64,000 nucleotides of DNA from an uncultured Nitrososphaerota archaeon (GTDB taxonomy: Archaea; Asgardarchaeota; Njordarchaeia; Njordarchaeales; Panguiarchaeaceae): contig CAZWPQ010000003.1 of NCBI GenBank assembly GCA_964636085.1, forward strand, positions 3,015-67,014. Direction: 5' to 3'. Below are positions 1 to 64,000 of the stretch, piece by piece (the stretch's first letter is position 1; each line of letters opens with the position of its first letter). Position numbers and translations under genes: made by a program. The notes below the pieces were generated by a model, which ran no database searches, was not told where the DNA came from, and saw only the letters and a program-made list of their open reading frames with translations.

Positions 1-795
1 CCTAGCATTATTAAGGGCTACAGTGGGATCCAACAACCAAATAAATTCCCCACAGCAGACTGTTAGTTCTTTACCTAAAGGATGTCTAATAATATTTAAT
101 CCCAGTGATTTCTGTAGATCCTCAAGTGTATCGGTTATATTCATCCATCTTGTAAGAATACAGGATTCCTGTAGGATATATGTAGAGTCGGCATTAGTTT
201 CCACGTCGCTGGAGATGTTCTTAGCTATGTATTTAATGGCATACTCGATGGTTGTTTTAAGCCCCATTTTTTTGTCAAGTAGCGACAATGAGAGCATATC
301 AAGGGGATCGTATACTAGCAAGTGTGAGGGAGAAATATCATTGATTAGATCGACAATATCCTTGTTAAGGAGGTAAAAAAGATCCTCGTAGCCATACATG
401 AATAACTCTATACCCAGGGTCTTTGGGTATGTGATAATCCCAGTTTCTGGGTTGATCTTCTTTGTTATTTCGAATAGACGTTTCGCTATCCCTGCGAATT
501 TATCTACCTTTCTCCCCGATTCCTCCATCAAATTATTATTCTTGAGAGTTTTTTTATAGTTCTCTACACAGGGATGCTTAATGTTGAGGGCAATGAAATA
601 ACTGAGGACAGACTCCCTCCACGCGTTTAGAATTAAATCGCTGCTGAAAAATAGACATATATTGCTATGTTCTGTCTTAGGCACAAACTCTTTAATGCTG
701 GGTAAGAATTGTCCAGCACCAAAAATATCGCCATATTGTTGATAATTGGATTTAAAGTATTTGATTAACTCTTTTATTCGGGATAATTGTTCCAT
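1..795 (-). CDS. hypothetical protein (N-terminal 265 codons; gene continues past window start)
   Basis: Minus-strand frame is open from the ATG at 795 to position 1. It is absent from the ORF track because no stop lies in the window. My translation: MEQLSRIKELIKYFKSNYQQYGDIFGAGQF...HPLGKELTVCCGEFIWLLDPTVALNNAR. No family recognised. The + strand ORF 23..376 looks antisense and low-complexity. Confidence 0.5.
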   Translation of the reverse strand, partial: MEQLSRIKELIKYFKSNYQQYGDIFGAGQFLPSIKEFVPKTEHSNICLFFSSDLILNAWRESVLSYFIALNIKHPCVENYKKTLKNNNLMEESGRKVDKFAGIAKRLFEITKKINPETGIITYPKTLGIELFMYGYEDLFYLLNKDIVDLINDISPSHLLVYDPLDMLSLSLLDKKMGLKTTIEYAIKYIAKNISSDVETNADSTYILQESCILTRWMNITDTLEDLQKSLGLNIIRHPLGKELTVCCGEFIWLLDPTVALNNAR

Positions 796-912
796 AATAT
801 GCACCAATAACAATTTTTTCGCACATTTGTAATCTAAAATATTTGTCATATTTTTGGAAATAAAGGAAATCATTCAGATTTGTCTAGGGTTTCGAGATTG
901 GCAAAATATATC

Positions 913-1824
913 ATGATGGCTCTAGGAAACCCTGTGTTTGATATAATAGAGACGCCATATGTAAAGACGGATGGTAGAGTATTGTCTGGATGCTCGGTTA
1001 ATGCCGCTCTCGCTGTAGGTAAACTTGGTGGTAATGCCATTATTGTAGGCTGCGTTGGGGAGGACTTTAGGGAATACATGCTCCAAAAACTCAGAGAGTA
1101 CGGAGTAAATGCATATGTTTTCCCTTCTTATGAATCCGGTGGATTCCATTTGCGTTATATTGATGCGACTATGAACGATAGAACATTAAGAATTATAGGC
1201 CGAGCGGGGAGAATAAAGTTGGAAGCAATACCGAGCGACCTGTTAGGTGAGTCCGAGAGTATATTATTTGGCCCGATTCTGGACGAGCTGGATATAGACT
1301 CCGTAGTAAAATTGGCGAGGGATGCGAAGGATAAATTTTTGGTTGTTGACCCCCAAGGATTTATAAGGGAATGTCGAGGAGATGATATAGTAAGGGTTAA
1401 CAATCCGAGGATAAGAGAAATAATCGAGGTCACGGATGTATTTAAACCCAATGAGCATGAGGCAGAGGTTATTTTTGGCGACATGAATCCAATTAAGATA
1501 GCTAAGAGAATACTAAAATATGGAGCATCGGTAGGCATTGTAACACTGGCAGAAAGGGGTTCTATAGTGGCGTTTGATGATAAGGTTTATAGAATATTGG
1601 CATATAGGACATCAGCAAGAGACCCCACGGGTTGCGGCGATGTCTATGCGGGGGCACTGATGTATTATTATGTAAGGCATGGGAATATATTAGAAGCAGC
1701 AGCATTTGCATCAGCAGCAGCATCGTTTATGGTGGAGTCCACGGGGCCAGATTTTATGATTAATAAAAAAGAATTGGATAAGCGCTTTGAGTGGATTTTA
1801 GAGAGGGTAGAGAGGGTGGAGTAA
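913..1824 (+). CDS. PfkB-family (ribokinase-like) carbohydrate/nucleoside kinase
   Basis: Track ORF 880..1824 starts at a TTG; the first ATG is at 913. C-terminal PfkB signature DPTGCGDVYAGAL. N-terminal region is ribokinase-like (LGNPVFDII...GGNA). Confidence 0.85.
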   Translation: MMALGNPVFDIIETPYVKTDGRVLSGCSVNAALAVGKLGGNAIIVGCVGEDFREYMLQKLREYGVNAYVFPSYESGGFHLRYIDATMNDRTLRIIGRAGRIKLEAIPSDLLGESESILFGPILDELDIDSVVKLARDAKDKFLVVDPQGFIRECRGDDIVRVNNPRIREIIEVTDVFKPNEHEAEVIFGDMNPIKIAKRILKYGASVGIVTLAERGSIVAFDDKVYRILAYRTSARDPTGCGDVYAGALMYYYVRHGNILEAAAFASAAASFMVESTGPDFMINKKELDKRFEWILERVERVE

Positions 1825-1826
1825 CA

Positions 1827-2438
1827 TTGGGTAACATTAGGGAAAAATATGAGAGATCCACAGTCCCTATCGGCAAAGCCCTAGCTAGGATAGGACTAAC
1901 ACCAAACATGATGACTATTTCGTCAATACTTATCAGTCTGTTATCGCTATATTATTTCTATCATAAGAATCTATTGTATGCCTTCATAATTATAGTTATT
2001 GCTGGAATCTTGGACATAATGGATGGTGCAATTGCGAGGGCCACTGGACGTGTATCCAAATTTGGTACGTTGCTTGACAATACTGCGGATCGTGTTGTAG
2101 AAGGCATAGCGATATTAGGCCTTGTTATAGGCGGATACATATACGGGTGGATAGGAGTGCTAACAATAATGGCGATGTATCTACCGAGCTACATAAGAGC
2201 AAGGGGCGAGGCAGAGTTAAACATTAATGCAAGGGGGGTAGGAATTTTTGAAAGAAAAGAAAAGCTTGGTCTGTTGTTCGGTGGGATGATTTTATTGGTC
2301 CTAGGGGTCGAATATGTGTTTGATCTATATATAACCAGTCTCGACCTTATGAATATGATATGTATACTCATAGCATTAGGTTCGATTATATCCTCCATCC
2401 AACGCTTGCTATATTTTAAGAATCAAGCAAAGACCTGA
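1827..2438 (+). CDS. CDP-alcohol phosphatidyltransferase family protein
   Basis: Motif DIMDGAIARATGRVSKFGTLLDNTADR matches D-x2-DG-x2-AR-x8-G-x3-D-x3-D. Several hydrophobic helices. Start uncertain: track start 1791 overlaps the kinase, while TTG 1827 follows the upstream stop and a GGTGGAG SD-like site. Confidence 0.85.
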   Translation: MGNIREKYERSTVPIGKALARIGLTPNMMTISSILISLLSLYYFYHKNLLYAFIIIVIAGILDIMDGAIARATGRVSKFGTLLDNTADRVVEGIAILGLVIGGYIYGWIGVLTIMAMYLPSYIRARGEAELNINARGVGIFERKEKLGLLFGGMILLVLGVEYVFDLYITSLDLMNMICILIALGSIISSIQRLLYFKNQAKT

Positions 2439-2450
2439 TGTAAGAGGGAT

Positions 2451-3056
2451 TTATTCATTTTTGTTTTCCTTAAGGAAAATTTCGTAGTATTCACGTTTGA
2501 TCCTTACGGTTTTGCCACAGTGTTTACATTTAAAAATAACATCGCTAGGGGTCTCTTCTATGATCTCTCTTAATCTTCTACCACAATAACAAACAAACCC
2601 CCTAAGTCGAGCTGGATTCCCATAGACGAGTCCATACGGAGGCACATCTTTGGTTACAACGGCACCAGCCCCTATCATTGCATATTCCCCAATAACGATT
2701 CCGCATACTATAGTGGCGTTGGCACCTATAGATGCCCCCCTTTTGACCAATGTAGGTATAAGCTCCCAATCATCATTAAAGGAGCGAGGATAGAGATCAT
2801 TCGTAAACGTCGCATGAGGCCCTATAAAGACGTCATCCTCTATTTTGACCCCACGATACACACTAACAAAATTCTGTATCTTGACATTGTTGCCGATCTC
2901 AACATCCTTGTCAATGTAGACTCCCTTACCAATGTTACAATTTTCGCCAATTTTTGCGCCGCACCTCACATGGACAAAATGCCATATCCTAGTCCCCCTG
3001 CCTATTTTTACGTTTTCCTCGACAATGGCGGTAGGATGCACGAAAAAATCCTCCAT
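2451..3056 (-). CDS. left-handed beta-helix (hexapeptide-repeat) sugar N-acetyltransferase with C-terminal zinc ribbon
   Basis: HPTAIVEENVKIGRGTRIWHFVHV...IGENCNIGKGVYI...IGNNVKIQNFVSVY... resembles WxcM/QdtC/WbpD-type LbH acyltransferases. C-terminus carries CYCG...CKHCG (CxxC...CxxC). Likely start is MEDFF at 3056. Confidence 0.8.
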   Translation of the reverse strand: MEDFFVHPTAIVEENVKIGRGTRIWHFVHVRCGAKIGENCNIGKGVYIDKDVEIGNNVKIQNFVSVYRGVKIEDDVFIGPHATFTNDLYPRSFNDDWELIPTLVKRGASIGANATIVCGIVIGEYAMIGAGAVVTKDVPPYGLVYGNPARLRGFVCYCGRRLREIIEETPSDVIFKCKHCGKTVRIKREYYEIFLKENKNE

Positions 3057-3170
3057 AATACACCCCAATTTTATGTGAATCACTTAAAATAATCTTTGCC
3101 CAATATATCAATTGTTAAATATATTACTATAAAATGAGAATGTAGGCCAGTCAATATACTGGGAGGGGGT

Positions 3171-4028
3171 ATGGCGAGAAAACAACGTAGTATTCTAAGT
3201 AGCTTAATTAGTCTAGAGCTCGCAGACAAGACAGACAAGAAGCTAATACATGTGTTTAGCAAATTATTTTCCCGTTTGAAGAACCCAAACGATTTCCTGG
3301 AGCTTTTTTATGCACTTGTTGATTTAGGTTCAGAAAAATTTGCTAGAGTTTTATCATACCTCAATGCCAAAATACAAAAACACATCAAACAGTTAGGTAT
3401 GGAGAAGCTAAGAGTATTATTACTGTATACATCCCAGACGTGTCCACGTTGTTTGAAAATGTTCCTAGATAGATTCGGCGAGGATATTAGCGGAGTTATT
3501 GATAGGATGCATTTCAATGATATTGTAATACTAGCGATAAATATTTCGTTACTAAATGAGGACTGTGGCCAATGGTTTGTGGAGGCGATGAAAGATACTA
3601 TCAGGAGACTTGCAAGAACCGAGGGTTTTAACCATTTTGGGACAGTGATATGGTACATGGCGACCCTACGGCAGTATAGGCTTGCAAGATTGTTTATAGA
3701 TATTCTATCTGACATATTCCTGCAGAAATGCAGGAGTATATCTGAAATAGGTGACTTCTTGTTCTGGCTAAGTCGTGGTTCTGAAGAAATAGGCGACTAT
3801 GCATTTGAGGTTGTAAAGAAACACATTTTTGATTTGATGGAAACATCGACAATTCAAGAGATAGCTAGGTTTCTTGTAGTGATAAAAAAGCATGATGGCA
3901 TGGCCAAGAGGGTTATGAGGGAAGTTGCTCCAAGGATAAGGGGTAGACTTAAGACAAAAGAGGAAGCGGAGAGACTAAGAAACATACTAAATTATTTCCG
4001 TATAGATGTGGAAGAGTTAAATTTTTGA
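3171..4028 (+). CDS. hypothetical alpha-helical protein
   Basis: 285-aa ORF with helical-repeat-like composition. No motif recognised. The next ORF starts 1 nt after its stop. Confidence 0.6.
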   Translation: MARKQRSILSSLISLELADKTDKKLIHVFSKLFSRLKNPNDFLELFYALVDLGSEKFARVLSYLNAKIQKHIKQLGMEKLRVLLLYTSQTCPRCLKMFLDRFGEDISGVIDRMHFNDIVILAINISLLNEDCGQWFVEAMKDTIRRLARTEGFNHFGTVIWYMATLRQYRLARLFIDILSDIFLQKCRSISEIGDFLFWLSRGSEEIGDYAFEVVKKHIFDLMETSTIQEIARFLVVIKKHDGMAKRVMREVAPRIRGRLKTKEEAERLRNILNYFRIDVEELNF

Positions 4029-4029
4029 T

Positions 4030-4362
4030 TTGAGATATATCGATGTGATCAACGTGTCTGGCAAAGATATTGTTAGCGCGATATATGATGATGTGATAAG
4101 ATGCACGCAGTGCAATCTATGTATACTTGGATGCCCTTTATTTATGGGAACGAGATATGATCATTATTCTCCTAGGGGGATCATAGTTCTTGTTAGGGAT
4201 TATATCGAGGGAAGAATAGGGATCGAGGGTTTTCTGTCATATTTAGTCTATTTGTGCAATTTATGCAAGAACTGTGATGTGAGGTGTCCATCAAAAATAA
4301 AGATCACTGATATTGTTATTAAACTCAGAAAGATGTTAAGTAAAGAAGGAAAAGAAGAATGA
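4030..4362 (+). CDS. small 2x[4Fe-4S] ferredoxin-domain protein (GlcF/GlpC/HdrC N-terminal-like)
   Basis: Two cluster motifs: CTQCNLCILGCP and CNLCKNCDVRCP (CxxCxxCxxxCP). TTG start directly after the upstream stop. Confidence 0.7.
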   Translation: MRYIDVINVSGKDIVSAIYDDVIRCTQCNLCILGCPLFMGTRYDHYSPRGIIVLVRDYIEGRIGIEGFLSYLVYLCNLCKNCDVRCPSKIKITDIVIKLRKMLSKEGKEE

Positions 4363-4422
4363 TTCATCTATGACCGTGAAGAATATGTGTAGTATCCTTT
4401 TGCTCTTTGCGGGGAGTGGAGT

Positions 4423-5424
4423 ATGGGAGTGTGCGGCAAAGTATTCATAGCGTGGAGTAGGCTTTCAAGCAGGACACTTAGGTATGCAAAAGAATTGGGT
4501 GTTAAGGTCATTTTTATAAGGGATAGGCCTCCCTATTTTAGATGTCTTTACCATACCATAGCTAAACTGCTGAGGGGGAAATACAAGATAGTTTTTGTCC
4601 AATTAGCCCCCGGCCCCCTACTTCTCATAGCCTCTATACTGAAATATATAAAGAGATTTGTGCTGGTTGCAGATATGCACTCATTTTTCATGTTGCCTAG
4701 TTCCTTAGGGGGATACTTGATAAATAAGCCGTTTGGCTTTTTCCTAAGGTTTTGTGATCTTATTTTGATACATAGCAAGGAGGTTAAAGACTCGCTCCCC
4801 AGTAGTATTAGGAGAAAGGCGCTTGTAGCATATGATCCACCAATATTTCGCATGAAGGGCAAGAGGAAAAGTGGGGGAGACGCATTCACAATAGTCTTTC
4901 CCGCATCCTTCGCGAGAGATGAACCAATCGAAAATATAATCCTTGCTGTTAAAAAATTAGCTGAGAAGGGAATGAATATTAGGTTGGTAATCACTGGTAG
5001 ATATGAAAGGAGGAGGGAACTACTTAAATTTTCTGATGGTAAAACAATAATCTTCACGGGGTATCTGCCCATGGATAAGTATTACGATGTTATCTATAGT
5101 GCAGACATGATCGCTGGCCTAACAAAAGTTAGCTACTCCCTAATGGCGGTAGCATTGGAAGCGATGTTCGCCGAGAAACCACTTTTGTTGAGTGATAAAC
5201 CGGTATTTAAAGCTATTTTCGACAGAGGAGTCGTATACACCGATAATACGGTTAGTGATCTAATTGCAAAGATATCATATGTATATAAAAATCGTGATCT
5301 TCTTGAGAGGTTGGGGAATGGGATGGCGGGGGTAAAGCTAAAGTATCTAGCAACGTATCGCGCTATAGTCGGAAAACTGAGAGAGTTGATGGATAAAATA
5401 TGTACGATATCTACTAAAAGGTGA
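4423..5424 (+). CDS. glycosyltransferase (GT-B, GT1/GT4-like)
   Basis: 333-aa ORF. C-terminal half has a GT1-type nucleotide-sugar binding region (...LMAVALEAMFAEKPLLLSD...). Confidence 0.65.
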   Translation: MGVCGKVFIAWSRLSSRTLRYAKELGVKVIFIRDRPPYFRCLYHTIAKLLRGKYKIVFVQLAPGPLLLIASILKYIKRFVLVADMHSFFMLPSSLGGYLINKPFGFFLRFCDLILIHSKEVKDSLPSSIRRKALVAYDPPIFRMKGKRKSGGDAFTIVFPASFARDEPIENIILAVKKLAEKGMNIRLVITGRYERRRELLKFSDGKTIIFTGYLPMDKYYDVIYSADMIAGLTKVSYSLMAVALEAMFAEKPLLLSDKPVFKAIFDRGVVYTDNTVSDLIAKISYVYKNRDLLERLGNGMAGVKLKYLATYRAIVGKLRELMDKICTISTKR

Positions 5425-5428
5425 GTGT

Positions 5429-6328
5429 TCAAGAAGATTTTATCACAAGTTTAGGATCCTTAAAATAGGAGATTATAAGGGAGTGGTAGTCGGTCAGTTT
5501 TTTGGGTTTCTTCTTAAGCACAAAATTAGAACTCCAAAATGCATGATCCGTATGTATACCACCACGCATTCCATGGTCAGATATAATCAATATCCAAGAA
5601 TCGCTGTGGTGTTTCTCTAGTAGTCGTCTCCACTGGGTGACCCATCTTGAAAAAATCTTATATGTTTCCAATAACATTATCGGCTTATTCCAATACAAAT
5701 GACCAACAACATCTGTAACATAAAAATGTATCATAATGATATTCCATCCGTCCTGTACCAATAGTTTCTCTAGCATCATTTTTTTCTTTTTTTCGAGTAG
5801 CCACTGCAATCTCAATCTCTTTTCCGTCATTTTCTTATCACCGATACATTTGGTAAGGGGATAGTAGAGATCCAAGAGAAATTGCTCCCTCCATAGATTA
5901 TACCCCGGCACAGAAATAGCGATGGAATTAGGTATTTCCTCAAATATTGTACTGACCTTTAGATCTTGTTTTCCCATAGGCCTGATTCGTATTCCTTTCT
6001 TATGCAACATATATGCTGTTCCTCTTCCTCCACCCTTTCTTCTCCGGATAGATTCTATGAACCTCTCTATTTTTTTATAGAACAATGGATGTGTGGCTAT
6101 ACTGGCAATGAATCTAAATATTCTGCTTTCATAAGCAACGAAATGTGTGATTCCAGTATCCACATGCCCCGAAATAATTATTGACCATAGCCATGGTGTA
6201 ATTAATTTCTGTTTGTAAGGGGCGAGGTCGATCTTGCCATAGTCTTTCTGCATGAATGCCTTAAACCTAAACTTGGTGACAATATCATATTCCAACGCGT
6301 CGAGCCCCAGTATTAATAATTTTGGCAA
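5429..6328 (-). CDS. alkaline-phosphatase superfamily protein (type I phosphodiesterase/nucleotide pyrophosphatase-like)
   Basis: N-terminal LILGLDALEYD, then TPWLWSIIISGHVDTGITHF, and C-terminal ILIISDHGM. These match the AlkP-core metal and nucleophile regions. Confidence 0.7.
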   Translation of the reverse strand: MPKLLILGLDALEYDIVTKFRFKAFMQKDYGKIDLAPYKQKLITPWLWSIIISGHVDTGITHFVAYESRIFRFIASIATHPLFYKKIERFIESIRRRKGGGRGTAYMLHKKGIRIRPMGKQDLKVSTIFEEIPNSIAISVPGYNLWREQFLLDLYYPLTKCIGDKKMTEKRLRLQWLLEKKKKMMLEKLLVQDGWNIIMIHFYVTDVVGHLYWNKPIMLLETYKIFSRWVTQWRRLLEKHHSDSWILIISDHGMRGGIHTDHAFWSSNFVLKKKPKKLTDYHSLIISYFKDPKLVIKSS

Positions 6329-6359
6329 CTTGGGACACCCCCTGCAGGAGGCTTATATA

Positions 6360-7649
6360 CTATTCTTTCTCGGGGACGGGGAGGGTTTCGTTCCCGAGAG
6401 GCAGTACGAGTACTTTACAGTCCAGATGCTCGTTGATTATGTCATCAAGTACCTTCTGGGCATCATCTATGGGGTGAACTCTGTAAATATTTTGGAGAAG
6501 TTCTGGATCAAGGCTAGACTTTAGATATAGCCTATAATTAGCAACAGTGTTTGTCAGGTAGTAGGCCTTATGTGCACCCAGTCTAAAGTTCTTTTTAAGC
6601 TTTTCCTTGATTTTTTCGAGGGCCTCGTAGACATCGTATTTAGCATGCTCCCTCATCCATTCATCAAATATCTTATTGCCGATACCATCGATGCATTCAG
6701 CAAGGACAATTAAATGTCCTCCCTTCCTTGTTGCCTGCTCAGCAAAATAAATGGCTTTGTGGGCTTGATAAAGGTTGATATCGAATGGATATCCACCCGG
6801 GCTGGCGATAGTAACATCAGCAGGCTCTGGGGTTTTCACTACATACATTCTTTCAACGAGTTTTATTCCCTCTAAAAATGCTTTTTCAAAGTCGCCTGCA
6901 TACACTTTTATTACTTCCTTACGGGAGTTTAAAACTACATTAAGCATAAAATCAACACCCGCCATTCTGGCGGCCTCCATCATATCCTCGCTTACAGGAT
7001 TACCCTTATGTATACCAGCTCTGCTATTAGGATGGAAAAGCATTGCATGATTATGCTGTATTGAGGTTCTTCCAGCAATACCCGGCAAGATTGATTTTCT
7101 CCCGCCACCAAAACCTGCATAATAGTGAAGTGTGATGTCCCCAGTTATGATCTTTAAATCAGCCTCATCATAGATCCTGTTTATGTAGACTGGTGTACCA
7201 TATCTTGTAGTGCCCTTAAAAACTAAATCATCTGCATCGCAATTATGGTTAACCCAGCGATATTTTGTAGCTATTTCCTCACCCAACAATTTCATGGCCT
7301 CTTTCTTAGTAACGTCTCTGTGTGTTCCAGTAGCAAAGATTATGGTTATGTCCTCTCGTTTAATACCCGCATCATGAAGTTCCTTAAGTATAGGTGGCAA
7401 CATTAAATGTGATGGAGCTGGTCTCGTCGCGTCATCCACAACAATTGCTACCTTATAGCCTGGTTTTGCTAGTTTTGATAATTTTTCAGAACTAATGGGA
7501 TTATTAAGAGCCCTTTCTATATCTAAAATGGGGTTTGATGATCCTGGGATTTCTTTAGGCCATGCAACCATCATGAAGTTTTTATCGGGTATGTTAATCC
7601 TGAAGCTTGTCTTACCATAGGAAAGATCTATCTTCGTCAACGAGATCAC
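6360..7649 (-). CDS. larA: lactate racemase-like nickel-pincer enzyme (LarA/DUF2088 family)
   Basis: Collinear with LarA as I remember it: IDLSYGK..., VVDDATRPAPSH, IIFATGTHR, HYYAGFGGGRKSILPGIAG, GNPV..DM, NLYQAHKA. Start uncertain (track TTG 7673; GTG 7649 or TTG 7640 fit the LarA N-terminus). Confidence 0.85.
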   Translation of the reverse strand: MISLTKIDLSYGKTSFRINIPDKNFMMVAWPKEIPGSSNPILDIERALNNPISSEKLSKLAKPGYKVAIVVDDATRPAPSHLMLPPILKELHDAGIKREDITIIFATGTHRDVTKKEAMKLLGEEIATKYRWVNHNCDADDLVFKGTTRYGTPVYINRIYDEADLKIITGDITLHYYAGFGGGRKSILPGIAGRTSIQHNHAMLFHPNSRAGIHKGNPVSEDMMEAARMAGVDFMLNVVLNSRKEVIKVYAGDFEKAFLEGIKLVERMYVVKTPEPADVTIASPGGYPFDINLYQAHKAIYFAEQATRKGGHLIVLAECIDGIGNKIFDEWMREHAKYDVYEALEKIKEKLKKNFRLGAHKAYYLTNTVANYRLYLKSSLDPELLQNIYRVHPIDDAQKVLDDIINEHLDCKVLVLPLGNETLPVPEKE

Positions 7650-7751
7650 CAAAAAAATTAACAAATTATGCAAATTTTAACTAAGACTGTTTGTTGGGGT
7701 TCCATCTAGCAAGAATTGCGCTCATTTATTCATAGGTATTAGCCTGATACT

Positions 7752-9047
7752 TCATTTTTTGTGACCTTGTTGTTTTTGTAATAACCATTTCCATAGTGGC
7801 ATGTATTTTATTGCTTTGTTATTGATTCTGACTTCACCTTCTAGGCCCCATGTGATCACTAATAGGTTGCTACATTTCAGTAGTTCGCTAGCCTTAATTA
7901 GTGCTTTTATTTCCCTTCTGTTTACTTCATCAATCATGTTCGCATAGGTTACCTGTATCAACTGTAATACTTTTTCTCCCTCCTTTATGACAAAATCAAC
8001 CTCGTTTTGTTGATAGTCCTCCCAATAATAAATCTCCCAATTATTGAACCAATAGCTTTTCCTTCTCATTAATTCTACCGCTACAAGGTTTTCCATGAGC
8101 CTACCAATGTTGTGTGAGATTCTAAAGCCTATTGTATTTATTATTCCATTGTCTACACAGTAAACTTTTTTGGGGGATATATATTGGCTTTTTAGCTTTG
8201 GTGAATATTTCTCTATGAGAAATATCAGGTATGCGTTTGATAAGTAGTAAGAGTAATTCCTAATTGTCTGTACACTTTTAACGCCGAGTATGTTTTTAAG
8301 CTTGTTAAAGGAAATTTTTGACGCCGAGTTAGATACGTAGTATCGGGCAAGTTCCCTTAGTATGCTCTTATATTTAATATTGTATCTATGCATGACATCT
8401 CTCTCTAAAATGTCCCTATAGTTTGTGGCTAGGAAACTTCTCCCCAATCTGTAGGCTAGTGGAAAACCCCCGATCTCTAGATATTTCTCCAAGAAATTTT
8501 TTACTCTCGCGATATCTCGTGTTGAATAAAGGTTTGGTCTAAAATCATTAAATACAAGATACTCTCTAAAGCTGAAAGGAAATAGCTCAAAGTCAATATG
8601 TCTGCCAGTTAAAACTGTTGCTAGTTCTCTACTCATTAGTCTAGCATTACTACCAGTAATAATTATTTTTTTCGTTGGTAATATCCTCGAAACAAATCTT
8701 TCCCATCCCTCGACCCATTGGATCTCGTCAAAAACTATGAATTCTACATCTCCTTTCAAGGAGTATACGGCCTCCAAAACCAAATTGAGTTGATTCGATT
8801 TTAACTGTAATCGTTCATCCTCAAAATTAATATATGCAGCATTTTTGTTCTTTGTAAAAAGGAAAGCCAAAATGGACTTTCCGCATCTTCTTATGCCAGT
8901 TATTATACCAGCAACATCAGTAGAAATGTTCTTAACCTCTAATTCCCGAGGGATAATCTTTTCGCTTCTAAGTTTCTCTCTTAGCTGTTCCTCCGTATCA
9001 GTAATGGCGACTTTTATAGCCTCAATACTCATCATAATCATTACCAA
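7752..9047 (-). CDS. AAA-type ATPase (AAA_14 + DUF4143-like, COG1373-type)
   Basis: Walker A GIRRCGKS and Walker B IVFDEIQ. C-terminal EVDFVI...LIQV is a PD-(D/E)xK-like segment typical of this archaeal ATPase family. Confidence 0.8.
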   Translation of the reverse strand: MVMIMMSIEAIKVAITDTEEQLREKLRSEKIIPRELEVKNISTDVAGIITGIRRCGKSILAFLFTKNKNAAYINFEDERLQLKSNQLNLVLEAVYSLKGDVEFIVFDEIQWVEGWERFVSRILPTKKIIITGSNARLMSRELATVLTGRHIDFELFPFSFREYLVFNDFRPNLYSTRDIARVKNFLEKYLEIGGFPLAYRLGRSFLATNYRDILERDVMHRYNIKYKSILRELARYYVSNSASKISFNKLKNILGVKSVQTIRNYSYYLSNAYLIFLIEKYSPKLKSQYISPKKVYCVDNGIINTIGFRISHNIGRLMENLVAVELMRRKSYWFNNWEIYYWEDYQQNEVDFVIKEGEKVLQLIQVTYANMIDEVNRREIKALIKASELLKCSNLLVITWGLEGEVRINNKAIKYMPLWKWLLQKQQGHKK

Positions 9048-9336
9048 AATTATTTAATTTATACTTTAAGAATTATTAAAAAGTTTAAATTTATAATTCA
9101 AAAATTGATTAGATGAAGCAAATTACAAGGGGGTTATTGGCTATAAAGGTTATTTATTATCTACTCTGAGACAAAAAATCAATTTTTATCGCATTATATT
9201 TTTGATCGAATATTTAAATATCGATATTAACATTGGTAAAACATAGGGGTTCTGAAAACAAAAGAAATAATGAGAAAACCTTAAGTGCGAAAATTGTGGC
9301 TATACTCCTCAAATATATGGTATGGACACTTAGGAC

Positions 9337-9891
9337 TCACCACCACGCTACTCTCGGGGGCCCAAATATCCCCACGGTTCCATATTCACGGCGAAGTAAA
9401 GCTGAACCCGCCAATATCAGGCCGATGGGGGAAAGGATAATGGTCAACATAAATACGCAACCAAAAGTTATATATCTATCCTTAAGATTCCTGAACAAAA
9501 AGAAGGTCAGTATGCCAACAATAGGTATGATGAAACAAAAGACTTCATACAAGAAAATTATAGCGTCATATAGATCCCAATGATATACTGGTGCAGGTAA
9601 AACAAATATGATACCTAAGAGGCAATATGTTAGTGTGAAGATGCAATACAGGTAGCCAATATTTAGTCTAGCAAGGTTTTTTCCAACGCCTAGAACCACG
9701 AAGGATATAGCAAGGACAAATATTATTTTAAGCAGTGCAAAGCAAAAAATGATCAACCAGTACACAACAAATAATTCCCAATACCAAGTAAAAACTATTA
9801 ATGTCGTAAGAAGTTCTGTGGCTCCCCAGCCAATCAGCAACATAGCGAATAGAGGTACTCTGTCCTGCTCTTCATACCAATATGTCACCAT
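9337..9891 (-). CDS. hypothetical polytopic membrane protein
   Basis: 184 aa with about five hydrophobic helices. Preferred over the overlapping + ORF 9233..9583, which is basic and low-complexity. Confidence 0.55.
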   Translation of the reverse strand: MVTYWYEEQDRVPLFAMLLIGWGATELLTTLIVFTWYWELFVVYWLIIFCFALLKIIFVLAISFVVLGVGKNLARLNIGYLYCIFTLTYCLLGIIFVLPAPVYHWDLYDAIIFLYEVFCFIIPIVGILTFFLFRNLKDRYITFGCVFMLTIILSPIGLILAGSALLRREYGTVGIFGPPRVAWW

Positions 9892-10182
9892 AACACACCA
9901 ATCTGGTTAGACTAGAATAAAAAATGGTGCATATAAAGATTTTTCCTATAAAAATTTAGAAAACAGCGCTTATATCTAAACCCACATATACTAGGATCCC
10001 TAGACTTTTCTATGTGGGCATGTAAAGTTGTGATTTGGTTCTAGAAAATGTATAAAAATCCTTTAGGAAGCACTATTTCCTTATCCTCATGGAGTCCACA
10101 AGGTATATTCGTAGACCCACGCTCTCCAAGGGCTGAAGTGAATTATTAAGTATGTTTATTATCTATATATTTTGTGTCGAAT

Positions 10183-11244
10183 ATGAAAATACTAATCGAT
10201 GCTGGCGTCCCAAAGGACTCCTTGATGGCGGCATCATTCTACTTTAAGTTGAAGGAAAAAGGGCACACGATCCTTGTTACTGCAAGAAAATATGAATCTA
10301 CTACAGCGTTACTTCAATACTTTAATGTGCCCTACAAAACCATTGGGGTATACGGTGGTAAAACATTAAGAGGCAAATTATTGGCGGATCTAAACAGAGC
10401 GATTCAACTTACAAAATATATATCGAAACATGGTCAAATAGATCTTGTTATTCACTTCGCAAATCCAGCTATGGCGAGGGTAGCGTTTGGATTGGGAATA
10501 CCACAAATAGTGCTGGAAGATACGCCCCACGCCACAATTGTCCATAAACTCACCTTTGCGTTAGCCACATATGCCATCACTCCCATGTGTTTTCCCAAGG
10601 AGCTATTAAAACATATAATCGAACCGTCCAGACTCATACAATATGATGGCGTGGATCCCCTAGAGTGGGTATCTACATTCTCCCCAGACAAAAAATTCCT
10701 AGATAAACTTGGTCTGGATCCTGATAAGCCTATCGTCATAATTAGGCCGGCTGAGACTTATGCCCATTATTATCTTAAGTATAGTGGAGGAAGCCCGCTT
10801 CTCTTCGAAACCAAATTGATACGGAATATACTACACAAATTTCCCTCCACACAGATTGTTGTTTTCCCCCGCTATAAAGATCAAAGGATAATTCTTCATA
10901 GAATCTTTGGCAAAAAAATAACCATACCAAAACATTACATACCCGCATTTAATATTATTGCCTATTCAACAGTCGTAATCACGGGAGGCGGCACGATAGT
11001 TGAAGAAGGAGGTCTATACGGCGTTCCATCCATTTATTTCTTTCCAAAGAAACTTAGCTATGCTGAGTACCTAGCAAATAGGGGGCTACCAGTATACCAC
11101 ATCGTAGAGCCAGATGATGTCATTAAAAAAACACTAGAAATACTCAGGGATCCAGACGCACATCGAGTTGACTCCGCACAAATAATTGATCAAATGGAAA
11201 AACCTAGCGACAAGATTTTTAGTATACTAAAAAAGGGAGTCTAG
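10183..11244 (+). CDS. DUF354-family protein (GT-B/epimerase-like fold)
   Basis: MKILIDAGVPKD...ARKYESTTALL...DLVIHFANPAMARVAFGLGIPQIVLEDTPHA matches the conserved DUF354 N-terminal pattern. First ATG is at 10183. Confidence 0.7.
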   Translation: MKILIDAGVPKDSLMAASFYFKLKEKGHTILVTARKYESTTALLQYFNVPYKTIGVYGGKTLRGKLLADLNRAIQLTKYISKHGQIDLVIHFANPAMARVAFGLGIPQIVLEDTPHATIVHKLTFALATYAITPMCFPKELLKHIIEPSRLIQYDGVDPLEWVSTFSPDKKFLDKLGLDPDKPIVIIRPAETYAHYYLKYSGGSPLLFETKLIRNILHKFPSTQIVVFPRYKDQRIILHRIFGKKITIPKHYIPAFNIIAYSTVVITGGGTIVEEGGLYGVPSIYFFPKKLSYAEYLANRGLPVYHIVEPDDVIKKTLEILRDPDAHRVDSAQIIDQMEKPSDKIFSILKKGV

Positions 11245-11376
11245 ATCCAAACCTTTGGATAAGCTATAATATGCAAAAAAGTTTTGGCAATTCTGCTGTG
11301 TGAATGATGGAAAACACATCCCCGATTGCTTGAGAAATGATTTATATTATCTTATCAATTAATTAAAGTAAATTTG

Positions 11377-12042
11377 ATGTCATTATTGGGTCTAAAAAAT
11401 GAAGCAATTGAATGGTTATTGAAAATGTCGGCTCCTAGCAAACTTAAGTTCATGCTGAAGGCCGTGGTTATTGGGGATGGGATGGTTGGGAAGACATCGC
11501 TATGTAATAGGTTTATGAAGAAGGGGTTTACACATGAATATAAACGCACGATTGGTGCTGACTATTATATGTATGATCAGGAACTTGCCCTAGAGGATTA
11601 TGGAGTATCGTTACAGGTTAAATGGATCCTATGTGATTTGGCTGGACAGTTTGCATACTATGAGGTAAGACCATTATTCTATTTTGGCGCCAAAGCTGCA
11701 CTGGTTGTTTTTGACATTTCTAGACCTGAAACATTTAAGTCAATACCAGCTTGGATTTATGAATTTTGGAAATATGCATCCAAGAAGGAATTGTCTAAGC
11801 GCCCAATCGTTATCGTGGGGAATAAGTCTGATCTGAGAGATAAAGTTGAAAATACTGTGTCCAGAGAAACTGCAGAGGGGTATGCTCAAAAGATCGCAAA
11901 GTCTGTTGGTTTTGAGGTACCTTATATTGAAACATCCGCATTGCTTGGTCATGGTGTAGATGAGGCCTTCAAAAAACTTCTACGCGTTGTTATCCGTCAC
12001 TATGGAGTCCTGGACAAATTCAAAAAATTACCCTTGATGTAA
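11377..12042 (+). CDS. Ras/Rab-like small GTPase
   Basis: All five G boxes are present: G1 GDGMVGKTS, G2 KRTIGADY, G3 DLAGQ, G4 GNKSD, G5 ETSAL. A TATA-like TTTATATTAT lies about 27-36 nt upstream of ATG 11377, suggesting a leaderless transcript. About 24 aa precede G1. No C-terminal Cys. Confidence 0.85.
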   Translation: MSLLGLKNEAIEWLLKMSAPSKLKFMLKAVVIGDGMVGKTSLCNRFMKKGFTHEYKRTIGADYYMYDQELALEDYGVSLQVKWILCDLAGQFAYYEVRPLFYFGAKAALVVFDISRPETFKSIPAWIYEFWKYASKKELSKRPIVIVGNKSDLRDKVENTVSRETAEGYAQKIAKSVGFEVPYIETSALLGHGVDEAFKKLLRVVIRHYGVLDKFKKLPLM

Positions 12043-12054
12043 AAGTGGATAAGT

Positions 12055-13038
12055 TTGGATCCCCCTAAGATACTAGTTACTTTTAAAACAAAGCCTGGAG
12101 ATAGAGAGCTTATTAAAAGTGAACTCTCTGACCTAGCCCAAATATTCTTTATAGATCAATTAAAAGGCAAAATTCTTCAAGATATCCTCGCAAAGATAGA
12201 TGTCATATTCACAGGGAGCGGACTTGATCTAACTAGGGATATACTTGAGCTCGCTATCAATCTCAGGATGATACAGACCTTGTCTGCTGGTGTTGACTAT
12301 TTACCTTTCAAACTCATACCCCACCGTGTAATAATATGTTCTAATGCTGGCGGCAATGCTATCGCTGTAGCGGAGCATGTCTTTGCATTGATACTTTCGG
12401 CAATCAAAAGAATTATTTATCACCATGAAAACATGAAGAAGGGCTTATGGAAGAGACGAGATTACGGTTATCTCCTTTATGGAAAAACCCTGGGTATAAT
12501 TGGACTTGGTCATGTTGGTAGAGAAGTCGCTAAAATTGCGAAATGCTTTGGAATGCGTGTTTATGGTATCAATAGATCAGGCAGAACTGATGTTGATGTA
12601 GACTTCATTGGAAAAGTAGATGATCTTGATTTTGTACTCAGGGAATCCGACATTATATTATTGAGTTTGCCACTAACAAAATATACACGCAATCTGATCA
12701 ATAGAGAAAAGCTTAGGATTATGAAAAATAATGCCATACTCGTAAATATATCCAGAGGGGGGGTAGTAGATCAAGAAGCCTTATATTACCACCTAAGGGA
12801 TAATCCAAGCTTTATAGCATGCCTCGATGTCTGGTGGGAGTATCCTCAAGGCGGGGAGACAAGATGCTATCAGAGATTTCCGTTCCATGAACTTGGCAAT
12901 GTTATAATGACGCCCCATATTGCTGGGTTTTCTAGGGAAATAAGACAATTTGTGATAAAACATGCCGTATCAAATATTAAAAGATTCTTAACTGGACAAA
13001 AACCAATAAACATTGTGGATCCGAGAGATTATGTTTAG
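12055..13038 (+). CDS. D-isomer-specific 2-hydroxyacid dehydrogenase (glyoxylate reductase/PGDH-like)
   Basis: NAD-binding GIIGLGHVGREVA; catalytic-region motifs NISRGGVVD and TPHIAG. Confidence 0.85.
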   Translation: MDPPKILVTFKTKPGDRELIKSELSDLAQIFFIDQLKGKILQDILAKIDVIFTGSGLDLTRDILELAINLRMIQTLSAGVDYLPFKLIPHRVIICSNAGGNAIAVAEHVFALILSAIKRIIYHHENMKKGLWKRRDYGYLLYGKTLGIIGLGHVGREVAKIAKCFGMRVYGINRSGRTDVDVDFIGKVDDLDFVLRESDIILLSLPLTKYTRNLINREKLRIMKNNAILVNISRGGVVDQEALYYHLRDNPSFIACLDVWWEYPQGGETRCYQRFPFHELGNVIMTPHIAGFSREIRQFVIKHAVSNIKRFLTGQKPINIVDPRDYV

Positions 13039-13894
13039 CATTTTGGTGATGCCACTGTCGTCACAATTCAAATTAATACATAGTGGTCCCTCTAGCATAG
13101 AGCAGTATCTTACTGATGTTATTAGAATTTCAAGAGTCATGCTCAAGGATAACCTAGTCAGCATAATACTATTTGGGTCGGCTGCAAGAAATGAGGTTTC
13201 GATAACATCAGATGTTGATATATTGCTTGTAGTGCATAAATATGACAGAACGACAATACGCTTGGAAAAAATCATCCGTTCTTTAAGTCTAAAATATGGA
13301 CTAATATTCATACCAAGAGGTTTCTTTGGAAAACTATTCTATGCACTCAGTCAAGCTACAGGGATGTTTAGGCCTGTCTTTATAGCCGATGAAACCTCCG
13401 TAAAAAACTGGAAATTCTTTCGGATCTTCAAGGTTAGCAGATTGATGAGCCGTATACTAGCCCCAAAGAACGCCGTAAAGTATACAATATCTAGATCCTA
13501 CAAACTACTATATGGCAAGGATATAATCAAGCAATTACATGTAGATCCGCCTAGTCTTGGCGATGTAATAAAGAGTTTCCTTATGAACCTAATATTGGCG
13601 GTATGTTCTGTTGTCTTAATCCCGCTGCATAGAGAGACATACAAGTTTGTTTATGAAGCAGTAAAGTGGTCGCTTTTTAACTACGCATACGCATCTCAAA
13701 TCGCGCCAAACATAATGGAATTATCTGGCAAGTTTAAGAACCCAATCAGAAGGGGGATGTATCATTTTTTATACACTAGAAATAACGGAAAGTTAAGTCC
13801 AGGCCTCTTGCTTTACTCAATACCCGCAATACTCAAGATTCATATAGCAAGTATAAAGCAGATAAAGTCTAATAGAAAAACCAGAAACTTCTAG
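13031..13894 (+). CDS. nucleotidyltransferase-domain protein (MNT-like) with helical C-terminal domain
   Basis: Minimal NTase motif LFGSAARNEVSITSDVDILLVV. ATG 13031 overlaps the upstream stop (ATGTTTAG). C-terminal half is helical and contains RRGMYH (an Rx4H-like string). Confidence 0.7.
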   Translation: MFSILVMPLSSQFKLIHSGPSSIEQYLTDVIRISRVMLKDNLVSIILFGSAARNEVSITSDVDILLVVHKYDRTTIRLEKIIRSLSLKYGLIFIPRGFFGKLFYALSQATGMFRPVFIADETSVKNWKFFRIFKVSRLMSRILAPKNAVKYTISRSYKLLYGKDIIKQLHVDPPSLGDVIKSFLMNLILAVCSVVLIPLHRETYKFVYEAVKWSLFNYAYASQIAPNIMELSGKFKNPIRRGMYHFLYTRNNGKLSPGLLLYSIPAILKIHIASIKQIKSNRKTRNF

Positions 13895-14930
13895 CTTTCT
13901 TCCAGTCCTCATCGCTTTTATAGACAATATTTATCTTCGCCCCGCAGTATTTACATCTCCCCTTCTCCAAATTCCACTCACTTATGCTAAATCCATATCT
14001 CCTAATCAAAAGTTTTCCGCACTCTGGGCAATATGTATTTTCTGTATCATGGCCCGGTACATTACCTAGATATACATATTTCATTCCGATCTCCTTGGCC
14101 AATCTGTAATGCTTCTCCAAAATTTTTATGGGTGTTGGAGCGAGGTGTGACATCTTGTAGTTTGGATAAAATCTTAGAAAATGCAGAGGTGTTTCTGGCC
14201 CTAAATTTTCATGGATCCATTTTATTAGTCTCCTGGCGTGGTCAAGATCGCTTCCTACTTCTGTCACAACAAGGTCGGTAATCTCTATGAAAACTTTTCT
14301 GTCTTTAAGCCTTAGAAGTGTCTCAAATATCGGCTCTGGACTTGGTACTTGGACATATTTTCTCAAGAATTTGGGATCGGCATTTCCCTTTATATCCACG
14401 GTGGTAGCGTCCAGAAATTCGGCCAATAACTCAACAGTTTCTTCAGTCATATAGCCATTAGTCACATAAGTATTGAATAAATTGTGTCTCCTAGCAATTT
14501 TGCCAATGTCATGAGCATACTCGGTAAATATCGTAGGTTCGTTATACGTATATGATACCCCATCAGCTTTATATTCCAGAGCTATTTCTACCATCTTAGA
14601 CGGCTCTATGTCGTATCCCTCCACTCTTCGCCTTTGAGACATATGATAATTGCAACAATATGCGCATGCCCAATTACAACCTGTTGTGCCTATACTCAAC
14701 ACAGAAGCTCCTGGGTAGAAATGATACAAAGGTTTTTTTTCTATGGGATCTATATGCACGGCATAGGCTTTTCCATATACAAGCAAGTATAATTTCCCAT
14801 CAATATTTTTCCTAACCCCACAGAACCCTATTTGACCACCCTTTAGTATACATCTCCTAGCACAAGCTGTACACATAACCGTTTTATCTTCCAACCTTTT
14901 GTATAGTATAGCTTCTCTCAATAATATCAC
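13869..14930 (-). CDS. AmmeMemoRadiSam-system-type radical SAM enzyme
   Basis: CNWACAYCCN provides the CxxxCxxC radical-SAM cluster. N-terminal CTACARRC...FCGVR and PIEKKPLYHFYPG match the PflA-like AmmeMemoRadiSam family. C-terminal zinc ribbon CPECG...CKYCG. Confidence 0.8.
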   Translation of the reverse strand: MILLREAILYKRLEDKTVMCTACARRCILKGGQIGFCGVRKNIDGKLYLLVYGKAYAVHIDPIEKKPLYHFYPGASVLSIGTTGCNWACAYCCNYHMSQRRRVEGYDIEPSKMVEIALEYKADGVSYTYNEPTIFTEYAHDIGKIARRHNLFNTYVTNGYMTEETVELLAEFLDATTVDIKGNADPKFLRKYVQVPSPEPIFETLLRLKDRKVFIEITDLVVTEVGSDLDHARRLIKWIHENLGPETPLHFLRFYPNYKMSHLAPTPIKILEKHYRLAKEIGMKYVYLGNVPGHDTENTYCPECGKLLIRRYGFSISEWNLEKGRCKYCGAKINIVYKSDEDWKKARSFWFFY

Positions 14931-15025
14931 ATTATCCTTCTGCTATGTTATAACTACTCACATATACACAGGCAAATATAGCCTATAAAACTTTAAATAA
15001 AAATTTATACATAGAAGTTGTTAAT

Positions 15026-16066
15026 GTGTTGGTGGCCCGCGTGGAGGAGCTACTGTTTGCCTTCGGGTGGTCATTTGTACTAAGTTACCTTTTGCTATAT
15101 GTCTACATAAGAATAGCACACAAGAAAGGCTGGCTAGCCAAAGACGTCCATAAATCACAGGAGGTATATGTGGCGGATAGGGGAGGATTGATACTATTCC
15201 TGATACCGTTGCTTAGTGTGCCATTATTGTATTATGAATTTCTTTATGAGTACGTGGCTTTTGTATGTTCGATAATTTTAGGTCTGTTGGTAGGATTGGT
15301 TGATGATTTAAAGGATTTGGGCCTCAAGAAAGCAATATTCGTCATGATATCCGCTCTACCAATACTACTTGTGTCCCATTTAGTCGAATCTGGGTATGGT
15401 CTTCTATATAATCCCCGCCCCTACATACCCTTTATAGGATTTACAAGGATGTATCTGGTGTACCCCCTATTCATCATGGCTCTATATAGTGTTATGGCAG
15501 ATGCGTGCAATATGATAGATATCTACAATGGCACACTACTATACCAGGGATTAGCAGTTTTGTTCCCTCTATTCATTATAGCTATAATGGGTATGCATAC
15601 AATGAGCATAATACTGATAGCAATAGGCCTAGGCTATACCCTCGGGTTTCTGTATTGGAATAAATATCCTGCTAGGGTTTTCCATGGTAATGTTGGTGCA
15701 TACGGATACGGCGTGATGTTGTCTTCGATAATGATATTATCTGCTAAAGAACTGATAGGTGTAGAATTCATTGCGATAATTGGTTTTCTACCAGCCATAT
15801 TCAATGGGTTCATATATGTATTTAACACCAGATTTGCACCAAAATCAGCAGTATCCAGACAATTAAAATCTAATTTTGTAGAGAATGGTGTTCTGAAACC
15901 CAACTTAAACCCCGATGCCGCAATAGACCTAAGTAGGCTAATATTGCTACATGGGGAAATGACGGAGAAAGAACTTATCAGTATGTATCTTATATTATTC
16001 ACAATTTCTGCTGTGCTAGCGTTACTAACTGGCGTGATGATCGTCCATGGTTACATGGAACTATAA
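15026..16066 (+). CDS. glycosyltransferase family 4 (MraY/WecA/AglH-like polyprenyl-phosphate sugar-1-phosphate transferase)
   Basis: Polytopic membrane protein with VGLVDDLKDLG and NMIDIYNG motifs. Confidence 0.8.
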   Translation: MLVARVEELLFAFGWSFVLSYLLLYVYIRIAHKKGWLAKDVHKSQEVYVADRGGLILFLIPLLSVPLLYYEFLYEYVAFVCSIILGLLVGLVDDLKDLGLKKAIFVMISALPILLVSHLVESGYGLLYNPRPYIPFIGFTRMYLVYPLFIMALYSVMADACNMIDIYNGTLLYQGLAVLFPLFIIAIMGMHTMSIILIAIGLGYTLGFLYWNKYPARVFHGNVGAYGYGVMLSSIMILSAKELIGVEFIAIIGFLPAIFNGFIYVFNTRFAPKSAVSRQLKSNFVENGVLKPNLNPDAAIDLSRLILLHGEMTEKELISMYLILFTISAVLALLTGVMIVHGYMEL

Positions 16067-16076
16067 CTCAAAATTT

Positions 16077-16421
16077 TTATTCGAGGGCCAACTCTATATT
16101 AACGTCATATTCCTCTGATCCTAATGCTATTGAGAATATTTTTTCGATGATATCAACAGCCTCGTTCTTGGTGACTAATATTTGCATCATCATGGTATCA
16201 CCTCCAGCTTTTTCAATAATTTCCTGTATTTTAGCGATAGTATCATCGGAGAGATCTCCTTGGACAACGATATTGACTTTATCTGCTTCTCCTGAGTTTT
16301 CCACAGTAATCATAATTTTGCTCTCGGAGGCGTCCGAAATATTGCAAAAAGCACCAATATCTGCAGATGCGACCTTTGAAATTGCTTCCGATATCTTATT
16401 TCTTCTGTCCTCAGAACCCAA
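16077..16421 (-). CDS. hypothetical acidic protein
   Basis: 114-aa ORF with a TTG start, rich in D/E. No motif recognised. Divergent from the V4R gene. Confidence 0.4.
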   Translation of the reverse strand: MGSEDRRNKISEAISKVASADIGAFCNISDASESKIMITVENSGEADKVNIVVQGDLSDDTIAKIQEIIEKAGGDTMMMQILVTKNEAVDIIEKIFSIALGSEEYDVNIELALE

Positions 16422-16532
16422 AAGTTTTCACCACATCTTATCAAAAAATATAAATTAAATTAGGAATGTTTAGTTGAGTATATAGGTTCTATAAAATAAA
16501 CACAAATTACGTTATCTATGTAGGATACATTT

Positions 16533-17186
16533 TTGGTGCTCTTTGATTTCTTTCAACACGGTTTCCGTGTACAATTAGATGGGAGTAGTAGTTTGTATGT
16601 AAAGAAGAAGTTAGGCTGGATATTTAGAACAGAGAAGATAAACATAATTGCGTTCCGCGCCCTAGAGCTTGCAATCGTTCAAGATCTAATGAATAATGGG
16701 AAAAAACCATCCGAGATAAACACATATATGCAACAGTTGGGCCGGTATTTTGGAGATCTATTATATATTGGATATCATGCAAGAGGGGGCGAGGTTGCCG
16801 AGAGCATAATGGAGCTCGGCAAGATAGCGAATTCTTTCTATATTTATCTCTTTGGAGAGGGACTGGACAAGATTTATTATGTGCTTGTGGATAAGGACAA
16901 TAGAGTTGAGCTCCATCTTGTCGCGAACAATGGAATCCCAACGTGTAGGGAGATAGTCTCTCCTCATCCAGAAATTAAGTTTGGATCCTTTATTGTTGGG
17001 GCTGTTATGAGGATGCTGGAATTGAAGAGAGATGAGCTAGAGTATATAGATTTTAGTTGTAGAGAGGAAAAATGCATATCCGTGGGAGATAGCTACTGCG
17101 AGTTGATGATCGACTTTACTTTACCTCCCTCTACATTCTCTAGGATTTATGAAAAATATGGGGGTGAGTATTATGTCAAAAGGTAG
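16533..17186 (+). CDS. V4R-domain protein
   Basis: The C-terminal SCREEKCISVGDSYCELMIDF matches the V4R (4-vinyl reductase) E-x-x-C-x3-G-D-x2-C-x-F/L-x-I pattern. TTG/GTG start. Confidence 0.65.
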   Translation: MVLFDFFQHGFRVQLDGSSSLYVKKKLGWIFRTEKINIIAFRALELAIVQDLMNNGKKPSEINTYMQQLGRYFGDLLYIGYHARGGEVAESIMELGKIANSFYIYLFGEGLDKIYYVLVDKDNRVELHLVANNGIPTCREIVSPHPEIKFGSFIVGAVMRMLELKRDELEYIDFSCREEKCISVGDSYCELMIDFTLPPSTFSRIYEKYGGEYYVKR

Positions 17187-17880
17187 AATGAATAGTACAT
17201 GCATAATTTCTGTAATGACGAGAGCGGGAGTACCAATCGTAACCGTACCAGAGACAAATTCTTCTTCAGTATTCTCCTTACTGGTATACTCCCTTGTTAG
17301 TATATCTGGACATAATAATCATGGGGGCATGGTTAGATATGAGGTTAAAAATAGACTGTTGTTGATAAGAATCCTGGATAAGACCATAATAGCCGTATAT
17401 GCCCCATTCTCCTATGAAAAACAGGTAGAAGCATTCATGCTGGGGATACATGAGCGATTGCATAATATAAACAAATTAATTGTTGAGGAAGGGATGGTGG
17501 ACGGTCAAGTGATAGAGGAAACAAAAGTTGCGGTTTTGTCAATGGCGAGATCCTGTGGGTTACCTATAGATGGAGCATTGAATGTGTTTAAGAGGCTTTG
17601 TGGGGATCTATATAAAGAGGCTATTGATAGAGGGGTTGATGGTTCCGTCTTTAAGGGACTCTTCAGGGTCGCTTATTTTCCCACTCTTATAGATACCGAT
17701 ATACTCAACAAGGAACCGAACGGGCTTGCAAGAGAGATATTAAAAATGTGTGATGGTTGTCATTCGATAAGACAGATAGCAGAGACATATGGTGTTGGTG
17801 AGGCAAAGCTATATAGATTTATTGCCCGCCTAATTAGGGGTGGGAAAATGATACTAGAACTAGGCTATGAACTTATCTAG
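17173..17880 (+). CDS. Roadblock/LC7- or longin-like domain protein with C-terminal helix-turn-helix
   Basis: N-terminus CIISVMTRAGVPIVTV...FSLLVYSLVSISG...VRYEVKNRLLLIRILDKTIIAVYAP follows the beta-alpha-beta-beta pattern of Roadblock/MglB/longin folds. C-terminus ILKMCDGCHSIRQIAETYGVGEAKLYRFIARLIRGGKMIL is wHTH-like. ATG 17173 is preceded by GGGGTGAG and overlaps the end of the V4R gene. Confidence 0.6.
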   Translation: MSKGRMNSTCIISVMTRAGVPIVTVPETNSSSVFSLLVYSLVSISGHNNHGGMVRYEVKNRLLLIRILDKTIIAVYAPFSYEKQVEAFMLGIHERLHNINKLIVEEGMVDGQVIEETKVAVLSMARSCGLPIDGALNVFKRLCGDLYKEAIDRGVDGSVFKGLFRVAYFPTLIDTDILNKEPNGLAREILKMCDGCHSIRQIAETYGVGEAKLYRFIARLIRGGKMILELGYELI

Positions 17881-17978
17881 TGAATGGAATTTTTAATAAA
17901 ACTATTGGTGCATTCCAAATTTATTGATTTTTTTTTGGAAACAAAATTAGGTTTAGTGGGTTTTCACAGTTGGGGGAT

Positions 17979-19376
17979 ATGATAGATTTTCTAAGAGAGG
18001 TATTCAAGGACAATGTAGTGATGGACGAGGACATCAGACATTATTACAGTATAGACGCACAACCTATACGTGGAAGACTTCCCCGCGCTGTAGTATTTCC
18101 AGAGAACATCAATCAGATCCAAAGACTATTAAAGTACGCAAATAAGAACATGACTCCCATTTATGTGAGGGGCGGAGGGACATCCCTTGCAGGGGGGCCC
18201 ATACCAATGTTAGAAGACTCTATTGTCGTTAGTCTCTACAAAATGCGTAGAGTTTTGGAGCTGAGGATGCAGGATTTCCAAGTAAGAGTTGAGGCAGGCC
18301 TAATAATGGATGAACTAAATATATATCTAAAACCCTTTGCCCTATTTTTCCCTGTGGATCCTGGAAGCTCAGCGGCATGCACCATCGGGGGTGCAATTGC
18401 TAATAACTCGGGCGGTGTTAGAGGAGTAAAGTATGGTAATATAAAGGATGGCTGGGTTCTTTCTCTAAGAGTTGTACTGCCCAATGGAAAGATTATCGAA
18501 ACAGGAACCGCAACGTTTAAGGCCGCCGCAGGGTATGATCTTACGCATCTCTTCATAGGTTCTGAAGGCACACTAGGCATAATTGTAGAAGCCACACTCA
18601 AAGTTACAGCAATGCCGAGGTATAAAACTGTCGCAAAGGCATTCTTCAAAGATGAGAAAGATGCAGCTCTATTTGTTGTGGATATTCTACATTCAGGCCT
18701 TGAACCTACCGCAGTAGAATTTTTGGATAGAGACACTTTAGCGGCGATTAGTGCATATAGCGGCTTAAAAGTAGAGGGAAATGCGATGTTGATAATAGAA
18801 TTCACAGGCAACTCTGCGGATGAAGTTAGCGAGAAAATGAGAATCCTATCGAATAAACTTAAGGAGGCAGGCGCATTTAGCATAGAGATAAGCAAAAGCG
18901 AGGAGGAATATAAGAAATTATGGATGATAAGAAAAGCAGCTGCACCATCATTAGGCAACCTGAAGCCCAAATACTTGATACTGGACCCAACGGTACCAAT
19001 ATCGAAAATACCAGATATTATTGAGGCATGTAGAAGAATTGCAGAAAAATATGATCTTAAAATCGCCACTTTTGGTCACGCTGGTGATGGAAATGTTCAT
19101 CCAAATGTATTATATGATCCAAGGGATAAGGATGAATTTGATAGGGCCAAAAAAGCGGCAAGAGAAATAGCCTACGAAACTATTCGTCTTGGAGGCACCG
19201 TATCAGGAGAACATGGAATTGGATTAGAGAAAATCGATACATACGCTACTGAAGCAGGGCCAGATAAACTTGATTTGATGTGGCAAATAAAGAAGTTGTT
19301 TGATCCCGTCGGAATACTCAATCCCTATAAATTCTTTCCGAGCAAGTATTGGGATGAGTTCTATGGAAGAAAATAA
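17979..19376 (+). CDS. FAD-linked oxidase (GlcD / D-lactate dehydrogenase family)
   Basis: FAD-binding RGGGTSLAGG; C-terminal GHAGDGNVHP and GEHGIG motifs. Confidence 0.9.
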   Translation: MIDFLREVFKDNVVMDEDIRHYYSIDAQPIRGRLPRAVVFPENINQIQRLLKYANKNMTPIYVRGGGTSLAGGPIPMLEDSIVVSLYKMRRVLELRMQDFQVRVEAGLIMDELNIYLKPFALFFPVDPGSSAACTIGGAIANNSGGVRGVKYGNIKDGWVLSLRVVLPNGKIIETGTATFKAAAGYDLTHLFIGSEGTLGIIVEATLKVTAMPRYKTVAKAFFKDEKDAALFVVDILHSGLEPTAVEFLDRDTLAAISAYSGLKVEGNAMLIIEFTGNSADEVSEKMRILSNKLKEAGAFSIEISKSEEEYKKLWMIRKAAAPSLGNLKPKYLILDPTVPISKIPDIIEACRRIAEKYDLKIATFGHAGDGNVHPNVLYDPRDKDEFDRAKKAAREIAYETIRLGGTVSGEHGIGLEKIDTYATEAGPDKLDLMWQIKKLFDPVGILNPYKFFPSKYWDEFYGRK

Positions 19377-19533
19377 TGGAATCTATGAGGAAAGCTTTAA
19401 GCTCAGTAATACAATATTGTTAGTTATGTATTATTATAGGGGGATAGCCGAAGGGAGAGACCAAATTAGAGATTTATAAATATTTTTTGAGAATAAAAAT
19501 ATATGGGTATTAACTATATATGAGGGACATGCA

Positions 19534-20445
19534 TTGGCAGAAAGGCGTGTATCATTAGAAGCTAAAAAATTGCAACAAAGGTTTCATCAAGTATATGCAT
19601 TATCGCCATGGGTTAAAAAGGAAGAATTCATTAATAAGCTTCCTAGATACACTAAGAGGATCAAACTCCCGCCAGAGCAGATTCTAGAATTTCTTGGTAA
19701 AGAAAGTGTAGAGGAGGTGGCGAAGAAGCTTAGAACCAGAAATATCCCAATAACGGTGATGGATTTATACAATATACTTGAAAAACTTAGGGATGCTGGA
19801 TACGTTAGAGTAATAACCACAAAAGCTCCAGCAGCTATAGTTGAGGTTAAAGCTGAGGTAATGCCAAAGATAATAGCGCCTCCTGAAGTAATACCTAAAC
19901 CTGAAGAACTGGAAGGTGTCCCACCAGTAGAATTGCCCGTTCCAGAGGCTCCAGCCCCTGAAATCCCTGAGAGGGGTGTTGTTGAAACATTTGAACCCGA
20001 GATAGTAGGTGTTCCGATCGTACCAGAAGCTCAAACACTCGCTCCGGTTGAAATAGTGCAGAAGGTAGAAGAGATCAAAGCCGCTGGTATAGTTGAGAGA
20101 TATTTTGATCTTAACGAGCACCTACAAGCTGTGGTGCTTCTTCCTAGAGAAGGTAATGTTGTGCTTCTATCTATGTATAAAAACGTCAGTTTGGCGGACG
20201 CGGCTGTAGCTGTGGCCTCAACAACAATAGTGTCTCACGCGTGGAATGCATCAGAGACTATAAGGCTTGGCGAATTAAAAGAGTTGATTGTAGAATCGGA
20301 TGCAGGTTTCTTGGTTATGTCTCGTCTCCCTAGGGAGCTTGTACTTGTTGCTTTATTCAGTAAGGGTGTTCCAATAGGTTTGATGATAAGGGACTTTATG
20401 GGTCTGAGGAAGGAGGTAGTAGAAGTTCTAGCAACACTTGAGTAG
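19534..20445 (+). CDS. three-part protein: N-terminal wHTH-like region, Pro/Glu/Val-rich linker, C-terminal Roadblock/LC7 (MglB-like) domain
   Basis: C-terminus LQAVVLLPREGNVVLLSMYKN...AAVAVASTTIVSHAWNASETIRLGELKELIVESDAGFLVMSRLPRELVLVALFS fits the Roadblock pattern. Middle is APPEVIPKPEELEGVPPVELPVPEAPAPEIPE... N-terminus ITVMDLYNILEKLRDAGYVRVI is wHTH-like. TTG start. Confidence 0.65.
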   Translation: MAERRVSLEAKKLQQRFHQVYALSPWVKKEEFINKLPRYTKRIKLPPEQILEFLGKESVEEVAKKLRTRNIPITVMDLYNILEKLRDAGYVRVITTKAPAAIVEVKAEVMPKIIAPPEVIPKPEELEGVPPVELPVPEAPAPEIPERGVVETFEPEIVGVPIVPEAQTLAPVEIVQKVEEIKAAGIVERYFDLNEHLQAVVLLPREGNVVLLSMYKNVSLADAAVAVASTTIVSHAWNASETIRLGELKELIVESDAGFLVMSRLPRELVLVALFSKGVPIGLMIRDFMGLRKEVVEVLATLE

Positions 20446-20455
20446 GTGATTTTGT

Positions 20456-21076
20456 GTGTCGTTTTTCAAAGTAATCTCAGATCTTCAACCGCGGGGCATA
20501 GGATACGCTATTTTGTCCTTAATAATTGAGGATACGGACGAAGTATACATCATAGTTAAGGACGAAGAACAGAAGGAGGTTCTTCGAGATATTTTGATGG
20601 AACTTAAGGATCAATTTGAATCGAGGAGAAGTGAGACCTCCCAATTGAGGCTGAGGAATTTTCAAATACTTACTGAGGAGGAGTACTATTCAAAGTGGGA
20701 GGAGTATGTGGATAAAAGATTGATCTTTGTTGAGAGGGATAGAAACTTGATATCTACCTCGCTGGACAAGATGGGCCTATTTATAGAGTCTATGTGGAGA
20801 GTAAGGGCTAGGGATCCTATTAGAAGGATAGCGCTACATATGGCAGACATACTTGTGGCATTGGATGTAGCTAAGGAGCATTATGCAAAACTCAAGGAAT
20901 TAATTGACAAAGAAATGAATGAGCAGGATCCAAAGGCCAAGAAAAAACTACTGAAAGAAATTGACAAAAAGAAGAGGGAATTGATATCCATGTTCGAAAA
21001 GCGCTTCACGAGGAAAGAGGATATTGACCTAGCATTCGACCTAATTTCCTTTCTTGTTGACCGTGGATATTTATAA
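20456..21076 (+). CDS. hypothetical protein (probably co-transcribed with the Roadblock gene)
   Basis: 206-aa ORF starting 10 nt after the upstream stop. K/E-rich coiled-coil segment plus a C-terminal DLISFLVDRGYL tail. No family recognised. Confidence 0.55.
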   Translation: MSFFKVISDLQPRGIGYAILSLIIEDTDEVYIIVKDEEQKEVLRDILMELKDQFESRRSETSQLRLRNFQILTEEEYYSKWEEYVDKRLIFVERDRNLISTSLDKMGLFIESMWRVRARDPIRRIALHMADILVALDVAKEHYAKLKELIDKEMNEQDPKAKKKLLKEIDKKKRELISMFEKRFTRKEDIDLAFDLISFLVDRGYL

Positions 21077-21086
21077 TTCCATCTCT

Positions 21087-21554
21087 CTAGTCGAATTCTG
21101 CGGCTAGGACCAAAACGCACCCAGTCTTTTTAACTACATGCGTAGTGGATTTTACTAGAGTCCTTTGGATGGGTACCCCCCTTATATTGGCCATCTCTCT
21201 TACCATCTCCATCACTTTCTGCTCGGCAGTTTCCTTGGAGATATTGACATCAGTATATTCTACTACGAGAGTATATCTACTAGTAAAGCCCAAGACTATC
21301 GCACCTGAGATTCTTTGCCCTGTGATGCTAGATACAGTATATGAGTATATTGAAGGCACATTACTCCCTGGAGGAAATTCAGGCGGTTTTTCAACAACAA
21401 CTACATCTGGCGGCAATATTGAGGTTACTTTAATGAGGCTTATCTGGGGCAACCCCGCTTTTACCAAACATGAATCAAATGCGTTTAGAGGAGTAGTCCC
21501 CTCCGATGCTACAGCTGTCACATATACTCTACGTGGAGTAGTCACAACCCCCAT
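21087..21554 (-). CDS. pdaD: pyruvoyl-dependent arginine decarboxylase
   Basis: SEGTTPLNAFDSCLVKAGL and the self-cleavage region LIKVTSILPP (Thr-Ser at the serinolysis site). Size of 155 aa is typical for PdaD. Confidence 0.85.
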   Translation of the reverse strand: MGVVTTPRRVYVTAVASEGTTPLNAFDSCLVKAGLPQISLIKVTSILPPDVVVVEKPPEFPPGSNVPSIYSYTVSSITGQRISGAIVLGFTSRYTLVVEYTDVNISKETAEQKVMEMVREMANIRGVPIQRTLVKSTTHVVKKTGCVLVLAAEFD

Positions 21555-21637
21555 GCTATATCACAGTTTGGTATAGATAATTTTCTTATTAATTCATTGC
21601 GTAAATGTCCAAGGGGGACTTAGGAGGGAAGTACGTT

Positions 21638-22411
21638 ATGACTAGGACTAATATCCTTTATGTAATGGGTTTTGCTGGTTCTGGAAAAACAACGCTTGTG
21701 ACAAATTTTTCTAGGTATCTCTCAAGACAGGGTTATAACACTGCTGTAATTAACTTGGATCCGGGGGTCGAATTATTGCCGTATACTCCGGAGTTTGATG
21801 TAAGGGAAATAGTAAGTCTGAGGGAGGTCATGAGAAAGGAAAATCTGGGACCTAATGGTGGATTGATTAGATCCGTCGAGTATATAGTCAAGAATAAGGA
21901 GAGGGTAATAGAAAAAATAGTATCCATTTCGCAGAATGTGGATTGGTTGTTGGTAGATACTACTGGTCAACTCGAACTATTTGCATTCAGACCATTAGGA
22001 GACATTATTGTAAGAGCATTTATGGATTATCCAAGCGTGGGTCTATTGCTGGTGGATATAACGAATATTCAAAGACCCTCCGATATCGTGATGGCTCAAC
22101 TAATCTGTATGGCTATCCAGCTAAAACTTAGTATCGATACAATCATTGCAATAAACAAGATTGACTTAGCCAACGCTGAAGCCAAAAAGATGATAGAAAT
22201 GTTCTATGTGAATCCTGAAGAATTTAGGAATATAATGATGGAACAACATACTGATACTTTTTCTGGCATGTCTATTGATTTGCTGGATACCATAAGGAAT
22301 TACATGCCACCAGCCCGCATAGTTCTTATTAGTGCAAAAAATGGGGAAGGATTTGATGAACTGTATGATATAATACATGAAGTATTTTGCACGTGTGGGG
22401 ATTTAACGTGA
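21638..22411 (+). CDS. GPN-loop GTPase
   Basis: Walker A GFAGSGKTT, then NLDPG, the GPN loop LGPNGG, and NKxD as AINKIDL. ATG 21638 is preceded by a TAGGAGGGA SD. Confidence 0.85.
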   Translation: MTRTNILYVMGFAGSGKTTLVTNFSRYLSRQGYNTAVINLDPGVELLPYTPEFDVREIVSLREVMRKENLGPNGGLIRSVEYIVKNKERVIEKIVSISQNVDWLLVDTTGQLELFAFRPLGDIIVRAFMDYPSVGLLLVDITNIQRPSDIVMAQLICMAIQLKLSIDTIIAINKIDLANAEAKKMIEMFYVNPEEFRNIMMEQHTDTFSGMSIDLLDTIRNYMPPARIVLISAKNGEGFDELYDIIHEVFCTCGDLT

Positions 22412-22438
22412 CTGGAAGTGATGCGTATTCAAGGATCA

Positions 22439-23548
22439 TTAGAAGTATCTCTTTATTAAATTCTTAAGGTATTTTGCAGCGAGAATAATGTCCTTGATAT
22501 TAATTTTTTCCTGTTCCGAATGTGCATAATAGAGATCGCCAGGCCCAAATATTGCTACAGGGATGTTCATGGATGCAAAATTATTTGCGTCTGTCCAACT
22601 CACCATATGTGTGAATTTTGGTTCTCTGTTAAATGTTGAGATGTATGAAGATCTCAATTTATCCAAGAAAGCGGAGTCTGTTGTTACGAAGGGATTTGAG
22701 TAGTCATTTATGGATATCTCAAAGTCCATTTTTTTGGATAGTTCTAGTAATGTTTTAAGCAGATCTGATGGGTTTTTATCGATGGGTATAGCGATATCAA
22801 AAGCAACTTCGCATGTATCAGGAACAATAAATTGTTCCATGTTGCCAGCGTTGATTGAGTATATGGTCATTTTGGCACCAGATTTGGATATTATTTGTAT
22901 TAAGTCATCAATAATGTGTATAGTCTTGAGAATTGAATGCTCGGATAGATGCTGATGGGATATGGATGGATGAAGTTTTCTTGTTTTGATGGTTATGATT
23001 CCTTCAATAGATCCATAACCACCAACACAGATTTGTAGGTTTGTTGGTTCCATTATTAGAGCGTTTTTTGGCGTGTGTTCCCTTAGGTATGCAATGGAGC
23101 CACTGCCTCCGCATTCCTCATCCGAAAAAAAGGCAATTGATATGGATTTGGGTAGGTTTTTCATATCAATTAGCATCAATAATATAGATACAATGGATCC
23201 CTTAGCATCACAGGCTCCAACCCCACTGATTTCATGGTCGCTAATAATCCTGGGGGAAAAATAAAAGTCTATCGTGTCTACATGGGTAGTAATTAGAATA
23301 TCGGGGCTGGGGACATCGTTGATGATGACATTATAAGATTTTCCAGATACATGCACCATTGATGCATCAATACCTCTATCTACCAATAGATCCATCAAGT
23401 ATTTAACAATTGCCTCTTCTTGGCCAGAAGGAGAATATATGTGGAGCAACTCTAAAAGCAATTCCTCTGCTAATCTATATTGCTCATCCAAAAAGTTCAC
23501 CAGTATGTATCTTAAAAACATAGTTTTATTAGGATTGGTGGTGATCAT
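22439..23548 (-). CDS. M20-family metallopeptidase/deacylase (ArgE/LysK/DapE-like)
   Basis: Metal-binding regions TTHVDT and SDEECGGSGS; C-terminal HS.QE region. Start may instead be the internal MFLRY at 23521. Confidence 0.75.
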   Translation of the reverse strand: MITTNPNKTMFLRYILVNFLDEQYRLAEELLLELLHIYSPSGQEEAIVKYLMDLLVDRGIDASMVHVSGKSYNVIINDVPSPDILITTHVDTIDFYFSPRIISDHEISGVGACDAKGSIVSILLMLIDMKNLPKSISIAFFSDEECGGSGSIAYLREHTPKNALIMEPTNLQICVGGYGSIEGIITIKTRKLHPSISHQHLSEHSILKTIHIIDDLIQIISKSGAKMTIYSINAGNMEQFIVPDTCEVAFDIAIPIDKNPSDLLKTLLELSKKMDFEISINDYSNPFVTTDSAFLDKLRSSYISTFNREPKFTHMVSWTDANNFASMNIPVAIFGPGDLYYAHSEQEKINIKDIILAAKYLKNLIKRYF

Positions 23549-23689
23549 ATGGAGGGAGTAGAGGAGAAACTAGAGGAAATTATGGAGAAACTGGAGGACA
23601 TCACAGATGATATAGATGAGTTAAAAGAAAGAATAGAAATTCTAGAGGAGAGAGTTAGAAAAATAGAAGAAAGCATCGAGAAGGGATGA
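23549..23689 (+). CDS. small coiled-coil protein (46 aa, below the ORF-track cutoff)
   Basis: My translation: MEGVEEKLEEIMEKLEDITDDIDELKERIEILEERVRKIEESIEKG*. Heptad-like E/K/I/L pattern. Fills a gap with no other ORF. Coding status unproven. Confidence 0.4.
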   Translation: MEGVEEKLEEIMEKLEDITDDIDELKERIEILEERVRKIEESIEKG

Positions 23690-23706
23690 TAGTTACAAGC
23701 ATACTA

Positions 23707-24453
23707 CTAAATCTTAATGAAACCTTTAATGAATTCGGACACCCTATCCACCATAGCATTCCAAAGTTTTTCTCCCTTTTCTTTGCTCGCTCTTGTCGGA
23801 TATCCAATACTTCCAGTATCTGTAAACTCTATCGTCCTCCAAGGAGTCACAACCCTGTTTTCTCCCCATATCGCAGTGTAAGGGGCTGGTTCCTTGATTT
23901 TTGGGTCGCGAATTTTTTCTCTTCTTATCAGCTCGGGCATTTCTACAAATGCTAGTGATGTCTCAAACTCGCATGCATGTCCCCAAACATCACTTTCGAT
24001 GGTTTTAGATATGACATCTTTAATAAGTTCCCATGGATTAACCAACGCTACATCGATGCCTATTTCGCTTTTGATTTTTCTAATCGCTATCGATAATGGA
24101 GATATGTTTCCTCCATGTCCATTAATAATTATCATTTTGCCGACACTATGCCTATGAAGACTATTTGCGATATCATAAACTAAAGAAATTAGCGTCTCCG
24201 GGCTCAACGTAATGGTTCCTGGGAAATCCATGTGGTGCTCTGAAACCCCAAAATAGATGGGTGGTAATATAAGGACATGCTCCTCTAACCTTTCTGCGAC
24301 TGCTATTGAAAGTTTAATGGCCCCAAGAGTGTCACAAGCTAATGGTAAATGGGGCCCATGTTGTTCTATGCTACCCACGGGAAGAATTACTGCTTTTATC
24401 TTTTTTAACTTCTCCTTTATCTCAATCCAAGTGTACTTTTCCCATTCAATCAT
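23707..24453 (-). CDS. creatininase-family amidohydrolase
   Basis: LPVGSIEQHGPHLP and INGHGGN motifs; size 248 aa. Confidence 0.85.
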   Translation of the reverse strand: MIEWEKYTWIEIKEKLKKIKAVILPVGSIEQHGPHLPLACDTLGAIKLSIAVAERLEEHVLILPPIYFGVSEHHMDFPGTITLSPETLISLVYDIANSLHRHSVGKMIIINGHGGNISPLSIAIRKIKSEIGIDVALVNPWELIKDVISKTIESDVWGHACEFETSLAFVEMPELIRREKIRDPKIKEPAPYTAIWGENRVVTPWRTIEFTDTGSIGYPTRASKEKGEKLWNAMVDRVSEFIKGFIKI

Positions 24454-24596
24454 ATGGAATCACCTATACTTAATCTTTTAAATTTCATCAATATTATGCA
24501 GTAAATTAAATGTAGGTCTCATTGTTGAAGGTTCGGTATGGCAGAAAACTTGCATTTATATAATCAGATTGCTAATTTTTAGTTGTGTGGTGTTGA

Positions 24597-26678
24597 TTGT
24601 TGAGGAGGCAACGTAAGGAACTAGATCTAATAAAACACTTCAAACGTATTGTCCTTAGAGAAATCAAACCAATAGCGAACCTACTGGCCGAACAGGTAAC
24701 ATATCTAGGTACCTTCTCTCGCGTTATAGCCGACGTTTTGGGTTATAGTGTCGTATCGATAATAAACAAAATAAACCTCTTGAAGAGGCTGGATGATAGT
24801 CGCCGTGTGGATAATGAGATAGTAAATGAGGTTATGGAAACTATAAACGAAATTGAGTATCACATGGCGACATCCAAGGTACCTTTAGGCCTTAAGGCAT
24901 ATGGCCTATCTACTGTTGCTGTATCTAGAATACTCCTAGGGCAGTACGATAAGGGTATTGAATTGTTTGATGATGTGGTTGGTTATGTCAATGGGATAGA
25001 GAGCGTATTAATTAGAAGTAACGTATTATCTGATGTTCTTTTTAATCTAGGTATGATTAGAAGATTTACCAGAAGGGGGACACAAGAGATTCCAGAAGAA
25101 GTTATAGATTCATTATCAAGTAAGATATCTGGCCCTGTGCAGAGGCTAATAACAGAGACTAATTTTATCACAGATGCATTTGTTAGAGCTAAAATATTCG
25201 TCAATATAGGATTTGGAACAAGACTCTTTAGTATAGTTTCACGCAACGAAATTATGGCCCAGTGGTATGATGTGAATCAGTCACAGAGTTTAGCTCTTGA
25301 CGCATTGAGTGAAGCTAACAAAATTGGGGATTGGTACAAGCGGGGCATAATCCTATCAAATGCGGCGGCGGTACTCGCGATTTCTGGGGATGATACTGTA
25401 AATATAGCCATGGAAAAATTTGATGAGGCTACAGAACTAGCATTTCGATACCTTAATAAATATCCGTTAAAAGCAGCTAGTCTGCTGGGCAGGATAGCAT
25501 ATGATAAAGCTTTTACAAAATTCTATATGGATAGCGACAAATTTTTCTTTGAGAGCATAATCATTCCTCTCGAAGTTGCGGCCTTAGGGGAAGCCTTGCC
25601 CATCATACTTAAGATACTTAGGTTGGCAAGCAAAGCCCGATATTTTTATGTGATATATGAGGTTGTTAAGGATTGGTTGTTGCCTCTGATAGATAGGGAA
25701 GGGGACATAATATATAAAGCTAAACTACTTGCAATGTGTTCCACGGTGACTATTCCAGTCTCGGTAAATTGGGCAAGAAGTATTGCAAGGGAGGCGCTGT
25801 CGCTTTCTAAAAGTGTAATCGATACAGAGATGTTACCTATCTATTACGATGTTTCATTGATTGATGATCCACTAGCTTATGTGTCTAACATTCTGAATAC
25901 CCTGCTTATAATTTCCAATGCTGCATTTCCTCTACCCAAGGACTCTGTAAGCTTTTCCAGAAGAGTCCTAGCAATGGTGGAGAAACTATTAAATCTTTAT
26001 GTCCGCAGGTTCAAGAAGTCATCAAAGTACAGGATAGTTGATAAGATAATTGATTTCAATAGGAGATTTGGCATTATTATTGCATCCCTACGACGCACAC
26101 CAAGGCTCTACGAGGAGGCGTTGACTTTGGCAGACAAGTTTTTATTCAACATTAAGCAGTTGTTTATAATAACGTATGGTTCGTCTTCTTTGGAGCGTTT
26201 TCTTGCCGATTTGGCGTTTATTCATGGTTTGTCCAGTAGGGGCGTTGTGGATGTGACTAAATATCTAAATTCCGTGATGAATGCATTGTTTAGCTATGAA
26301 AGGAATATGTGGGGATTTAAAAATGAGGAAATTCTAAGGCTTATTAAAAATCGTGACAAATTGAGAATGCTCTCGGACATATTGAGAATAATAGTGGAGG
26401 TCTCCTTCTTAACTGATCAGAAACTCAAAGATACGGTCACTAAAATACTGATAGACTTAAGCGAATCTATGGATCAAAAAACATACACAACAATGTTTAT
26501 GTCGATTATTGAAAAAATAGAGCGTAAGGAAATATCTAGATACTTATTGACGAATGTGTTAAATGTTCTTATCGACGAGGGCAAAATGTCAAAGTCTACG
26601 ATTTCACGTAGATTCTACAAAGTTATCAATAGTATAGACCCATTGCTCGCAAGATTTATATCCGAGGAAATATCATAG
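24597..26678 (+). CDS. large hypothetical alpha-helical-repeat protein
   Basis: 693-aa uninterrupted ORF with a TTG start and helical-repeat-like composition. Shares short motifs with ORF 34061..35032 (PLGLKAYGLSTVA vs PLGFRSLSYITLA; AKIFVNIGF vs AQLFVKIGF). Confidence 0.65.
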   Translation: MLRRQRKELDLIKHFKRIVLREIKPIANLLAEQVTYLGTFSRVIADVLGYSVVSIINKINLLKRLDDSRRVDNEIVNEVMETINEIEYHMATSKVPLGLKAYGLSTVAVSRILLGQYDKGIELFDDVVGYVNGIESVLIRSNVLSDVLFNLGMIRRFTRRGTQEIPEEVIDSLSSKISGPVQRLITETNFITDAFVRAKIFVNIGFGTRLFSIVSRNEIMAQWYDVNQSQSLALDALSEANKIGDWYKRGIILSNAAAVLAISGDDTVNIAMEKFDEATELAFRYLNKYPLKAASLLGRIAYDKAFTKFYMDSDKFFFESIIIPLEVAALGEALPIILKILRLASKARYFYVIYEVVKDWLLPLIDREGDIIYKAKLLAMCSTVTIPVSVNWARSIAREALSLSKSVIDTEMLPIYYDVSLIDDPLAYVSNILNTLLIISNAAFPLPKDSVSFSRRVLAMVEKLLNLYVRRFKKSSKYRIVDKIIDFNRRFGIIIASLRRTPRLYEEALTLADKFLFNIKQLFIITYGSSSLERFLADLAFIHGLSSRGVVDVTKYLNSVMNALFSYERNMWGFKNEEILRLIKNRDKLRMLSDILRIIVEVSFLTDQKLKDTVTKILIDLSESMDQKTYTTMFMSIIEKIERKEISRYLLTNVLNVLIDEGKMSKSTISRRFYKVINSIDPLLARFISEEIS

Positions 26679-27431
26679 CAACCCCAAGCACTCTTTGAGC
26701 ACAGTTAATGCCTTCATTACTTCATGCTTTTCCTTACCCACTGCTATGACCCGAATATTTCTCTGTCCATAACCTATGGGATAAGTCTTTATGCTAATAC
26801 CAGGAAAAATATTTCTAATATTCTCTAGGCACCTAGCTATATGACTTTCATCACAAATATCTATATAATCCTCAACGATTTCCAAACCCCTTACGGTCTT
26901 TACTCTTGGTATTATCTTCTCTAGTAGATACATTGCCTCGGAGGGAACCCCTGGGAGACATATAATTGTGGTACTCCCCACTTTCAGAATTACTCCTGGC
27001 GCGACACCAACATCGTTATATACGACCTCTCCTCCCTCTGGAATATAGGCCATTTTTTTTCGTGAAGGATTTATCTCATCACTGGATACAAGACCAAGTT
27101 CTCGGAGTTCTTCATATCTTTTTTTAATGAACTCAAGGGCTCTCTCATCCAGTTTTAGTTTCCTACCTAATGCATTGGCTATTCCCTCTAACGTTATATC
27201 TCCAGGAGTGGGGCCAAGCCCTCCAGTAGTGATTACATAGTCGACTGAGGCTTCTAGACACTCCTTTATTGTATTTTGAATACTGATTAGGTCATCAGGA
27301 ATACAAACAATTCTTTCAACGAATACTCCAACACTACTTAGTCGTTTGGCTATCCAGTATGCGTTCCAATTGATTACCTTGCCTAGTAGGATTTCGTCGC
27401 CGATAGTTATAATCCAAGCTTTTTTAGTCAC
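26673..27431 (-). CDS. CinA-like MoaB/Mog-domain protein
   Basis: ITIGDEIL, ITTGGLGPTPGDIT and a following KH-like tail. ATGA overlap with the upstream M42 gene. Confidence 0.8.
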   Translation of the reverse strand: MTKKAWIITIGDEILLGKVINWNAYWIAKRLSSVGVFVERIVCIPDDLISIQNTIKECLEASVDYVITTGGLGPTPGDITLEGIANALGRKLKLDERALEFIKKRYEELRELGLVSSDEINPSRKKMAYIPEGGEVVYNDVGVAPGVILKVGSTTIICLPGVPSEAMYLLEKIIPRVKTVRGLEIVEDYIDICDESHIARCLENIRNIFPGISIKTYPIGYGQRNIRVIAVGKEKHEVMKALTVLKECLGLL

Positions 27432-28480
27432 TCTATAGGACCCCCATTTCTAAGGTTTTCTAAGACGGTGGACAATAATTTTGTCGCATTTTTTATATCT
27501 TCTATATCCGCGATGGAGTGAGCCGAATGTATATATCGGCTAGGAACACTGATTGTTATGCTGGGAATGCCGTATCTGACATATTGGTATGCTGCTGCGT
27601 CGGTACCACCAACCATTCTTCCTTTAAATTGGTAAGGAATGTTATGCTCTCGTGCTATTCGTACTACAAAATTAACTAGTTTGGGATGAGAGATCGATGC
27701 CTTATCGGCTATTGTAATAGCTGGCCCGGCTCCGAGTTTGGTGGAATAATCATGCTCAAGAACTCCAGGGGTATCCGCGGCTGCAGTACATTCTAAAGCA
27801 AATGCATAATCTCCATTTAGGGTCATGGAGAGAGCCCTTGCGCCTCTAAGACCCACCTCCTCTTGAATGCTGAAAATACATGTTAGGTTCACGGGGAGAA
27901 AATCAGCTTTCTTGATCATATTCAAAAGGATAAAACAGCCGATTCTATCATCAAATGCTTTGCCAATTATTCTGTTTTTTTGTACAACAAATTTGGAATC
28001 AAATACACCCATGGATCCAATAGTTACTCCCAATTCCTCCACCTCTTCTCTTGATGAGGCCCCTATATCAATGAACAAAGATCTATAGTGAAGAACCTTT
28101 GATTTCTCCTCAGGAGTAAGAAGGTGTGGCGCCTTACTACCGATTACCCCATATATATATCCTTCTTTTGTCCTTATCACAACCCTCTGCGATAGAAGTA
28201 TCCTATCATCAATGCCGCCTAGGATCTCGAATCTAAGGAATCCATTCTTGTCTATATGCGTTATCAAAAAGCCTACTTCATCCATATGGGCGTCAAGTAT
28301 CACCATGGGTAGTTCTTTATCTTTTTTTATCTCAACTATAATGTTGCCTAGTTTATCTACTTTAGCATCCAGCCCCATGCTGGATATTTTTTCGATGATA
28401 AAATTCCTTACTTCATTCTCCATTCCGCTAGGCCCAAAGGCCTCCACGAGTTGTCTGATTGTTTCTAGGTCTATACTCAT
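27428..28480 (-). CDS. M42-family aminopeptidase (TET/FrvX-like)
   Basis: LDAHMDEVGF, DDRIGC and FSIQEEVGLRGA motifs. Likely start is MSIDLETIRQL at 28480. Confidence 0.85.
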   Translation of the reverse strand: MSIDLETIRQLVEAFGPSGMENEVRNFIIEKISSMGLDAKVDKLGNIIVEIKKDKELPMVILDAHMDEVGFLITHIDKNGFLRFEILGGIDDRILLSQRVVIRTKEGYIYGVIGSKAPHLLTPEEKSKVLHYRSLFIDIGASSREEVEELGVTIGSMGVFDSKFVVQKNRIIGKAFDDRIGCFILLNMIKKADFLPVNLTCIFSIQEEVGLRGARALSMTLNGDYAFALECTAAADTPGVLEHDYSTKLGAGPAITIADKASISHPKLVNFVVRIAREHNIPYQFKGRMVGGTDAAAYQYVRYGIPSITISVPSRYIHSAHSIADIEDIKNATKLLSTVLENLRNGGPIE

Positions 28481-28755
28481 TATCAACACCGAACGAAAAT
28501 ATAAAAAAAGTGTTATCATAGAAAGTTAATAAAAACAAAGGATGGTTCAGACATTATTTATCGTCATAAGCTCCGACTATGACTCCCTCATCATTACCTG
28601 ATCCTCATAAAGATATTGAATATACAAAACGTAATAATATTTTTGAGTATTGATTTAAGCAGGTTATTGATTCAAATACTAATCTTATAAATTCGGAATT
28701 CGCTGAAATTTACTAACAAAGCAAAAATCGTGTATGTTGTTTGCTGGTGGAATTA

Positions 28756-29754
28756 ATGCCAACCGAGGAGATCAGGTTTTTTATACAAAATATCCTAAAT
28801 AGGGGCAATATGCTAGGAATAGAAAGGGCAGTACTGGATGTATATCTTGCTGAGGGCATTAAGAGTGATAAGAATCCTGACGTATTACTCTGCATAGATT
28901 CATATACGGTATTTGGCGGGTTTTTGGAGGTTCTATTTGCTAAAATGGTCAAGGATGCGGAAGGTCGGGATGTAAGAGGTGCAAAATGGGTTATTGATGA
29001 ATATAATAGCTTTGTAAGCAATATTAAAAATTACGAGAGAGAGATTTTGGAAAGAACAAAAAAGTATTTTGAGAAGATAAATAATATCGCGGATGCTCTA
29101 AGGAAGTTAGGTAGGAAGATTAAGGTCCATCTAAGCGAGATATCAAGTGGTATTGAACTATATCTCTCTGGAAGATATGAGATCGTTAAAGATCATATCA
29201 CTAGAAAAATCAATGAGCTTAGTGCCGAGGGTTTAAATGAAGTGATTTTTATTTCCCCATTTGAGTATAGCTTATATAATTATGGTTACTTATCCCAAGC
29301 ATCAACGTCAGCCTTGAAGATAGATTTCTTTGCGGAGTATCTAATTGATAAAAATCCAGTACTAAAGGTTCCCAATAAAATTAGTGTGGCTATATTCGAC
29401 CCATACCTAGCACCAGTCTCTATGTTTCGCTCGGATATAAGAAGTGGAGTAGTTAAAACTATAGAATGTATAGAGAGACTTCTGGCAAACATAGCCAACA
29501 TGGAAATCGTGGATAAGAAGTATGATGGTGCACCCATCGGCTATGAGCAATTATGGATGATTAACCCGCTTACCTCGATAAGTCTTTCGAAAAATATTCT
29601 AGATTATTACAATGAAAAGGTCGATGTCATAATCACGGCGAGAACATCTACGGCTATGATTCTTGAAATGGCACGTACGTTATATGGCCTCGGACCAAGG
29701 ATATATGAATACTCAGATTTTGTTTCGAGGATAATATTGGGTATGGAGATTTGA
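28756..29754 (+). CDS. hypothetical protein resembling a cysteine-less CCG-domain (HdrB/GlcF/LutA C-terminal-like) protein
   Basis: VAIFDPYLAP..., ...DGAPIGYEQLWMINPLTS... and ...VDVIITARTSTAMILEM run parallel to the CCG-domain pattern (v.yhDPC..., CCG.gG...nP..s, d.ivtaCpsC..ql), with every Cys replaced. ATG 28756 is preceded by GGTGGA. Confidence 0.45.
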   Translation: MPTEEIRFFIQNILNRGNMLGIERAVLDVYLAEGIKSDKNPDVLLCIDSYTVFGGFLEVLFAKMVKDAEGRDVRGAKWVIDEYNSFVSNIKNYEREILERTKKYFEKINNIADALRKLGRKIKVHLSEISSGIELYLSGRYEIVKDHITRKINELSAEGLNEVIFISPFEYSLYNYGYLSQASTSALKIDFFAEYLIDKNPVLKVPNKISVAIFDPYLAPVSMFRSDIRSGVVKTIECIERLLANIANMEIVDKKYDGAPIGYEQLWMINPLTSISLSKNILDYYNEKVDVIITARTSTAMILEMARTLYGLGPRIYEYSDFVSRIILGMEI

Positions 29755-29762
29755 ATCCGGAT

Positions 29763-30581
29763 ATGTATTTAGCGGTTGTATTTATTGCCGCGGGAACACT
29801 CCAAGGAATATTGGAGTGGTTGCCGATATCTAGTGAAGCATTTATTTTTCTTTTTTTGGTTCTATGTGGAATTCCATCATCAACAGCATTATTATTGGCT
29901 ATGGTGTTCCATCTACCAACAGGTATATCCGCCATAATCTATTATCGTAGGGAGTACAAGAAGTTATTTATTGATATCACAAACCTACGACTCTCAAGAT
30001 TATCAATGTATGTAATTTTATCAACACTTTCAACGGGCATTGTCGCAGTACCCCTGTATTTTGCTCTAAAGGGCATAATGGTGAAATTCGAGCAAATAAT
30101 TGATTATGTTGTAAGTGCCATAATGATGATGATAGGTGTGTTGATGATAATTACTGGTATCTTGACCGGGAAAACTATAAGGCCTGGAGATAGGGAACTC
30201 GAGGACTGTCGGCCTAATGATGCGATCTATGTGGGTCTTGCTCAGGGTTTCTCCATATTGCCAGGTGTTTCGAGATCTGCAGTAACAATTGCTGCGCTTC
30301 TATACAGAAAATTCGACGAGAGGTCGAGCATTAATGGTTCCTTTATTCTGTCAGGGGTTGTATCTATTGGAGTATTTGTTTTTCTACTTGTGGCGGGAGA
30401 GTTGTCGCTTCAATTCATAATGAACAAAGTGGTACTTCTATCTATTGTTTTTACGATTATTATGTCGTTATTGGTAATAAGATTCATGCTAGATTTAGCC
30501 GAGAAACTAAGATATGCTGGAGTTTTGAGGTTCACGGGTATATTAATGTTGATTTCTGGAATTCTGACGCTGATAGTTTGA
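29763..30581 (+). CDS. uppP: undecaprenyl/polyprenyl-diphosphatase (UppP/BacA family)
   Basis: LQGILEWLPISSEAF and GLAQGFSILPGVSRSAVTI motifs; polytopic membrane protein. Confidence 0.85.
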   Translation: MYLAVVFIAAGTLQGILEWLPISSEAFIFLFLVLCGIPSSTALLLAMVFHLPTGISAIIYYRREYKKLFIDITNLRLSRLSMYVILSTLSTGIVAVPLYFALKGIMVKFEQIIDYVVSAIMMMIGVLMIITGILTGKTIRPGDRELEDCRPNDAIYVGLAQGFSILPGVSRSAVTIAALLYRKFDERSSINGSFILSGVVSIGVFVFLLVAGELSLQFIMNKVVLLSIVFTIIMSLLVIRFMLDLAEKLRYAGVLRFTGILMLISGILTLIV

Positions 30582-30745
30582 TTGTTTCTAAATGTAGACG
30601 ATCTCTGTATTTTTTAGAGGTTTTAAAAAGCAATAAATATACGATAAATATAGGGTAAGCCCTCATCTACATATATAGCACTGGACATTATTAACCTTTT
30701 AATTATAACCGTTTTTTTCCTATCAATAAAAGTTGGTGGTGGAAT

Positions 30746-31825
30746 ATGGCGAAAATAAGAGTTGCTATTGCTGGGCTAGGAAATTGTGCTTCCAGTCTGA
30801 TCCAGGGAGTTTTTTATTATAAGGACGCAAAAGATGATGAAGAAGTCCCAGGACTAATGCATGTTAGATTCGGCTCATATCATGTTAGGGACATAGAATT
30901 CGTAGCTGCATTCGAAGTTGACAGTAGGAAAATAGGGAAGGATATTTCTGAAGCTATCTTCGCTGGAAATAATTGTGTTCGGAAATTTGCTGATGTGCCC
31001 AGACTAGGTGTAAAGGTTCTTCCAGGTCCGATACTAGATGGTGTTGCTGATCACATGAAGGAGGCATTTGCTCCATATAACGAGAAGGAAGTAGAACCAA
31101 TTAATGTTGCTGATGTCCTAAGGGAGGTAAATGCAGATATGCTAATAAATTTCCTACCCGTAGGTTCCTATAATGCTACACGATATTATGCAAATGCCTG
31201 TCTCGAGGCCGGCTGTGCGTTCGTAAATTGTATCCCTGAGTTCATAGCTAGTGATCCTGCATGGTCCAAAAAGTTTGAAGATAAGGGCCTGCCTGTCGCG
31301 GGTGATGATATAAAATCCCAGCTAGGGGCAACAATAGTTCACAGAACGCTAGTGCAATTAATGAAGGATAGGGGAATAAGGGTTAAGAGGACATATCAGC
31401 TAAACATTGGTGGGAATACTGATTTCTTGAACATGACGGTGGAGGATAGACTTAAGTACAAAAGGATAAGCAAAACTGAGGCGGTAAAATCATTGATTGG
31501 GAAGGATATTCCAACAAGGATAGGCCCAAGTGACTATGTTCCGTTCTTGGGAGACACAAAGATAGCATACATATTTATAGAAGGAGAAAAGTTTGGGGGA
31601 TTTCCTGTCACGATAGAGGCCAAGCTAACCGTTGCGGACTCGCCAAACTCTGCTGGAGTCGTAATAGATGTCATAAGGGCAACAAAAATCGCTCTTGATA
31701 GGGGTATAAAAGGTGCATTGATTTCAATATCCGCCTACGCGTTCAAACACCCCCCAGTCCAAGTTCCTGACTATATAGCAAAGAGATGGGTGGAAGAATT
31801 CATCGAAGGGAAGAGAGACTCCTAG
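30746..31825 (+). CDS. ino1: myo-inositol-1-phosphate synthase (archaeal type)
   Basis: N-terminal IAGLGNCASSLIQG, then DDIKSQLGATIVHR and NIGGNTDFLN; about 360 aa, as in archaeal MIPS. Confidence 0.85.
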   Translation: MAKIRVAIAGLGNCASSLIQGVFYYKDAKDDEEVPGLMHVRFGSYHVRDIEFVAAFEVDSRKIGKDISEAIFAGNNCVRKFADVPRLGVKVLPGPILDGVADHMKEAFAPYNEKEVEPINVADVLREVNADMLINFLPVGSYNATRYYANACLEAGCAFVNCIPEFIASDPAWSKKFEDKGLPVAGDDIKSQLGATIVHRTLVQLMKDRGIRVKRTYQLNIGGNTDFLNMTVEDRLKYKRISKTEAVKSLIGKDIPTRIGPSDYVPFLGDTKIAYIFIEGEKFGGFPVTIEAKLTVADSPNSAGVVIDVIRATKIALDRGIKGALISISAYAFKHPPVQVPDYIAKRWVEEFIEGKRDS

Positions 31826-31863
31826 ATATGGAAACCCTTTTTATATCTTTTTAAGGATCTCTA

Positions 31864-32646
31864 ATGTTGCTTGATAGTAAGATACTAGCGTTGTTCTTTG
31901 ACATAGCTGAGAGAAACAGAGATAAGATAATCAATATGTTGAAGGAAAAAAGGATAGTTGGTATAAATCCACATGGAGGATATACGAGATATTTTGATAA
32001 GGCAATAGAAAGCCTAATAATTGGGGAATTGAGGAAATCAGGATATGAGGGCTATATAGTCGGCGAAGAATTAGGTATTTCTGATGGGAAGAGAGAGGAA
32101 TGGATATACATAGATCCATTGGATGGAAGCCACAACGTTGCTAGGGGGATAAACTTTTATTGTCTGAGCGTCGCCTATGGTACGGGTAGTAGGATAGATG
32201 ATGTAAAATCGGCACTCGTATGGGATATTCCTAATGATGTTTATTACGTCGCAGAAAAGGGGAAAGGTGCATATAGGCTCTATGGAAATAAGATGGAAAG
32301 AATTAAAACTACCAAGAATTACGATGTAATAATACTCGATGTCGGCTTTACAATAAAAGAGAAGTGCCTAAAAAAGATAGCCGAAATTGGAACATTTAGG
32401 AGACTGGGATCAATTATCATCTCGTCCATGAAGGTGGCGGAGGGAATGCTTGAAGGCATATTTGATGTAAACAAATTAAGAGCGACAGATGTTGCTGCTG
32501 CATATCTAATATTACAAGAAGCAAATGCCTATGCGTATGTGGAGCCAAAAGAGATACACACTAACCCCACAGTAAGGTTTATTGCCGCTAAAAACAAAGA
32601 TATATACGACATGCTGATGCAGATATACAAAAATTGTAAGGATTAG
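31864..32646 (+). CDS. inositol monophosphatase / FBPase family protein
   Basis: GEE and WIYIDPLDGSHN metal-binding motifs. Adjacent to the MIPS gene. Confidence 0.8.
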   Translation: MLLDSKILALFFDIAERNRDKIINMLKEKRIVGINPHGGYTRYFDKAIESLIIGELRKSGYEGYIVGEELGISDGKREEWIYIDPLDGSHNVARGINFYCLSVAYGTGSRIDDVKSALVWDIPNDVYYVAEKGKGAYRLYGNKMERIKTTKNYDVIILDVGFTIKEKCLKKIAEIGTFRRLGSIIISSMKVAEGMLEGIFDVNKLRATDVAAAYLILQEANAYAYVEPKEIHTNPTVRFIAAKNKDIYDMLMQIYKNCKD

Positions 32647-32705
32647 TCAATAGAACCCTAAGAGTTGTCTTTGTTTTTATTAGTTAAGCTAAATTCACCA
32701 GATAT

Positions 32706-33998
32706 CTATAGCGACCATGGATCGATCCATTCGATCTCTTCGAATTCTAGATTTATTTTGATTCTCCCAAAGGCTATTATTTTTATTCTGTCTGGTTCCG
32801 CCGCAGTATGAATTGTGAGTAGCCTGCTAGACGGATCAAACTTTGTGATTATCCCCATGTTTATCATGTCTCCATTATCATCCAGTAATCCTACAACCAT
32901 ATTCTCAAATATCTTAGGATTGAGCACCTTAACTTGTTTGCCTAGATTCTGAGAAATCGAATCTATTAGATCATTGGATATGTATTTCTCGGTTACTATT
33001 ATTACACAATCTGTGGTTTTTTCCATGTACTCTGGTTTATAGCCGAGTATTCCTATGACTTTTATAATCTCATCGGCGCTCATTTCTATACCTGTACCAA
33101 AATAAGAATACATGAATGCAACATCATCAACTGAGATCTTGATCTGCTTTGCGTTTTGAAACTCCCACGCATAGTATTTTGCTCTTAATTTTCTCCTCTC
33201 CTCACGTGTTCTAGATCTCAATCTCGGGGCTGCCGGTATAATTCTACACAATATACCTAGATTTTGCGCTATTTTGTGTATGTAGTTCAATTCATTCTTT
33301 TCTCGTTCCAGGATAACCATAAAGTCTGGGGATATCGCCAGCAACTTCATCTCCTTAAGCTCCCGGCCACCAGCGCCATGTACCCATCCAGTGGTGTTGA
33401 CCATTATTAGGTCGGCCCCCGCCTTTCTTGCCTCCCTTATCATCCTTATGACACCAACAATCGAGCGCTCAAGCATTCCAGCGGGAGATGTGGATCCAAC
33501 GAAGAAGGCCTTGGTATATCTTGCTTGGGATAGATGTATTATATGGTGCTCAATTATCGCCATTCCTATGGTCATGGGCGGATTTAATTCACTTTGTCCA
33601 GTATCCGCGCCAATTATTGCTACTTTTTTTCCCTCCGCAATGGCTCTATTGGTTGTGTAGCATATAAAACCTGACTTTCCGGTGTCTACATTCGCGCATA
33701 TAAAGACAATGGAACCATGTGGTAAATTAATTATTTCCCGGGCAACGCTTTTCCATTCTTCGGGTATCAGCCTTATGGGTGTCTCTGCTATATATCCATC
33801 CTCACCGAATTCTATTTCTATATCTGAATCCTCTAGGGGCTCGAGTGGAGCGGAAGTAAGTTTGTCTATAAATACTTCGGATCCTTTTGGATATTCGGCT
33901 CCAAATATAGAAACCCTACCACTTATAACCCTTATGGACAAGTCGCCAACAAGAAGAATATTGCGATTCTTCTCTAATCTTAGCCTCATCATCTGCAC
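32706..33998 (-). CDS. Clp1/Grc3-family polynucleotide 5'-kinase (P-loop NTPase)
   Basis: P-loop GANVDTGKSGF followed by IGADTGQSE and NTTGW, typical of the archaeal Clp1 central domain. Confidence 0.7.
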   Translation of the reverse strand: MQMMRLRLEKNRNILLVGDLSIRVISGRVSIFGAEYPKGSEVFIDKLTSAPLEPLEDSDIEIEFGEDGYIAETPIRLIPEEWKSVAREIINLPHGSIVFICANVDTGKSGFICYTTNRAIAEGKKVAIIGADTGQSELNPPMTIGMAIIEHHIIHLSQARYTKAFFVGSTSPAGMLERSIVGVIRMIREARKAGADLIMVNTTGWVHGAGGRELKEMKLLAISPDFMVILEREKNELNYIHKIAQNLGILCRIIPAAPRLRSRTREERRKLRAKYYAWEFQNAKQIKISVDDVAFMYSYFGTGIEMSADEIIKVIGILGYKPEYMEKTTDCVIIVTEKYISNDLIDSISQNLGKQVKVLNPKIFENMVVGLLDDNGDMINMGIITKFDPSSRLLTIHTAAEPDRIKIIAFGRIKINLEFEEIEWIDPWSL

Positions 33999-34060
33999 CA
34001 GTCGAAGTATATTTCACGTTTTCTCATTAATGACATTAAAATCTTCCAGAAAACAATTTA

Positions 34061-35032
34061 TTATTTGTTGAGCGATGAGAGCAGTGTCTTTTCTAAGCTC
34101 TCACTTAGCCTCCTGCGTAGTATCTTCTTCTTTTTTATCGTATCCTCGGTTAATTCTAGTATCCTTGGGTCGCCATATTTTTCTAGGTCTATTTCGTAGA
34201 AGGGTTTTCTCTCTTTGTCCTGCAGTATCCGTATGATTGCATGCTTAATCGTCTCTCTACATGCATGATTCAGTTCTTTGGAAATATCAAGTAGCGGCTC
34301 GAAATCATCATAGAAAATGCTGACTAATGTATTTGTCATGATTGCTTGTGCCTCCATAAGAGATTTTGGCCCCAGATATTTGAAGAGGTTAAAGCATCTG
34401 CCAATAACCTCTAGCATAAGATCCTTAGAGATCTTATCCACGTATATCGCAACTTTAGAGAGGACATCAATCTTGTAAATTGGTGTGAGGAGAAGGGTCG
34501 CATTGACGATGTTCGTAAGAACCCTTATATTTCGCTCAACTTCAAACCCTATTTTCACAAACAATTGTGCAGACTGAATTGCCGTACCCCCAAAAACACT
34601 AGTGTATGAAAATGGGAGCGTCTTAACGGAGCTCTGTATAAGGTCATATGAGTATGCCCTGCTTATATCGCTAATAGGTTTGGCTAGAGTAATATATGAT
34701 AGACTTCTAAAACCAAGAGGCATATCCCTTATCGCCTGTATCCCGGCCTTATAAAATTCTCTCCAGTCCACATTAGCAACTAGAGAGTGTCCAATAGCAT
34801 AGGACAATACGTCGATGTACCAGAAGCTGGGATATATTATTCTTGCGACCCTCCAGAACAGGTTAATATCATAGGGGAGCAATGCTCTTGCACACAAGTA
34901 CGCTAGCTCTCTTCTATCCTCTTCTCTGAGGTCACTATCTGGCGATAAGATAAAATTTATAATTTCTATCGGAGGTTCGGATCCAGACTTTATTGATTCA
35001 TGCAACACCTGCTTTGCCTCAGCTAGGTTCAT
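34061..35032 (-). CDS. hypothetical alpha-helical protein (possible paralog of 24597..26678)
   Basis: 323-aa ORF immediately upstream of the Clp1-like gene on the same strand. Shares motifs with the 693-aa protein. Confidence 0.6.
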   Translation of the reverse strand: MNLAEAKQVLHESIKSGSEPPIEIINFILSPDSDLREEDRRELAYLCARALLPYDINLFWRVARIIYPSFWYIDVLSYAIGHSLVANVDWREFYKAGIQAIRDMPLGFRSLSYITLAKPISDISRAYSYDLIQSSVKTLPFSYTSVFGGTAIQSAQLFVKIGFEVERNIRVLTNIVNATLLLTPIYKIDVLSKVAIYVDKISKDLMLEVIGRCFNLFKYLGPKSLMEAQAIMTNTLVSIFYDDFEPLLDISKELNHACRETIKHAIIRILQDKERKPFYEIDLEKYGDPRILELTEDTIKKKKILRRRLSESLEKTLLSSLNK

Positions 35033-35187
35033 TAAGCACTCCTGTACATTGCTTAATCTTTTATATGAAAATGGGTAATTATGTGATCTTTATCACTAGA
35101 ATACTTAAATTATAAGTAGATTCTTAAAAACATATAATCGTGTTATACCCTTTAAGTGTTGTTTACATCAATAATCAGGGGACAACA

Positions 35188-35715
35188 ATGGGGGAGAGTA
35201 GTAAAGGGAAACATAGTAAGACAAAGTCGTATTACTGTCCGATATGTGGAGAAAGGTTTGGTGAGTTCTCCGAGTTAATTGATCACATAAGAAAAGAATC
35301 ATATGGAGACAAAGCACACGAGGTATTACTCACCGCTTACTATACAATGGTCACACATATAAATGCCGCTATCAACAGGCTTTTTGCCTCGTTCTCTCAA
35401 AAAATTAGGGAGATAGAGATGGAGGCGAAGTCTCTTAAGAAGCCAAGCGAGAAAAAGATCGGGGATATAATACTTAAGATACAACAAGAGATAGAAAAGA
35501 TTCCAGAGCCAGAGGATCCAATCGAGATGGCACTATATGAAAGTGTCGTGTCCAACATACAGGCAATACTCAATTGGCGAAGAAAGACAAAAAGAGATTT
35601 GTTGAGGATCCTGAGCGCGATAAGGGCAATATTTGTTGAGGGTAGAAAAGCATATATATCTATGCTTCTAAAGGCAGCAATGATACTCAGCAATAAGTAT
35701 TTCATCAGGGTATAA
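35188..35715 (+). CDS. C2H2-like zinc-finger protein with helical C-terminal region
   Basis: YYCPICGERFGEFSELIDHIRKE gives CxxC-x12-H. ATG 35188 is preceded by CAGGGGA. Confidence 0.6.
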   Translation: MGESSKGKHSKTKSYYCPICGERFGEFSELIDHIRKESYGDKAHEVLLTAYYTMVTHINAAINRLFASFSQKIREIEMEAKSLKKPSEKKIGDIILKIQQEIEKIPEPEDPIEMALYESVVSNIQAILNWRRKTKRDLLRILSAIRAIFVEGRKAYISMLLKAAMILSNKYFIRV

Positions 35716-36148
35716 TCAGAGCCTCGCGAGTTCTTCATCAATCCGAATAGGAACGTCTCATCATCCAATAAAATTCTAAATAAACTATCCATTTAATTGG
35801 CAAGATCGAGAAATAGTGGCCCGTAGATATAATAAGCTAGGTTAAATCTAGGTTGATGACTAATAAAAAAGCCCTAAATTCTGAGAAATGCTAATGTTTC
35901 TGGCTAACAATTATGTGGTCCCTGAGGCCTAGAATTATGAATTTAAATCACATTGATTTGGTCTTGGGAGAATAATATGATTTTCATCGAGCCAATTTTT
36001 ATTCGCTTAAACATACGATAATCTATAAAATTTCGCCAAATTATCCGTATTTCTGTCATTTAAAAGTCACTTTCTCAAAGTATATTAGATCTCCCCTATT
36101 TCACATCTAGATCACAGTATCACTATCCATGGATCAATAATAATAGGG

Positions 36149-36889
36149 GTGGTGAGGATTAAGATAGGACTCTTCGACATAAAATTCGTCCCAAAAACGA
36201 GTTGGCATAGGAGCATTGCATGTCTATCAAATGGGAGGATATGGTTTGGACATAAGGAAATAAAGCTCAACAGATACATAAGGCTTGTCTTTAGTAGGAT
36301 TTGGAGCAGGATAAGGAGAAGGGAACTGCTCCGTGCAAATTACTCCTGTGAGATTTGTGGTGCTGGGGATAGCTTACACATACATGAAGTATGGGAGTAT
36401 AATCTGAGAAAAAAGGAACAAGTCCTGAGGGGATACAAAGTGCTCTGTGGGGGGTGCCATAGGGTTCATCATTCGAGCAATCTAGTTGCAAAGGGAGAAA
36501 TAGATGATATAGTTAAATACATCATTGATGTAAACAAGAAGAGGGGAATTAGGGTCGGGAAGGTTTTTGTTGAAGAGCGTCTCTCCAAAGCCTATGACTT
36601 ATGGGAGGTTTATTCGGATTATTTCTGGGTTATTGATGTGAGCCGAGAATATCTTCTCTGGCCCTTTATTGATGTTGCACACTCCTTGCTTAACTATTGG
36701 ATTATCGAGTACAGAAAAAATAGTTTGGATCAATGGTTGACCCTTCCTACTAAAGGGTTGCCGACGCGTATTTATTATTGGTATCTACGTAGTTTTGGTT
36801 TCTCTAAGTACCGATTGGATCTGTCATATGAATTTGATTCCCTCACATGTCGTAAGTATCCCCTTATAGAGGAAAGAGATTTGCCTTAG
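36149..36889 (+). CDS. HNH-like zinc-binding nuclease-domain protein with W/Y-rich C-terminal domain
   Basis: CEICGAGDSLHIHEVWEY...VLCGGCHRVHH matches the CxxC...H-x-HE...CxxCH..H arrangement of HNH endonucleases. GTG start. The 3' end overlaps the convergent gene by 66 nt. Confidence 0.55.
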   Translation: MVRIKIGLFDIKFVPKTSWHRSIACLSNGRIWFGHKEIKLNRYIRLVFSRIWSRIRRRELLRANYSCEICGAGDSLHIHEVWEYNLRKKEQVLRGYKVLCGGCHRVHHSSNLVAKGEIDDIVKYIIDVNKKRGIRVGKVFVEERLSKAYDLWEVYSDYFWVIDVSREYLLWPFIDVAHSLLNYWIIEYRKNSLDQWLTLPTKGLPTRIYYWYLRSFGFSKYRLDLSYEFDSLTCRKYPLIEERDLP

Positions 36890-37426
36890 GGCTACATAGT
36901 AATCGAAATCTGTTATAGCCGCTATAGCGTCCACTGGGAGGACAATCTTGTATCCGTTTAGTGCAGCAGATCCAGCTGTATGAAGAACGCAAATATTTGC
37001 GACCACGCCACATAAAACCAGATACTCTATTCCATAAATCCTAAGAAGATGGTCTAATGGTGTTCCAAAAAAAGCATCATATCGAATTTTTCTAATGATA
37101 ATATCTTCCTTTCTCGGTTCAAGTTCATCAACTATCTTCCAACCCCATGTATTCTCAACGGCATGCCTTGGCCATATCTTAAACTCTGGATCATCCTGCG
37201 TATGTGTATCCATTGTGTATATAATCCTAACATTCTTCTCTCTTGCCGATTCAATCAGCCTCTTAATATTTGCGATAATCTTATCAGAACCCTTGACGAA
37301 TATGGCGCCCTTAGGATGCACAAAGTCATTTTGCATATCGACGACAACGATGGCTGTTTTGGTAGATGAAAGCTCTATATTTTCGATGAGTTCTATAGGA
37401 GGGACCTCAACAGTTTTTACCGTCAA
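36824..37426 (-). CDS. isochorismatase-family hydrolase (nicotinamidase/PncA-like)
   Basis: AIVVVDMQNDF, YTMDTH and catalytic-Cys region LVLCGVVANICV. Confidence 0.85.
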   Translation of the reverse strand: MTVKTVEVPPIELIENIELSSTKTAIVVVDMQNDFVHPKGAIFVKGSDKIIANIKRLIESAREKNVRIIYTMDTHTQDDPEFKIWPRHAVENTWGWKIVDELEPRKEDIIIRKIRYDAFFGTPLDHLLRIYGIEYLVLCGVVANICVLHTAGSAALNGYKIVLPVDAIAAITDFDYYVALRQISFLYKGILTTCEGIKFI

Positions 37427-37492
37427 CCCAAAACACCCCTATAATATTTATGGAAAAAATGAAAAATAATAAGGGGGTTAGATTCCGAGATG

Positions 37493-38038
37493 CTAGAATT
37501 CTTCATCAAGTAATCTCAGTAATGCCCTAGATTGGATTTTATCTAGTATTATTACTTGTTTGCATATCTCCTTTAGGTCTTTTTCGAGTCTCAAGGAAAT
37601 GCCTCTCTCAATGCCACCATATGCGAAGAGAATGAAACATGGTTTTTGCCCATTTTTGCTGTACCATCTATTGATTCTCCTATAGATCTTATGTGCTAGC
37701 CCTTCATCGAATATAGGATAGGTGGTGGTTTCAACAATCCAAATATTGTTTTCTTCGTCTACCCCTATTAGGTCTATCTCATAGTTATCTGATTTGACAT
37801 TTCTAGATAATATTTTTATGGGTCTAATGAATATGCCATCGATTTCGATGCCTCCTCTCTGGCCAATTTTGCTTATAACCGAAGCCGTTAACTGCTCCGC
37901 AGCCTTTCCAATGTATCTAGAATATGTTCCTAGGTAATATTGAAGCATTTTTCGAAGGTCCATTAGTACTCTCATAATGGAGTTTAATTTTTCTTGAAGT
38001 TCCTTACTCTGGGGGGTTCTTCCTTTATGTTTGTTCAT
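37493..38038 (-). CDS. putative PD-(D/E)xK nuclease-fold protein with N-terminal coiled coil
   Basis: YEIDLIGVDEENNIWIVETTT resembles the (E)ID...(V/I)E-x-K core, with the Lys position replaced by Thr. ATG 38038 forms an ATGA overlap with the upstream stop. Confidence 0.45.
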   Translation of the reverse strand: MNKHKGRTPQSKELQEKLNSIMRVLMDLRKMLQYYLGTYSRYIGKAAEQLTASVISKIGQRGGIEIDGIFIRPIKILSRNVKSDNYEIDLIGVDEENNIWIVETTTYPIFDEGLAHKIYRRINRWYSKNGQKPCFILFAYGGIERGISLRLEKDLKEICKQVIILDKIQSRALLRLLDEEF

Positions 38039-38460
38039 TCCGTAGACCACATAAGCTTGAGTTGTGTTTCTTCATCCAATCTTCGAATAATTGTTCTCGT
38101 TGGAATGAATATAAGCTCCATTGTAACAGATACTTGTGCTTCAAATAAATGCCCGCCATACATCCTATATTCCTCACCGGCCAGGCCTATGTGGGCGTGG
38201 ACAATGATGTTTTTTTCTTTATCTAGTGACAGATTTCCCAGCAGGCTAATGACTTCGAATCCTCCTTCTAATGTTCTTTTGAGATACCGTCCTTGACTGG
38301 TATCATAGAATCCAATCTCTGGATTTTTGACGGCTCCTATACCAAAAAAGAACCCAGACTTCTGATTGTAATTCATTGCAAAACCTTTTATACTTTCAAG
38401 AACGTAATCTCCTTTTTCTAATACTATGATAAAGATGTTCCCAGACTTAAACACCCTCAT
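38035..38460 (-). CDS. PPC (DUF296) domain DNA-binding protein
   Basis: FIIVLEKGDYVLESIKGFA...GIGAVKNPEIGFYD...GGFEVISLLGNLS...HAHIGL...GGHLFEAQVSVTMELIF matches the PPC/DUF296 pattern. Confidence 0.8.
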   Translation of the reverse strand: MRVFKSGNIFIIVLEKGDYVLESIKGFAMNYNQKSGFFFGIGAVKNPEIGFYDTSQGRYLKRTLEGGFEVISLLGNLSLDKEKNIIVHAHIGLAGEEYRMYGGHLFEAQVSVTMELIFIPTRTIIRRLDEETQLKLMWSTE

Positions 38461-38481
38461 TTTAGATGTACCAAAAAATCA

Positions 38482-39147
38482 TTAAGGTAGCTTGGATACA
38501 ATTTGTCTAGTGAGATTCTCCGGCAACCATCTTAATATCATCGCTCGCTCGTCAGGACCCACACTTTTCAATTTTTCCACAAATTCATTACTTGTGAAAA
38601 AGTCCTGATGTCGTCTAATAAGGCTGTCTCTCACCGACGATGGTGCCAAGGATAAAAATTCCGCCAATGTATCAATAGATGCTTCTAACATTTTCTTGGT
38701 GAAGTCAGGCCGCATCATTATTTCCTTGTATTGATTAAGTACGGTTTCCCTTGTCGCTGGCACAACATTATATAGCATTCTAACTATTTCGTCCAGACCA
38801 AATGAGGCAAGTCTCTTCACGATTGTCGGTCTGAAATTAATCGATATGATTTTTCTCTTGTTTTTTGTGATACCCTCATATAATCTCCCAATGTCGCTAG
38901 GAGTGGCCTCCTGGATCTTCTTATTCAATAGATCCTTGTACTTAGCTACGAATTCTTCAAAAGTATCTTCGGGGAACTCGATTATTAGCTCTACAATGGA
39001 GCCAAATGTTTCCTTTTCAAGCACATTTCTAAATTCCTCTTTGAATACCTCTTCCATAATCTCTTTCATAACTCTTTGATACTCCTTGGTCGGGGCAGAC
39101 CTTACCTTTTCCAGCATCTCCGCTATTTTTGACATTATCATCACCAT
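38482..39147 (-). CDS. hypothetical alpha-helical protein
   Basis: 221-aa ORF, first gene of a three-gene minus-strand unit. No motif recognised. Confidence 0.55.
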   Translation of the reverse strand: MVMIMSKIAEMLEKVRSAPTKEYQRVMKEIMEEVFKEEFRNVLEKETFGSIVELIIEFPEDTFEEFVAKYKDLLNKKIQEATPSDIGRLYEGITKNKRKIISINFRPTIVKRLASFGLDEIVRMLYNVVPATRETVLNQYKEIMMRPDFTKKMLEASIDTLAEFLSLAPSSVRDSLIRRHQDFFTSNEFVEKLKSVGPDERAMILRWLPENLTRQIVSKLP

Positions 39148-39240
39148 GTGCCTTAATTGAAAAAATAAATCATATATTAAATATGGAACCGTTTAACCAA
39201 GCAAGAATCCCTAGCTTTTTGCAAGCAAAGGGGGCTAGGA

Positions 39241-41052
39241 ATGAATGCGTATACTGGGAAAATCCTACTAGTAAATTTGGGCAAAAAGGAGTATCAGGTA
39301 TTAAAGATAAAGCAGGGTTTGTATAGATCCCTGATCGGTGGAAAGGGCCTAGGTGCATATATCCTTCACAGATATGTTCCTCGGAATTTGGATCCTCTAG
39401 CTCCCCAAAATATATTGGCTCTATGCTCGGGTCCTATTAATGGTACCCGCATGCCGTTAGCCTCGAAGCTAGGGTTTTTCTTCAAATCTCCAATGACAAA
39501 TGGCTATGGAGAGTCCTATGTTGGTGGCTCAATTCCAAGATATCCGAAGTGGGTTGGCTATGATGCGGTAATCTTTACTGGAAAATCCCCTGATCCAACC
39601 TACATTGTTATAAGTGAGGATGACGTAATGTTCATGAATGCCGATCATCTCTGGGGAAAAACAACAATAGAGACTGATGATATTCTCAGAAAAGAATATG
39701 GTAACGCGATATCAGTCGCATGCATAGGACCAGCAGGAGAGAACAAGGTAAGGTTTGCATGTATTTGTGTAGACAAATGGAGACAAGCTGGCAGGTGTGG
39801 TGGCGGCGCTGTTATGGGGGCGAAAAATTTGAAGGCTATTGTATTTATGGGCGGCAAGATGTGCGAACCATCACTATCAGAGAAATTTAACGAATTAATA
39901 GTGGAACTTAGAGACAGATTGGCGAAGAGTAAGGGAGTTAAACGTATGAGAGAATATGGAACCCCGTCCATGGCAGCCCTTGCAAACGAGATGGGGTTCT
40001 TCCCAACGCGATACTGGAAAGATGGTTCGCTAGAGCGATGGGAAGATATAGGCCCAGAAAGAATCAAATCTATTTTGATCCATCCCAAGTCATGTTGGAA
40101 TTGTCCGATTGCATGCGGTAGGTACGTATCCATACAAACAAAATGGGGTAAAATAGAGATGGATGGTCCAGAGTATGAGACAATATATGCAATAGGAGGC
40201 TTATTCTGCATTAATAATCTCGATGATTTGGTATACTTAAATTACTTGGCTGACGCCTACGGGCTCGATACAATCTCGCTTGGGAACACATTAGGGCTAG
40301 CGACGGAGGCATATAAAATGCACAAAATTGATTTTAGTATCAAATATGGAGACACCGAGTCAGCAGCTGAGCTGATAAAATTAATAGCTTATAGGAGGGG
40401 TGTTGGTAATATTTTTGCAGAAGGCACGATGCGTGCATCAAGGATGCTAGGAATGGAGGATATAGCCATTCATGTCAAAGGTCTCGAGCCTGCTGGGTAT
40501 GATCCAAGGATCTTGTGGGGCATGAGTATTGCGTATTCAACGTCGCCCAGAGGAGCGTGTCATTTGCGGACAATGGCGTATATTATTGACATTCGAAGAA
40601 TATCGGGAGATCCTTCGATGCTAAGCGAGGAAAAAGTATTAACTATTGTGGATTATGAGTTATGGATGACGTCGTTTGATTGTCTAATCATGTGTAAATT
40701 TGGTAGGGATGTTCTAGATATCGACTTTATGCTGGACATATTTAACGCCGCAACTGGTTTTAATATGAGCAAATCCGAATACATAAGTAGTCTTAGGAGC
40801 GTAATAAAACTAACAAGATATTTTAATCAACGGGAAGGAATAGATAGAAAAAGCGAGGTATTACCACAGAGATTTTTCAAGGAACCAATTCGCAAGAATA
40901 ATGAGGAATATTTGCTAGACAAATCGGCATATGAAAGAGCACTGGCTAAGTACTATGAACTTCTAGGTCTGGATCATGACGGAAGGATAAATAGAGAGGA
41001 TGAGAGGAAGCTTAAAGAGCTGTTGGGTGAAAAGCTGATAATTGATGGCTAG
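39241..41052 (+). CDS. aor: tungsten-containing aldehyde:ferredoxin oxidoreductase family protein
   Basis: 603 aa with N-terminal GKILLVNL...GGKGLGAY, the [4Fe-4S] Cys cluster SCWNCPIACGR and GLEPAGYDPR. Confidence 0.9.
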   Translation: MNAYTGKILLVNLGKKEYQVLKIKQGLYRSLIGGKGLGAYILHRYVPRNLDPLAPQNILALCSGPINGTRMPLASKLGFFFKSPMTNGYGESYVGGSIPRYPKWVGYDAVIFTGKSPDPTYIVISEDDVMFMNADHLWGKTTIETDDILRKEYGNAISVACIGPAGENKVRFACICVDKWRQAGRCGGGAVMGAKNLKAIVFMGGKMCEPSLSEKFNELIVELRDRLAKSKGVKRMREYGTPSMAALANEMGFFPTRYWKDGSLERWEDIGPERIKSILIHPKSCWNCPIACGRYVSIQTKWGKIEMDGPEYETIYAIGGLFCINNLDDLVYLNYLADAYGLDTISLGNTLGLATEAYKMHKIDFSIKYGDTESAAELIKLIAYRRGVGNIFAEGTMRASRMLGMEDIAIHVKGLEPAGYDPRILWGMSIAYSTSPRGACHLRTMAYIIDIRRISGDPSMLSEEKVLTIVDYELWMTSFDCLIMCKFGRDVLDIDFMLDIFNAATGFNMSKSEYISSLRSVIKLTRYFNQREGIDRKSEVLPQRFFKEPIRKNNEEYLLDKSAYERALAKYYELLGLDHDGRINREDERKLKELLGEKLIIDG

Positions 41053-41800
41053 GATATTGTCCATATCTGACATCCATGAAAATGTTGGTGTGATTAAAGA
41101 GATCATAAATACTGTAAGTTTTGATGCATTGTTCCTATGTGGTGACATCGTAGAATTGAGATCTATCGAGTTTCGTGATCTAATACTTGGAATAGAAAGA
41201 AAAATGCTTATCATCGGGGGCAATCATGATTGCATACAATGCTATAGGAGAATAGCATCCAAGAGAGATAACATAGTATTTATGTACAGGGGGACTGTGG
41301 AGATGGAGATAGATAATGAATTGTTTACTGTGCTATGCTTAAGTGGGATATACTCTAGAAGAAAAAGAGATATGTTCCATTACACTGACAGGGATATCCT
41401 TAAAGTTCTAAGAAAGGTGATCCAGGATTGTTGCGACATGGATATCATAGTCACACATACTCCTCCCTATAGGATGGCTGATTATTTACCCAAGGGGGGA
41501 CGTGGGGGGCTAAAACAACTACTGGTTTTTAGGGATGCATTGAAACCCAAATATTGGATCAGTGGCCATACCCATGTCTTAGCATGTGAAAGAGTGGATG
41601 GAACAATCGCTATAAACTGTGGATTGGGCTACATTGGGGATTTATGCCTTATAGATACAAAAAGGGAGAATATTATGCTTGGTAGACTAGTTAGTAAGGA
41701 GATCAGCATAGAAGAGGATCCTGTCTGGGATTTCCTACGACATATAAGGAGTACCGACAGCTATATGCGGGTGTTGGCAGAGTCTTCCAAAATGCTTTAA
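41045..41800 (+). CDS. calcineurin-like metallophosphoesterase
   Basis: ISDIHEN, CGDIVE, GGNHD, VTHTPP and SGHTH motifs. Overlaps the AOR stop. Confidence 0.8.
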   Translation: MARILSISDIHENVGVIKEIINTVSFDALFLCGDIVELRSIEFRDLILGIERKMLIIGGNHDCIQCYRRIASKRDNIVFMYRGTVEMEIDNELFTVLCLSGIYSRRKRDMFHYTDRDILKVLRKVIQDCCDMDIIVTHTPPYRMADYLPKGGRGGLKQLLVFRDALKPKYWISGHTHVLACERVDGTIAINCGLGYIGDLCLIDTKRENIMLGRLVSKEISIEEDPVWDFLRHIRSTDSYMRVLAESSKML

Positions 41801-41807
41801 TAATAGT

Positions 41808-42122
41808 CTATATGTCCTGAGATAGGAATACCTCCATGAGCGTTTTTCTCATATAATAAGCAACTCTTGCTCCCTCTTCCCTAAGGGAACATGCACACGA
41901 ACCACAAGATGGGCATATGTACCAACCACATTTTGTACAGATACTACTTGTTTTTATTCTGAATTTCTTTCCACACGAGAAACAATAAACATTGGGGTCG
42001 ATGAAGAATTTCAATGCATTTGTAACGATTCGAGATAATGTGACTCCCTTTTCTGCTGCTAATTTCTTAGATAAATTGATTATGTTCTCATCGATACTCA
42101 GAGTAAGTTTTCTTTTAGTCAT
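41808..42122 (-). CDS. ribbon-helix-helix (CopG-like) protein fused to Cys-rich zinc ribbons
   Basis: N-terminus KLTLSIDENIINLSKKLAAEKGVTLSRIVTNALKFF is RHH-like. C-terminus is CFSCG...CTKCGWYICPSCGSCAC. Confidence 0.6.
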   Translation of the reverse strand: MTKRKLTLSIDENIINLSKKLAAEKGVTLSRIVTNALKFFIDPNVYCFSCGKKFRIKTSSICTKCGWYICPSCGSCACSLREEGARVAYYMRKTLMEVFLSQDI

Positions 42123-42201
42123 ATTAATAACCCCTTAATAATCTATTATTTTCAATATGTTTACAGATAATTACGTATTAATACGTATAGGTGCATACAG
42201 G

Positions 42202-42720
42202 ATGACTGATCACTACAAGGTATCAAATCTATTGGTCAGATCCGCAATAATAGCGGCGGGTTATGCAGCGGTGACAATTTTGATTGCCCCTATAGCATAT
42301 GGCCCCGTACAATTTCGAATTAGTGATGTGTTGATGCCTATTCCATATGTACCATATTTTGGTCTTGCTGGTGTTATAGGTATAACTACTGGAACGTTAA
42401 TTGCGAATGTTATATCGCCATATGGCCTGTGGGATATCGTATTGGGCACTATGGCTAATTTCTTGAGTGGTTTGGGGTCTATGGGTGCTAGAAAAATTCC
42501 CAATCGAGGAATGGGCCGTATAGTAGCCGTCATAATACCGGTACTTGTTGTGACATTCCTAATAGGATTTGTGTTGTTAGGCTTAATCTTTAAGGTACCA
42601 ATGCTTCTGGCGATTGCTGGTGTTTTTATTGGGGAGGCTTTCACTGCGGGGGTAGGTGGTTATATTCTAATAACGAAGCTTGATAGTATATTGGAGGAAA
42701 GTAGAGAAGCATGGATCTGA
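42202..42720 (+). CDS. queT: QueT-family ECF transporter S component (queuosine/preQ precursor)
   Basis: Membrane protein containing YGPVQFRISDVL, typical of QueT. Followed directly by the ECF A and T genes. Confidence 0.7.
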   Translation: MTDHYKVSNLLVRSAIIAAGYAAVTILIAPIAYGPVQFRISDVLMPIPYVPYFGLAGVIGITTGTLIANVISPYGLWDIVLGTMANFLSGLGSMGARKIPNRGMGRIVAVIIPVLVVTFLIGFVLLGLIFKVPMLLAIAGVFIGEAFTAGVGGYILITKLDSILEESREAWI

Positions 42721-43433
42721 ATATAATTGCTAGAAATATCCACATACGCATAAATGGTAGGGAAATAATAAGAAACATATCCATATTTTTCAGAGGCCCA
42801 GGTATCTTCTTCATCATAGGTAAGAATGGCAGTGGAAAGTCAACATTGCTACGTGCTTTGGCGGGCCTAATACCATTTGAGGGGGAAATCAAAATAAATG
42901 GTAAGCCTATAGGAGAGTATAGTAGAAAACAGTTAGCACGCATTATTGGCTATGTATGGCAGAACCCACTGTATGGTTTTTTCGAAGAAAATGTTAAGAG
43001 GGAGATATGCTTTATCCTTAAAAATCTTCGCCTTCCGTTAGAGAATATGGATCGAATTGTGGATATGTTTAAGATCAAGAATCTACTAGAGAGGTCTCCC
43101 TTCTTTTTGAGTGGGGGGGAGGCTAAGAGGGTATCGATAAGTAGTGTTATTGTGGCCGACCAACCCATCATACTTTTCGATGAGCCAGAGTCAGAAATGG
43201 ACATGGCAGGACTAGTTTCGATACTGAATTATATTAGGGAAAACTCAAGCGAAAAACTGATGATCATTGCTACGCATAATCCATTGCTCGCGGTAAAACT
43301 TAAGGATGTACTTAAGGAAATATACTATATTAAGGACGGACAAATCGTAAGGAAAGGTGGTTCAGAAACATTAAATGATTATGAGTTCTTGGCCAGCATC
43401 AGTGTTGTTCCTCCCAGTTGGTGGTTTGATTGA
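42711..43433 (+). CDS. ecfA: ECF/ABC transporter ATP-binding protein
   Basis: Walker A GKNGSGKST, signature LSGGEAKRV and Walker B ILFDEPES. Confidence 0.9.
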   Translation: MDLNIIARNIHIRINGREIIRNISIFFRGPGIFFIIGKNGSGKSTLLRALAGLIPFEGEIKINGKPIGEYSRKQLARIIGYVWQNPLYGFFEENVKREICFILKNLRLPLENMDRIVDMFKIKNLLERSPFFLSGGEAKRVSISSVIVADQPIILFDEPESEMDMAGLVSILNYIRENSSEKLMIIATHNPLLAVKLKDVLKEIYYIKDGQIVRKGGSETLNDYEFLASISVVPPSWWFD

Positions 43434-44053
43434 CTCTGCTTAAGTTTATTGAATATCAGAGAAGGGGATGCATCCTTAATAGGTTGCCCCTAGTGGTCAA
43501 ACTAATGCTGTTAATATATGTGCTATTATCAGTTATAATCCCTGTAGACAACACTTATATATTTTGGTCACTAGGTTTGATCCTAATTGCGGAGACAATA
43601 ATGATGCTTGTGTGTTTTAGGGATCCATTCTATCTGGCGGAGATATATATGGCGTATGGCCTACTATTCATATTTGCTTATTTAAGCGTTTTGTTTTGTG
43701 CTATCGAGATGTCAGATCTTCTATATAGACTATTATATGTATACACGGTGGCGTTCACTACAATATTTGTTTTCTCGACCACGAAAGTGGAGCAGATAGA
43801 GGCATTCCTTAGGAAAATAGGTACCCCTGAAAAAATACTCAACTTCCTCACCCTAGCTTGGAATCTGATACCATCCACATATAGTGAGCTTCAGTTAGTG
43901 AGAATGGCACAAGCCGCTAGAGGAGTAGAAATAGGTGGGCATCCTCTCAGGAGAATCAAACAGAGCATAGTGGTGCTTATTCCATTTCTATTATTGCTTC
44001 TTCTAAGATCAAGACTACTAGAGATATCCCTACGTGCACGAGGGGTGGAGTAA
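43430..44053 (+). CDS. ecfT: ECF transporter transmembrane (T, CbiQ-like) component
   Basis: Polytopic protein with the conserved A-x-x-A-R-G region (MAQAARGVE) and a second ARG (SLRARGVE). TTGA overlap with the ATPase gene. Confidence 0.75.
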   Translation: MTLLKFIEYQRRGCILNRLPLVVKLMLLIYVLLSVIIPVDNTYIFWSLGLILIAETIMMLVCFRDPFYLAEIYMAYGLLFIFAYLSVLFCAIEMSDLLYRLLYVYTVAFTTIFVFSTTKVEQIEAFLRKIGTPEKILNFLTLAWNLIPSTYSELQLVRMAQAARGVEIGGHPLRRIKQSIVVLIPFLLLLLLRSRLLEISLRARGVE

Positions 44054-44060
44054 AGATTTT

Positions 44061-44798
44061 TTATATCTCAGGGCGAAATTCTGCATTCATATCTGAGAAA
44101 AAGGCTTTTATATCGATCCTACCGAATAAGTTTGCGAGAAAATATAGGATTACCGCATATGCAAGGATTGTGGCCTCTAGGAGATATATGCCGAAATGGA
44201 GGACATAGTATATTACGGCCATTATATCGACCAAGAAATGATAAAGAATTGCGAAGTATAGCCATTTTTTGTCATGTTGTGCAAAAATTATGAATATGGT
44301 AAGGCCTACATGCAGTGACGTTGTAACAAGTCTCTCAAAAGCCCCTAAGAGCCCCAGAATCATAAGTTCCCGTAGCGTTGGAATTTCTTCAAGCCATGGG
44401 ATATCAATGTTGAACTTAATAATTATAAGGAGCCCTACCAAGCTCAGACAAAATGTCATAAAGGCCTCCATGAGTCCCCAGCCAAGCCCGAGGCTGATGA
44501 CCTTACCATTCGTTATGGGGAGCTTGATGTATCTCTTAGAAAAGTAATATCTGAATACTTCCTCAAATACTCCTGCAGATATGGCGGACACAATGCCTGC
44601 CACCACAATACCGAAGGATAATACTGCAAATACAAGCAAGGGAAATCTAGCAACCATAGCTAAGAACCAGCCAATTGCACCCATCATGAAGGGATCAACA
44701 TACTTGGACTCAAGCCTTGTTTTGTATACAAAATAAATAAACCAAGGAAGCAATGCGATTATTATTAGGATGGGAACAATAACAAAGTATGCACACAT
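44061..44798 (-). CDS. polytopic membrane protein, YhfC/CPBP-like putative intramembrane metalloprotease
   Basis: GVFEEVFRYY (the EExxR motif of CPBP/YhfC-type proteases) plus later His-containing helices. Start is probably MCAYF at 44798; the track start 44846 overlaps the upstream gene. Confidence 0.5.
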   Translation of the reverse strand: MCAYFVIVPILIIIALLPWFIYFVYKTRLESKYVDPFMMGAIGWFLAMVARFPLLVFAVLSFGIVVAGIVSAISAGVFEEVFRYYFSKRYIKLPITNGKVISLGLGWGLMEAFMTFCLSLVGLLIIIKFNIDIPWLEEIPTLRELMILGLLGAFERLVTTSLHVGLTIFIIFAQHDKKWLYFAILYHFLVDIMAVIYYVLHFGIYLLEATILAYAVILYFLANLFGRIDIKAFFSDMNAEFRPEI

Positions 44799-44808
44799 AG
44801 TGTGGCCC

Positions 44809-45570
44809 TTACTCAAATATTTTGTAGCCACCCCGATCAATAACAATCTTAACTCCCACGTGGCCTCTCCAGTATAGGTTGGGGTATTTCATTTCTAAGA
44901 TCTCTCTCACTCTCTCCCCAGAGCAATGAATTGGCATCAGGAACTTTGGATCAAATCTGATAAGTCTATTCAATATCGACAATATCTCTCTTGGGTTATA
45001 TCCACCAAGATGCCAGCCCCCAATAATGCCCCCCACACTGATGCCAGTTATTTCGTAAATTCTTTCTACAATTTCAGCGATACCTGGATGACTACAGCCA
45101 ACAAGAATTAACAAGCCAAAGTTTTCTATGTTTAAAACCAATGCCTGTTCAGGTATTCCATGATCAATAATTCCAGAGAGTCCAACACCAGGATAAATCC
45201 ACTCGAAATTGGGAGCGATTTTGTATTTAAGACCCATTCGCTCAATAAAGTTTCTGTAATAGCTATTACAAGGCATATATACGTCTAGCTCTTGCCCTAT
45301 TTTTGACAAGTGTGATATTCCGCCTAAGTGATCTCCATGCGTGTGTGATATTACGCATGCTTTCAATTTACCCAAGTCTATCCTAAGCATATTTAAATTT
45401 TTGGCCAATAATTGAGGATCGGGCCCCGTGTCAAATAAAATTCCAATATTACTCAAATCCACATATATGGAGAGGCCCCAGCCAGTCCCTATTTTTTTGG
45501 ATGGATGCGGATAATTATCCACCACTATTGTGATTTCTGCCTGAGGGATTTGATACATTTTAATTACCAT
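44809..45570 (-). CDS. metallo-beta-lactamase-fold protein (COG1237-type)
   Basis: ITIVVDN...GWGLSIYVD...ILFDTGPD...ISHTHGDHLGG carries the HxHxDH motif. Confidence 0.8.
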   Translation of the reverse strand: MVIKMYQIPQAEITIVVDNYPHPSKKIGTGWGLSIYVDLSNIGILFDTGPDPQLLAKNLNMLRIDLGKLKACVISHTHGDHLGGISHLSKIGQELDVYMPCNSYYRNFIERMGLKYKIAPNFEWIYPGVGLSGIIDHGIPEQALVLNIENFGLLILVGCSHPGIAEIVERIYEITGISVGGIIGGWHLGGYNPREILSILNRLIRFDPKFLMPIHCSGERVREILEMKYPNLYWRGHVGVKIVIDRGGYKIFE

Positions 45571-45844
45571 ATTGGCTATTATTTTGCTAAAATGTAGTTA
45601 AAAAATATACAAGAACATATTTTTTTGTCCGAGATATCCAATCTAGCGATACTCAGTGCTGGCGCCAGTCATCATTCTTCAGTATGATCTTTTTCATCAT
45701 TTCTAAGACATTGTGATTTATGGGGGGTAGATGATCGGAATTTGGTTCGGATTAAGAGTTCAGTTAGCTATTCATGTATTAAATGTATATTTGTCTTTTT
45801 TATCTGTTAAAATATATTTACATATCGCATATATGGTGTTGCAA

Positions 45845-46921
45845 ATGTCTGATGATAAGCTTAAATCACTTCTAGAACAGATTGATATCCTTGCCATGAA
45901 TTTAGATAGTTTTGCTGCTGTAATAAGTGGGCTCATCGAGTCGATAAGGGAAAGTGGTATCCCCGAGGAGACTATTTCTAGGTTCGAAAACCTTTCCAAT
46001 GCCTTGACAGAACAGAAAAAAGATCTCAGAGAGCTGGGGGAGAAACTGTCAGGTTTATTCGATCAGATCTCCAAGGAGCTTGAGGAGAAAAAAACCCAGA
46101 CAGAACAACTACAAGCGAAGTTGGCAGATAGCGAAAAAGAAGTAAATGAGTTAAAGTCGAAAGTTGATCAGCTAGAGAATGAGCTAAATAAGGCTAAGTC
46201 TGAGATTGATGAGAAGGCTTCAAAGATTCAGGAGCTTGAAAAAAGCATTGAGGAGTATAAGGCGAGAATACGTGGTCTCGAGGAGGAGATAAGCAAGGCA
46301 CGGTCTCAGATAGAAAGTAAGGATCTTGAAATAACTAAGCTAAAGTCAGAGCTAAATGATGCAAAGAAGAGAATTGGAGAGCTTGAGGGAAGCGTATCCG
46401 AGAAAGAATCTAGGATATCAGATCTTAAGTCGAAAGTCCAAAGCTTGGAGGAGGAAATTCGAAAACTCAAAGCTGATTATGAGGCAAAGATATCCGACCT
46501 AAACAAGAGTATTGAAGAAAGAAACATCGAAATTAGTAATCTAAAGAACAAGATAACATCGCTCGAAAACACCGTAAATGAGAAGGAGAAGCAGTTATCC
46601 GAGGCCAAGGAGATAATAGTCAGATATGAGAAAGAAGTTGCTGCCGTTGAGTTCGCTAGGGCACTCATCGCCACACATCCAGATGCACATATACTAAGAG
46701 CATTGCCAGTCATGTTGAGCATAGGGGTTGAGTCAGAGGGATTCGTTTGTGCTGATCAAACAAAATTTATGGCCCAAACAAAGAAAACATTCCATGCTAT
46801 TGGCCCTTTACTCAGCAGGGTGTTTAAGCCCGAGTGGTATAAGTTTATACATGGCATACCCCCACGACTTTGTGTTAGAAAAGACATACTGGAGTCCATA
46901 AGGATCATATTTGAGGGATAG
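45845..46921 (+). CDS. long coiled-coil protein with globular C-terminal domain
   Basis: About 270 residues of uninterrupted heptad-type E/K/L/S sequence (KVDQLENELNKAKSEIDEKASKIQELEKSIEEYKARIRGLEEEISKA...), then a non-coiled tail of about 90 aa. TATA-like AAAATATATTTA lies about 25-30 nt upstream of ATG 45845. Alternative starts at 45833 and 45731. Confidence 0.7.
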   Translation: MSDDKLKSLLEQIDILAMNLDSFAAVISGLIESIRESGIPEETISRFENLSNALTEQKKDLRELGEKLSGLFDQISKELEEKKTQTEQLQAKLADSEKEVNELKSKVDQLENELNKAKSEIDEKASKIQELEKSIEEYKARIRGLEEEISKARSQIESKDLEITKLKSELNDAKKRIGELEGSVSEKESRISDLKSKVQSLEEEIRKLKADYEAKISDLNKSIEERNIEISNLKNKITSLENTVNEKEKQLSEAKEIIVRYEKEVAAVEFARALIATHPDAHILRALPVMLSIGVESEGFVCADQTKFMAQTKKTFHAIGPLLSRVFKPEWYKFIHGIPPRLCVRKDILESIRIIFEG

Positions 46922-46993
46922 GAGGAGTGGATTTTAGGGATTAAAAATATTTTTATGTTTTTATTCAAACAAGATCAAGAATGAATTGTGTAT

Positions 46994-48271
46994 TCACACT
47001 AGCGATTTTCTTCTCGCGAGCCGGGGGAACGGAACTGCATCCCTAACATGATCGAGTTTTAACATCCACATAATTGTTCGCTCTATACCTAGTCCAAATC
47101 CGGAATGTGGGACAGATCCATACCTGCGTAGATCTAGGTACCAGTAATAACTAGATGGATCAAATCCCTCCCTTTTTATTCTATCCATTAAAATGTCGAT
47201 TTTTTCTTCTCTTTGCCCACCTGTGGTTATTTCCCCATACCCCTCCGGAGCCATTAGATCCGCAGAGTAACATATTCTCTCATCCGAATCGTCAACCTTT
47301 ACATAAAATGCTTTAATTGCCGTCGGGTAGTGTGTAACGAAAAATGGTGAATCGAATTCATTGCTCAAGATTTTTTCCTCATCTGCCCCAAGATCATCTC
47401 CCCAATCTATATCCACGCCTTTTTTCTGAAGGAGTTCTATAGCTTCGGTATATGTTATGCGAGGAAATGGTGTTTTTAAATTCTCTAGCGTATTCATATC
47501 TCCTCTAAAGCTTTTGATCCACTCATAGAATATTTCATTGTCAAGGATTTTTCGGATTGCATAAGCAAGTGATTCTTCCTCAGCAATCATAATAGCATTG
47601 AAATCATAGAGTGCAGCTTCGGCCTCAAAATGCCAGAATTCTGCTAGGTGTCTACGTGTCCTAGATTTCTCCGCCCTAAAGCTAGGTGTGAGACTAAAAA
47701 CCTTTCCAAGGGAATAAATTAGTACTTCAAGATACAATTGCGCGGATTGAGAAAGATATCCTTCTTGGCCAAAGTACTCTAGGGAGAAGAGAGTGGCTCC
47801 TCCCTCGCAAGCAGTAAATGAAAGTGTGGGCGGGTAAACTTCTATCCATCCATCATTCTTAAACCATTCTCTAAGATAATCCACCAAGGCTTCACGTATC
47901 AGCCAGATTTTCTGATATCTAGGGGACCTAACAACAAGATGTCTCATATCCAATAGGAAGTCAGGTGAATGTTCCTTCTTAGCTAGTGGGTATGGGGATT
48001 CGGCAACAGATTTATCTACCAGCTCAAGTACGTGTAATTCGAAGCCTCCTGGTGCTCTAGGATTTTTTACGATTTCTCCTCTAACTCTTACAAAGCTCTC
48101 TTGTGTTAACTTTTTAAGCTCGTTAAATATAGTCTTGCCAACCTTTGATATGTCAACAACCAATTGAAGAATATTACCCAGATACCTTCTATCGCTTATA
48201 CATCTTAGATCGATGAATATTTTTTTACCAAAAACTCTCTTCTTGTAAACCCATCCATAAACCTCTATCAT
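46994..48271 (-). CDS. asnS: asparagine--tRNA ligase (class IIb)
   Basis: Motif 2 FRAEKSRTRRHLAEFWHFEAE has the EFW..E.E form seen in AsnRS rather than AspRS. Motif 3 is GFGLGIERTIMW, and the protein ends with PFPR. Confidence 0.8.
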   Translation of the reverse strand: MIEVYGWVYKKRVFGKKIFIDLRCISDRRYLGNILQLVVDISKVGKTIFNELKKLTQESFVRVRGEIVKNPRAPGGFELHVLELVDKSVAESPYPLAKKEHSPDFLLDMRHLVVRSPRYQKIWLIREALVDYLREWFKNDGWIEVYPPTLSFTACEGGATLFSLEYFGQEGYLSQSAQLYLEVLIYSLGKVFSLTPSFRAEKSRTRRHLAEFWHFEAEAALYDFNAIMIAEEESLAYAIRKILDNEIFYEWIKSFRGDMNTLENLKTPFPRITYTEAIELLQKKGVDIDWGDDLGADEEKILSNEFDSPFFVTHYPTAIKAFYVKVDDSDERICYSADLMAPEGYGEITTGGQREEKIDILMDRIKREGFDPSSYYWYLDLRRYGSVPHSGFGLGIERTIMWMLKLDHVRDAVPFPRLARRKSLV

Positions 48272-56713: not shown

Positions 56714-58921
56714 ATGCTGCGAATAATACCAAAGGACTCAAAAAATGTTGGCCGAGTACTCGTAGCTATTTTTGTATTGCTTAACTTGCTTGTTGTACTA
56801 ATTACTATACTCGACATACATACTCCAAGCGTTTTTACATCTGTTAAAAAGATAGTAGGTTTTGTGTTATTCTTTTGTTTTGTGATATTGACATATGCAT
56901 TTGCTATACAGTTGGCCATAGCATATCTTCCTGCAAGATTCAAACGGAGATTAGTGTTTCTTCGTGATGTAAGGCGAACGGAATGTAATGAAGAGATAAC
57001 AACTATTGGTCGTACTCATAGTAGTGGGAGGATATTCCCCCTAATGGTTATATCTCTAGCCACTACGTTGGTTCTTTTTGCCAAGAGATACGCGGTATTC
57101 TTTGGGATTCTAGGCTTTGATACGCCTTATTATGTATTCTTAGGCGAGCTGGTAGCATATAAGGGTATGTATGCTATAATAGGTAGGGACAAAATACCTA
57201 TAGCGATTATTTCGTATATGTTACTTAAAGGTTTTGGCGATGTAGAGATTGTAGGAGCACTAATACCTATAATTTTAGGAGTATTATACACGTTTTCTAA
57301 TGTCTATGTCGCATTTTCTGTTACTAAAAATCGTCGAGTGGTTTTCTTTGTTGCCTTGTTGGCGCCATTAAACTACCACTTTATAAGGCTAACTTATGAC
57401 CTATATGGGCAACTCTTGGCAAATTCGATAGTACTATTGCTTCTGGGCATTATATCAAGGATGTACACTGAGAGAGATCTTAGAAAATTAGTGAAAATGA
57501 TAATCACAACATTTGTTTTGATAGGAATTCTAGCAATCACACACTTCTGGATAACACTTTTGTTCATTATGTTTTATTCATTTGTGATTTTCATCTCGAT
57601 AATTAGGCTTCTGCGAATGAGAGAGGGAACTAGGGGGGTCCTGAGGCTATATATATCGAGTATCATTGCGCTATTGGTGTGTGTCGTAGCGATAGTTCTG
57701 TATAAAATCTCTGCGATTTATTGGTTCTTCGATGTGGTTACGAAGGAGCTACATATACTATCCCCCAACTTTGACTGGTTATGGTTTCCTCTGTCTGAGA
57801 ACCCCATAGTCTGGTTTTGCTCCATCCTCTGTATTTTTTGGTTAAAGGGGCGATATAGAGACTTTTATATTGTTCTCTGCATGTGGCTTGTATACATAAA
57901 TACCATCATCTTCGTTACAAATTACGCCCAGGCATATCGGCTATTACTATTATATCCACTACCTATCCTTGTTGGCTGTGGGATGTATGCTTTCTATGAT
58001 TTTTTAGACAAGTTCTTCAAGTATATCAATGTTAGAACTTGTTTTGTACCTCAATATAAAGAAGCAATAAGAATACTTTTCGTAGTCTTACTAGTAAATA
58101 TTCTCATCGTTTCTGCGTTATCAAGTGCATATATCCAAGCTTATAACTACAGGCCATCCGAGAAGAAAATAGAACAGATGTATAAGATAAGGAGTCTATA
58201 TGGTTTTGAGAATGATAGCATTTTGGTGGTTATAGATCCCCAAATAATTAAATGCTCATACTACTGGCCAGTAATGATTATTGGATCGGATAATATCTAC
58301 CTAGGAAGACTTGAAGAACTCGCCTCTGGAGCAGAGGACCATCGTGGTCGAACATTTCCTGACTGGAAAAATAGAACCATTATACTTGGGAGCGAGTTAT
58401 ACCAAATAACTCCATTTGAGCTGAGCATCTCGGAGCCCGTGGAGGAGGGCATCTACATGGTAAGGATCAAGGACACGAATTTATGGATGAACATAATTAA
58501 GAATTCCTCCGTGTGGATAGATGACAAATTTAACAATACCTTCTCAATTTTTGGGGGTCTCTCCGAGAATTGCTCAGTGATCCCTGCCGAGGGCAATTTA
58601 ACTATCATAATTGCTCCTAACAGTACTGGTAGCCTATCATTACTATATTATCTGTCCCAAGATAACACATCCAGAATCGAAGCCTGTAGGCTCGTGGTCG
58701 TAGCGAGATCGTCTGAATCTGCGGTCTCGTTAAGAATGACCATATATGGAGCTAATAAGAATTACACGACAACATTTAAGGCAATGGACAATCCACTAAG
58801 CCTATACGCCCTGTATATGTATAATAAGGAAAAAGTAAGAGCAATTGAGTTGACATTCAAAATAGATGTCAATTCCCATGAATATATAACTATTGAGATA
58901 ATGTTTGTTGCCCTTATCTGA
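56714..58921 (+). CDS. very large polytopic membrane protein with sequon-rich extracytoplasmic C-terminal domain
   Basis: 735 aa. The N-terminal roughly 470 aa are multi-TM. The C-terminal roughly 240 aa are soluble and carry nine N-x-S/T sequons (NDS, NRT, NSS, NNT, NCS, NLT, NST, NTS, NYT). No AglB WWDYG motif. Confidence 0.65.
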   Translation: MLRIIPKDSKNVGRVLVAIFVLLNLLVVLITILDIHTPSVFTSVKKIVGFVLFFCFVILTYAFAIQLAIAYLPARFKRRLVFLRDVRRTECNEEITTIGRTHSSGRIFPLMVISLATTLVLFAKRYAVFFGILGFDTPYYVFLGELVAYKGMYAIIGRDKIPIAIISYMLLKGFGDVEIVGALIPIILGVLYTFSNVYVAFSVTKNRRVVFFVALLAPLNYHFIRLTYDLYGQLLANSIVLLLLGIISRMYTERDLRKLVKMIITTFVLIGILAITHFWITLLFIMFYSFVIFISIIRLLRMREGTRGVLRLYISSIIALLVCVVAIVLYKISAIYWFFDVVTKELHILSPNFDWLWFPLSENPIVWFCSILCIFWLKGRYRDFYIVLCMWLVYINTIIFVTNYAQAYRLLLLYPLPILVGCGMYAFYDFLDKFFKYINVRTCFVPQYKEAIRILFVVLLVNILIVSALSSAYIQAYNYRPSEKKIEQMYKIRSLYGFENDSILVVIDPQIIKCSYYWPVMIIGSDNIYLGRLEELASGAEDHRGRTFPDWKNRTIILGSELYQITPFELSISEPVEEGIYMVRIKDTNLWMNIIKNSSVWIDDKFNNTFSIFGGLSENCSVIPAEGNLTIIIAPNSTGSLSLLYYLSQDNTSRIEACRLVVVARSSESAVSLRMTIYGANKNYTTTFKAMDNPLSLYALYMYNKEKVRAIELTFKIDVNSHEYITIEIMFVALI

Positions 58922-59008
58922 TGAAGGTTCAGACAATATATTGGATTATATTTATATGTCGTCTTCAGTTAATAAATATGAAGATCTGGATTATAGAGCG
59001 GCTGGAAA

Positions 59009-60241
59009 ATGAAGCGAATAAATGTTGGGTTCTTATTTCTACACCCTCTCTCAGAATCACTGGGATCCGTGGTAAGGGTACTAGGCATTGCGCGAAATCT
59101 GGTAAAAATAGACAACAGAATTCGTTGTTTCATATTCTCTCCATTTGAGAAATCGCTTAAAATTCAGAGAGATGTATACGTTGTGAATATCCCCTTCTTT
59201 TCCTCTGGCGACCTATTAGGAAAAAGAATATACAAGACGATGCGGGTAGGGTATTATAGTCGTATTGCGGGGGGTGCTCAGCTCAAGGGGATATTTAACA
59301 GCAATTTTATCACAAGAAGCATAGCCAAGGGCTTTGTAAAAAAGACAATGAAGAGGGGCATTAAAATTGATGTATTAGTAATTGTTCAAGATTTCGCTAT
59401 AATATCTGGGCTACTCATAGCGCGTATTCTGAATCTTCCCACAATACTTGATCTTCATAATTTATCTTTGGAGGAAATGGTGGCCTCAGGTACGGTATCA
59501 AAAAATACTCCTTTATACAGGCACATGGAGAAGAAATTTAGCATGTTGCTGAGGTTAATAGATCATATAGTGGTTGTTAGTAATTTTATGAGAGAATATC
59601 TAAATGAGAGGTTTGGAATTCCTAACGCAAAAATAACACTAGTGCCGCCAAGCGGTGAGGTTAGAATAAACAAGCTGCCCCCCAGACCGAGACCCTATAG
59701 GTTGGTCTATGCGGGAATGGTATCATATAGGGAGCATGTAGATCTATTCGTAAAAAGCCTGAAATTTGTCCAGAAAGAAATTACTGATTATACAGGCTAT
59801 ATCACGAGAAAAGGTGATATGCTAAGTGAAATATATCGGCTAATACGCATGGAAAAAGTCAATGCAAAATTTTTCTGGTTTGAAAGAATAGAGGATCTTA
59901 ATAGGTTTCTAAAATGTTGCCATGTTGGGGCTCTACCGTCCTCGGGCGATGTTGCAAGAAGATTAGGCCCCCCAGTAAAACTATTCACATACGCCTCGTT
60001 TGGGCTTCCAGTCGTTGCCAATTATGTCGGTGGTTGGAGCGATATTATTAAGAAAAGAGAAATAGGGATCCTGACAAAGGATGATCCTCAAGACTTTGCA
60101 GAGGGGATAGTTCAGTTATTATCTGACAAAGAACTTTATTTTTCCATGGCTAGAAATGCATTAGATTTGATCAAAAGCGAATATAACTGGTTTGTTTCAG
60201 CAAAGAAGTTCTATGATGTTATTCAAAATTTTATAAGCTAA
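59009..60241 (+). CDS. glycosyltransferase (GT-B, GT4-like, divergent)
   Basis: 410 aa. C-terminal region KLFTYASFGLPVVANYVGG and overall GT-B layout; less canonical than its neighbours. Confidence 0.7.
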   Translation: MKRINVGFLFLHPLSESLGSVVRVLGIARNLVKIDNRIRCFIFSPFEKSLKIQRDVYVVNIPFFSSGDLLGKRIYKTMRVGYYSRIAGGAQLKGIFNSNFITRSIAKGFVKKTMKRGIKIDVLVIVQDFAIISGLLIARILNLPTILDLHNLSLEEMVASGTVSKNTPLYRHMEKKFSMLLRLIDHIVVVSNFMREYLNERFGIPNAKITLVPPSGEVRINKLPPRPRPYRLVYAGMVSYREHVDLFVKSLKFVQKEITDYTGYITRKGDMLSEIYRLIRMEKVNAKFFWFERIEDLNRFLKCCHVGALPSSGDVARRLGPPVKLFTYASFGLPVVANYVGGWSDIIKKREIGILTKDDPQDFAEGIVQLLSDKELYFSMARNALDLIKSEYNWFVSAKKFYDVIQNFIS

Positions 60242-60278
60242 TTTTAGCCATCTTATTGCTATCAGAAGATGTGTTAAA

Positions 60279-61256
60279 ATGGCCAAAATAGGAATTGTGG
60301 GTGGTGCTGGATTCGTTGGTTCGCATATTGCGAATGCCTTAAGGGAATCTGGGTGTGAAGTAACGATATATGATATTGTTGATCCAAAGATAGAGGGGGT
60401 GAAGTTTGTTAAAAAAGACATAACCAAGGACCCGCTAGACGACCTAGGAGAAAATGATGTGATAATACACACGGCCATAATCCAGATACCAAAAATAAAT
60501 CAAGTACCAGACCTAGCCTATAGGGTAAACATAGTTGGTACTCAACGTGTGTGTGAAGAATGTATGAGATCCACAAAAACAGTGGGATTCATACTTGCTG
60601 GATCATGGCATGTGTATGGAGAGTTTATCGAGGGCATTATAACAGAGGATTATGGGTATAACCCCGAAAAAACCGATGAGCGAGCTCGTCTCTATGCATA
60701 TTCCAAAATGGGGCAGGAAGTAATAGTAAAGTTTTACGGTGCGATGACTAAGGACAAGAAGTCCTACATAATAATCAGAATGGGGACTGTCCTTGGAGAG
60801 GGCATGCCCGAGAAAACAGCGGCAAACATTTTTATTAATAATGCATTGAATGGAAAACCCATAACGCCCTACAAGCACTCTATGTACCGCCCCATGCTTT
60901 ATGTAGATATCCAGGATGTCTGTAACTTATATGTTAAGGCGGTAGAGAAAATACTTTCTAACGAACCATTAAAATATGACGTGTTTCATATATTCTACCC
61001 AGAGCCAACAACAATATTGGATCTCGCTGAGATCGTAAAGAAAAATGTTGAGGAGCTCACAGAAAATAAGATAAGGCCAACAATAGAAATAGTGGACAAA
61101 AATATACCAATATTATATCCGAGTGACATGGCATCAAAAATAAGAGGCGATATATCTCGCATAAGGGAAGTTTTCAAAATAGAAAAGCTCCGTCATCCAT
61201 CCGAGACAATTAGGAGACTAATAGAACAAAAGCTTTCTAAGATACATCAAGCATAA
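60279..61256 (+). CDS. NAD-dependent nucleotide-sugar epimerase/dehydratase (extended SDR)
   Basis: GGAGFVGSH Rossmann motif and catalytic YAYSK (YxxxK). Confidence 0.85.
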   Translation: MAKIGIVGGAGFVGSHIANALRESGCEVTIYDIVDPKIEGVKFVKKDITKDPLDDLGENDVIIHTAIIQIPKINQVPDLAYRVNIVGTQRVCEECMRSTKTVGFILAGSWHVYGEFIEGIITEDYGYNPEKTDERARLYAYSKMGQEVIVKFYGAMTKDKKSYIIIRMGTVLGEGMPEKTAANIFINNALNGKPITPYKHSMYRPMLYVDIQDVCNLYVKAVEKILSNEPLKYDVFHIFYPEPTTILDLAEIVKKNVEELTENKIRPTIEIVDKNIPILYPSDMASKIRGDISRIREVFKIEKLRHPSETIRRLIEQKLSKIHQA

Positions 61257-61304
61257 ACCATCACATAAGCAACGGGCACTAAAGGTACATGGAGGAAATA
61301 GATA

Positions 61305-62474
61305 TTGAAAAGGATAGACAAGACACTAATCATCGTAAGCCAAATGCGTATCAATGACCCATATAAAATAGCTGGTAAAGGTTTTTCAGAAGCATTTTTT
61401 TGGAGAAGATTCTTCAAGAAGGTAATATTTATAGGATTTACAGAAAAGGAAAAACATAGACTCTACAAGTTGGCAAAGAACTTTTATATGTATTTAATCC
61501 CCCTGAAAATGCTGGATGAATCTCCCAGATCCTATCTTAATATATTGAAGGCATACGTGAATCTAGTAGCACTTTTATTCGGCTTGAGCAAGAAGAATAA
61601 AGACATTCTTGTCAGGAGTGAGAACATAATCTTGTGCGGCTTCCCAACGTTTTTGGCCTCTAAAATCTCTAGGTTTTGCTACGGAATATGGCTAGGGGGT
61701 ATGGAGAGAAAAGCGTTAGAGCAGAAGTATAAATCCAACATTATTAGGAAAGCTGTCGCAATCTTAGAGTATATAGTTTTATCCAACGCTAAGTTTGTAT
61801 TTGTCGTGTCTAATGAACTCTATAACCTAGCCAAGGCTAGACATGCAAATATCATAATAAGAACACCAAACTATGTTGACCTTGAAAAATTTAGGGCATA
61901 TAGATTCCCTCCAGTCGCACCTCCTATAACAAGATTCCTGTATGCTGGAAGATTAGAGAAAGAAAAAGGTATAGATGTCCTAATGGAAGCAACAAAAATG
62001 TTGCATGAGAAAACAAGAGAGTTTGAATTATGGATAATAGGACGAGGAAGTATGAGATCATATGTTATACAATTCATAAGAAAACATGAACTTGAGCGAT
62101 ATGTAAAGATTATGGATCCGATACCTCATTGGAGAATGCCACATATGTATAATAATGTCGATATTGTGATAATACCATCATATACAGAGGGCGCGCCTGC
62201 AGTACTATTCGAGGCAATGGCGTGTGGGAGGCCTGTTATTGCTACATGTGTGGGTCAGATACCAGTGCTGATTAGGAACAACATTAATGGAATATTGTTC
62301 GATCCAGGAAATAGCAAACAATTAGCTGATGCTATGTATAGCGTCACTAAGAATGAGAACTTGTTGAAGGAGATGGCTAGGAATGCCGAAAAAATGGTTA
62401 GACACACAGCGTCAAAGTATGTTCCTCTGCACCTACTTGTATATGAAAAACTACTTAGGCTCTCCCCCCGGTGA
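61305..62474 (+). CDS. glycosyltransferase family 4
   Basis: PSYTEGAPAVLFEAMACGRPVIAT (Ex7E region). TTG start. Confidence 0.8.
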   Translation: MKRIDKTLIIVSQMRINDPYKIAGKGFSEAFFWRRFFKKVIFIGFTEKEKHRLYKLAKNFYMYLIPLKMLDESPRSYLNILKAYVNLVALLFGLSKKNKDILVRSENIILCGFPTFLASKISRFCYGIWLGGMERKALEQKYKSNIIRKAVAILEYIVLSNAKFVFVVSNELYNLAKARHANIIIRTPNYVDLEKFRAYRFPPVAPPITRFLYAGRLEKEKGIDVLMEATKMLHEKTREFELWIIGRGSMRSYVIQFIRKHELERYVKIMDPIPHWRMPHMYNNVDIVIIPSYTEGAPAVLFEAMACGRPVIATCVGQIPVLIRNNINGILFDPGNSKQLADAMYSVTKNENLLKEMARNAEKMVRHTASKYVPLHLLVYEKLLRLSPR

Positions 62475-62487
62475 TTGTTGAAAAAAT

Positions 62488-62660
62488 ATATACACCGAGG
62501 CTCATCGAGCCCACCAAGGACCAACCCAGCCCCCAGCAGGGTACTGGGCTACTCCCCAAGTATTCCATGCAAGTTTCTCAGGCACTCTCTCAAATGCCCT
62601 GGTTTAGCCCTCACCGGCGATGCCAGTTTCCAGAGCAGTACTTAGGTTCAAGCACCTTAT
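62488..62660. other. GC-rich non-coding island (candidate structured RNA or gene relic)
   Basis: Locally GC-rich stretch (CCGAGGCTCATCGAGCCCACCAAGGACCAACCCAGCCCCCAGCAGGGTACTGGGC...) in an AT-rich genome. Local hairpins include GGCTC-GAT-GAGCC and CCCAG-N7-CTGGG. On the minus strand it ends in TATATATTTTTT. No known RNA family recognised. Confidence 0.3.
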
Positions 62661-62956
62661 CTTTTCTATGTATTCTATGCATTCCCAGTCTTTTGGGATG
62701 AATAGTTTTGCCCTATCTGCTGGGCCTGTTGTTGGTTCTGTCATCTGTACTATCGATCTGCTCATGTATTACACCAATCACATGTGCTAATGTCGATTTA
62801 TAAGCCTATTTTGGTCATATATACACAAGCAACAATCATCGCCAGAAAAGGGACTACTTAAAATCCGACAAGACTAGGGTTAGTATAATAGAGACAAATT
62901 TTTTCAAGTTGTCTTTTTGATGTTTTAATGGAAAATCCATAAAATTTTGGTACTTA

Positions 62957-64000
62957 ATGAGAGTGATTACATTGATTAGGGACAAAATAACGCGTTTGTA
63001 CTTTAAACTACGGGGGGAAGATTTTATACCTCAATACAAAACTATAAAAAGCATTGTTGAGGAAGGCGACATTGATTCATTCGTAGAAAAAAGTTTGAGA
63101 GACTTGCTCATCCATGCATATAGGAACGTTCCGTACTATAAAAGAATATTTGACGATATAGGCCTTGTAAGTGGTAATCATGTGGACATAAGTAGGTTTA
63201 GTGAAGTCCCAATACTCACCAAAAACATTATAAGACAACACATCGATGAGCTGAAATCTATGGATTTCCAAAGAAGAAAATTCTACTATAATTCGTCTGG
63301 TGGATCTACCGGCGAGCCTGTAACCTTTATTCAGGATGCAGAATATAAAGCATGGGCTAGAGCGACTGTCCACTTTTACTACAAGGATGTGCTTGGTATA
63401 GACGACTTAAAGGCGCGTAAGGTTATTATTTGGGGGGCAGAAAGGGAATTTTGGGATAAGCTTCATAGACTGCGGGGGAGGATAGAGAATTGGTTCACAA
63501 GAACAAAACTCTTAAACGCATTCAGGATGACAAGGGAGGATATGTTGCGATTTGTAAAAATAATCAATAGATTTAGGCCCCATATAATAAGAGGATATGC
63601 CACATCACTCTATGACTTTGCGCGTTTCATTGACAATATGGGTATAGAAATACACTCAGCCAAGGTAGTAATATCAACAGCCGAAACGCTTTATGATTTT
63701 ATGAGGAAGAAGCTAGAGGAGGTATTTTGTGCAGATGTGAGGGATTTTTATGGGTCTAGAGAGAGCTCAGCTCTAGGTGGAGAATGCCATAGAAATATGA
63801 TCCATATGTTTGCGTTTAATAATTATGTTGAATTGTTGGATGTAGGTTGGAGCAAGAAAAATGTGCGGAGAATTATAGTAACTACGTTACACAATTATTC
63901 TATGCCATTGATAAGATACGATATAGGCGACCTAGCTGAGACTAATGGCTACAAATGTTCCTGCGATCTACTTCTTCCCGCAATTAAGAGGGTCTATGGA
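62957..64000 (+). CDS. phenylacetate-CoA ligase-like adenylate-forming enzyme (CapK / F390-synthetase family), 3'-truncated by window end
   Basis: Open frame from ATG 62957 to the window end (348 codons; not in the ORF track because no stop is seen). My translation: MRVITLIRDKITRLYF...YRNVPYYKRIFDDIGL...FYYNSSGGSTGEPVTFIQD...IIRGYATSLYDFARF..., with an AMP-binding SSG(G)STGEP motif. Confidence 0.75.
   Translation, partial: MRVITLIRDKITRLYFKLRGEDFIPQYKTIKSIVEEGDIDSFVEKSLRDLLIHAYRNVPYYKRIFDDIGLVSGNHVDISRFSEVPILTKNIIRQHIDELKSMDFQRRKFYYNSSGGSTGEPVTFIQDAEYKAWARATVHFYYKDVLGIDDLKARKVIIWGAEREFWDKLHRLRGRIENWFTRTKLLNAFRMTREDMLRFVKIINRFRPHIIRGYATSLYDFARFIDNMGIEIHSAKVVISTAETLYDFMRKKLEEVFCADVRDFYGSRESSALGGECHRNMIHMFAFNNYVELLDVGWSKKNVRRIIVTTLHNYSMPLIRYDIGDLAETNGYKCSCDLLLPAIKRVYG

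What the first reader, a model, noticed from the sequence alone, without database searches (positions are those of the whole stretch)
16533..22411. Cluster of V4R, two Roadblock/longin-like HTH proteins and a GPN-loop GTPase: candidate GTPase-switch regulatory module
Five genes within 6 kb encode folds known to regulate or act as small NTPase switches. First pair: a V4R protein (16533..17186) translationally coupled to a Roadblock/longin-like + wHTH protein (17173..17880). Second pair: a wHTH / Pro-Glu linker / Roadblock protein (19534..20445) followed 10 nt later by an unknown 206-aa partner (20456..21076). The fifth gene is a GPN-loop GTPase (21638..22411). A Ras/Rab-like GTPase lies 4.5 kb upstream (11377..12042). 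Roadblock/MglB proteins act as GAP/GEF partners of Ras-like GTPases, and Roadblock, V4R and small GTPase genes are reported to co-occur in archaeal operons. Here the Roadblock modules are fused to DNA-binding-like domains and no GTPase is encoded in cis. That suggests a GTPase-controlled transcription or positioning switch whose wiring has not been characterised. An unrelated GlcD-like gene and pdaD interrupt the set, so this is a loose neighbourhood, not a single operon.
Basis: partly seen in the sequence, partly recalled or inferred. Interest (0 to 1): 0.7.

Follow-up and report, generated by a model that had tools for sequence, protein, structure and literature searches.

The report
Archaeal TRAPP-like and Roadblock gene pairs
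A heat-loving Asgard-type archaeon (Njordarchaeia) carries two small conserved gene pairs built from the protein folds that eukaryotes use to control trafficking GTPases, each joined to a DNA-binding-like domain. The nearby GTPase genes are neighbours and are not shown to be partners.

Summary
All ORFs exist at the stated coordinates and every fold call survived testing.

- **p1** (16533-17186) is a Cys4 V4R-superfamily protein. Its family profile sits closest to TRAPPC3/Bet3.
- **p2** (17173-17880) overlaps p1 by 14 nt. A confident AlphaFold2 (AF2) model shows a longin-type domain, two helices and a winged helix-turn-helix (wHTH), the architecture of NPRL2/3.
- **p4** (19534-20445) is a basic wHTH-like domain, a Pro/Glu/Val linker and a full Roadblock domain.
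- **p5** (20456-21076) is confidently modelled but matches no known fold.

The five genes are not one module.

- p1-p2 and p4-p5 are separately conserved pairs within Njordarchaeia.
- V4R/TRAPPC3-like genes sit next to proteins carrying the p2-type wHTH in two deeply diverged loci. In one of these the partner is a full-length p2 homologue. In one protein a longin-like region is fused to the V4R domain.
- The GPN-loop GTPase is adjacent only in the closest relatives, and the Rab-like gene only sometimes.
- The "interrupting" GlcD-like oxidase is the steadiest neighbour of p1-p2, and pdaD of p4-p5.

My best reading is two heteromeric regulatory platforms of TRAPP / GATOR / Ragulator type that act on GTPases encoded elsewhere. 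A ligand-sensing transcription-factor reading is nearly as likely. I rate it a new variant of a known Asgard theme, of moderate interest.

The parts
16533..17186 (+). p1: TRAPPC3/Bet3-like V4R-superfamily protein, 217 aa, with exactly four Cys (C138, C176, C181, C189)
   Evidence: ORF. A phmmer search of 1.84 billion representatives gave 18 relatives. The profile of these hits TRAPPC3 6aq3_A at 1.5e-16, Thor-TRAPPC3 7yh3/7yh2 at about 1e-15, Bet3 at 1.6e-9 and MJ1460 V4R at 0.01. Of 18 members, 15 hit Pfam V4R and 4 hit Pfam TRAPP. Cys count.
16490..16499 (+). AT-rich TATA-like box (tataaaataa), 34-43 nt upstream of the p1 start. A candidate promoter of the p1-p2 pair.
   Evidence: Read directly from the sequence. 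Weak evidence, because the genome is 61% A+T. Not tested.
17173..17880 (+). p2: 235 aa (243 aa from the alternative ATG at 17149). Longin-type domain at residues ~11-127, helix 136-152, wHTH 157-235.
   Evidence: AF2 model: pLDDT 87.5, pTM 0.83, order b-b-a-b-b-b-a-a then wHTH. Every listed Foldseek PDB hit is a Roadblock/longin-superfamily protein or a complex containing one. Weak HTH Pfam hits lie at residues 187-224.
17160..17186 (+). p1/p2 junction. GGGGTGAG (17160-17167) includes a GGTGA 5 nt before the p2 ATG at 17173. The p1 stop TAG is at 17184-17186, giving a 14-nt overlap.
   Evidence: Overlaps of 11-17 nt or gaps of at most 26 nt recur in L002, L004, L006 and L015.
17970..19376 (+). 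GlcD-like FAD-linked oxidase. The steadiest neighbour of p1-p2. Membership in the p1-p2 unit is not shown.
   Evidence: Pfam FAD-oxidase_C 2.7e-70 and FAD_binding_4 5e-40. TIGR00387 scored 418.6 bits, below its 567.9 cut-off. Synteny. A T9 run at 17928-17936 lies between the p2 stop and this gene.
19534..19833 (+). p4 N-terminal basic wHTH-like domain (residues 1-100, pI 10, net charge +9)
   Evidence: Weak Fur/TrmB/MCM-WH Pfam and PDB hits, E from 0.009 to 0.26. Charge. The fold was not modelled.
19834..20073 (+). p4 Pro/Glu/Val-rich acidic linker (residues 101-180; P16, E17, V15; net charge -12)
   Evidence: Composition. This is the part of the alignment that varies in length and sequence.
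20074..20445 (+). p4 C-terminal Roadblock/LC7 domain (residues ~181-303)
   Evidence: PDB 9jue_D (MK-D1 Roadblock3) at 7.8e-5 from the single sequence and 1.9e-5 from the profile. Thor Roadblock 7f8m at 6.7e-5. cvnB5 at 0.039. Pfam Robl_LC7 hits 8 of 8 family members, best 5e-4, below the curated cut-off.
20445..20458 (+). p4/p5 junction. GGTGA at 20445-20449 overlaps the last base of the p4 stop. The GTG start of p5 is at 20456, leaving a 10-nt gap.
   Evidence: The gap is 10-12 nt in L001 and L006-L014.
20456..21076 (+). p5: 206-aa partner of p4. Small a/b domain (about residues 1-118) followed by long helices (121-202). No known fold match.
   Evidence: AF2 model: pLDDT 88.6, pTM 0.83. Foldseek best E was 0.07 against PDB and 0.28 against BFVD. 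No Pfam, NCBIfam or PDB sequence hits. There are 11 homologue clusters at 59-92% identity.
21087..21554 (-). pdaD (pyruvoyl-dependent arginine decarboxylase), convergent on p5. A constant neighbour of p4-p5. No functional link is shown.
   Evidence: The p4-p5-pdaD trio occurs in the window, L001 and L006-L015.
21605..22411 (+). GPN-loop GTPase (alternative start at 21638). A neighbour only in the closest relatives.
   Evidence: PF03029 at 1.1e-52 and PRK13768 at 7e-59. Motifs GFAGSGKTT, LGPNGG, DTTGQ and NKID are in the translation. Synteny.
11374..12042 (+). Rab-like small GTPase, 4.5 kb upstream. Not consistently linked to either pair.
   Evidence: Pfam Ras at 5.5e-38. Best PDB hits are Rab7 at 3e-30 and Thorarchaeota Rab at 5e-29. 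It has no C-terminal Cys. It lies near p4-p5 in L009-11 but not in L006 or L012-15.

Best explanation
The region holds two independent bicistronic modules that are restricted to Njordarchaeia and closely related contigs.

Module A
- It is a TRAPPC3/Bet3-like V4R-superfamily protein (p1, with a probable Cys4 metal site) translationally coupled to p2.
- p2 is a longin-type domain followed by helices and a wHTH. This is the domain order of the eukaryotic GATOR1 subunits NPRL2/NPRL3.
- I infer that p1 and p2 form a heteromer. Bet3-family and longin folds are the two folds that build the eukaryotic TRAPP core.

Module B
- It is p4 (basic wHTH-like domain, long acidic Pro/Glu/Val spacer, full Roadblock domain) and p5, which starts 10 nt downstream and has a confidently predicted but unmatched fold.
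- I infer that p4 dimerises through its Roadblock domain and binds p5.

Most likely mechanism (inferred, not shown)
- Each module is a dimeric Roadblock/longin platform that regulates or recruits a small GTPase encoded elsewhere in the genome. That is how MglB, Ragulator, GATOR1 and TRAPP work.
- The wHTH serves as a tether or partner-binding module. In p4 the partner is possibly nucleic acid, given its charge of +9.
- p1 may add a small-molecule input.

The GPN-loop GTPase, Rab-like GTPase, GlcD-like oxidase and pdaD are neighbours through lineage synteny. None is shown to be a component.
For: Shown: folds
- p1 family profile against PDB: TRAPPC3 at 1.5e-16, Thor-TRAPPC3 at about 1e-15, Bet3 at 1.6e-9, TRAPPC6 at 3e-4, TRAPPC5 at 2e-3 and classical V4R MJ1460 at only 0.01.
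- Pfam V4R hits 15 of 18 members and Pfam TRAPP hits 4 of 18.
- p1 has four Cys, all in the C-terminal region that aligns with the Cys-containing segments of TRAPPC3, Thor-TRAPPC3 and Pfam V4R. Thor-TRAPPC3 and PoxR bind Zn through four Cys (PMC10933270).
- p2 AF2 model has pLDDT 87.5 and pTM 0.83, with longin order b-b-a-b-b-b-a-a. This matches the published definition of longin topology.
- All listed Foldseek PDB hits for p2 are Roadblock/longin-superfamily proteins or complexes containing them. The top ones are chains of GATOR1/SEA complexes aligned over 244-292 columns.
- A distant p2 homologue hits Pfam HTH_NPRL3 (0.003) and the sigma-adaptin longin family (0.008).
- NPRL2/3 are an N-terminal longin domain plus C-terminal wHTH (PMC3747258). 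NPRL2-like proteins are already reported in Asgard archaea.
- p4 Roadblock domain.

Shown: linkage
- p1 and p2 are adjacent or overlapping in every locus where both could be seen.
- L016-18 carry two V4R/TRAPPC3-like genes followed by a full-length p2 homologue (blastp 8e-14).
- L030-32 carry a 241-aa protein with the p2-type wHTH (hhalign 97%, E 1.6e-11) 43 nt upstream of a V4R gene.
- P0024 fuses a longin-like N-terminal region to a p1-like domain. A Heimdall longin-TRAPPC3 fusion is published.
- p4-p5 are 10-12 nt apart in L001 and L006-L014. This includes the type genome of the genome-reduced Panguiarchaeum symbiosum.

Precedent
- MfpC is an HTH-fold protein, encoded in the same conservon as a Roadblock protein, that acts as a GEF and not as a DNA binder (PMC11343762).
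Against: - No GTPase is encoded in either pair, and no GTPase neighbour is conserved.
- No complex prediction could be run, so p1:p2, p4:p5 and any GTPase contact are inferences from gene order and one fusion.
- p2's wHTH gives its weak Pfam and PDB hits mostly to prokaryotic DNA-binding families (TrmB, HTH_24, IclR, Rrf2, ArsR, LrpA). The p4 N-domain is strongly basic. Both fit plain transcription factors.
- V4R domains in bacteria are ligand sensors of transcription activators.
- p1-p2 nearly always sits next to the GlcD-like gene, as local regulators do.
- All relatives come from one narrow lineage, so conserved order partly reflects shared descent.
- The sequence-level link of p2 to the longin and NPRL families is below threshold for the window protein itself.
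Confidence: 0.45

Rival explanations
1. The pairs are ligand-sensing transcription regulators. p1 (V4R) binds a small hydrophobic or hydroxy-acid ligand. p2 binds DNA through its wHTH and controls the adjacent GlcD-like oxidase gene. In the same way, p4 binds DNA through its basic wHTH and is modulated by p5. No GTPase is involved, and the Roadblock/longin domains serve only as dimerisation or sensor modules.
For: - p2's wHTH resembles prokaryotic DNA-binding wHTH families. All hits are sub-threshold but consistent: TrmB 1.6e-4, HTH_47 1.9e-4, Rrf2 6.5e-4, LrpA 0.007.
- The recognition-helix stretch AKLYRFIA is nearly invariant in the close family.
- The p4 N-domain has pI 10 and net charge +9.
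- The GlcD-like gene lies directly downstream on the same strand, 3-90 nt away, in 10 loci. It is divergent upstream in 4 loci.
- Bacterial V4R domains sense phenols in PoxR and MopR, and Thor-TRAPPC3 has ligand-like cavities.
- The deeply diverged pairs sit beside different genes, including transporters, as local regulators would.
Against: - The p1 family is far closer to eukaryotic and Asgard TRAPPC3 than to bacterial V4R sensors (1e-16 against 0.01-0.06).
- The best structural matches of p2 are GTPase-regulator subunits.
- p2's wHTH is nearly neutral (net +1).
- L009-11 keep the GlcD-like gene without p1-p2 nearby.
- A T9 run separates p2 from the GlcD-like gene.
- HTH folds next to Roadblock proteins can be GEFs, and the wHTH domains of NPRL2/3 are not known to act as DNA binders.
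Confidence: 0.3
2. The two pairs, the adjacent GPN-loop GTPase and/or the Rab-like GTPase 4.5 kb upstream form one GTPase-switch module. The GTPase state, read by the Roadblock/longin domains, controls DNA binding or positioning.
For: - All of the folds are present within 11 kb.
- The order p1-p2-GlcD-p4-p5-pdaD-GPN recurs in L006-8.
- A Rab-like gene again lies 5-6 kb from p4-p5 in L009-11.
Against: - The GPN gene is missing from this position in L009-L015. The Rab-like gene is missing in L006 and L012-15. The two pairs occur apart (L002/5 against L009-14).
- The arrangements that do recur belong to close relatives at 76-100% identity, where order is inherited.
- From general knowledge, GPN-loop GTPases dimerise and have no reported Roadblock/longin regulator.
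Confidence: 0.1
3. The pairs are structural or scaffolding proteins unrelated to GTPases and transcription. They might be lipid or hydrophobic-ligand carriers (p1 cavity) tethered by p2, or a spacer-tethered assembly factor (p4-p5). The fold resemblances would reflect shared ancestry and not shared mechanism.
For: - Tran et al. propose ligand binding or transport for Asgard TRAPPC3-like proteins, and saw no membrane targeting.
- p5 has no recognisable fold.
- Longin and Roadblock domains also have roles unrelated to GTPases.
Against: - Nothing specific supports this reading. It is a default.
- The repeated pairing with a wHTH domain is not explained by a carrier role.
Confidence: 0.15

Closest known systems
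Asgard TRAPPC3-like proteins (Thorarchaeota TRAPPC3, PDB 7yh2/7yh3; Tran et al. 2024, PMC10933270) and the eukaryotic Bet3/TRAPPC3 subunits of TRAPP
   Same: - The p1 family profile matches them over nearly the whole domain, at 1e-15 to 1e-16.
- p1 has four Cys in the region where Thor-TRAPPC3 binds Zn.
- It is partnered with a longin-type protein, as in the TRAPP core and as in the published Heimdall longin-TRAPPC3 fusion.
   Different: - The Thor proteins were studied as stand-alone homodimers, with no operon partner described.
- Here the partner carries a wHTH, which no TRAPP subunit has.
- No Rab GEF activity or complex has been shown.
- p1 alone does not reach significance against either Pfam family.
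NPRL2/NPRL3 (GATOR1) and the NPRL2-like longin proteins reported in Asgard archaea (Liu et al. 2021 preprint, 10.1101/2020.10.19.343400)
   Same: - An N-terminal longin domain followed by a C-terminal wHTH.
- The best Foldseek hits are chains of GATOR1/SEA complexes aligned across the full length.
- A distant family member hits Pfam HTH_NPRL3.
   Different: - p2 is much shorter (235 aa) and has a single wHTH.
- No sequence-level match exists for the window protein.
- No DEPDC5-like partner is seen.
- p2 is paired with a V4R/TRAPPC3-like gene, which is not a GATOR1 feature.
- The reported Asgard NPRL2-like families are in Thor and Loki, not Njordarchaeia.
MglB / Asgard Roadblock proteins (MK-D1 Roadblock3 9jue, Thor Roadblock 7f8m) and Ragulator LAMTOR subunits
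   Same: The p4 C-terminal domain is a full Roadblock domain by sequence. By analogy it should dimerise and offer a GTPase-binding platform.
   Different: - p4 has an N-terminal basic wHTH-like domain and an 80-residue acidic Pro/Glu/Val spacer.
- No MglA-like or Rag-like gene is adjacent.
- Its operon partner p5 has an unmatched fold.
Actinobacterial conservons (CvnA-D / MfpB-E)
   Same: - They combine a Roadblock protein (GAP) with an HTH-fold protein (DUF742, a GEF) to run a small GTPase.
- The p4 Roadblock domain weakly matches CvnB5 (0.039).
- The HTH of one distant relative weakly matches DUF742 (0.039).
   Different: - Here the Roadblock/longin and HTH parts are fused in one polypeptide.
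- There is no histidine kinase and no GTPase in the operon.
- The DUF742 similarity is not significant.
Prokaryotic V4R sensor domains (PoxR/MopR, MJ1460)
   Same: They share the superfamily and a Cys-rich metal site. 15 of 18 family members hit Pfam V4R.
   Different: The profile similarity is much weaker than to TRAPPC3 (0.01-0.06 against 1e-16). p1 is a stand-alone protein and is not fused to an AAA+ or HTH output.

Membership tests
TRAPPC3/Bet3 family within the V4R superfamily (p1) | Significant sequence or profile similarity over the whole a/b domain | tested here: met
   The profile of 18 relatives matches 6aq3_A at 1.5e-16 (profile positions 13-176 of 197), 7yh3 at 8.9e-16 and Bet3 3cue_D at 1.6e-9. 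The single sequence alone is not significant: Pfam V4R E=0.2, and a 3-sequence profile against TRAPPC3 gave E about 1.
TRAPPC3/Bet3 family within the V4R superfamily (p1) | Cys4 Zn site and internal cavity, as in Thor-TRAPPC3 and PoxR | tested here: inconclusive
   p1 has exactly four Cys (138, 176, 181, 189), all in the C-terminal region that aligns with the Cys-containing segments of TRAPPC3, Thor-TRAPPC3 and Pfam V4R. No structure of p1 was predicted, so site geometry and cavity are unknown.
TRAPP complex (function) | Assembly of Bet3-family and longin subunits, with Rab GEF activity | not testable with these tools
   The only proxy is genomic. There is a 14-nt overlap with the longin-type p2. 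V4R/TRAPPC3-like genes sit next to p2-type wHTH proteins in two deeply diverged loci, and there is one fusion.
Longin / Roadblock superfamily (p2 N-domain) | Five-stranded sheet with b-b-a-b-b-b-a-a order (longin: no N-terminal helix, two C-terminal helices) | tested here: met
   AF2 DSSP elements: E11-16, E21-25, H31-45, E53-58, E61-67, E71-78, H79-102, H111-127, at pLDDT 87.5. All listed Foldseek hits are proteins of this superfamily or complexes containing them, with TMt 0.6-0.65 to LC7 and Roadblock chains. Topology definition.
Longin / Roadblock superfamily (p2 N-domain) | Sequence-level match to a curated longin, Roadblock or sybindin family | tested here: not met
   The window protein has no Pfam, NCBIfam or PDB sequence hit in residues 1-130. 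One distant homologue hits Clat_adaptor_s at 0.0077.
NPRL2/NPRL3 (GATOR1) | N-terminal longin plus C-terminal wHTH architecture | tested here: met
   Model. Architecture of NPRL2/3 from PMC3747258. The top Foldseek hits are chains of 363-461 residues in GATOR1/SEA complexes. That these chains are NPRL2/3 is inferred from their lengths.
NPRL2/NPRL3 (GATOR1) | Sequence homology to the NPR2, NPR3 or HTH_NPRL3 families | tested here: inconclusive
   Only one distant homologue (L016, 246 aa) hits HTH_NPRL3, at E=0.003 and below the cut-off. The window protein and family profile give nothing.
NPRL2/NPRL3 (GATOR1) | Catalytic Arg finger and a DEPDC5-like partner | not tested
   No alignment to NPRL2 was available.
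Roadblock/LC7 (MglB-like) (p4 C-domain) | Sequence similarity to Roadblock domains | tested here: met
   9jue_D at 7.8e-5 (single sequence) and 1.9e-5 (profile), and 7f8m_A at 6.7e-5. Pfam Robl_LC7 hits 8 of 8 members, best 5e-4, all below the 23-bit cut-off.
Roadblock/LC7 (MglB-like) (p4 C-domain) | Cognate small GTPase gene adjacent, as in mglAB or conservons | tested here: not met
   There is no Ras-, Arf-, Rag- or MglA-like gene next to p4-p5 in any of 15 loci. The GPN gene is adjacent only in the closest relatives.
GPN-loop GTPase (21605-22411) | Full-length PF03029 match, GPN motif and the G1, G3 and G4 motifs | tested here: met
   PF03029 at 1.1e-52 over residues 20-262. The translation contains GFAGSGKTT, LGPNGG, DTTGQ and NKID.
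Rab-like small GTPase (11374-12042) | Ras-family core closest to Rabs | tested here: met
   Pfam Ras at 5.5e-38. Best PDB hits are Rab7 at 3.3e-30, Thor-Rab at 5.3e-29 and Ypt7 at 1e-25.
Rab-like small GTPase (11374-12042) | C-terminal prenylatable Cys | tested here: not met
   The protein ends ...KFKKLPLM. Other Asgard Rab-like proteins also lack this Cys.
Actinobacterial conservon | Four-gene operon: histidine kinase, Roadblock, DUF742 and small GTPase | tested here: not met
   No kinase and no operonic GTPase. The DUF742 hit is only E=0.039, in one distant relative.

The most novel reading that the evidence does not exclude
Module A would be a minimal archaeal proto-TRAPP. In this reading a Bet3-like:longin heteromer acts as a nucleotide-exchange platform for an Asgard Rab-like GTPase. 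The heteromer exists in single, duplicated-Bet3 and fused versions. The wHTH would couple GTPase state to DNA or to another partner. Module B would be a second, lineage-specific Roadblock platform whose partner p5 represents a new regulator fold.
Probability: 0.15. Interest if true: 0.85.

Novelty: new variant of a known kind. Interest (0 to 1): 0.5.

Why it matters
Asgard genomes are full of Roadblock, longin, TRAPPC3-like and small-GTPase genes. These are rarely in operons, so nobody can say which proteins work together (Tran et al. 2024).

**What this locus offers.** A V4R/TRAPPC3-like gene is tightly coupled to a longin-wHTH gene. The V4R pairing with a p2-type wHTH protein recurs in two deeply diverged loci, and one protein fuses a longin-like region to the V4R domain. 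This is a concrete, testable candidate for a pre-eukaryotic Bet3:longin assembly, the core of TRAPP. The proteins are small and come from a thermophile, which suits expression and crystallography.

**The p4-p5 pair.** It adds a Roadblock protein with an unusual tethered layout and a partner of unknown fold. The pair is retained even in the genome-reduced Panguiarchaeum, which suggests an important function.

**If the rival is right.** The result would still be useful. It would show eukaryote-like trafficking folds serving as sensor modules of ordinary archaeal transcription factors. That would caution against reading Asgard eukaryotic signature proteins as evidence of membrane trafficking.

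Tried and rejected
- **p5 as a second Roadblock or V4R protein.** hhalign of the p5 family against the p4 and p1 families gave nothing. The AF2 topology is b-a-b-a-b plus long helices. Rejected.
- **p5 fold identification.** Foldseek found no match in PDB or BFVD. Pfam on all 11 members gave only scattered noise. The PDB profile search gave nothing.
- **p2 as a homologue of p4.** hhalign shows only a weak HTH-like stretch. The two are different families.
- **The 303-aa gene preceding p1 in L002 as a p4 orthologue.** BLASTP found no similarity. Rejected.
- **Sequence-only identification of p2.** PDB profile searches with 5 and 9 sequences gave only weak HTH and LrpA hits.
- **N-domain of the L030 241-aa protein.** Its sequence pattern looks Roadblock-like, but Pfam and PDB gave no support. 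Left open.
- **Wider sampling of p1 relatives.**
  - The genome-contig scan returned one locus.
  - The metagenome scan with the diverse alignment failed for lack of conserved stretches.
  - With a closer alignment it returned nine short contigs of close relatives.
- **Other relevant genes in the window.**
  - Rfam found no RNA families.
  - The family HMM and phmmer searches found no paralogues of p1, p2, p4, p5, the Rab-like gene or the GPN gene elsewhere in the window.
  - The 25 families listed from a Pfam scan of 53 other ORFs are metabolic, with many glycosyltransferases.

Full report
**1. What is in the sequence**

| Label | Coordinates | Note |
|---|---|---|
| p1 | 16533-17186 | |
| p2 | 17173-17880 | longest ORF starts at 17149 |
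| GlcD-like oxidase | 17970-19376 | |
| p4 | 19534-20445 | |
| p5 | 20456-21076 | |
| pdaD | 21087-21554 | minus strand |
| GPN-loop GTPase | 21605 or 21638 to 22411 | |
| Ras-family GTPase | 11374-12042 | |

- The p2 ATG at 17173 is preceded by GGTGA and overlaps the p1 stop by 14 nt.
- p5 starts 10 nt after the p4 stop, again behind a GGTGA.
- Pfam and NCBIfam confirm the annotated genes:
  - GPN-loop PF03029 at 1.1e-52.
  - Pfam Ras at 5.5e-38.
  - FAD-oxidase_C at 2.7e-70.
  - pdaD TIGR00286 at 5.9e-33.
- The same searches give only sub-threshold hints for p1 (V4R, E=0.2), p2 (HTH families, about 1e-3) and p4 (Robl_LC7 0.02, FUR 0.009). They give nothing for p5.

**2. Organism**

- Homologues are very few.
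  - p2 and p4 have 4 and 8 clusters among 5.8 billion proteins.
  - p5 has 11 clusters.
  - p1 has 18 representatives among 1.84 billion.
- Named relatives are "Candidatus Njordarchaeota" (P0008, P0041) and "Candidatus Korarchaeota" (P0040). One GTDB representative is labelled "Nitrososphaerota".
- Contig JANJXX010000001 of GCA_024720975.1, which carries p4-p5, is the type genome of Panguiarchaeum symbiosum. A 2025 study places that organism in the class Njordarchaeia of Asgard archaea and explains the Korarchaeota labels as a compositional artefact (PMC12411855).
- The window is therefore from a Njordarchaeia-type thermophile.

**3. p1 is a TRAPPC3/Bet3-like member of the V4R superfamily**

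- The 18 relatives of p1 were aligned.
- Scanned one by one, 15 hit Pfam V4R (best 2.4e-9) and 4 hit Pfam TRAPP (best 1.1e-6).
- Their profile gave these hits against PDB sequences:

| Target | E-value |
|---|---|
| TRAPPC3 6aq3_A | 1.5e-16, nearly full length |
| Thorarchaeota TRAPPC3 7yh3 / 7yh2 | about 1e-15 |
| Bet3 | 1.6e-9 |
| TRAPPC6 | 3e-4 |
| TRAPPC5 | 2e-3 |
| Classical V4R MJ1460 | 0.01 |
| MopR | 0.06 |

- p1 has exactly four Cys (138, 176, 181, 189). They lie in the C-terminal region that aligns with the Cys-containing segments of TRAPPC3, Thor-TRAPPC3 and Pfam V4R. Thor-TRAPPC3 and PoxR bind Zn through four Cys (PMC10933270).
It can be sharpened to TRAPPC3-like.

**4. p2 is a longin-type domain plus wHTH**

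- AF2 on a four-sequence alignment gave pLDDT 87.5 and pTM 0.83.
- The order is b-b-a-b-b-b-a-a (residues 11-127), a further helix, then a wHTH (157-235).
- Lacking an N-terminal helix and having two C-terminal helices is the published definition of longin as opposed to Roadblock topology.
- Every listed Foldseek PDB hit is a Roadblock/longin-superfamily protein or a complex containing one. These include dynein LC7 (TMt about 0.62), MglB, MK-D1 Roadblock3, Thor Roadblock, AP sigma subunits, the VAMP7 longin domain and a Lokiarchaeota longin domain.
- The top-ranked hits (E about 2e-4) are chains of 363-461 residues in GATOR1, KICSTOR-GATOR1 and SEA complexes, aligned over 244-292 columns. From their lengths and the composition of those complexes, I infer these chains are NPRL2/NPRL3.
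- NPRL2/3 consist of an N-terminal longin domain followed by wHTH repeats (PMC3747258). NPRL2-like proteins have already been reported in Thor and Loki archaea.
- A deeply diverged p2 homologue (L016, 246 aa) gives weak hits to Pfam HTH_NPRL3 (0.003) and to the sigma-adaptin longin family (0.008).
- The window protein itself has no sequence-level match to any longin or NPRL family. Membership is therefore structural only.

**5. p4 and p5**

- The C-terminal third of p4 is a Roadblock domain by sequence.
  - MK-D1 Roadblock3 9jue_D scores 7.8e-5 (single sequence) and 1.9e-5 (profile).
  - Thor Roadblock 7f8m scores 6.7e-5.
  - CvnB5 scores 0.039.
  - All 8 family members hit Pfam Robl_LC7 below the cut-off.
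- Residues 1-100 of p4 are strongly basic (pI 10, net +9). They give weak Fur, TrmB and MCM-WH hits.
- Residues 101-180 of p4 are an acidic Pro/Glu/Val spacer that varies among homologues.
- p5 was modelled with pLDDT 88.6 and pTM 0.83 as a small three-stranded a/b domain plus long helices.
- Nothing similar to p5 was found.
  - Foldseek found no match in PDB or BFVD.
  - Sequence searches found nothing.
  - Profile comparison with the p1 and p4 families found nothing.

**6. Synteny**

I built HMMs of the four families and scanned all ORFs of 29 fetched loci. Gene-caller tables supplement this.

- **(a) p1 and p2.** They are adjacent or overlapping wherever both could be seen: the window, L002-8, L015, L021-25 and L027-29.
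- **(b) Deeper divergence.** V4R/TRAPPC3-like genes sit next to proteins carrying the p2-type wHTH.
  - L016-18 have two V4R/TRAPPC3-like genes (28-30% identical to p1) followed by a full-length p2 homologue (22% identity, E 8e-14).
  - L030-32 have a 241-aa protein 43 nt upstream of a V4R gene. Its C-terminal 64 residues are homologous to the p2 wHTH (hhalign 97%, E 1.6e-11).
  - P0024 fuses a longin-like N-terminal region (weak: Pfam Longin 0.16, hhalign in register 0.048) to a p1-like domain.
  - That fusion parallels the published Heimdall longin-TRAPPC3 fusion.
- **(c) p4, p5 and pdaD.** They form a constant trio in the window, L001 and L006-L015, including Panguiarchaeum.
- **(d) Separation of the pairs.** L002 and L005 have only p1-p2. 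L009-L014 have only p4-p5.
- **(e) GPN gene.** It is adjacent only in the window, L001 and L006-8.
- **(f) Rab-like gene.** It lies within 5-6 kb only in the window and L009-11.
- **(g) GlcD-like oxidase.**
  - It lies directly downstream of p2 in ten loci, on the same strand and 3-90 nt away.
  - It is divergent upstream in four loci.
  - A T9 run in the window's 89-nt spacer leaves co-transcription open.

**7. Interpretation**

- *Shown.* The folds of p2 and p5 from AF2 models. The family assignments of p1 and of the p4 Roadblock domain from sequence. The tight and repeatedly conserved pairing within each module.
- *Not shown.* Any physical complex, any GTPase contact, or any DNA binding.
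- *What points to a GTPase-regulating platform.*
  - A Bet3-family protein paired with a longin-type protein is the composition of the TRAPP core.
  - Longin plus wHTH is the layout of the GATOR1 subunits.
  - Roadblock dimers are GTPase platforms in MglB, Ragulator and conservons.
  - MfpC shows that an HTH-fold protein encoded in the same conservon as a Roadblock protein can be a GEF.
- I therefore favour heteromeric GTPase-regulating or GTPase-recruiting platforms whose GTPases are encoded elsewhere (confidence about 0.45). This fits the published remark that Asgard GTPases are generally not in operons with their putative regulators.
- The main rival is a ligand-sensing transcription-factor pair (about 0.3).
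  - The wHTH of p2 resembles prokaryotic DNA-binding families.
  - The N-domain of p4 is basic.
  - V4R domains sense small molecules in bacteria.
  - p1-p2 sits beside the GlcD-like gene.

**8. Novelty**

- Roadblock, longin, NPRL2-like and TRAPPC3-like proteins are well-known Asgard eukaryotic signature proteins.
- I did not find the following described:
  - The operonic coupling of a TRAPPC3-like gene with a longin-wHTH gene, together with its deeply diverged and fused counterparts.
  - The Njordarchaeia-wide wHTH-spacer-Roadblock plus p5 pair.
- This is a new variant of a known kind. It is of moderate interest, mainly because it names specific small proteins with which a pre-eukaryotic Bet3:longin assembly can be tested.

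Noticed in passing
window 17970-19376 and the 17881-17969 spacer: The GlcD-like FAD oxidase is the most constant neighbour of the p1-p2 pair. It lies downstream on the same strand in ten loci and divergent upstream in four. A T9 run (17928-17936) sits between p2 and this gene, so it is unclear whether the three genes form one transcript.
   Followed up: partly
window 16077-16421 (-): A 114-aa acidic protein (pI 4.2) with no family match is conserved in all relatives. It travels with the GT4 and DUF354 glycosyltransferase genes and not with p1, although here it is divergent from p1 across a 111-nt spacer.
   Followed up: partly
L013 9083-11141 (GCA_024720975.1, Panguiarchaeum symbiosum type genome): The p4-p5-pdaD trio is retained in a genome-reduced Njordarchaeia member. 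p5 is 59% identical to the window protein.
   Followed up: partly
L016 4435-6366 (also L017, L018): Two tandem V4R/TRAPPC3-like genes are followed by a p2 homologue. The layout recalls the several Bet3-family paralogues of TRAPP. The next genes are a 302-aa unknown and a 421-aa protein carrying an HELLHEWW (HExxH-like) motif. The taxon of these contigs is unknown.
   Followed up: partly
L030 4233-5528 (also L031, L032): A 241-aa protein with a Pro-rich linker and the p2-type wHTH lies 43 nt upstream of a V4R gene. Its HTH gives a weak DUF742 (CvnC/MfpC) hit (E=0.039). Its N-terminal domain looks Roadblock-like from the sequence pattern, but this was not confirmed.
   Followed up: partly
L019 2077-3126 (P0024): A 349-aa protein fuses a longin-like N-terminal region to a p1-like V4R domain. 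It is flanked by TnpB-like (Cas12f1-like_TNB) genes.
   Followed up: partly
window 11374-12042: The Rab-like GTPase has no C-terminal cysteine (it ends KFKKLPLM). It also has an N-terminal extension of about 25 residues before the P-loop.
   Followed up: no
P0008, P0040, P0041, L005: Taxon labels of close relatives disagree (Njordarchaeota, Korarchaeota, Nitrososphaerota). This mirrors the published dispute over where Njordarchaeia belong.
   Followed up: yes
window 1-64000: No Rfam family reaches threshold anywhere in the 64 kb. Among the 25 families listed from a Pfam scan of 53 other ORFs, glycosyltransferases are the most frequent (five group-1 GT hits), alongside ordinary metabolic genes.
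   Followed up: no
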